DNA of 36,515 bases from an uncultured Flavobacteriaceae bacterium (GTDB lineage Bacteria > Bacteroidota > Bacteroidia > Flavobacteriales > Flavobacteriaceae), in NCBI GenBank assembly GCA_964510745.1, contig CAZECB010000001.1, positions 1 to 36,515 on the forward strand. The letters run 5' to 3'. The notes under the pieces were generated by a model. The model was not told the origin of the DNA and made no database searches. It was given only the letters and a program-made list of their open reading frames with translations. Made by a program: the position numbers and the translations under genes. Below are positions 1-36,515 of this stretch, piece by piece (positions within the stretch are counted from its first letter, which is position 1; the number at the start of each line of letters is the position of its first letter).

Positions 1-189
1 AATAACTATAAAGCCCTTTGCCGTATTAAAATCTGATAAAGACACTAGATTTCCGTCTATATTTTTTAATTTAAAATCTGTAGCTATATCTCCTACTTTA
101 TAGCCTTCTTTTGATATTTCTTTAGTGTTAGTAAATGCGCTTACAATTAGCATTAGTACAATTACAGAAATAATTTTAAGTTTTTGCAT
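1..189 (-). CDS. Thioredoxin/AhpC-TSA (redoxin) family protein, 5' part only (runs off window)
   Basis: Manual translation MQKLKIISVIVLMLIVSAFTNTKEISKEGYKVGDIATDFKLKNIDGNLVSLSDFNTAKGFIVI: signal peptide plus VGDxAxDFxL..DG..VSLSDF redoxin start. Its ATG overlaps the TGA of the upstream gene (TGATG at 191-187). Not in the ORF track. Confidence 0.85.
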   Translation of the reverse strand, partial: MQKLKIISVIVLMLIVSAFTNTKEISKEGYKVGDIATDFKLKNIDGNLVSLSDFNTAKGFIVI

Positions 190-713
190 CATCTTTGTTT
201 TAAAAATTGTTTAACTTCTTTTTCTAATTCACTATAAGTGAAAGAACGTTCATAAAATTCACGTTTCTTAGTATTATATATAAGTGTTGCAGGTATAGCT
301 CCACTCCACTCCTCATTTATTTTTGGAATCCAAGTATTCATATCTGTATCATTTAATGCAACTACTTTAGATTTCAATTTGTGTTTTAGAATATAAGGCT
401 TGAGTTTTTTTTCATATTGATTAGGAAAATCTAAACTCACTAACAATACCTCTACATTTTTTGATGTATATTTTTCACCTATAACTTCAAAATGAGGTAA
501 TTCCTTTATGCAGGGGGCACACCAAGTTGCCCAAAAATTCACAACATAAACTTTATTGTCTTTTCGATTTAGCAACGGATATAATCCATCAAAGTCAAAC
601 ACTTCTAATACATTACTAATTTCTTGTTTTAAAGATGTACTAATCTCTGATTTGTGTTTCTCTTTTACACATGAGGCTAACATAAAAACAAGTAAAAATT
701 TAAGTACTTTCAT
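189..713 (-). CDS. TlpA-like thiol:disulfide oxidoreductase lipoprotein
   Basis: NFWATWCAPC (WCxxC) active site, cis-Pro motif AIPAT, lipobox LASC. Confidence 0.9.
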   Translation of the reverse strand: MKVLKFLLVFMLASCVKEKHKSEISTSLKQEISNVLEVFDFDGLYPLLNRKDNKVYVVNFWATWCAPCIKELPHFEVIGEKYTSKNVEVLLVSLDFPNQYEKKLKPYILKHKLKSKVVALNDTDMNTWIPKINEEWSGAIPATLIYNTKKREFYERSFTYSELEKEVKQFLKQR

Positions 714-766
714 ACTATAAAGGTAATCAAAATGATATATTCAAAATATTAATCAAGTAATTTTCA

Positions 767-829
767 ATACAATTTATTGTATAATTAATTAATTAATGTA
801 TATTGTGCGCACAATTGTTGTATTTACAA
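767..829. promoter_or_regulatory. Cluster of palindromes between tlpA and marR; probable MarR operator
   Basis: TTGTGCGCACAA (803-814) and TTGTATTTACAA (818-829) abut the marR ATG; also ATACAAT-tt-ATTGTAT (767-782) and ATTAATTAATTAAT (784-797). Confidence 0.55.
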
Positions 830-1285
830 ATGAGTATAGAAGACGATTTAAAAACAACAAAAAGACTAGCCCCAGAAGCAAAAACAATGATAAATATCGT
901 TTTTACTGCTTCTGTCATAAGTAATAAATTTACATTACTATTGAAACCTTTTGGTATATCAATGCAACAATATAATGTATTGCGTATTTTAAGAGGGCAG
1001 AAAAAAAAGAGCATCTCTTTAGCAGATGTACAAGCAAGGATGATTAATAAAATGAGTAACACTACTCGTTTAATTGACAAATTAAAAGAGAAAGGTTATG
1101 TCACTAGAGTTTTAAATGATAGTAATAGGCGAAAAATATCTCTTAACATAACAGCACGCGGAATGGATTTATTGTCAAAAACTGATCCTTTAGTGGAAAA
1201 AAAAGGCATAAATATAACTGATAATTTATCATTTGAAGAATTAAATGTGTTGAATGAACTTTTAGAAAAAATAAGAACTGAATAA
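830..1285 (+). CDS. MarR family transcriptional regulator
   Basis: LKPFGISMQQYNVLRIL, SNTTRLIDKL..KGYV.R, NRR wing motif; ATG 830 preferred over TTG 803. Confidence 0.9.
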   Translation: MSIEDDLKTTKRLAPEAKTMINIVFTASVISNKFTLLLKPFGISMQQYNVLRILRGQKKKSISLADVQARMINKMSNTTRLIDKLKEKGYVTRVLNDSNRRKISLNITARGMDLLSKTDPLVEKKGINITDNLSFEELNVLNELLEKIRTE

Positions 1286-1346
1286 TTTACATAAACTAAA
1301 AATACTTCTTATTACTCAATTAATAGCCAAATTCAAGTAATGAGTT

Positions 1347-1381
1347 AACTTCCGTTTCCCTCGAATCGGAAGTTTTTTTTT
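1347..1381 (+). terminator. Intrinsic terminator after marR
   Basis: AACTTCCG...CGGAAGTT stem followed by a T run. Confidence 0.8.
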
Positions 1382-1387
1382 ATATAA

Positions 1388-1418
1388 TTTGAAAATTAAA
1401 AATTGCTTCTTATCTTTG
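1388..1418 (+). promoter_or_regulatory. Bacteroidota housekeeping promoter of the trp operon
   Basis: TTTG (1388-1391) - 19 nt - TATCTTTG (1411-1418) matches the -33 TTTG / -7 TAnnTTTG consensus. Confidence 0.8.
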
Positions 1419-1437
1419 CTTCGCTTTTAAAAAATAT

Positions 1438-1500
1438 ATGAAAACAATTTTAAATAATACTTGGTGGTGGAGCTCTCGAAAAACAACATTCGTGAACTAA
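1438..1500 (+). CDS. trpL: trp attenuator leader peptide MKTILNNTWWWSSRKTTFVN (20 aa)
   Basis: ATG 1438, three tandem TGG codons (1462-1470), TAA 1498-1500; lies between the promoter and the terminator upstream of trpE. Confidence 0.9.
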   Translation: MKTILNNTWWWSSRKTTFVN

Positions 1501-1529
1501 CCTATCGTATATTTAAAACTAAAAATACT

Positions 1530-1561
1530 AAGGCTTGTCATTCACGACAAGCTTTTTTTTT
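1530..1561 (+). terminator. trp attenuator terminator
   Basis: GCTTGTC-attcac-GACAAGC plus T run; TCGTGAA (1490-1496) in the leader can pair with TTCACGA (1541-1547) as antiterminator. Confidence 0.85.
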
Positions 1562-1567
1562 ATCAAA

Positions 1568-2971
1568 ATGAAAACATTTAATTTACATACACATTATAAA
1601 AAAATTCTTGCAGATACAATTACTCCTGTTAGTATTTATCTTAAAATAAGAGATAAATACCCTAATAGTATTTTATTAGAAAGTAGTGATTATCATGCTA
1701 ATGACAATACTTTCTCATATATTTGTTTCAATCCTATTGCCTCTATAAAAGTTGAAGATGAAACTATTACACAAACATTTCCTGATGGAAATCTAGTTTC
1801 CAATTCTATAGAAAAAAGTACTGATGTGACTCACCAAATTCATCAATTCACAAAACGTTTTGAAGTAGACTCTAATAATCCTTTTAAATTTATCAATAAT
1901 GGTATTTTTGGATATATGTCTTATGATACAGTACGTTATTTTGAAGATGTTGAAGTTTCAAAAAAAAAGAATTCTATTAATATTCCAGATGTTTTCTACG
2001 CTGTATATCAAAATATTATAGCCATAAATCATTTTAAAAATGAAGCTTATATTTTTGCTCATTGTTATGATTCTGAGTCTAATACGGAAGATATTCATCA
2101 GCTCATTAAAGCAAAACAATTTGCATCTTACGAATTTTATACCGACGGAGATATCTCATCAAATCTAACAGATGATGAATATAAAAATCATGTAGAACTT
2201 GCAAAAAAACATTGTGCTCGAGGGGATGTATTTCAATTAGTACTCTCTAAAAAATTTACTCAAGAATTTAAAGGTGATGAGTTTAATGTATATCGTGCAT
2301 TAAGAAGCGTTAATCCTTCTCCTTACCTATTTTATTTTGATTATGGTGATTTTAAAATATTTGGAAGTTCGCCAGAAGCACAACTTATTGTAAGTGATGG
2401 TCAAGCAGAAATTCATCCAATAGCAGGAACATTTAAACGTACAGGGAACGACTTAAAAGACGCCGAATTAGCAAAACAATTAGCTGTAGATGAAAAGGAA
2501 AATGCTGAACATGTGATGCTAGTTGATTTAGCAAGAAATGATTTAAGTCGTAATGGAAGTCAAGTTACTGTAGACACCTATAGAGAAGTTCAGTTTTTCT
2601 CACATGTCATCCACTTGGTAAGTAAAGTTACAGGTAAAAAACATGAGGATGTATCAACTATACAGGTGGTTGCAGATACATTTCCTGCTGGAACTTTAAG
2701 TGGAGCTCCAAAACATAGAGCCATGCAACTCATTGAACAATACGAAAAAACAAGTCGTGCATTTTATGGTGGCGCTATTGGGTTCATGGATTTTAAAGGT
2801 AATTTTAACCATGCTATTATGATTCGTACTTTTTTAAGTAAAAATCATGAGTTACATTGGCAAGCTGGCGCTGGAATTGTTTCAAAATCTAGTGCAGAAA
2901 ATGAATTACAAGAAGTATACAATAAATTAGGAGCCTTAACCAAAGCAATTGATTTAGCTAAAGAAATTTAA
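1568..2971 (+). CDS. trpE: Anthranilate synthase component I
   Basis: LLES, NPSPY, GSSPE, PIAGT, EHVMLVDLARNDL, FPAGTLSGAPK; ATG 1568 chosen because the TTG at 1535 lies inside the attenuator. Confidence 0.97.
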   Translation: MKTFNLHTHYKKILADTITPVSIYLKIRDKYPNSILLESSDYHANDNTFSYICFNPIASIKVEDETITQTFPDGNLVSNSIEKSTDVTHQIHQFTKRFEVDSNNPFKFINNGIFGYMSYDTVRYFEDVEVSKKKNSINIPDVFYAVYQNIIAINHFKNEAYIFAHCYDSESNTEDIHQLIKAKQFASYEFYTDGDISSNLTDDEYKNHVELAKKHCARGDVFQLVLSKKFTQEFKGDEFNVYRALRSVNPSPYLFYFDYGDFKIFGSSPEAQLIVSDGQAEIHPIAGTFKRTGNDLKDAELAKQLAVDEKENAEHVMLVDLARNDLSRNGSQVTVDTYREVQFFSHVIHLVSKVTGKKHEDVSTIQVVADTFPAGTLSGAPKHRAMQLIEQYEKTSRAFYGGAIGFMDFKGNFNHAIMIRTFLSKNHELHWQAGAGIVSKSSAENELQEVYNKLGALTKAIDLAKEI

Positions 2972-2975
2972 GATT

Positions 2976-3539
2976 ATGAACGTATTAGTTATAGATAATT
3001 ACGATAGTTTCACTTACAATCTTGTTCATTATTTAGAAGATTTAGAATGTAACGTTACTGTAAAACGAAATGACAAATTAACACTTGATGAAGTTGATAC
3101 ATTTGATAAAATTATATTATCACCAGGTCCAGGGATTCCTGAGGAAGCAGGACTTTTAAAAGACATTATAAAAACCTATGCGTCAACTAAAAGTATTTTA
3201 GGCGTATGCTTAGGGCAACAAGCTATTGGGGAAGTTTTTGGTGGCACACTTATCAATTTAGATACTGTACATCACGGCGTTGCTACTACAGTAAATATTA
3301 TTGTTGATGATGAAACGCTTTTTAACGGTTTAGGTAATAAAATTAGCGTTGGTCGCTATCATTCATGGGTTATTGACCCTAGTTTACCAGACACATTAGA
3401 AGTGACTTCTGTAGATGAAAACGGGCAAGTCATGTCTTTAAGACATAAAACATATGATGTTAAAGGTGTACAGTATCATCCAGAATCTGTATTAACTCCT
3501 GATGGAAAACAAATATTAAAGAATTGGATTGAAAATTGA
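2976..3539 (+). CDS. trpG: Anthranilate synthase component II (glutamine amidotransferase)
   Basis: IDNYDSFTYNL, SPGPG, GVCLGQQ, RYHS, QYHPES. Confidence 0.97.
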   Translation: MNVLVIDNYDSFTYNLVHYLEDLECNVTVKRNDKLTLDEVDTFDKIILSPGPGIPEEAGLLKDIIKTYASTKSILGVCLGQQAIGEVFGGTLINLDTVHHGVATTVNIIVDDETLFNGLGNKISVGRYHSWVIDPSLPDTLEVTSVDENGQVMSLRHKTYDVKGVQYHPESVLTPDGKQILKNWIEN

Positions 3540-3562
3540 TTTTGTTATCCATAACATGACAA

Positions 3563-3617
3563 ATAATTTCATGAAAATAGAATTATAATAAATTAAGATT
3601 ACCGCTTTCGCGGAAAT
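3563..3617. repeat. Degenerate REP-like hairpin pair in the trpG-trpD spacer
   Basis: AGATTACCGC-tttc-GCGGAAAT (3596-3617) and a decayed inverted partner ATAATTTCAT-gaaa-ATAGAATT (~3563-3584). Confidence 0.55.
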
Positions 3618-3620
3618 AAA

Positions 3621-4616
3621 ATGAAACAAATATTAAACAGACTCATTAATCACGAAAGCATCTCTAGCGAAGAAGCCAAACAAGTGTTGGTTAATATCTC
3701 TAAAGGTGATTATAATCAAAGTCAGATCGCATCATTTTTAACGGTGTATATGATGCGAAGCGTCACACTCGACGAACTTAAAGGGTTTAGAGATGCCTTG
3801 TTAGAATTATGTATTCCAATAGACTTAAAAGAGTTCAACGCTATTGATTTATGTGGTACAGGTGGTGATGGAAAAGATACGTTTAACATTTCTACCTTAT
3901 CATCATTTGTTACCGCTGGAGCTGGCGTGAATGTTGCTAAACATGGAAATTATGGTGTATCTTCAGCTTGTGGATCGTCAAATGTTATGGAACATTTAGG
4001 AATTAAATTTTCTAATGATAATGACTTTCTAAAGAAAACTATTGAAGAAACTGGTATTTGTGTATTACATGCACCACTTTTTCATCCAGCTATGAAAAAT
4101 GTAGCTCCTATTCGTCGTGAATTAGGAGTCAAGACATTTTTTAATATGCTCGGCCCTATGGTAAATCCATCGTTTCCAAAAAATCAAATGGTTGGCGTTT
4201 TTAATTTAGAATTGTTACGTCTTTATGGGTATCTCTATCAAAATACAGATAAAAACTATACGATTGTTCATGCTTTAGATGGTTATGATGAAATATCATT
4301 AACAGGAAATACTAAAGTGATTACTAATCAATCTGAAACCGTTTTAGCACCTACAGATTTAGGTGTAATACAAATACGTCAAGATGAAATTTTTGGAGGC
4401 AATACTGTTAAAGAAGCTGCAAAAATATTTGTAAATGTAATTGATGGAAAAGGCACAAATGCACAAAATAATGTGGTTTGTGCTAATGCTGGATTAGCGA
4501 TAGCTACAACAAAACAAATTAGCCATAATGAAGGCTTTGAATTAGCAAAAGAATCATTGCTTTCAGGTAAAGCAAAACAAAGTTTAAATAAACTAATTGA
4601 ATTGAGTGACACATAG
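3621..4616 (+). CDS. trpD: Anthranilate phosphoribosyltransferase
   Basis: DLCGTGGDG, TFNIST, KHGN, APLFHPAMK, DGYDE. Confidence 0.97.
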   Translation: MKQILNRLINHESISSEEAKQVLVNISKGDYNQSQIASFLTVYMMRSVTLDELKGFRDALLELCIPIDLKEFNAIDLCGTGGDGKDTFNISTLSSFVTAGAGVNVAKHGNYGVSSACGSSNVMEHLGIKFSNDNDFLKKTIEETGICVLHAPLFHPAMKNVAPIRRELGVKTFFNMLGPMVNPSFPKNQMVGVFNLELLRLYGYLYQNTDKNYTIVHALDGYDEISLTGNTKVITNQSETVLAPTDLGVIQIRQDEIFGGNTVKEAAKIFVNVIDGKGTNAQNNVVCANAGLAIATTKQISHNEGFELAKESLLSGKAKQSLNKLIELSDT

Positions 4617-4681
4617 TGTCATCCTGAACTTGATTCAGGATCTCATCAATCAAAGATTAAAGGTTTCTATCTACATAGAAA
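4617..4681. repeat. REP-like palindromes in the trpD-trpC spacer
   Basis: TGTC-ATCCTGAA-cttga-TTCAGGAT-CT (4617-4643) starts immediately after the trpD stop; second hairpin TTTCTAT-ctac-ATAGAAA (4664-4681). Confidence 0.75.
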
Positions 4682-4688
4682 AGTAAAC

Positions 4689-5474
4689 ATGAACATATTA
4701 GATAAAATAGTAATAGATAAACGTAAAGAAGTTGCTTTAAAAAAAGCATTAATCCCTACATCACAATTAGAACAATCCATACTGTTTGAACGTAATACAA
4801 TCTCTTTAGCAAAAAAATTAAGAACTAGCAATACAGGTATTATTGCAGAACATAAACGCAGGTCGCCTTCAAAATCTGTAATCAATCAAAGTTTAAATGT
4901 TCAAGATGTAGCAAAAGGTTATGAAGACGCTGGTGTTTGCGGCATGTCAGTTTTAACAGACGGAAAGTATTTTGGAGGCTCTTTAGACGATTTAGTTATT
5001 GCTAGAGCTAGTAGTAATTTACCATTATTACGAAAAGAGTTTATTATAGATGAGTATCAAATTATTGAAGCAAAAGCTTATGGAGCTGATGTAATTTTAC
5101 TAATTGCTGCTATTTTGAGCAGAGATAAAATCAAACAGTTTTCAGAATTAGCAAAGCGTTTAAATTTAGACGTTTTATTAGAAGTTCATGACATAGAAGA
5201 ATTACATAAATCCATAATGCCAAGTTTGGATATGCTAGGTGTTAATAATCGAGATTTAAAAACATTTGACGTTAGTACGGAAACTAGTAAAGTATTAAGC
5301 AAGTTAATCCCCAATGATTTTATAAAAGTTTCTGAAAGTGGAATTTCAAACATTGAAACTATTAAAAAGTTACAACCTTACGGTTATCAAGGGTTTTTAA
5401 TTGGTGAAAATTTCATGAAAACTGATAATGCGGGGGAAAGTGCTAATGAGTTTATCAAAAAACTAGAATCGTGA
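4689..5474 (+). CDS. trpC: Indole-3-glycerol phosphate synthase
   Basis: IIAEHKRRSPSK, SVLTD..YFGGS, LRKEFII, GVNNRDL, SESGI. Confidence 0.97.
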   Translation: MNILDKIVIDKRKEVALKKALIPTSQLEQSILFERNTISLAKKLRTSNTGIIAEHKRRSPSKSVINQSLNVQDVAKGYEDAGVCGMSVLTDGKYFGGSLDDLVIARASSNLPLLRKEFIIDEYQIIEAKAYGADVILLIAAILSRDKIKQFSELAKRLNLDVLLEVHDIEELHKSIMPSLDMLGVNNRDLKTFDVSTETSKVLSKLIPNDFIKVSESGISNIETIKKLQPYGYQGFLIGENFMKTDNAGESANEFIKKLES

Positions 5475-6124
5475 AGCTAAAAGTTTGTGGAATGAAATAT
5501 CAAGATAATATGAATCAAGTTGCAGCATTGCAACCCGATTATCTTGGGTTTATATTTTATGAAAAATCATCACGTAATGTAGAGTCTATTTTTTCTGATC
5601 TACCAAGTAATACTAAAAAAACAGGTGTATTCGTAAATTCTGGCTTAGAATTTATTATCAATAAAATAAATACATTTCAATTAGAAGCAGTACAATTACA
5701 CGGCAATGAATCACCTGAGTTCTGTACTGATTTAAAACATCATTACGAGGAACAAAGTGATGGAACAATTGAAATTATCAAAGTATTCTCTATAAAAGAT
5801 AATTTTGATTTTTCAGTATTAGAGCCTTATGAATTTGTTTGTGATTATTTTTTATTCGATACCAAAGGAAAACAACCAGGAGGTAATGGATATGTATTTG
5901 ATTGGAATGTTCTAAAAAAATACCCATCAACCAAACCTTATTTTTTAAGTGGAGGTATTGGAGTTGATGAAATTGAACAGTTAAAAGAATTTTTAAATAG
6001 TCCTGAATCAAAATATTGCTATGCCATAGATGTGAATAGTAAATTTGAAATTGAAGCAGGGTTAAAAAATATAGAGCAGTTAAAAGAGTTTAAAAAAAGC
6101 GTCATTACTAGCGTAGCAAAGTAA
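5471..6124 (+). CDS. trpF: Phosphoribosylanthranilate isomerase, with REP-derived internal and C-terminal residues
   Basis: KVCGM, GFIFY..SSR, VQLHG.E, LFDT, GGNG..FDW, LSGG, DVNSKFE; GTGA overlap with trpC. Confidence 0.95.
   Translation: MKLKVCGMKYQDNMNQVAALQPDYLGFIFYEKSSRNVESIFSDLPSNTKKTGVFVNSGLEFIINKINTFQLEAVQLHGNESPEFCTDLKHHYEEQSDGTIEIIKVFSIKDNFDFSVLEPYEFVCDYFLFDTKGKQPGGNGYVFDWNVLKKYPSTKPYFLSGGIGVDEIEQLKEFLNSPESKYCYAIDVNSKFEIEAGLKNIEQLKEFKKSVITSVAK
5738..5770 (+). repeat. REP-like half element in frame within trpF (encodes HHYEEQSDGTI)
   Basis: CATCATTACGAGGAACAAAGTGATGGAACAATT resembles the left arms at 6100 (CGTCATTACTAG) and 7373 (CGTCATTCCGAACGCAGTGAAGGAATC). Confidence 0.65.
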
Positions 6125-6177
6125 TTTCTTAATAAGAAGCAGATTGTCACAACTTTTTTCAAAAGCCTCGTAATGAC
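6101..6177. repeat. 77-bp REP-like palindromic element spanning the trpF stop and the trpF-trpB spacer
   Basis: Terminal inverted repeat GTCATTAC...GTAATGAC; internal CAGATTGTCAC (6140-6150) is shared with the element at 7374. Confidence 0.85.
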
Positions 6178-6190
6178 AACAAAAAATAAT

Positions 6191-7372
6191 ATGAGTTACA
6201 ACATCAACAATAAAGGGTATTACGGTGAATTTGGGGGAGCATATATACCTGAAATGTTATATCCAAATGTAGAAGAATTACGTCAAAATTATCTAAAAGT
6301 AATGGCAGAGTCTTCCTTTCAAGAAGAGTTCAATCAGTTATTAAAAGATTATGTCGGGAGACCTTCCCCTCTCTACTATGCTAAACGATTAAGCGAAACT
6401 TATAACACTAAGGTTTATCTAAAACGAGAAGATCTTAACCATACTGGTGCTCATAAAGTTAATAATACTATTGGGCAAATCCTTATGGCCAAACGTTTAG
6501 GGAAATCTCGTATTATAGCTGAAACTGGTGCTGGACAGCACGGTGTAGCGACAGCAACTGTTTGTGCTTTAATGGGGTTGGAATGCATTGTATATATGGG
6601 AGAGATTGATATTGCTCGTCAAGCTCCAAATGTAGCTCGTATGAAAATGTTAGGCGCAACTGTAATTCCAGCAACATCAGGAAGTAAAACGCTTAAAGAT
6701 GCCACTAATGAAGCGATTCGTGATTGGATTAACAACCCTGTAAACACACATTACATTATTGGAAGTGTAGTAGGGCCACATCCCTATCCAGATATGGTGG
6801 CAAAATTTCAGTCTATTGTTTCAGGAGAAATAAAATGGCAACTAAAAGAAAAAGAAGGTACTGACACACCTAATCATGTGATTGCCTGTGTAGGAGGTGG
6901 TAGCAATGCTGCTGGTGCGTTTTATCATTTTTTAGATGATGAACGTGTAAATTTAATTGCTGTAGAAGCTGCTGGAAAAGGTGTTCATTCTGGAGAAAGT
7001 GCTGCAACTTCTATTTTAGGAAAAGAAGGGATTATCCATGGAAGTAAAACCTTATTAATGCAAACTAATGATGGACAAATTACTGAGCCCTATTCTATTT
7101 CGGCGGGATTAGATTATCCAGGAGTTGGCCCAATGCATGCCAATTTATATACAACTAAACGTGCAGAATTTATTGCTATTACTGATGATGATGCCATGGA
7201 AGCTGGGATAGAGTTAAGTAAATTAGAAGGTATTATTCCTGCTATTGAAACCTCTCATGCGTTAGCGGTATTTAAATACAAAACGTTTAAACCAGATGAT
7301 ATTGTCATCATGAATTTATCAGGACGTGGTGATAAAGATTTACAAAATTATATTGATTATTTTAAGTTATAA
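6191..7372 (+). CDS. trpB: Tryptophan synthase beta subunit
   Basis: KREDLNHTGAHK (PLP lysine), AETGAGQHG, CVGGGSNA, SAGLDYPG, NLSGRGDKD; the ATG at 6173 is part of the repeat, so 6191 is preferred. Confidence 0.98.
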   Translation: MSYNINNKGYYGEFGGAYIPEMLYPNVEELRQNYLKVMAESSFQEEFNQLLKDYVGRPSPLYYAKRLSETYNTKVYLKREDLNHTGAHKVNNTIGQILMAKRLGKSRIIAETGAGQHGVATATVCALMGLECIVYMGEIDIARQAPNVARMKMLGATVIPATSGSKTLKDATNEAIRDWINNPVNTHYIIGSVVGPHPYPDMVAKFQSIVSGEIKWQLKEKEGTDTPNHVIACVGGGSNAAGAFYHFLDDERVNLIAVEAAGKGVHSGESAATSILGKEGIIHGSKTLLMQTNDGQITEPYSISAGLDYPGVGPMHANLYTTKRAEFIAITDDDAMEAGIELSKLEGIIPAIETSHALAVFKYKTFKPDDIVIMNLSGRGDKDLQNYIDYFKL

Positions 7373-7373
7373 C

Positions 7374-7459
7374 GTCATTCCGAACGCAGTGAAGGAATCT
7401 TATTAATTTTTCTAAAATTCAAACAGATTGTCACGGCTTTAAAAAAGTCACACAATGAC
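7374..7459. repeat. 86-bp REP-like palindromic element filling the trpB-trpA spacer
   Basis: GTCATT...AATGAC termini; left arm GTCATTCCGAACGCAGTGAAGGAATCT; CAGATTGTCAC at 7424-7434. Confidence 0.85.
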
Positions 7460-7472
7460 AAAACAAAATATT

Positions 7473-8237
7473 ATGAATAGAATTCAAAATAAATTACAAG
7501 AGAGCAAAAAACTCTTATCCATATATTTCACAGCAGGTTACCCTAATCTTGATGATACGACTTCTATCATTCAAAAGTTAGAGCAAAGTGGTGTAGACAT
7601 GATTGAAATAGGATTACCATTTAGTGATCCATTAGCAGACGGGCCCACCATTCAAGCAAGTTCTACACAAGCATTATATAACGGAATGACTTCAGAATTA
7701 CTCTTTAATCAGCTAAAAGATATTCGTAAAACAGTTAGTATTCCCTTAATTATTATGGGGTATTTTAATCCAATCTTACAGTTTGGAGTGGAAGCTTTTT
7801 GTAAAAAATGCCAAGAGGTAGGTATTGATGGTTTAATAATTCCTGATCTCCCTGTAGATGTTTATAATGACCATTACAAAGTTACTTTTGAAAAATATGG
7901 ATTAATCAATGTATTTTTAATTACACCTCAAACTTCAATAGAACGTATTAATTTTATTGATTCTATTTCCAACGGATTTATTTATATGGTCAGTAGTGCT
8001 AGTGTTACTGGGAGTCAAAGCGGATTTGGAAACGAGCAAACCAACTACTTCAAACGTATTTCAGATATGAGTCTTAATAACCCACAAGTTATTGGGTTCG
8101 GAATTTCTGACAACAAAACCTTTACACAAGCAACTGAATATGCCAAAGGGGCTATTATAGGAAGTGGATTTATAAAACATTTAACTCATAATGGAGTTGA
8201 TACTATTGATATTTTTATTAATCAAATACAACAATAA
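7473..8237 (+). CDS. trpA: Tryptophan synthase alpha subunit
   Basis: YFTAGYP, EIGLPFSDPLADGPTIQ, MGYFNP, IPDLP, GFGIS; the ATG at 7455 is in the repeat, so 7473 is preferred. Confidence 0.98.
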   Translation: MNRIQNKLQESKKLLSIYFTAGYPNLDDTTSIIQKLEQSGVDMIEIGLPFSDPLADGPTIQASSTQALYNGMTSELLFNQLKDIRKTVSIPLIIMGYFNPILQFGVEAFCKKCQEVGIDGLIIPDLPVDVYNDHYKVTFEKYGLINVFLITPQTSIERINFIDSISNGFIYMVSSASVTGSQSGFGNEQTNYFKRISDMSLNNPQVIGFGISDNKTFTQATEYAKGAIIGSGFIKHLTHNGVDTIDIFINQIQQ

Positions 8238-8241
8238 TATC

Positions 8242-8847
8242 ATGAAACAATTTCTTCTTTTATTCTTAATAATTACAACATCATGTTCTTCGCAAGTGGA
8301 AATTGATAATATTACAGATATTCCTAAAATTCAAAAAGCAGATAAAACTCTAGCTAATGTATACCAACCACTTGACGGCACTTGGAAAGGTGTGTTTTTA
8401 GTTAAGCAAGATAACAACCCTGTTCAAAAACCAAATAATCTTCAAGATACAGCTGTTATGCTTAAATTTATTGAAGCTGCTAAAACAGTAAATACAATTA
8501 ATGTGACACAAGTCTACACATCAGAGAGCCCATATTTTCAAAGAGTTTCAATAACAGATTTTTATCCCGGCACAGGTAAAACTGAACAAAGTAAAGGAGT
8601 AAATAAAGTTCAAGATGGAAAGATGTGGTGTGTGGTACACAAACCTAATGATACAGTTATTCATGAAGGCAGCACTCCTAATTCTGAAACCATTGTCTGG
8701 CAAAGTAATAAATCTCAACGCATTGAATATTTTTATGAAACCGTCACCAAAGCGTATTACGAAATTATTGGTTACGGATATTACAATAATGACGACACTT
8801 CATTAAGTCCAAAACTTTGGTTTTATGGAAGGTATGAGCGTCAATAA
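8242..8847 (+). CDS. Hypothetical lipoprotein, probably co-transcribed with the trp operon
   Basis: MKQFLLLFLIITTSCSSQ lipoprotein signal; starts 4 nt after trpA; a terminator follows it. Confidence 0.75.
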   Translation: MKQFLLLFLIITTSCSSQVEIDNITDIPKIQKADKTLANVYQPLDGTWKGVFLVKQDNNPVQKPNNLQDTAVMLKFIEAAKTVNTINVTQVYTSESPYFQRVSITDFYPGTGKTEQSKGVNKVQDGKMWCVVHKPNDTVIHEGSTPNSETIVWQSNKSQRIEYFYETVTKAYYEIIGYGYYNNDDTSLSPKLWFYGRYERQ

Positions 8848-8862
8848 ATTCATATTAAATAT

Positions 8863-8905
8863 AAAAAAAGGGAGTGTTTTGTTTAAAACACTCCCTTTTC
8901 TTTTT
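8863..8905. terminator. Bidirectional intrinsic terminator
   Basis: 15-bp perfect stem AAAAGGGAGTGTTTT-gttt-AAAACACTCCCTTTT with A/T tails, between convergent genes. Confidence 0.9.
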
Positions 8906-8925
8906 AAAAGAATATTCTTAATATA

Positions 8926-9600
8926 TTATTTCATTTGAGCTAATAATTCGTCAATTGCCTTAGCCATAACTACCCCTAGTAATTTAACTGGCGAACCAAT
9001 TTGAGCCAAAATGTCTTTTCTTCTCCTCGTTTATATGTAGTAAATCCTATTCTATACAGAGTTCTAGTAAGTGCTTTAAAGGATCACCTACTTTACTTTT
9101 GTATCTTAATAGAGAGTTATAACTACTTTCGCTTGGTTGTTTTGGCATTTCACCACTATCATCATTTCTAGCTAAAATATTCCACGATGCATTTGCTACG
9201 TTTTTTATTTTATCTTCGGTAAAAATGTCAGATTTTTCTAAAGTAATATATGTACCAAAATAGTCTTTTGATTCTGCATTATCATCATACCCAGCTCCTT
9301 TAATCGGGTTTTTTATTTTTGAAGTATTGCCGGTGACACCATTCTTAATCCTAATTCTGGAGCAACAGCAGGAGCTCAAACAAAAATATAATAAAACTTT
9401 TTATCATCTTTCACTTCATCTTCAGAGTTTGGAGCTGCATGCCCTAAATAACTAACGATATCTGTGTAAGGAACTCTTTTGCTAACTGGTCTTATTTTTT
9501 TCTCAATAGAGCTACCAAAAGCTTTTAATTTTTGAACATTAACATTTCCTAATGCAAAGAATGTAAACAAGGTAATAATACTAAATTTCAGTAATTCCAT
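8926..9600 (-). pseudogene. LipL32-family protein pseudogene (one nonsense codon, about three frameshifts)
   Basis: Stitched reading PYTDIVSYLG...KKFYYIFV*APAVAPELGLRMVSP / DYFGTYITLEKS...YNSLLRYK / LYRIGFTTYKRGE / FLAQIGSPVKLLGVV...MK* resembles recalled LipL32 motifs (YYLYVWIPAV..EMGVRMISP, WFDTWIRVER, YNSLTRI, LYRISFTTYK.GE). Confidence 0.8.
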
Positions 9601-9835
9601 TTTTTTATTATTTAATAATTTGTGCTAAAGTAAATTCGATTTCTCCAACAGTCACCTCTGAAAAGATATGTGTTAGACTTGAATCTATATTTGATTACTT
9701 TTAAACTAAATTTGATTGAAAAAATAATTCTTAAAATGCCTCTTTATGTACTTTTAATTATAATTGTATTTACACCACTCTGCTTTTGATGCATAACATT
9801 AAAAATTGTTACTGTTTAGAAAAAAAATAAAAAAA

Positions 9836-9865
9836 CTGTAATTATAAATCGCTTACCTTAACATA
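9836..9865 (+). promoter_or_regulatory. Putative ECF promoter type 1 (autoregulatory)
   Basis: CTGTAATT-N15-TAACATA, 25 nt before ECF sigma 1; the same motif and spacing recur at 12506. Confidence 0.7.
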
Positions 9866-9890
9866 CATACTAAACTAGTAAGGCATTAAC

Positions 9891-10388
9891 TTGGATAGCA
9901 AGCAACAAGAACAATTATTTATACAACAAGTCACAGAATCACAAGGCATAATACACAAGATATGCCGAATGTATTGTAATGATAATGAGCATCGTAAAGA
10001 CTTGTTTCAAGAAATTTTGATTCAATTATGGAAATCGTATGGGTCGTTTCGAGGGGATTCAAAATTTTCGACTTGGATGTATCGTGTAGCGCTTAATGTA
10101 GCTATTCAAGATTTAAGGAACGTAAAAAAGAAGCAGTCTTTGTTTTCATCAACAGAAAAGTTTAAAGAGGTTTCAGAAGAAAATAATAACTCTATAGATA
10201 ATGATAATTTAAAACTGATGTATGAGGCGATTTCAAATTTAAATAAAATAGAGAAAGCAATAATGATGTTGTATTTTGATAATAAATCGAACGAAGACAT
10301 TGCAGGTATTATTGGGATTACTCAAAACTATGTGCGCGTAAAAATGAATCGTATTAAAGTAAAATTAAAAAAAACATTAAATCATTAA
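9891..10388 (+). CDS. ECF sigma-70 factor 1
   Basis: DLFQEILIQLWKS...FRGDSKFSTWMYRVALN (region 2), EDIAGIIGITQNYVRVKMNRIK (region 4); TTG start. Confidence 0.95.
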   Translation: MDSKQQEQLFIQQVTESQGIIHKICRMYCNDNEHRKDLFQEILIQLWKSYGSFRGDSKFSTWMYRVALNVAIQDLRNVKKKQSLFSSTEKFKEVSEENNNSIDNDNLKLMYEAISNLNKIEKAIMMLYFDNKSNEDIAGIIGITQNYVRVKMNRIKVKLKKTLNH

Positions 10389-10392
10389 ATCA

Positions 10393-11058
10393 ATGGAACT
10401 ACAAGAATTAAAATCGGTTTGGACCAAGGTTGTTGATGAAGAACACACCAAGTATGAGTTTGATCAAAATAAAGTACAAAAAATGATTCAAAAAAAATCA
10501 AATACTATTTTAGCCAAAATAGAACGTCAATTAAAATATAAGCGCCGTTTTTGTGGTATTATCGGTAGTTTTGCTATTCTACTATCACCTGTCCATTTTT
10601 TTTCAAAAGAAGGTTCTATTAATATATTTGGTAATGTACTTTCTTCCCTTGAAATATTTAGCATTACGCTATTATTTGGTCTAGCCCTTATTATTTTATA
10701 CATCCATTTGAATTTGAGTTACAAAAAAATAAAAACGCAAAGAGTTACTTCAGAAAGTTTAAAAATCACTTTAAAAAAAGTGAATAATCTTTTAAATAGA
10801 GTAATGAATCTAACCATTATTTTAGATACCACTATTGTCCCTTGTGTTGCATTTTTAATATTATACAGACTGTTCTTTAAAGACCAGTTTTTTGTATTTG
10901 ACGGTAGAGTATTATACATTGTATTAGGTACGACAATTACTTTTTTGTTTATCCGATATGTATCAAAACGCCAACAAGAAGAACGTCTTGGTGCTTTTAT
11001 TAATAATCTTAAAGACTGTATCTCAGACATCGATGCTTTGGGTGATCCAAAAAAATAA
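10393..11058 (+). CDS. Putative membrane anti-sigma factor 1 (about 4 TM)
   Basis: Directly follows the ECF gene; N-terminal MELQELKSVW helix, then four hydrophobic segments. Confidence 0.75.
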   Translation: MELQELKSVWTKVVDEEHTKYEFDQNKVQKMIQKKSNTILAKIERQLKYKRRFCGIIGSFAILLSPVHFFSKEGSINIFGNVLSSLEIFSITLLFGLALIILYIHLNLSYKKIKTQRVTSESLKITLKKVNNLLNRVMNLTIILDTTIVPCVAFLILYRLFFKDQFFVFDGRVLYIVLGTTITFLFIRYVSKRQQEERLGAFINNLKDCISDIDALGDPKK

Positions 11059-11067
11059 AAATCTTTT

Positions 11068-11097
11068 TGTCATATTTTCGTAATTTCTGTCACTAAA
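11068..11097 (+). promoter_or_regulatory. Putative ECF promoter type 2 (autoregulatory)
   Basis: TGTCATA-N13-TGTCACTAAA, 23 nt before ECF sigma 2; recurs at 12260 and 30335. Confidence 0.75.
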
Positions 11098-11120
11098 CAA
11101 GAAAGAAGCAAAAAAAGCAC

Positions 11121-11618
11121 GTGCAACAACTCAATTTCAAAGAAGTACTCGAATCTAATAAAGAAACCATCTATCGCATTTGTAGGATATATGCTATATC
11201 GCCTATAGAGCCACAAGATTTGTTTCAGGAAGTGGTATATCAAATATGGAAATCATTGCCTTCATTTAAAGGAAAATCCAGTATTGATACTTGGGTATAT
11301 TGTATTGCGCTAAATGTTTGTATGCGCTCAAAATTAAAGTTAGAAAAAAAACGAGAAAAAACAATTCGGTTTGATGCTATTCAGTTTAAAGCAAGTGACA
11401 ATACTTTAAATGAAGATGATGACGAAAAATACAAATTTTTAAAAACTTGCATTGCTATGTTGAATGAAAGTGATACTTCTATTATCGTATTGTATTTAGA
11501 AGATATCTCATATAAACAAATAGCAGAAATAACAGGGTTGACAGAAAATCATGTTGCTGTAAAAATGAAACGCATTCGAAAAAAATTGTTTGAATGTATT
11601 AATCCTAAATTAAACTAA
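11121..11618 (+). CDS. ECF sigma-70 factor 2
   Basis: QDLFQEVVYQIWKSLPSFKGKSSIDTWVY.IALN; SYKQIAEITGLTENHVAVKMKRIR; GTG start. Confidence 0.95.
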   Translation: MQQLNFKEVLESNKETIYRICRIYAISPIEPQDLFQEVVYQIWKSLPSFKGKSSIDTWVYCIALNVCMRSKLKLEKKREKTIRFDAIQFKASDNTLNEDDDEKYKFLKTCIAMLNESDTSIIVLYLEDISYKQIAEITGLTENHVAVKMKRIRKKLFECINPKLN

Positions 11619-11619
11619 G

Positions 11620-12252
11620 ATGGGAGAACAGGAATTAAAGAATATCTGGAAAACCTCTTCTAAAACTGAAGATATTTTGATTGACATTAATAAGTTAATG
11701 AACAATTTTAAATATAAAATGGAAAATAGAGAGCGTATTGTACGAAGACGCGACCTTAGAGAAACCATTGCAGCAATTATTGCAGTTGCTTTGTATACTG
11801 CTGTTGTTATAAAAATACCTTTTTCAGTATCTAGTATTGGCGCTTTTTTAATGATATTATCTATGATTAATATTGTAGTTAGACTATATAATAAACGTAA
11901 AAGTAAATTTACACAGAATCTCTTTTCGCCTATCAAAGAACAATTTATACAACAAAAGACTTTTATGCTAGGTCAAGCAAAGTTATTAAGAAATGTCCAT
12001 TGGTTATTCTTGCCTCTTTTTATAAGTTATATGATTTTTGAATGGGGTGATTTTGCTATCAATACAGTTGACAATTCATTAGTAGAATTTATGCTGGTAA
12101 AAAAACCTATAGCAAAAATAATTACCACTATACTTATGGTTATATTTTGCATTTATGCAATTATACAAAATAAGCGTGCCGCAAAAGTTAATTGGGAGCC
12201 CTTAATTAAAGATATCGATGCTATTATTAAAAACTTAGATAAAGAAAAATAG
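11620..12252 (+). CDS. Putative membrane anti-sigma factor 2 (about 4 TM)
   Basis: 1 nt after sigma 2; MGEQELKNIW N-terminus parallels anti-sigma 1; four hydrophobic segments. Confidence 0.75.
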   Translation: MGEQELKNIWKTSSKTEDILIDINKLMNNFKYKMENRERIVRRRDLRETIAAIIAVALYTAVVIKIPFSVSSIGAFLMILSMINIVVRLYNKRKSKFTQNLFSPIKEQFIQQKTFMLGQAKLLRNVHWLFLPLFISYMIFEWGDFAINTVDNSLVEFMLVKKPIAKIITTILMVIFCIYAIIQNKRAAKVNWEPLIKDIDAIIKNLDKEK

Positions 12253-12259
12253 ATACTTC

Positions 12260-12289
12260 TGTCATATTTTTAAAACGCTTGTCACTAAA
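12260..12289 (+). promoter_or_regulatory. ECF promoter type 2, second copy
   Basis: TGTCATA-tttttaaaacgct-TGTCACTAAA. Confidence 0.75.
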
Positions 12290-12317
12290 TAGATAGAAAC
12301 TCAAAACAAGCGTTATT

Positions 12318-12497
12318 ATGTTTAAAAAAAATACATCTATCATTTTAAAATTCGTAGGGATATGTATTATGCTTATTGCATTTTTCATAGTGCCAGATTC
12401 TAAACCTTGGTATTACGAAGTACTACTATTTGATGTTGGATTAATCATTACTATAATTCCAAAATTTCCAAAACTCAAAAAAAATTCTCGGAAATGA
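12318..12497 (+). CDS. Unannotated 59-aa two-TM membrane protein
   Basis: MFKKNTSIILKFVGICIMLIAFFIVPDSKPWYYEVLLFDVGLIITIIPKFPKLKKNSRK*; two hydrophobic helices with basic ends; has its own type-2 promoter; below the ORF-track cutoff. Confidence 0.7.
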   Translation: MFKKNTSIILKFVGICIMLIAFFIVPDSKPWYYEVLLFDVGLIITIIPKFPKLKKNSRK

Positions 12498-12505
12498 AAT
12501 TGAAC

Positions 12506-12535
12506 CTGTAATTCTTTGCTTCACTTTCTAACATA
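12506..12535 (+). promoter_or_regulatory. ECF promoter type 1, second copy
   Basis: CTGTAATT-ctttgcttcactttc-TAACATA. Confidence 0.7.
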
Positions 12536-12564
12536 TAATATAAACACATAAAATTCAAATAAAA

Positions 12565-13866
12565 ATGAAGAATAAAAAACACTTAAAAATTATAGATATA
12601 ATAGGTATTGTTCTAATATTAATTGGAACAGGTATGGTTTTTGTTGCTAATGATTCACCTTATCATAGTATCTTTCAATTAGTCCTTGCTTTTGGATTAG
12701 TAGTTAATATTTTCTCTTGGAGAATAAGAAAGCAAGCAATAAAAAGCTCGATTAAAAATAAGACTCTAATTCTAGCCTTGTTTTTCTCATCATTTGGTGT
12801 AATGGCTCAAGATTATTCGAAACAAATCGAAGCTTTTACTAAAAGTTTTGCTGATAAAAATACCAAAGCTCTAGCGCCTTATATGAGTGCTAGTTTACAG
12901 TTTGGAAAAATACCCGCTGCTAATACATCTGCTATTATGAAGAATATCGTGACAAATCTTCCAAAATTAAATAGTATGGCTATTATAGAAAGTGAAGAAA
13001 GAAAAGCAAAAGTAGCGTATGATTTTGTTGGGTTTGGAAAAAGTGAATCCTTCATTCATTTTGATGCTGAAGGAAAAATAATAAAGATACAATTGGTAGA
13101 AGATTTAATCAATCAAGAAGCCGAAGCTCGTAGGCAACAAAAAGTACCTTTACCTACGCCTGGAGCATTAGGAAATAAATATAGTTCAACACAAGTTGAA
13201 TTTCCTGCAAGAGATGGACTCGTTATTAGTGGAAACCTTTATGAAATTGATAAAAACAAATCTATTATTCTGCTAATGCATCAAGCAGGCTATAACCGTA
13301 TGGAATATGCCGATATAGCACCTAAGTTAAACGAATTAGGATACAATTGTTTAGCAATAGATTTACGTTCTGGCGGATTCTTTGCAGGAAAACCAAATAA
13401 CACCAATACCCGAGCTATTGAAAAAGGCTTACAGCCCGAGATGATAGATGCGCAACAAGATGTTGCTACTGCAATAGATTATTTACATAATAAGTACAAT
13501 CAAAACATTATTGTTTTGGGAAGTTCTTTTTCATCTAGTTTAGCACTCTTAGAAGGATACAATAATTCTAAAGTAAAAGCTATTATAGGTTTTAGTCCTG
13601 GAGATTATTTTGGAGATATAATGCCTTCATTGTCTAGTGTGTTCTCAAAAACAGAAAAGCCATATTTAGTGACTTCTTCTAAGACAGAATCTGAAACTTT
13701 AAAAGTTTTAATAGGTAATTCTCAGTTAAAAGAAAACCAACTGCAATTTATTCCTACATCTAACGGATTTCACGGGTCAAGAGCACTTTGGGAAGGTCAA
13801 GAGGGTGCAGAAGAATATTGGCAAGCGGTTAAAACGTTTTTAATAACCATAAAAAAGAACATTTAA
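12565..13866 (+). CDS. Alpha/beta hydrolase with an N-terminal 2-TM module and an internal signal-like segment
   Basis: LLMHQAG, GYNCLAIDLR..G, nucleophile elbow GSSFS, C-terminal FHGS histidine. Confidence 0.85.
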   Translation: MKNKKHLKIIDIIGIVLILIGTGMVFVANDSPYHSIFQLVLAFGLVVNIFSWRIRKQAIKSSIKNKTLILALFFSSFGVMAQDYSKQIEAFTKSFADKNTKALAPYMSASLQFGKIPAANTSAIMKNIVTNLPKLNSMAIIESEERKAKVAYDFVGFGKSESFIHFDAEGKIIKIQLVEDLINQEAEARRQQKVPLPTPGALGNKYSSTQVEFPARDGLVISGNLYEIDKNKSIILLMHQAGYNRMEYADIAPKLNELGYNCLAIDLRSGGFFAGKPNNTNTRAIEKGLQPEMIDAQQDVATAIDYLHNKYNQNIIVLGSSFSSSLALLEGYNNSKVKAIIGFSPGDYFGDIMPSLSSVFSKTEKPYLVTSSKTESETLKVLIGNSQLKENQLQFIPTSNGFHGSRALWEGQEGAEEYWQAVKTFLITIKKNI

Positions 13867-14019
13867 ATCTTTAGAAGAAGTATACAATTCTATGGTGAAG
13901 CATCTATAAATAGTGTCCATACCTTTTTTGCTAGCTTTCATAACATGAATAGATAACTTGGTCACTTTGTAACTAATCGTCATGAATAAAAAATTAACTT
14001 TAATAAAAAACTAAAAACT

Positions 14020-14520
14020 ATGAGAAAAGTAACTTTATCATTAATATTAATTACATCAATATTTTTTTCTTGTAATGATGAAAATGATTCCATACAAGAC
14101 ATCGATAACTTAGATGGGATAAATATTGAGATTAATGCAGAAAGGTTTGAAATATTTTCAGGAGAATGGATTTTACTTGATATTACCTCAAACTCTGGCA
14201 CTAAATTAATACCACCTGCTTTAGTAAATATTAGTTTTTCCATTGAGGAAAATGATTCTATTATCAACTATAATTTAGATGGCACCTCTACCTGCAATTT
14301 ATACGGAGGAGAACTTCTTTCATTAAATAACAGTAAAATTTCTTTTGAACAACTATATAGTACAGAGATGTTATGCGAAGAAGATTTAAACACTTTTGAA
14401 ATAAAATATTTTGAATATTTATTTAAATCTGATGCCTATTTGATTAATGGAGATACGCTTACATTGTCAAGTGATGATAAAGTTATGATTAATTTTCAGA
14501 AGCAGAATAATGAAAATTAA
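14020..14520 (+). CDS. META (HslJ-like) domain lipoprotein
   Basis: Lipobox FFSC; GEWIL, GTSTCNLYGG, STEMLC, FE..Y, GDTLTL. Confidence 0.85.
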   Translation: MRKVTLSLILITSIFFSCNDENDSIQDIDNLDGINIEINAERFEIFSGEWILLDITSNSGTKLIPPALVNISFSIEENDSIINYNLDGTSTCNLYGGELLSLNNSKISFEQLYSTEMLCEEDLNTFEIKYFEYLFKSDAYLINGDTLTLSSDDKVMINFQKQNNEN

Positions 14521-14581
14521 TTGAATACTTATCCACAGCTATTATGTCACAAATAAATCTACAGATTAGAAAAAATCTAGA

Positions 14582-14610
14582 TGTAATTTAAGGCTGTCTG
14601 AAATAATACA
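14582..14610 (+). promoter_or_regulatory. Possible third ECF type-1 promoter
   Basis: TGTAATT-N15-TAATACA upstream of the PD40 gene, but 120 nt from its ATG. Confidence 0.45.
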
Positions 14611-14730
14611 TAACTATATTATAGAAACATTGAGATTTCCAAATCTTGGTTGGCATACATATACAATTTCGATAAAGAAATATGAAGTATATCTAATTGT
14701 TGACAGATATATAAACAAGATAGAAATAGT

Positions 14731-15660
14731 ATGAAAATAACTAAATTATTAATCCTTGCATTTGTATTATTATTAAGCGCTTGCAATACTAAAAAACAGA
14801 ACACAAAAAATAGTGAATCATCGGTAATAGTAAACCCTTACCTTGGTCAAAAACCACCGGGATTAATTCCTATAGCTTTCGCTCCCAATATGGTTACAAC
14901 TGCAGACTGGGAGTATGGGGGAGCTTTTACACAAGACCTTAAAGAGTTTTACTTTATTAGAGACGTAAGAGAAAATGAGGGAAGTAGAAAACAAGAATTT
15001 GTACTTTATCAATTTAAAAATAACAAATGGCAAGATTCTGTCATATCACCTAGAGTAGGAGCTCCCTTTATATCTCCCGATGGTAAAAGAATGCATTTAG
15101 GTAAAAGATATAAGGAATATACCGATACTGGAGACTGGTCAGAAATTAAAAAACTTGGGCCTCCTTTTGACAGTTTACCGATTATGCGTCTTACAGCTTC
15201 TTCTAAAGGCACCTATTTTTTTGATGAATTCAAACGTGACTTCACTGGTGATATTCGTTATTCACGAATTGTAGATGGCCAATATGAAGAGCCAAAACTG
15301 CTTCCTAAAAATATTAATGACGGAAAGAGTTTTCATCCTTTTATTGCACCAGATGAATCCTACTTACTATTTGATGGTAAAAGAGAAGGTGGATACGGTG
15401 ATTCAGATATCTATATTAGTTTTCGTCAGCAAAATGGTTCTTGGGGTAATCCTATTAATTTAGGTGATAAAATAAATACTAAAGATTGGGAAGCATCTGC
15501 TAGCGTAACACCAGATGGCAAATATCTTTTCTTTAATAGAAATATGGGTTCTGATAAGTATGAAAATGTAGATATTTTTTGGGTAAGCAGTCAGGTTATA
15601 GAAGAACTAAGACCAAAACATAATAATTCTTCAGACGCTGTGAAAATAGTGTCATTATAA
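14731..15660 (+). CDS. PD40 (WD40-like, TolB-type) beta-propeller lipoprotein
   Basis: Lipobox LSAC; YLGQKPPG; repeats [31 protein letters not shown]; [11 protein letters not shown]. Confidence 0.85.
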
Positions 15661-15819
15661 ACATCCCATTTTTTACACCTTTTGTAACATTAATTCATAC
15701 GCTCATAACAAAGTGACATTAGGGCAGTAGCAAAATATAAGTTGCCTCGTCCGAAATGTATGAACACCGTAGAATTGATCTCATAAAAGGCATTAATTCA
15801 ATCAAAAAAATACATTTTA

Positions 15820-16704
15820 ATGAGTACACTTAAAATTAACAATCTATCAAAAACATATACAAATGGTGTAAAAGCCCTAGATAATGTATCTATAGAACTA
15901 CATAACGGAATGTTTGGTCTTTTAGGTCCAAATGGTGCTGGCAAATCCTCGCTTATGCGTACACTTGCCGCATTACAGGAAGCAGATTCAGGAAGTGCTT
16001 CTTTGAACGATATAGATATCTTAAACCAGCCTATGGAATTGCGTAAAGTTTTAGGCTATTTACCGCAAGAATTTGGTGTATATCCTAGAATTACAGCTCA
16101 AAAACTACTCAATCATATTGCAATATTAAAAGGAGTTATAAACGCTTCTGAACGAAAAAATTTGGTTGGGTATTTATTGGATAAAGTAAACTTATATGAT
16201 AAGCGCAATAAGAATGTAAAAGGATTTTCGGGAGGAATGAAACAACGTATTGGTATTGCCCAGGCATTGATAGGCAATCCTAAACTAATTATTGTTGACG
16301 AACCTACAGCTGGCCTAGATCCAGGAGAACGTAATCGTTTTTACAATTTATTGGCTGATGTTAGCAGCGATGTCATCGTTATTCTATCTACGCATATTGT
16401 AGATGATGTTCGCGAGCTGTGTACTAAAATGGCTATTATGAACTTAGGGCAGGTAATTTATCACGGTGAACCACAAGCGGCGATGGATGATTTAACAGGA
16501 AAAGTATATCAAAAAATAATTGATCGCGAAGAACTTAAAGAATATGCTCAACAGTACAACATCATCTCCAATAAAATGGTTGCTGGCCAGCCTTACATCC
16601 ATGTCTATAGCGAGCAACATCCTCAAAATGGTTTTGAGCCAGTGTCCCCTAACCTAGAAGATGTTTTCTTTTCAAAAATCAATACGGAAAACGTACTTGT
16701 TTAA
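15820..16704 (+). CDS. ABC transporter ATP-binding protein
   Basis: Walker A GPNGAGKS, signature FSGGMKQR, Walker B IIVDEP, H-loop STH. Confidence 0.96.
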   Translation: MSTLKINNLSKTYTNGVKALDNVSIELHNGMFGLLGPNGAGKSSLMRTLAALQEADSGSASLNDIDILNQPMELRKVLGYLPQEFGVYPRITAQKLLNHIAILKGVINASERKNLVGYLLDKVNLYDKRNKNVKGFSGGMKQRIGIAQALIGNPKLIIVDEPTAGLDPGERNRFYNLLADVSSDVIVILSTHIVDDVRELCTKMAIMNLGQVIYHGEPQAAMDDLTGKVYQKIIDREELKEYAQQYNIISNKMVAGQPYIHVYSEQHPQNGFEPVSPNLEDVFFSKINTENVLV

Positions 16705-16722
16705 CCTTTATAAAATACTAGT

Positions 16723-19700
16723 ATGTTCAAAACATTTTTCATTTCGGAACTCAAGTATCTTTTTAGACAAGCCCCAATATACGTATACACCCTTTTTTTT
16801 ATCTTCACGGGATTTCTCATCGTCATTAATACTGGGGCCAATGAAATTGTCTATGCGAATTCACCGTTTAATGTAAACCAACGATTACTAGGTTTAGGTT
16901 TATTAATGTCGATGGTAATAATTCATTTTTTTAATACTACTGCATTGAGGGATTTCAAGTATGAATTCCATGAAATTTTATTTACAACACCCTTAAGTAA
17001 ATCGGGTTATTTTCTAGGGCGTTTTTGTGCCGTATGGTTGATGACAACAATTCCTTTTTTAGGAGCTTATCTCGGTTATATTTTGGGTGCACAGATAGGT
17101 CCTTTTTTTGGTTTGGCAGATGCCAGTAGACTTGGACCTTTTTACGTAGAAACCTTTATTAGTCACTATCTTCTAATTGCATTGCCAAATGCTTTCATAA
17201 TAGGGAGTATTATCTATGCTATTTCAAGTAAATGGAAAAGCACCATGATTTCATTTGCTGGAATTTTTATTATTCTTATTTCAATCATAATAGCCAAGGT
17301 ATTAGCATCAAATATTAATTATCAAAATATCGTTCTCTTTATTGATATTTTAGGTGACAACGTCTATAATATTGAAACACGTTATTATAGTGCAGTAGAA
17401 AAAAATACAACTCCCTCGGTATGGTCCATACAACTTCTTTACAATAGAGGTGTTTGGATAGGTTTAAGTGCGCTGGTACTATATATTTCCTATCGTGCAT
17501 TTTCATTCAAAAATCAGAATAAAAAAGTAAGAAAGAAACAACCTATTTATGAAAAGTCTAGAGCAGTATTTAAACAGCCCGCAGTAACAACTTTATTTCA
17601 AACAAAGACATCATGGCATCAATTTAAGAGTTTTTTTGGTATTCACTTTTCGAGTATTTTTAAAAGCATAACCCTAAAAATCATACTCATATGTAGTCTT
17701 ATCGTATTTATAATAATTCTGCGGAGTCCTCAGAATAGATTGGGATTTAGTTCTTACCCGTTTACTTATCGTATCATCGATGGTATTAATTCTTCCTCTA
17801 CAGATTTATTTTTCACAATTATGATTATCTTCTTTAGTGGTGAACTCATTTGGAGAGACAGAGATGTTAAAATAAATGAAGTTATGGATGCTACAGCACA
17901 TTCCTCTCTTTTTTCTGCAATGGCAAAAGCGCTTTCCTTATTGACGATCATTTCTATCATTCATCTATCTTATATTGGTCTCGGCATATTGTATCAGCTA
18001 ATCAATAGCTATACACACATTGAAATTGATATATATATCTTGAGCTTCTTGTATGACGCATTTCCAAAATATCTTATCTATAGCTGTATTGTAGTTTTAA
18101 TACAAGCATTATTACAAAATAGATATCTCGGATATTTTGTATCTATATTGATTTTATTTGCTTGGGACCCTGTTCTAAATTGGCTGGACATTTCCAGCAA
18201 TATGCTTCACATTGCCGGCAGGCCTTCTATTACATATTCAGATTTGAATGGTTTTGGTCCAGGTTTAAAAGGAGTACTTTGGTTTAATGCGTATTGGGTA
18301 CTATTCTCTTTATTATGTTTATTTCTTGCAGGTTCTTTATGGAGTCGTGGTTCCAAAAAATCATTATTCAAACGTTTTAAAAGTATACGAAAACAAATCC
18401 CAAAAAACTATAGAGCTAGTATTATGGCAACAATAAGTATTTGGTTACTTGTTGGCGATTATGTGTATTATAATACTCAAGTATTAAACCCATATTTATC
18501 CACTGATGCTCAAACTCAAATCGTGGTAAATTATGAAAAGAGATATAAAAAGTATGAGCATATCCTTTTGCCAAAAATAACAGATATTAAGTATGCGGTT
18601 GACATTTTTCCTTCGCAGAGAAATGTTGATGCAAAAGCTATAATTACATTAACCAATGAGAATTTAAACCCTATAGATGAGCTTCATTTTGTTTTAAATG
18701 ATGATTGGGAAACTGAATTTACCATACCAAATTCAAGATTAATTACGGAAGATGTTATTTACAGAATCTATAAACTAGACACTTCATTACAACCGGGAGC
18801 ATCTATTCAAATAAAAATTGATGCTAAATATAGGACCAGAGGTTTTGAAAACAACAGAGGAGAAACAAGCATTGTCAATAATGGAACGATGATTAGCAAT
18901 AGAGATTTTGTGCCTTTTATCGGGTATCAAGACCGTTTTGAATTGAGAGGTAATAGTATTCGAAAAGAGTACGGATTATCAGAAAAACCCCGAGTAGCTA
19001 AATTAACCAAAGAGGTGTCTGAAAACCATATGAAAAATGCTTTAGGTGGTAGAACATCAGAGTTTTTCAATGCAGAAACCATTATATCTACAAGTTCAGA
19101 TCAAACTGCGATTGCGTCAGGATCGCTCATAAAACAGTGGAAAAAAGGAAATCGTAATTATTACCACTATAAAACGGATACTACAGCTGTAAATGGTCAT
19201 ATTTTTAATTCTGGACGTTTTGAAATTGCAAAGCAACAATGGAATGACGTTGCCATTGAAGTTTATTATGATAAGAAACATCCTAAGAACATACAAAGAA
19301 TGTTAGATATGGTAGTACATTCTTTAACCTATTATACAAAAAACTTTGGTCCATATTATCATAAGCATTTTCGTATCATTGAGGTTCCCCGTTATGTGGC
19401 ATTTGGTGGGGCAGCATCAACAGGAGGTGCTATGTTATATAGCGAAGCTGCCGGGTTTATTATGAATATAGAAGATGTAACAAAGAATAACCGTGTAGAT
19501 GCAGTTGTCGCCCATGAAATATCACATCAATGGTGGGCGCATCAAATTACTGGAGCTAATCTACAAGGGCGTGCTATGTTACATGAGAGCCTTGCAGAAT
19601 ATTCTACACTAATGGTTTTGAAAGAAGCTGCTAAAACACCAGTACAAATGCAGCAATTTCTTGAAAATGACCATGAACTTTATTTAAGCGGACGTAGTCG

Positions 19701-20295
19701 TGAATCACTGTATGAATCCCCCTTATATAAAGTGGAACATCAAACCTATGTTAGTTATGGAAAAGGAAGTATTATTTTTTATGCTTTGCAAGATTATATT
19801 GGAGAAGAAAAAGTAAATGAAGCATTAAAAAACTTTATAAAGGCATATGGTTATAAAAAACCACCGTATCCAAGTACTTTAGCCTTTTTAGATTATTTAG
19901 AACCACAAATACCAGATTCTTTAAAATATTTAGTGGACGATTCGTTTAAAAAAATTGTACTGTATGACAATCTTTTAACAGGTGCTACTTATAAAAAATT
20001 AAAGAATGGTAAGTATTCGGTTACTATGGATATCGAAAGCAATAAAATAAAGGTAGATAGCTTAGGTAATGAAACCAACGTGAATATAAATGATTGGGTT
20101 GATATCGGTTTTTTCTTAGATGAAAATGAAACAAAACTATACCATCAAAAACGAATTAAAATTCATAAAAGATTAAACAAATTCACATTTGAATTGGACA
20201 CTTTACCTGTTAAAGCGGCTATTGATCCACGTCATCTTTTAATAGATAAAAATTACGATGATAATATTAGAGTTATAAGTGAAATTAATAATTAA
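16723..20295 (+). CDS. ABC-2-type permease fused to an M1-family metallopeptidase domain
   Basis: About 580 aa of duplicated multi-TM permease (RDF....EILFTTP / WRDRD...EVMDAT), then HEISH...ESLAEY zinc motif and YGKG. Confidence 0.9.
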   Translation: MFKTFFISELKYLFRQAPIYVYTLFFIFTGFLIVINTGANEIVYANSPFNVNQRLLGLGLLMSMVIIHFFNTTALRDFKYEFHEILFTTPLSKSGYFLGRFCAVWLMTTIPFLGAYLGYILGAQIGPFFGLADASRLGPFYVETFISHYLLIALPNAFIIGSIIYAISSKWKSTMISFAGIFIILISIIIAKVLASNINYQNIVLFIDILGDNVYNIETRYYSAVEKNTTPSVWSIQLLYNRGVWIGLSALVLYISYRAFSFKNQNKKVRKKQPIYEKSRAVFKQPAVTTLFQTKTSWHQFKSFFGIHFSSIFKSITLKIILICSLIVFIIILRSPQNRLGFSSYPFTYRIIDGINSSSTDLFFTIMIIFFSGELIWRDRDVKINEVMDATAHSSLFSAMAKALSLLTIISIIHLSYIGLGILYQLINSYTHIEIDIYILSFLYDAFPKYLIYSCIVVLIQALLQNRYLGYFVSILILFAWDPVLNWLDISSNMLHIAGRPSITYSDLNGFGPGLKGVLWFNAYWVLFSLLCLFLAGSLWSRGSKKSLFKRFKSIRKQIPKNYRASIMATISIWLLVGDYVYYNTQVLNPYLSTDAQTQIVVNYEKRYKKYEHILLPKITDIKYAVDIFPSQRNVDAKAIITLTNENLNPIDELHFVLNDDWETEFTIPNSRLITEDVIYRIYKLDTSLQPGASIQIKIDAKYRTRGFENNRGETSIVNNGTMISNRDFVPFIGYQDRFELRGNSIRKEYGLSEKPRVAKLTKEVSENHMKNALGGRTSEFFNAETIISTSSDQTAIASGSLIKQWKKGNRNYYHYKTDTTAVNGHIFNSGRFEIAKQQWNDVAIEVYYDKKHPKNIQRMLDMVVHSLTYYTKNFGPYYHKHFRIIEVPRYVAFGGAASTGGAMLYSEAAGFIMNIEDVTKNNRVDAVVAHEISHQWWAHQITGANLQGRAMLHESLAEYSTLMVLKEAAKTPVQMQQFLENDHELYLSGRSRESLYESPLYKVEHQTYVSYGKGSIIFYALQDYIGEEKVNEALKNFIKAYGYKKPPYPSTLAFLDYLEPQIPDSLKYLVDDSFKKIVLYDNLLTGATYKKLKNGKYSVTMDIESNKIKVDSLGNETNVNINDWVDIGFFLDENETKLYHQKRIKIHKRLNKFTFELDTLPVKAAIDPRHLLIDKNYDDNIRVISEINN

Positions 20296-20305
20296 AAATA
20301 GTGAA

Positions 20306-20725
20306 ATGATTAAGAATTTAATCCTAAAAAGCAAAAGAGTAAAAAAGAAGGTCGTTAAAAATACATCCATTCATTTTACGATTTATATTGAAGATATGGA
20401 TAGAGCTAAACGGTTTTATTCAAACTTATTCAGTTGGGATTTTGACAATAGCAATTCAGGTCATTTTCTTCAGATAAAGAATAGAAATGATAGCCAACAT
20501 ATTGGCACATTTCAATCTAAAAAACATAATCCATTAAGTGAAAAACCGATTAGTTTTGAATGTTCTATTGAAGTTGAAGATATCGATAATACTATTTTAA
20601 CTGTAGTATACAATGGAGGTATAATTATAACACCTAAAACAGAAATTTCTAATGTAGGTTATCTTATTAAGTTTTTAGACACAGAAAATAATATAGTTAC
20701 TGCAATCCAATATTATGAAAAATAA
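20306..20725 (+). CDS. VOC (glyoxalase/bleomycin-resistance) family protein
   Basis: HFTIYIEDMDRAKRFYSNLFSW, IEVEDID, GG.IITPK.EI..VG...FLDTENN; start uncertain. Confidence 0.85.
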   Translation: MIKNLILKSKRVKKKVVKNTSIHFTIYIEDMDRAKRFYSNLFSWDFDNSNSGHFLQIKNRNDSQHIGTFQSKKHNPLSEKPISFECSIEVEDIDNTILTVVYNGGIIITPKTEISNVGYLIKFLDTENNIVTAIQYYEK

Positions 20726-20842
20726 TGAAGTTAATTCAAAAAAAACTTGTTTATTATTTTTATATAGTCATTCCTTTTTAAATTCAGGAATACCTGCGCC
20801 TTTTCTATTTTTTAAGTTAGCCTATAATTACAATTTTCCTAA

Positions 20843-22018
20843 TCATTCGTTCGAACTCTTATATATTGGAATCAACTTTTTAAGATAATTCCCAATTTCC
20901 CAATTATAATGTATATCAGAGAAATATATAGAACCTGGTCCTTTTGCTAAAAGTGGGACTAAGGATGCCGTGTGGTCCTTTGAAGCCCAAATCGTTTGCA
21001 TATTAGGATAGTTTTTATCCGAAACTATGACAAGACCACCTGTTTCATGATCAGAAGTGAATATTACAAGAGTTTCTCTATTTGTTTTTGAAAAATCAAG
21101 TATATAAGAAAGTGTTTTTTGAATAGATTTTAACCCGTTCAATACTCCTTTTGAATCATTTTTATGAGATTTCGTATCAATTTCTTCAGATTCTACCAAC
21201 AATAAAAATGGTTGATCTTTAGAAGTCAAATAGTCTAAAGCTACTGTAGTCAGTCGAGTGAGATTTGGATCAGAATTCAAATCTTGAACTTCGTCTTCTG
21301 CATAAACTGCTGCCAATGGTTTTGTATTTGAATCACTACTTGGGAATTCGAGAGATTTATCCAATATATGAAAGCGTTTGTTTAAGATTTCAATTGTAGC
21401 TTCGTAATCTGGAACGTTCCCTTCTCCTAAATCTTCAAGTTCCCCAAAAATAAGATCAAGTCCACTGGAAGCAATTTGAGTTAAAATTTCTTTGGCATTA
21501 TCCCTTGATTTGGTATGGGCAATAAAGGCTGCAGGTGTTGCATCCCAAATGTAAGAATCTGTTACTATGCCAGTCAGGTAATTATTTTGAGTTGCTAATT
21601 CCATAATGTTTTCTAAGTTATTTCCTTTATTATCTTGGCCAATGACTTCAAAAGATGTTACCGTTCCTGTAGACATAGCTGTAGCTGAGGCACCTGAATC
21701 TGTAAGAGGCCCATATGATGATCGAGTATCATGCCATCCTTTTACATCAAATTCTTGCCAAACAGAGGTTTCTTCAGATTGTTGTGTCAATAAAGCCAAT
21801 GATAAATGATTAAAACCCATTCCATCTGCTATAAAAATAATAATGTTTTTAGGTTTCTCTCTTAAACTATCTAAAGGTGTGCGTGATGAATATTGTATTG
21901 GGGAAAATTCAATATCTGATATATGTGTAACACTTTTTAAGTTAAATATATAGAACAACCCTATTATGGGTAGTAAAATAGCGATTAAAATAAAGGTCAC
22001 TTTTTTTAAATTCCTCAT
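20843..22018 (-). CDS. Alkaline phosphatase (PhoA superfamily), exported or membrane-anchored
   Basis: IIIFIADGMG, TDSGASATAM (Ser nucleophile), DATPAAF, E.EEID..SH, SDHETGG, DHT. Confidence 0.92.
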   Translation of the reverse strand: MRNLKKVTFILIAILLPIIGLFYIFNLKSVTHISDIEFSPIQYSSRTPLDSLREKPKNIIIFIADGMGFNHLSLALLTQQSEETSVWQEFDVKGWHDTRSSYGPLTDSGASATAMSTGTVTSFEVIGQDNKGNNLENIMELATQNNYLTGIVTDSYIWDATPAAFIAHTKSRDNAKEILTQIASSGLDLIFGELEDLGEGNVPDYEATIEILNKRFHILDKSLEFPSSDSNTKPLAAVYAEDEVQDLNSDPNLTRLTTVALDYLTSKDQPFLLLVESEEIDTKSHKNDSKGVLNGLKSIQKTLSYILDFSKTNRETLVIFTSDHETGGLVIVSDKNYPNMQTIWASKDHTASLVPLLAKGPGSIYFSDIHYNWEIGNYLKKLIPIYKSSNE

Positions 22019-22044
22019 GGGTTTATTTTTTTAGAGATAAAACA

Positions 22045-22917
22045 CTAAAATTTAGGGATGTCTATTTTTTCAATCCTTTTTATTAATGCCTCGTTATTCT
22101 CATTAATAGTCATAGGGGTAATTACAATGTAACCATCTAATATTAACGTATCGTCATAAATTTTTGTTCGATCAATTGGATCCCCTGTATAATCAGGCTC
22201 CCAAATGGTTGTCTTTCCTTTAGTTTCAGTTTCTATTCTACTAAATTTTATAAATTCTGGTTTTTCTATAGAGATTCTTCTTTCTGATATTTTAACACCT
22301 TTTATCTTCTCTATTTCTTTTGGAAGACCAACCGTGAGGTAATCTTCTTTTTGAAGTGTATTCATTATTTTGGAAGAAATAAGTTGCGCAATCCATTTAG
22401 GGATTCTAATATGAGAATCTTGATTATTGGAATCAAACCCAGATAATGCAATACCTTTAACGCCTAACGCTGCTGCGGTTCGTACTGCTCCAATAGTACC
22501 AGAACCAAACCATTCAGGTCCTGAATTTGGACCACCATTAATTCCTGACAATACTAAATCGGGTCTGTTATTTTCAAAAAAACCATTTAATCCTAAAGCA
22601 ACACAATCTGAAGGTGTACCTTTTACAGTATATATAGAAATAGTATCTAAAGTATCTATAGCAATTGTTGTAACCTCAAGTTGTTCTTTATACTTACCCA
22701 GCGTAATGTAATTAGAAGTTCCTGACCTATCAGATTCTGAAACAATAATGGAAACTTTACGGGCAACTTTTTTAACACCTTTGGCTAAAGAAATTAGGCG
22801 GTCTTTATCTTCAATACCATCGTCATTAGTAATTAAAATATGATTATAAATGGGTTCTTGAGCTTTACAATTTTGATTAAGAATTATTAGAAATAGTAAT
22901 GTTATTAATTTATTCAT
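22045..22917 (-). CDS. surE: SurE-family 5'/3'-nucleotidase with a signal peptide
   Basis: ILITNDDG, RSGTS, GTPSDCV, SGINGGPN, SGTIGA, ITPM. Confidence 0.9.
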   Translation of the reverse strand: MNKLITLLFLIILNQNCKAQEPIYNHILITNDDGIEDKDRLISLAKGVKKVARKVSIIVSESDRSGTSNYITLGKYKEQLEVTTIAIDTLDTISIYTVKGTPSDCVALGLNGFFENNRPDLVLSGINGGPNSGPEWFGSGTIGAVRTAAALGVKGIALSGFDSNNQDSHIRIPKWIAQLISSKIMNTLQKEDYLTVGLPKEIEKIKGVKISERRISIEKPEFIKFSRIETETKGKTTIWEPDYTGDPIDRTKIYDDTLILDGYIVITPMTINENNEALIKRIEKIDIPKF

Positions 22918-24047
22918 TATTTTATTGTTTTTAATTGATTCATTTTAAGTCCAAATAATGGACGTATTAATTTCCACTGGCGAATACCAAATTCATACAC
23001 AACCCAACTTCCTAAAAAAGTACCTGCAATCATTATAGAAAATTTAGGTAAAAACTCCCAGCTTAAATTCATAATATAATACCCAATTATAATAGTGATA
23101 GTTTGATGTAAAATATAAAACGGATATACAGCTTCATTTGCATAAGATAATTGCTTGCTTGAACGATTTAAATACTTAGCAGCAAAAGCAAAAAGTGTTA
23201 GTATCCAACTCCAATAGTTTATAGGGATGATTGTTAACTCTAAGACATATGAGAAATACGTATCTTCCATTACCCATACAGAAAAGTATAAAATACCAAA
23301 AGCAATAACTGAAACAATAGTATATAATGTTCTATAACTTTTTAAACTCTTCCAAAAAACATCTTTTAAATGCATTAATATAAAACCATAACCAAAAAGA
23401 ACGCTAAACTTAGCAAGTAAGTACCAATCATCTAATAAAGCGTGTGTTTTTGGAAAATAAGGTTCTAGCGTAAACTCTATTAAAATAAGTGGCAAGCAAA
23501 ACCAAAATAATCCTAATGGTTTTTTAATTTGATTTGATAACCAATTTGTAAACCTATTAACTGGATGCTTTTTAATGTATTTAAATATAGGAAGCCAAAC
23601 TAATGAGAATACAAATAAATAAGGTAAAAACCATAGATGATGCCAGCTTAAATTACCTTCTGGGTAAACACCTACAAAAGCTACTTCTTTCCAAAAATTA
23701 TAATAACTTCCTAAAAAATCCTGATTTGTTAATCGCTCTATATAAACTTGAGGTGGTATAATAAAAAGCATTCCGAAAACTAACGGAACCAATAATCTAA
23801 TAATCCGTTCTTTACTAAACTGCCAAGCATTTCTTTTGTTTAAAGCAAAATAGGTTCCTATTCCAGAAATAACGAATAAGATAGGCAATCGCCATCTATT
23901 TAAAAAATACATTGGTAATTCTATCCAATCATAGGCTATATTATTTTTAATATGAAAACCACGAGTATCAAAGAATTTTCCAGTATGGTAAAATATAAGC
24001 AAACCAAAAACCAGTACTCTTAACCAATCTATATCGTATCTGCGCAT
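22917..24047 (-). CDS. Acyltransferase-3 family membrane protein (OpgC/MdoC-like)
   Basis: RRYDIDWLR, FYH, WRLPILFVISG, ER..RLLVPL, HHLWFLPYL, YPFYILHQ; ATG 24047 follows a TATATTTG box. Confidence 0.9.
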   Translation of the reverse strand: MRRYDIDWLRVLVFGLLIFYHTGKFFDTRGFHIKNNIAYDWIELPMYFLNRWRLPILFVISGIGTYFALNKRNAWQFSKERIIRLLVPLVFGMLFIIPPQVYIERLTNQDFLGSYYNFWKEVAFVGVYPEGNLSWHHLWFLPYLFVFSLVWLPIFKYIKKHPVNRFTNWLSNQIKKPLGLFWFCLPLILIEFTLEPYFPKTHALLDDWYLLAKFSVLFGYGFILMHLKDVFWKSLKSYRTLYTIVSVIAFGILYFSVWVMEDTYFSYVLELTIIPINYWSWILTLFAFAAKYLNRSSKQLSYANEAVYPFYILHQTITIIIGYYIMNLSWEFLPKFSIMIAGTFLGSWVVYEFGIRQWKLIRPLFGLKMNQLKTIK

Positions 24048-24100
24048 TTTTAAGTTTTTGAGCAAATATATATTGAGTTCTATTAAACTATTTTAAGTAA

Positions 24101-24135
24101 GTGATAGCGAACAAGCTTTTGTGATGAATGACAAG
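24101..24135 (-). promoter_or_regulatory. Direct repeat, candidate LytTR binding site
   Basis: GTGAT-N5-ACAAG occurs twice with a 20-nt period, upstream of the TATATTTG box (24070-24063). Confidence 0.6.
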
Positions 24136-25014
24136 TTAATTATGTATTCTTTCCATTTTCTTTTTAAAACTTGGGATCATTTTTCTGGAAACTAAGGCTT
24201 TTTCTTCTCCAATTTTAAAGGATAGTTTTAATCCTTGAGCATTTCCGTCAATATGTTTTATCTGTGTAAGGTTAACTAAAAATGAACGGTGTGTTCTTAT
24301 AATAAAATAGTGGGTAGCGAGCTGTATTTCTAAATTTTTTAATGAAATTCGAAGTAATTTCTTTAGAAGTTTGTTCTCTTCTAAAAAGTATATTTCGGTA
24401 TAATTCCCTTCTGATAAGGCAAATAATAACACATAAGGGTTTAAGCTAAATGTATCAGATTTTAATTGTGTTTTAATTAAAATTTCATCATTCTTAGACG
24501 TATGTATTTGTTCCTTAATAGGAATAATATGCTTTACAGTATTTTGATGTTTTCTTAAATAGCGATTATGGATAATAGGAACAATGATTACTAAAAAGAG
24601 CATACCTACTAAAAATGTATTTCTTATTTCTTCATAAAAATACCTCCAAGACCAATTATCTGGATTCGTATAAATAATATCTCTAATTAAAAATTGCCCA
24701 AGGCCTATAGCTAATAATGTACTGAGGATAAATAAAGTTTCTTTTTTAATGGTCCATTGATCAACTAATTTTTTTTTAAATAGCAGTAGAAAAGCTCCAG
24801 AAAAAACAATAAAAAAAGACACAAGTGCATGCATAAAACTAATCAAAAAAAAGTTCATTTTAAGTTGTTTTTCATTCACTTCAAAAGGCTCAAAAAAGTA
24901 ATTAAAAAATAAGGTCATTAAAAAAATAAGGGCAGAAATAGTAATAACATTTTTAATGGAATAGAAATAAGGGTACGATTGTTTTAAATAGTTTTTTATT
25001 TCTATGATTTTCAT
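24136..25014 (-). CDS. Membrane-bound LytTR-domain transcriptional regulator
   Basis: Four N-terminal TM segments plus SEGNY, SLK.LE, RTHRSFLVNL, VSR. Confidence 0.9.
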   Translation of the reverse strand: MKIIEIKNYLKQSYPYFYSIKNVITISALIFLMTLFFNYFFEPFEVNEKQLKMNFFLISFMHALVSFFIVFSGAFLLLFKKKLVDQWTIKKETLFILSTLLAIGLGQFLIRDIIYTNPDNWSWRYFYEEIRNTFLVGMLFLVIIVPIIHNRYLRKHQNTVKHIIPIKEQIHTSKNDEILIKTQLKSDTFSLNPYVLLFALSEGNYTEIYFLEENKLLKKLLRISLKNLEIQLATHYFIIRTHRSFLVNLTQIKHIDGNAQGLKLSFKIGEEKALVSRKMIPSFKKKMERIHN

Positions 25015-25083
25015 TGAAGCATTATTAATTGTTTTTTATAGAATTCTAAAATACTATAAATAAGCAATTAAATACTATATTAT

Positions 25084-25773
25084 TTAAGGCTTTAATCTCT
25101 CAACTAAAATATTCTTAAATTGAACACCTATTGGAATTTTAGTATTCTTAATCTTAACATAATCGTTTCCAATAGATTCAATCTTATTAAAATTAATGAT
25201 ATAAGACTTCTGTATTTGTATAAAATCATCTGTTAAATAAGATAGTGCTTCAGCAATACTTTGACGTGCCATTATTTTTTTATCAGCAGTAATATAATAG
25301 ATATAATTTCCGTCTTTTTCTAAATAAAAAATATTCTCAATACTAATTTGATGAGATTCCAAACCACTTTTAATGAATATCTTTTTTTTAATTTCCTGTG
25401 ATTGATTTACCTTATTACTTTTAAATTGCTCTAATAATTTTGTGATAGTTTTTGAAAATCGCTCAAGACTAATGGGTTTTAACAAATAATCTATTGCATT
25501 AATCTCATAGCTTTCTACAGCATGTTCAGAATACGCAGTAGTAAAAACTATAGCAGTTTCTTTTGAAATCATCTTTGATAATGATAATCCGCTTAAATGA
25601 GGCATATTGATATCTAAAAAAACAACATCAATTTGTTCAGTATTTACAAATTCTAAAGCTTTGAGTCCATTTCTAAACGTTTTTATGAGCTCGAAACCTG
25701 AAAAATGTGATAAGTATGAATTAATTAATTCAATTGCCTTAGGTTCATCATCTACTATTAGTACTTTAATCAT
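25084..25773 (-). CDS. LytR/AlgR family response regulator
   Basis: IVDDEP, FLDINMP, FTTAYSE, DYLLKP plus C-terminal LytTR domain. Confidence 0.95.
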   Translation of the reverse strand: MIKVLIVDDEPKAIELINSYLSHFSGFELIKTFRNGLKALEFVNTEQIDVVFLDINMPHLSGLSLSKMISKETAIVFTTAYSEHAVESYEINAIDYLLKPISLERFSKTITKLLEQFKSNKVNQSQEIKKKIFIKSGLESHQISIENIFYLEKDGNYIYYITADKKIMARQSIAEALSYLTDDFIQIQKSYIINFNKIESIGNDYVKIKNTKIPIGVQFKNILVERLKP

Positions 25774-26827
25774 GTGTTTTAATAGTTAATTCAACGTTAT
25801 AGGTTACATCTTCATTAAAAACAATGGAATATCTATCAGGATACGCTAAATCTAATCGTTCTTGATTGGATTTTATACCAAACCCTCCTTCTTTTTTTTC
25901 TAAAGGTCTTTTCGGAATAGAATTTTCAACACTAAAACTGATGGTGCTTCGGTCTGACACATCAATCTCTATATAAATGAATCCTTGCTCTTCAGGTTGC
26001 AATCCATGTTTAAACGCATTTTCAACATAGCATAAAAAAATACCTGATTCAAGAGGTTGAGATGTATATTCTCCTGTTACATTCAACTTAAAATCTATTT
26101 CATTTTCTTCAAAACGTAATAAGTGTAGTTCTGAAAAATTCCTAATAAATTCAATTTCTTGAGCAATAGTTAATTGATCTTGAGCATCAGTATTATACAC
26201 CACATGACGTAATAACCCTGATAACTTATCTATTCCTTGGGCCAATTTAGGGTTATCTGTTTGATTTACCATAGCCATTAAATTATTCAAGGTATTGAAT
26301 AAAAAATGTGGTTGTAATTGACGACGGAGTAAATTTAATTCAGCTTGATTTTTAACTAGCTCTAATTGTTGTTTATCACGTTCATGTCGTATCCATTTTT
26401 TGGTAAAACCATATAAAACTACAACAGCGATATAAAAAATATTAAAAAAAGCTGAGGCTGTAAAATTTATATTATTCAGTACATCCAATTCATCACGTAG
26501 ATAAAAAAATAAGCCTAAAGAAAGTGACTGAAAAATGTAAATACTAAAAAAAAGAAGGATGGATTTTATAACAAAAGCCCTAACAGTTTTGAGTTTCGTT
26601 AAGCGATGGATAAGATATAATTCAATATAACTAAATAAAGCAGAAATAAATTGTACGACTATTATCGCATATGTTTTAGTGTTATTTCTTATTAATATAT
26701 CTTTCTCTTTCCCATTAATAATCTCAGAACCAACAACGTCCATTGTCACTTTGCCCATCATAAAAAGCCAGGTAAAGAATATCCAAAATAAAATATTAAA
26801 CAATATTTCCAGTTTACTAAACCGCAT
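25766..26827 (-). CDS. LytS/YehU-type sensor histidine kinase
   Basis: N-terminal TMs, QLQPHFLFNTLNNL H-box, VENAFKHG, GGFG. Confidence 0.93.
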   Translation of the reverse strand: MRFSKLEILFNILFWIFFTWLFMMGKVTMDVVGSEIINGKEKDILIRNNTKTYAIIVVQFISALFSYIELYLIHRLTKLKTVRAFVIKSILLFFSIYIFQSLSLGLFFYLRDELDVLNNINFTASAFFNIFYIAVVVLYGFTKKWIRHERDKQQLELVKNQAELNLLRRQLQPHFLFNTLNNLMAMVNQTDNPKLAQGIDKLSGLLRHVVYNTDAQDQLTIAQEIEFIRNFSELHLLRFEENEIDFKLNVTGEYTSQPLESGIFLCYVENAFKHGLQPEEQGFIYIEIDVSDRSTISFSVENSIPKRPLEKKEGGFGIKSNQERLDLAYPDRYSIVFNEDVTYNVELTIKTHD

Positions 26828-27032
26828 AGATCAAAGGTACTTTTCTTAACTTCAAAAGGATGATATTTGTGATGAAACACTGCATTTTTGATATAAAATA
26901 ATTATTACTAAAGTATTTCACATTTCTGATAGGTTTTATCACAAGCTTATAACCTTTGACGACTTTCTTCAAGAATTGTTACTAAACTTCATTTAATTAG
27001 AGGTGTCAATCAAAAAAATTAAAATAATAATC

Positions 27033-27371
27033 ATGAAAAAAATATTACTAGTACTTAGCATTGTATGTTTTAGTTTAACGAGTTATGCACAAGAAAAAGA
27101 TGTAAAAGTTCCTATTGAAATTTTAAACACGTACGTTGGCAAGTATGAGTTGGCTCCTGGTGTAATAATAGATGTTACGACAGACGCCAATCGCATTTTC
27201 ATACAATTGACAGGACAAGCAAAATTTGAAATTTTCCCATCCTCAATGACTGATTTTTACCTGAAAGTGGTTGAAGCTAAAATAAGTTTTCATTCTGATG
27301 AAAAAGGCAAAATAACTAGCCTTACTCTTAATCAAAATGGAAGAGATAATTCAGCTAAAAAAATAGAGTAA
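27033..27371 (+). CDS. Exported DUF3471-domain protein
   Basis: Signal peptide ..SYA-Q; L..YVGKYEL.PG, QLTGQ..FEI.P.S...FYLKVVEA.I.F, L.LNQNG. Confidence 0.8.
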   Translation: MKKILLVLSIVCFSLTSYAQEKDVKVPIEILNTYVGKYELAPGVIIDVTTDANRIFIQLTGQAKFEIFPSSMTDFYLKVVEAKISFHSDEKGKITSLTLNQNGRDNSAKKIE

Positions 27372-27376
27372 GTAAA

Positions 27377-28459
27377 ATGAGGAATAAAGCGCTAACAATA
27401 CTATTTTTTTGTTTCAATCTCATAAGTACTTCTCAAGAGGGCACTATTACTTCTGAGATTAAAGCAAACATCAAAGCAAGAGTAAATGCAGGTGACAATA
27501 CCAGTATTGTAGTAGGCTATAATATTGATGGAGATAATGTAGAGTTTTATAGTTATGGCAAACTAGAAGTTGATGGTGGAATAGATGCCGATGAGAACTC
27601 CGTGTTTGAAATCGGCTCTATATCCAAAGTATTCACAGCTATTCTGCTTGCAGATAAAATAGTTAATGAAGAAATGAGATTATCGGACGCTATCTCTAAA
27701 TATCTACCAAAAGAGGTTACGACACCATCTAGAAACGGGAAGGAAATTACCTTAAAAGATTTGGCAACGCACTCTTCGGGTTTACCAAGATTGCCAAGTA
27801 ATTTACTGATAGAAAACTTGAATCAACCCTATGTTAACTATACAAATGACGATATGTATGAGTTTATCTCCAATTATGAATTGACTACAGATATTGGGGA
27901 ACGTTGGCAATATTCTAATTATGGAGTGGGTTTGTTAGGCCATATTTTAGAATTACAAAGTAAAAAGAGTTATGAAGAGTTGTTATTTGAAAAAATAACA
28001 ATGCCTCTAGAGATGAATAGTACAGCTGTTCATTTAAATACTGAGCTAAAATCTCGACTGGCATTTGGTCATAAAAAAGGAAAGAAACTTTTAGAAGGTC
28101 ACGATATGCTAAGCCTAGCAGGCGCAGGTGGCATTCGCTCTACTGCCAAAGACCTAATCAGGTTTTCACAAGCGAATCTTTTGAACACTGAACTACCTAT
28201 AAAAAAGGCAATGTTGTTAAGCCACAAACAAGCCTTTAAAGATATGGGTAGAAATCGAACCATCGGTTTGGGTTGGTTTCTTTCTAATAACGGAACACTA
28301 ATATGGCATGGCGGTAACACACCTGGTTATGCCTCATTTATAGGTTTTGATAAAAATACAACTAAAGGTGTTGTAGTCCTGACAAATTCAGCAGGCAATG
28401 TTCAAGATATTGGTCGTCGATTATTAGGCAGCACGTTGCCATTAACCAAACCAAGATAG
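27377..28459 (+). CDS. Serine hydrolase, beta-lactamase/AmpH (class C-like) family
   Basis: FEIGSISK (SxxK), LATHSSG, YSN, HGGNT. Confidence 0.92.
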   Translation: MRNKALTILFFCFNLISTSQEGTITSEIKANIKARVNAGDNTSIVVGYNIDGDNVEFYSYGKLEVDGGIDADENSVFEIGSISKVFTAILLADKIVNEEMRLSDAISKYLPKEVTTPSRNGKEITLKDLATHSSGLPRLPSNLLIENLNQPYVNYTNDDMYEFISNYELTTDIGERWQYSNYGVGLLGHILELQSKKSYEELLFEKITMPLEMNSTAVHLNTELKSRLAFGHKKGKKLLEGHDMLSLAGAGGIRSTAKDLIRFSQANLLNTELPIKKAMLLSHKQAFKDMGRNRTIGLGWFLSNNGTLIWHGGNTPGYASFIGFDKNTTKGVVVLTNSAGNVQDIGRRLLGSTLPLTKPR

Positions 28460-28503
28460 TAGTCAAACCGAAAGGCGTAATACTTTATAAACAAATACAA
28501 ATC

Positions 28504-29283
28504 ATGAAATTACACAAAGTACTAATATTAATAACTTTTATCTCCTCGATATCAGTAAAAGCACAAGACTACTCAAAACAGTTTGAAGCATTCCAAAAAT
28601 CTATTGAGTCAAAAAATATAGTCGACCTCCAACCCTTTATAAGTTCGGAAATGGCTATTCCTCCATTGTTTACAAAGGAACAATTAACTCCAGAACTATT
28701 AGAACGAGTATTAAAGGATGTATTTGGGAGAGTTTCCTCAGTTTCCATGAAGGATACTCAAAATGGAGAAATTATGGTTTTCTATGATTTTAAAGATGAA
28801 AACACAAAGGACAGAACTTCTTCTATTCTTTTAGATTCGGAAGGAAAAATTAAAGAGATTAAAATCATAGCTGCTCTTATTAATGAAGAAAGAGAGAAAA
28901 CAGAAAGTAAGGATGCAGAACAACCTATTGCTGATGAGTTCACTAAAAAATACCTAGCAAAAAAAGTAGAATTCGCAACATCGGATAACAGAATAGTTGT
29001 AGGGAATTTATATGATATAGGATTAAATAAACCTGTAATATTATTAGGTCATCAAGCTGGCTCTAATAAGTATGAATACGCTGATATTGCTCCTAAATTA
29101 AATGCTATGGGATATAATGCTTTAGCTATAGATTTAACTGGAGGAGGAAAATTTGCTGCTCACGATAATGAAACATTGAACAGAGGAACAGATGTAAGTA
29201 GTGACAGACAACGTATCCAAAGAAGAACAGGACAAGAAATGAATGCTGCAGTGGATTATTTATACAAAAAATCGGACTTCTAA
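28504..29283 (+). pseudogene. C-terminally truncated paralog of the 12565 alpha/beta hydrolase
   Basis: Shares AQDYSKQ.EAF, GNLY, HQAG.N..EYADIAPKLN..GYN.LAIDL; stops at AVDYLYKK-SDF*, before the catalytic Ser elbow. Confidence 0.75.
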
Positions 29284-29741
29284 TACTAGAAAAAGATAAA
29301 GAGCATCAAGTTTATTTACAACATTTATTACTGTTTTTTACTAGTACAGTAATAGTGAGTATCTCTGCAATTTACTTCTATAAGAAAGCAAATAATTCTT
29401 CTATAACAATAAAACAAGCGCTCCAAATAGGGTTTTTCACCACACTTATAACAACTATTATAATTACTATTTACGATGTTATTTTTCTAACAATCATTGA
29501 GCCTGATTACTATAAATCGTATTACGAATTAAATTGGGAAGCTGAACTTAAACATCATATCTCACGCAATCCAGAAGAGCACACCGAAGAAACTTTTAAG
29601 GTGTTTATTAATGAAAGAAATATAAATCATTTCAAACTAACATTATCTATACTTTTATTGTATGGCATTATTTTAAATTTGATTACATCTCTAATTACTG
29701 GATTAATTCTTCGAGCCAAACGAAATAAAATTAAAAATTAG
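29271..29741 (+). pseudogene. 5'-truncated DUF4199-like membrane protein
   Basis: The frame is open upstream of GTG 29355 (IGLLILEKDKEHQVYLQHLLLFF...) with no ATG; AIYFYKKAN....IKQALQIG and IIEPDY parallel the next gene. Confidence 0.6.
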
Positions 29742-29742
29742 T

Positions 29743-30309
29743 ATGGAATCCCAAAAATTGAAACTTTACAAATTTGCATTAAAATATGGTCTTATATTGG
29801 CCGCTATTCCTACTATATATAATATTGTATTGGTAATAATGGGCTTACATCTAGATTATAACTATTATGGAGAAGGTCTTGGGGAATCGTATACAAAAGC
29901 GAGGCTTTACCTCTTACCTATCATTCTTTTTATTGCTATATATAGCTACCGGAAACTAAATGCAGGTCATCTAAAACTAATAGAAGCTATTAAAATAGGG
30001 CTTTGGATTCTGCTTATAGGCTCTATTATAGTCATTGGTTATAATCTAATTTTTAGATTGTTAATAGTACCTGATTTTAGCAATCAGTTTTATGAAATAA
30101 ACCGAGAGCAAATTTTCAATATTTTATTAGAAGGTCATTTGGAATTAGGTAGGGATTACACTCAGGCAGATATGGATAGCCATATATATACAAACGGAAG
30201 CCTTTTAATTGGACTCAGTGTGAATATAGTTCTTAATCTCGTTTTCACTTTGTTCTTTTCATTGATAATTGGTTTGATTATGAAGAAAAAGATAGCAAAA
30301 GATAACTAG
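29743..30309 (+). CDS. DUF4199-like membrane protein
   Basis: ALKYGLI, AIYSYRKLN.G.L...EAIKIG, IVPDF, SLIIGLIMKK; four TMs. Confidence 0.75.
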   Translation: MESQKLKLYKFALKYGLILAAIPTIYNIVLVIMGLHLDYNYYGEGLGESYTKARLYLLPIILFIAIYSYRKLNAGHLKLIEAIKIGLWILLIGSIIVIGYNLIFRLLIVPDFSNQFYEINREQIFNILLEGHLELGRDYTQADMDSHIYTNGSLLIGLSVNIVLNLVFTLFFSLIIGLIMKKKIAKDN

Positions 30310-30334
30310 TTTATAAATTTAAAGTCAAGCAGAT

Positions 30335-30364
30335 TGTCATATCTTCACGTAATCAGTAACTAAA
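30335..30364 (+). promoter_or_regulatory. ECF promoter type 2, third copy
   Basis: TGTCATA-tcttcacgtaatc-AGTAACTAAA, 39 nt before the GLPGLI gene. Confidence 0.65.
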
Positions 30365-30403
30365 GTAATAGGAAACTTTACTATATATAGGTAATTAATA
30401 ACT

Positions 30404-31228
30404 ATGAAATCAATAACTCACAACTTAATTTTATGTTTCATACTGATTAATGCCACCGTTTTTGCGCAACAGAATTTTACAGGAGAAGCAATATATACTG
30501 GAGAAGTTAAAAAAAGGAATGTTAAGATGGACAGCTCAAAGCTTACATCCAATTTAGCTATGAATTCTTTATTGTCTGCTTTTAACAAGAAAATAAATGC
30601 AGGCTTTAAAGAAACTTATGTTTTAAAATTCGATGAAGCTAACTCAATATACCAAAAAGAAGAGAAATTAGAAGCTCTAGGGCAAGAAGGGACTCGTTTC
30701 AATTCAGATATTGGTTTTAGTGGTGAAAAATTATATAAGAACATTAAAGAGGATAGATATTCTGTTGAGAATGATTTGTATGGTAAAATTTTTATAATTA
30801 AAGATAAGCTAGAAAATCATAATTGGAAGTTAACAAAAGAAACTAAAACAATAGGCAACTATACTTGTTATAAGGCTACAAAAATCATAAAAAGATTAGT
30901 TCGAGATAATAATAACTATTTAAGTTTTAGTGTAAACAAAAAAGATGTAGATAAAAAATTTAAAACAAAAGAGATAGAAGTTACAGTTATAGCATGGTAC
31001 ACAACTCAAATACCCGTAAGTACAGGTCCTGCCGTATATCATGGACTTCCTGGCTTAATTCTCGAAGTAGAAAATGACAGACAGCTTATTACTTGTAATA
31101 AAATTACATTAAACCCTAAAAGAAAAATCAAAATCAAAGAGCCTAGAAAAGGAACGAAAGTTAATCAAGCAGAATTTGATGAGATTCAAAAGAAAAAACA
31201 GAAAGAAGTTAATGATAGAAGAGGGTGA
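30404..31228 (+). CDS. GLPGLI family protein
   Basis: WKLTKETKTIGNYTCYKAT, AWYT.QIPVSTGP..YHGLPGLILE. Confidence 0.95.
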   Translation: MKSITHNLILCFILINATVFAQQNFTGEAIYTGEVKKRNVKMDSSKLTSNLAMNSLLSAFNKKINAGFKETYVLKFDEANSIYQKEEKLEALGQEGTRFNSDIGFSGEKLYKNIKEDRYSVENDLYGKIFIIKDKLENHNWKLTKETKTIGNYTCYKATKIIKRLVRDNNNYLSFSVNKKDVDKKFKTKEIEVTVIAWYTTQIPVSTGPAVYHGLPGLILEVENDRQLITCNKITLNPKRKIKIKEPRKGTKVNQAEFDEIQKKKQKEVNDRRG

Positions 31229-31239
31229 AAAATTAAGAA

Positions 31240-32262
31240 ATGAAAAACTTTTTAGTAATAACCGTAGTTCTTTTTTACTTTTCCTGCAATGCGCAAGAAA
31301 GTAATTTTACTATCGGTCAAAAATCTGTCACTTATACCGATGAATCAAGGAGCCGCCCATTAACAACAGAAATATGGTATCCTACTAAGGACGCTATAGA
31401 TAAAAATAATACAACAAACACTCAAAGAACTCCTTTTGTCACAATAAATGCGATACCAGATGCAAACATGGTCGATGAAAAATTTCCTTTACTATTAGTT
31501 TCTCATGGTACAGGAGGCAATCGATTTTCACTTACTTGGTTCATTGATAAAATGGTCAAAGAAGGATATATAGTTATATCAGTAGACCATTATGGAAACT
31601 CATCGTTTAACAAAATTCCTCGTGAATATGTAAAATGGTGGGAAAGAGCTATTGATATTAAATTTGTTCTCACACAAGTACTAAATGATAATACAGTTGG
31701 GTCAAAAATTGATACATCAAGAATTGGTGGTGTTGGATTCTCTTTAGGCGGTTATACAAACATAGCTTTAGCGGGTGGATATGTTGATAGGAATGCCACT
31801 AAAATAATGGATGCAGAATTACCTCCAGAATTCCCCAAAGGAGAAGAGGTTATTGATTTTGATACGGATAGTTTAATAGTTGCCTCATATACTAAATACA
31901 AGGACCAAGTTAAAGATGAACGTATCAAAGCATTTTTTGTAATGGCTCCAGCTATAGGTTTTGGATTTCAATCAGAAAAGCAAACTAAAAGTATCACTTC
32001 TCCAATTTTTATAGTAGCTGGAAAAGGAGATACAAATACACCTGTCGCAGATAATGCAGAAAACTATCATCGATTAATAGAAACTAGTGAACTTTATCTT
32101 TTTGGAGAATACGTAAACCATTATGTCTTCTTAAATGAAGCTACAGAATTTGGAAAGCATATATTACCAGAATTAACTATTGATCATCCAAGTGTGAGTC
32201 GAGGTGAAATCCACAAAAAAACATTAACCCTAGCCTTTGAGTTTTTTAAGAAAAATTTATAA
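31240..32262 (+). CDS. Exported alpha/beta hydrolase (dienelactone hydrolase/PAF-AH-like)
   Basis: RPL..EIWYP, FPLLLVSHGTGG, GFSLGG, G..D, HYVF. Confidence 0.88.
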   Translation: MKNFLVITVVLFYFSCNAQESNFTIGQKSVTYTDESRSRPLTTEIWYPTKDAIDKNNTTNTQRTPFVTINAIPDANMVDEKFPLLLVSHGTGGNRFSLTWFIDKMVKEGYIVISVDHYGNSSFNKIPREYVKWWERAIDIKFVLTQVLNDNTVGSKIDTSRIGGVGFSLGGYTNIALAGGYVDRNATKIMDAELPPEFPKGEEVIDFDTDSLIVASYTKYKDQVKDERIKAFFVMAPAIGFGFQSEKQTKSITSPIFIVAGKGDTNTPVADNAENYHRLIETSELYLFGEYVNHYVFLNEATEFGKHILPELTIDHPSVSRGEIHKKTLTLAFEFFKKNL

Positions 32263-32407
32263 AATCGATAATCCAAATCTTGTTCTTTTTTACTCCATAA
32301 TAATTCCTTAAAAACTGGATTGATTCTAAAAAAGAAATCATAATCACAGAAAATGTGATATTAAATCAAGATGATTCATAAATAAAAAGGAGTTAAACAT
32401 TAATGAT

Positions 32408-32635
32408 TTATTTATGTTTTTTTTCTAAAATCTCTAAATACATATTTTCAACTTTAGTTCTCGCCCAAGGAGTTCGTCTTAAAAATTTTAAGCTAGATTT
32501 TACGGAAGGATCATGTGTAAAGCAGCGAATATTAATCATATGTCCCATATATTCCCAACCATAATGTGCTTGTAAATCTGTAACAATTTGTTCTAGCTTT
32601 ACACCATGAAATGGATTATTGAGTTGTTTCGACAT
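32408..32635 (-). CDS. VF530 (DUF2132) family small DNA-binding-like protein
   Basis: NPFHGVKLE.IV..L...YGW, I.CF..DPSVKSSLKFLRRTPWAR.KVE. Confidence 0.92.
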   Translation of the reverse strand: MSKQLNNPFHGVKLEQIVTDLQAHYGWEYMGHMINIRCFTHDPSVKSSLKFLRRTPWARTKVENMYLEILEKKHK

Positions 32636-32637
32636 AT

Positions 32638-33921
32638 TTAATTATTTCTATTATCGTTACTACGGCGTTTATTTCGACTTCTACTTGAACTTTTACTATT
32701 TCTAGGTTTTTTTGAATTAGAATTTCTTCCTCGATTTTGGTTTCTATTTCTATTCTGACCTTGTTTTACTGGTTCTATGGAAGCATTAGGATCGGGTTCA
32801 AAACCTTCAATAATTTCCTTAGGAATACTTAACCCAACCAATTTTTCAATATCCTTTAAATATTTTGTTTCATCTGCACTAACCAAAGACAGTGCCTCTC
32901 CATTTGCTCCTGCTCTTCCTGTTCTTCCTATTCTATGTACATAATCTTCAGAAATATTAGGTAATTCATAGTTCACAACATGAGGTAATAACGGAATATC
33001 TATACCTCGAGCAGCAATATCTGTAGCGACTAAAATACGTACTGATCCTTTTTTAAAACCAGATAATACTTTAGTTCTAGCGCCTTGACTTTTATTACCA
33101 TGAATAGCGGCAGCTGAAACTCCTGCTTTAATCATTTTTTTACAAAGATTATTGGCTCCATGTTTAGTTCTAGTAAATACTAGTACTTGTTTCCAATTAC
33201 CATCATTAATTAATTTAATAATTAAACTTGCTTTTTTAGGTTTTGCTACGCGATAAACTTTTTGTGTAATAGTGTCTACCGTCGAATTTTCTGGTGTTAC
33301 TTCAACTTGAACAGGATGATGTAAAATACCATTAGCTAATTTCTTGATTTCTTTGGAGAACGTTGCCGAGAACATTAAATTTTGACGTTTTGAAGGCATC
33401 ATTTTAATAATACGTTCAATATCCCTTAAAAAACCCATATCTAGCATTCTGTCTGCTTCATCCAAAATTAAGATTTCAACTTTTGCAAGTGATAATAATT
33501 TTTGATTATGCAAATCTATCAATCGTCCTGGTGTTGCTACTAATACATCTACACCTTGACGCAGACGCGCTACCTGTGACTTTTGATTTACACCTCCAAA
33601 GATAACTGCTGATTGTAAATCTAAAAACTCACTATATCCTTTTATATTTTTATATACTTGCGCAGCTAGTTCTCTTGTAGGTGTTAGAACCAAAGCACGT
33701 ATAGGGCGTTTTCTTAATAATGACTGTTGGGACAGTAATTGTAGTGTTGGTAGTGTAAATCCTGCTGTTTTTCCTGTTCCTGTTTGTGCTGAAGCTAATA
33801 TATCTTTTCCTTCTAAAATTAAAGGAATTGCCTTTTTTTGTATTGGAGATGGCTCTGTATATCCTTGTTTATCAATTGCTTTTAGTAAAGGCTCGGATAA
33901 TCCTAGTAAGTTAAATGACAT
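32638..33921 (-). CDS. rhlE: DEAD-box RNA helicase (RhlE-like)
   Basis: Q motif, [40 protein letters not shown], basic C-terminal tail. Confidence 0.93.
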
Positions 33922-33929
33922 TTATAATG

Positions 33930-33984
33930 TTTACGAAATGAACTGTTTCGTAAAACCTCATTTCTTTATGATGCTACAAATGTA
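33930..33984 (-). promoter_or_regulatory. Helicase promoter and 5' UTR hairpin
   Basis: TACATTTG -7 box (33984-33977); TTTACGAAA-N7-TTTCGTAAA stem (33930-33954) ends 8 nt before the ATG. Confidence 0.6.
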
Positions 33985-34055
33985 CATTTTATTTATTCTA
34001 AACAATTAAAAGGTCGGAATCATAACTAATTATCATAAGTAGACAAAATAGTTAC

Positions 34056-34775
34056 TCAAAAAAAATCGCGATACTGCATCACTCTAAAATCAAACGTATT
34101 AAACTTAGGGTTTTTAGCTTTTAACTGCTTATATAATGGCATACTGCCTATAGAAATATTTGCTGCGCCTGATCCAGAGGTTAGAGATACGGTTTTGATT
34201 ATACGTTTGTCATTCTTGTAAAAGTTAGGCGATTGAGGAATCTCATAATTAGATTCTTCATTTCGTTCTGAATGACATAAAGTGAATTGATGAATTCGAG
34301 GTACTTCTTTACTCACTAATTCTAGTTTAATATTATAATCTTTAATGTGTTTTCTGAAAAAATATTCTGGTCCATTTTTACTGTTTCCTCCAGTAAACAA
34401 TAAGGTTTCAATACTTGGGTATTGTTTTAAATAGCCAATTACATCACGCAATTTAATATGTTTCATACCTAAATCAGAAGCATTTACTTTCTCACGTTCT
34501 GCACTTTCAACAATATCACAAATACCTATTTTTTGTTTGATTAAGAATTGTTTACGTTCTTCAATCGCTTCTTGAGAATTATCATAACGTAAATTTAAGT
34601 TATAAATAGCATCTATAATTTTCCATAGTTTTCCATTTCTACTACCATAGCAAAAGTTCACATCATCTACTTTTAAATCTCTAGTTGTGAATCTAGGTGG
34701 TGGTAACGTACCAACAATTAATTTTGTACTATTGTTTTGAATGAATGGTGCGTATGGATGTTTGTGTTTGAACAT
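34056..34775 (-). CDS. Uracil-DNA glycosylase superfamily (MUG-like) protein carrying an in-frame repeat insertion
   Basis: HPY.PF, LIVGTLPP, FCYGS..G.LW, GICDIV, ASD, LLFTG, L.SGSGAAN. Confidence 0.85.
   Translation of the reverse strand: MFKHKHPYAPFIQNNSTKLIVGTLPPPRFTTRDLKVDDVNFCYGSRNGKLWKIIDAIYNLNLRYDNSQEAIEERKQFLIKQKIGICDIVESAEREKVNASDLGMKHIKLRDVIGYLKQYPSIETLLFTGGNSKNGPEYFFRKHIKDYNIKLELVSKEVPRIHQFTLCHSERNEESNYEIPQSPNFYKNDKRIIKTVSLTSGSGAANISIGSMPLYKQLKAKNPKFNTFDFRVMQYRDFF
34208..34277. repeat. Complete REP-like palindromic element in frame inside the UDG gene
   Basis: TGTCATTC...GAATGACA termini and inner stem TGAGGAATCT-cataatt-AGATTCTTCA; 34209-34277 = 23 codons, CHSERNEESNYEIPQSPNFYKND. 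Confidence 0.85.
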
Positions 34776-35204
34776 TTTAAATTTATGTATAAATGAAAAA
34801 TCTTACTGTTTTTTAGTTATTAATTTCCCTTTACTGAGCTCTAAAATACTGCTTTAAAAAAAAGTATTATTTTAGAAATACTAACTAATACCAATTATAA
34901 GTTAAAATAAGTCAGTCAAGCTTGTTCATTTATTTTTATACTTCCTTATTCATATTTTCCATAACGCTGTTATGAAAAACAATCATAGCGTCGTATAAAA
35001 AGAAAGCAACTTCGCCTTTTGTAGCTCATTTTAACTTATAGTTGGTATAAAACTTATGAAAAAAGGTGATAAAAGTCTAAACGAGGTAAAATCAGCTCTC
35101 GTACTTATGGAGTACGTAGACCAAGAAAAAAACAAAATCTGTAGTTGTTGTAAAAAAGTCTAAAAAGAAAGTTTTTTCAAAAAAAGCGGTAGCCAAAAAA
35201 TAAT

Positions 35205-35963
35205 TTATCTAATAAATATTAAATCGGTTTCTGTAGACATTGTTTCACTGAAGCCATATCCTTCATAATTAAACCCTTTTAAATCATCTATTGAATTAGC
35301 ATTTGTATCGATTACATATCTCGCCATAGCGCCTCTTGCATGCTTTGCAAAAAATGAGATCACTTTATAATTTCCATTTTTAAGGTCTTTAAAATTAGCA
35401 GTGATTACTGGTACTTTTAAATTTTTCTTATCTACAGCTTTAAAATATTCGTTACTTGCCAAATTTAAAAATAGTTCATCTTTATTCAACTCTTTATTTA
35501 ACTGGTTTGTTATTTTAGTTTTCCAAAATTCATATAAGTTTTTTTTCACACCTACAGGAAATTTCGTTCCCATTTCTAATCGATAAGGTTGTATTAAATC
35601 CATAGGTTTTAATACACCATATAGGCCTGATAAAATACGTAAGGAATCTTGAAGTTTATCTATTTTTTTTTCAGGAATAGTATATGCATCTAAACCGCGA
35701 TATACATCGCCACTAAAAGCATAAACTGCCTGACGTGCATTATTATTAGTAAAAGGTAATGACCAATCTTGATTACGATTATAGTTAAGCTGCCCTAAAG
35801 CATCAGAAATGCTCATCAACTTAGAAAGACTTTTTGCTGATTTCTTTTTCAGTAATTTATTTAAACGTTCCGATTCATTTAAAAAAGAAGATTCTGTAGT
35901 AATTTGCGATGGTACTTGACTTTCAAAATCTAAAGATTTTGCTGGAGATATAACTAATTTCAT
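35205..35963 (-). CDS. yaaA: Peroxide stress protein YaaA
   Basis: ISPAKSLD, F.GDVY.GL, ILSGLYGVL.P.D.IQPYRLEMG, NLASNEY, K.ARG.MAR. Confidence 0.96.
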   Translation of the reverse strand: MKLVISPAKSLDFESQVPSQITTESSFLNESERLNKLLKKKSAKSLSKLMSISDALGQLNYNRNQDWSLPFTNNNARQAVYAFSGDVYRGLDAYTIPEKKIDKLQDSLRILSGLYGVLKPMDLIQPYRLEMGTKFPVGVKKNLYEFWKTKITNQLNKELNKDELFLNLASNEYFKAVDKKNLKVPVITANFKDLKNGNYKVISFFAKHARGAMARYVIDTNANSIDDLKGFNYEGYGFSETMSTETDLIFIR

Positions 35964-35980
35964 AGAAAATTTTAATTTTC

Positions 35981-36000
35981 ATTTCCACTTTCGTGGAAAT
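35981..36000. repeat. REP-like hairpin in the yaaA 5' region
   Basis: ATTTCCAC-tttc-GTGGAAAT perfect stem; same loop and similar arms as 3598-3617. Confidence 0.6.
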
Positions 36001-36102
36001 TTATTTTCAAGTTGTAAATTTACAATTAAGCTAATAGTTTTTAAACCTTAAACTACATTTATTTGTAATAGTTATATAAGTAGCATTTATACTGTATTAA
36101 AA

Positions 36103-36515
36103 TTATCCTTCAATATGCTTAGAGTAGGTACGCCATTTATCAATACACTGTTGCATATCGTCTGGCATATCTATAGAAAAAGATAAGTTCTCTCCTGTTT
36201 TAGGGTGTACAAACCCAAGAGTCTTGGCATGTAATGCTTGTCGCGGTAATATTTTAAAACAATTTTCTACAAATTGTTTGTATTTTGTAAATGTGGTTCC
36301 TTTTAAAATACGTTCACCACCATAACGCTCATCATTGAATAACGTATGTCCAATATACTTCATATGTACACGAATTTGATGTGTACGTCCTGTTTCAAGT
36401 TTACAAGACAATAAGGTTACATATCCTAACCGCTCTAAAACCTTATAATGTGTAATGGCAGGTTTTCCTTTTTCATGAGCCTCATCGTCTTCAAAAACAG
36501 TATTCTGTAAACGAT
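36103..36515 (-). CDS. rluD: RluA/RluD family pseudouridine synthase, 3' part (starts outside window)
   Basis: Frame open to the window end: GKPAITHYKVLE, LETGRTHQIRVHM, RQALHA..LGF.HP. Confidence 0.9.
   Translation of the reverse strand, partial: RLQNTVFEDDEAHEKGKPAITHYKVLERLGYVTLLSCKLETGRTHQIRVHMKYIGHTLFNDERYGGERILKGTTFTKYKQFVENCFKILPRQALHAKTLGFVHPKTGENLSFSIDMPDDMQQCIDKWRTYSKHIEG

Follow-up and report, generated by a model that had tools for sequence, protein, structure and literature searches.

One internal loop of a DNA repair enzyme of the Flavobacteriaceae has very probably been rewritten time and again by short hairpin repeats, the encoded peptide being a passenger. The window, a stretch of 36,515 nucleotides from an uncultured member of this family (GenBank GCA_964510745.1, contig CAZECB010000001.1; the genome is called G000 below), contains a gene from the superfamily of uracil-DNA glycosylases (UDG) that carries a 70-bp repeat element in this loop (Table 1). 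Two unlike repeat units make up the element, the site turns over among relatives, the peptide drifts neutrally, and the same pair of repeats lies beside a small GIY-YIG nuclease gene of the same genome.

Table 1. Coordinates of the features discussed, counted from the first nucleotide of the window.
Feature	Position	Strand	Evidence
UDG-superfamily glycosylase gene, 239 aa, nearest to family 6 / Mug-like proteins	34056..34775	-	homolog names, fold match, TIGR04274 46 bits
SGSGAAN motif, far end of the strand following the insert	34158..34178	-	translation, ortholog alignment, AlphaFold2 model
Head-to-head dimer of TGTC-tagged hairpin repeats, 70 bp, in frame	34208..34277	-	sequence, independent contig
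Left arm, 27-nt subtype, encodes CHSERNEES; subtype also flanks the Ssn-like gene on contig C137	34251..34277	-	
Inter-arm spacer, 7 nt	34244..34250	-	
Right arm, 36-nt partner subtype in decayed form; on the gene strand it encodes the EIPQS...ND part	34208..34243	+	alignment to nuclease-flanking dimers
Sibling repeat dimer, 28-nt subtype, directly past the trpB-like stop codon	7373..7460	+	
Repeat of another subtype, intergenic, with a perfect 8-bp stem and a 5-nt loop, directly past the trpD-like stop codon	4617..4643	+	
Decayed in-frame repeat within the trpF-like gene, second rewritten loop of the window	5738..5765	+	
Repeat dimer from which the trpF-like gene takes its final 7 codons and its stop	6100..6179	+	

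Anatomy of the element

The element is bounded by TGTCATTC...GAATGACA; its terminal stem measures 8 bp and its inner stem 10 bp with one mismatch, and ends and stems were recovered where the first-pass annotation of this DNA had reported a palindromic repeat. As single-stranded DNA it folds with z = -3.6, an equally good fold occurring in one of 200 shuffles. The idea of one complete palindrome, however, has to be given up: two different units of 27 and 36 nt stand head to head, separated by 7 nt. The TGTC tag opens both arms, and an unpaired CGTC or TGTC tag at one end characterizes the superfamily of CGTC-tagged REPs. Members of this superfamily are expected to have a stem of 8-9 bp that opens with A-T pairs, and a loop of 4-5 nt; the left arm keeps the geometry 8+5+8, yet, as read from the sequence, only five of its eight stem positions pair, whereas the sibling at 4617 has eight of eight. 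The left arm has its nearest siblings on contigs C137, C55 and C88, each with four differences in 27 nt. The copy at 7373, with which the arm had first been matched, is related (84% over 32 nt) but belongs to the 28-nt subtype. For the right arm, a search of the assembly found no close sibling left.

An assembly artefact is ruled out because a contig from a second study spans the whole element without a single difference. Within the open reading frame, positions 34209-34277 are translated as CHSERNEESNYEIPQSPNFYKND. The 23 in-frame codons described previously stand, but the net gain over insert-free orthologs of 217 aa is 22 residues and not 23.

Host gene and predicted protein

Homologs of the protein are named uracil-DNA glycosylase family proteins and come from Flavobacteriaceae. 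A Foldseek search with the predicted model returned 2L3F as the top match (E 3e-4), followed by TDG, UdgX and MUG, which agrees with the earlier assignment of the gene to the UDG family. Sequence-based searches gave less: the TIGR04274 model (UDG family 6, hypoxanthine DNA glycosylase) scored 46 bits, below its cut-off of 80; Pfam assigned no family to the protein with or without the insert; and a sequence search of the PDB yielded 2L3F alone, with E 0.41.

In the AlphaFold2 model, residues 169-188 have pLDDT below 50 and lie between the strands 160-167 and 190-197. The insert is therefore predicted to lengthen a disordered beta-hairpin loop by a net 22 residues, and the surface loop that had been anticipated appears in the model as this low-confidence segment between two strands. 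Because the SGSGAAN motif, which we take to be equivalent to UDG motif 2, comes after the second strand, the insert is probably located on the side of the protein away from it. Residues 45-49 read SRNGK, a Gly variant; 131 of 178 orthologs as well as the closest relatives have Asn. This variant may reflect recombination or a different substrate.

Variation of the loop among orthologs

The ortholog set comprises 190 loci, of which 179 are distinct and 178 have a readable loop. Among these 178 genes the loop, with 5 to 55 codons, is the sole internal block of variable length; each of the remaining internal blocks is equally long in all of them, and the last block differs in one gene. Fully empty loops of five codons were found 20 times, mostly in proteins of 217 aa, in a sample that over-represents filled loops because the first 110 loci were chosen by similarity to the filled query. 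The net insert of 22 residues in the window follows from these 217-aa proteins, and they provide the bounded insertion that an ortholog alignment had been expected to reveal.

A hairpin detector found a sense-strand repeat in 45 of the 178 loops (9.4 kb), compared with two matches in 112.7 kb of other coding DNA; on the antisense strand it marked three loops. In 41 of the 45 repeat-bearing loops the repeat starts 0, 7, 9 or 10 bases past the Phe codon, and two frames are in use, giving peptides of the type VI../VR.. or CH... The loop contents include monomers, dimers, nested copies and decayed relics. Only two positions are kept: the second residue of the loop is L, I, M, V or F, and the final one Arg or Lys, each in 177 of 178 genes. 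Stop codons were considered as the sole reason why monomers sit tag-first on the sense strand and were discarded, since reversed units often have an open frame.

A conserved, non-palindromic segment is ruled out by the lengths, the empty alleles and the repeat types of the ortholog loops. An equally long, alignable segment in distant orthologs, which would have spoken for it, was not observed; the most distant family members sampled mostly have short loops without a repeat. The proposal that the repeat creates new peptide loops in flavobacterial enzymes holds in so far as in-frame copies also occur in other enzymes of this genome, but what is lengthened is an existing turn rather than a new loop.

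The main rival to rewriting of a resident repeat is that every filled loop arose separately, by insertion into an empty allele: the loop would be struck often just because no other site is tolerant, and it may offer a TGTC-like target; the mobiliser may be a transposase acting in trans, and no resident repeat would be needed. The most frequent loop length fits this well: 14 codons, seen in 35 of the 178 genes, equals exactly the empty loop of five plus nine. It is harder to reconcile with the proline at loop position 3, which most loops with the repeat at offset 9 retain and which is lacking in 19 of the 20 five-codon loops. We consider independent insertion unlikely on the whole, and return to it where further evidence bears on it.

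A single ancient insertion, with later point mutations, deletions and swapping of loop patches among species through ordinary homologous recombination, would require no repeat-specific enzyme. The outer clade of 37 genes, in which no repeat was detected, accords with such a history. Against it, the repeat subtypes in the loops differ through compensated changes in their stems and match separate intergenic families, identical 28-nt units with unrelated tails occur in different genera (loci L041 and L056), and two reading frames are used. As the sole cause it is largely refuted, and as a full account we find it scarcely probable.

Turnover within one genus

The family-wide gene tree is poorly resolved, with 73 of 175 branches open. 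The label tests on it are weak for this reason (19 and 27 changes, where shuffled labels average 20.4 and 28.2), and a genus tree was used in its place. We chose the genus of genome G275, which is tied to a named Winogradskyella record and in which 55 of 97 genomes were matched. From 50 matched and four named loci, 49 entered the tree, five being dropped as unparsed or duplicate; the loop itself was excluded from tree building.

With 43 classed genes in eight loop states, the genus tree needs 20 changes (18-21 over 300 bootstrap trees), where the classes were assigned by hand from the loop sequence after a quick tree had already been viewed, six of the 49 rows stayed unclassed, and automatic classes proved too noisy. 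The states are more clustered than shuffled labels, for which the mean is 25.8 changes. AU tests nevertheless reject a single clade for all four classes tested: empty (p 2e-4), CHPEL (1e-6), VIAS (6e-57) and CHSER (0.03). Two empty alleles are nested in a filled clade with support of 99/99 and 96/96, and hence indicate loss of the repeat. In a clade of nine genes with support of 100/100, two 17-codon states in different frames are interleaved.

The clustering of states is the phylogenetic signal that one ancient insertion would leave, and the basal members of the genus tree are empty, as independent new insertions would have it. Part of the scatter is explained by exchange between species or by lineage sorting: two species (L319 and L331) have a loop tail in common across the gene tree, although the gene of L319 is nearer to those of L328 and L329, which also fits the patch exchange invoked with an ancient insertion. 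A mosaic scan of L319 revealed no clear tract beyond the loop.

Among six close pairs, codon differences in the loop are 25 non-synonymous to 11 synonymous, compared with 79 to 216 elsewhere (p 1e-6). The peptide is thus unconstrained; it drifts neutrally, and no new function has been shown for it. Selection on the hairpin or the peptide – through mRNA structure, through a nuclease-binding site protecting the gene during transformation, or through a loop that tunes repair activity – is very unlikely in the light of this near-neutral ratio, the many visibly decayed loops, the 20 empty ones, the decay of the window's own arms and the fact that enzymes outside DNA repair are struck likewise. What can be said for it is that four-fold sites within subtype groups are 0.67-0.89 identical in the repeat and 0.35-0.46 in the rest of the gene, a comparison that is partly circular because the groups were defined by the repeat stem. 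In addition, some in-gene copies are pristine and have no genomic siblings, and many intragenic REPs were described in repair genes with speculation on altered activity (Di Nocera et al., PMC3733652, as far as the sections considered here go).

Other repeats and other rewritten loops

A census of G000 found 45 matches compared with 8-12 in five shuffles, i.e. about 35 above background; it superseded a looser and too noisy hairpin census, in which 171 matches faced 137-145 in shuffles. The majority of clear copies are found outside open reading frames of at least 100 aa, and head-to-head dimers are present among them, as in the dispersed dimers of CGTC-tagged REPs. The suggested scan for repeat-like peptides, performed in six frames, proved productive: the carriers among 1859 open reading frames of at least 150 aa are three, the UDG gene and the genes of GluRS (gltX) and LeuRS (leuS), with a fourth gene, presumably trpF, added later by eye. 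Such rarity within one genome, when the same few loops are struck in many lineages, argues against independent new insertions.

Among the best 30 leuS loci from 44 genomes, one site holds repeats, of several subtypes, in 15, is empty in 13 and is ambiguous in two; a second site is also variable. Where the leuS repeat begins with a Val codon, all 13 empty alleles have Val as well. Tag and host sequence thus coincide, which again favours insertion at a TGTC-like target. In gltX, three of 29 parsed loci contain a repeat and one a relic. The corresponding trpF-like segments of relatives (27 parsed) comprise seven clear repeats of several kinds, 14 empty segments and six that are decayed or unclear.

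Small GIY-YIG nuclease genes beside the repeats

G000 contains four small GIY-YIG genes, two of them with internal stops. The intact gene on contig C137 (G000:C137:36-326) encodes 96 aa, matches PF01541 with E 6e-17 and is preceded by both unit types of the UDG insert. Its single-domain product contains YVY, LY and REKQ, i.e. the two tyrosines and the glutamate by which the family is recognized, and aligns with a Neisseria homolog from residue 11 on. It is 38% identical over 79 aa to the product of a gonococcal gene that has NTS repeats on either side, with E 4e-7 in a collection search and 1e-15 in pairwise comparison, where the family is defined by cd10448 or by a tblastn E < 1e-10 to meningococcal SsnA. 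A single-sequence fold of this nuclease was unusable (pLDDT 44).

The genes with internal stops (G000:C109:2812-3048 and C389:1137-1361) include one, on C109, that is surrounded by repeats of another subtype. In another genome, around ten repeat dimers stand on both sides of a C137-type gene at a period near 128 bp (L279, G127:C11:791001-792682), an arrangement that resembles a BIME array around a RAYT gene. Two further subtypes each adjoin more distant GIY-YIG genes in pairs that were hand-picked as illustrations; they suggest a pairing of subtype with nuclease clade.

The window's subtype lies within 600 nt of a C137-type gene in nine of the 13 loci in which the gene was located, as opposed to none of four for more distant genes. 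Of 44 genomes, 15 contain the C137-type clade, for which the threshold was E below 1e-30: all five that have the window's subtype in the loop and ten of the 39 others (p 0.003, the genomes being kin and not independent). The link consists of co-occurrence among kin, from which we infer a role of the nuclease in loop rewriting.

Loop carriers are richer in genomic copies of their own subtype for two of the three subtypes tested (p 0.004 and 0.016; third p 0.71). For another subtype, the in-gene copy is the only match within two mismatches in three of four carrier genomes, and the fourth has one more. Refreshment from abundant resident copies was therefore rejected as a general rule, as two subtypes lend it no support. 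The complete genome G079, of the same genus, has no C137-type match and no copy of three tested subtypes; its UDG loop contains a decayed monomer of another subtype, and its gltX and leuS loops are empty.

A Y1 (RAYT) transposase, PF01797, was not found in G000 or in four of five relatives, and the fifth relative has one candidate match. The negative result in five of six genomes counts against new insertion by a transposase, with G000 as weak evidence since this assembly is 65.6% complete. The published SRM search string has no match in the element, in any loop or in G000, which counts against a role of Ssn-like nucleases.

A possible mechanism

That Ssn-like nucleases drive the rewriting by overwriting a resident repeat is our preferred reading, to which we give an even chance. 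According to this model, an Ssn-like GIY-YIG nuclease would nick single-stranded DNA beside the resident repeat, a few bases 5' of the tag, by analogy with Neisseria SsnA. A new subtype could then be written, a second copy nested or the repeat removed when the DNA recombines, or switches template, with an array flanking a nuclease gene or with incoming DNA. Selection would keep a product only if it is in frame and its second loop residue is hydrophobic, so that frame and strand act as filters, and the surviving copy would subsequently decay as a passenger. The first seeding of an empty loop falls outside what this nick-and-rewrite model explains here.

More tentatively, Ssn-like GIY-YIG nucleases could be the missing mobilisers of CGTC-tagged REPs, each clade spreading and overwriting its own subtype. 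The seeded loops of UDG, LeuRS, GluRS and TrpF would then be self-renewing cassettes that sample peptides in two frames, a GIY-YIG counterpart of the REPIN-RAYT system that acts on proteins. This broader proposal is possible, though we would sooner doubt it than rely on it.

Comparison with known systems

In-frame palindromes are already in print, as is the overwriting of extragenic REPINs. The intragenic CGTC-tagged REPs of Di Nocera et al. (2013, PMC3733652) resemble the present element in the TGTC/CGTC tag, the head-to-head dimers, the 20-30 encoded residues, the choice of repair genes and tRNA synthetases, and the absence of a flanking tyrosine transposase. According to the parts of that article considered here, the same gene class is mostly struck at different sites, with the exception of recB of two Xanthomonas species, and no mobiliser is named; a term search of its supplements gave no uracil glycosylase entry. 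In contrast, one loop here takes many subtypes in two frames, and the subtypes pair with GIY-YIG genes.

The meningococcal nuclease SsnA has been shown to bind hairpins of this kind in single-stranded form, to cleave a few bases upstream and to modulate transformation (Chenal et al. 2025, PMC11893778); the sections covered report no insertion activity. Ssn nucleases and their NTS/SRM repeats share with our case the small single-domain GIY-YIG gene, the flanking tagged hairpins and the C after the palindrome, and Supplementary Data 4 of that paper includes SsnA homologs from Winogradskyella, Psychroserpens and Flavivirga. Unlike those SRMs, the flavobacterial subtypes fail the published string, though they flank a small GIY-YIG gene. 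Within the same sections, 2% of NTS are placed within genes, in-frame peptides and site turnover go unreported, and mobility is raised as a hypothesis only.

In the REPORTH preprint (10.1101/2024.10.14.618302, in the portion considered), conserved sites carry different repeat types that track the resident enzyme, and the authors suggest overwriting of REPINs by RAYTs. That system concerns extragenic sites, HUH transposases and a single species, whereas ours concerns coding loops across genera and GIY-YIG genes, with the RAYT search as described above. The palindromic elements of Rickettsia (Ogata et al., via PMC3733652 and PMC3184786, in the passages considered) are likewise palindromic DNA in frame in housekeeping enzymes. 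The classic unit measures 105-146 bp (PMC3184786); the present element, at 70 bp, is shorter, belongs to a different phylum and occupies a site that turns over.

In the literature covered, which takes in few subscription papers and only parts of the supplements, we came across no case of a single coding loop that different tagged repeats rewrite again and again, nor, within the same scope, of GIY-YIG-linked in-frame repeats in Flavobacteriaceae. What appears to be new is the combination, in enzyme loops, of in-frame repeats and recurrent rewriting with a candidate GIY-YIG driver. CGTC-tagged REPs have been described without a dedicated transposase, and Ssn nucleases with the spread of repeats as a hypothesis only; since the locus combines a matched repeat subtype with a candidate enzyme, and since dozens of natural rewriting outcomes are on record at this single site, the mobiliser question becomes directly testable. 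Such rewriting is a recurrent rather than a one-off route to variation in protein loops and supplies natural maps of insertion-tolerant sites in essential enzymes. The Ssn tool set may also gain from the flavobacterial pairs of subtype and nuclease that escape the published motif.

Further observations

Four repeats of the element's family lie in the stretch 4617-7460, which we take from its sequence to be a trp-like operon with trpD, trpF and trpB: one after trpD, one inside trpF, one over the trpF stop and one after trpB. In another genome, two trpF-like copies are adjacent (L363, G267:C1:180600-182238), of which one holds a repeat dimer in its loop and the other is empty. Two genomes (L207 and L208) have in-frame repeats at the same position of a gene for 3-hydroxyacyl-CoA dehydrogenase, one of them with two subtypes in tandem, and a further in-frame repeat lies within an MmeI-like restriction-modification gene (L210). 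Apart from the repeats, the window contains two diverged paralogous stretches, 13054-13493 and 28825-29270, which are 71-72% alike and about 15.8 kb apart.
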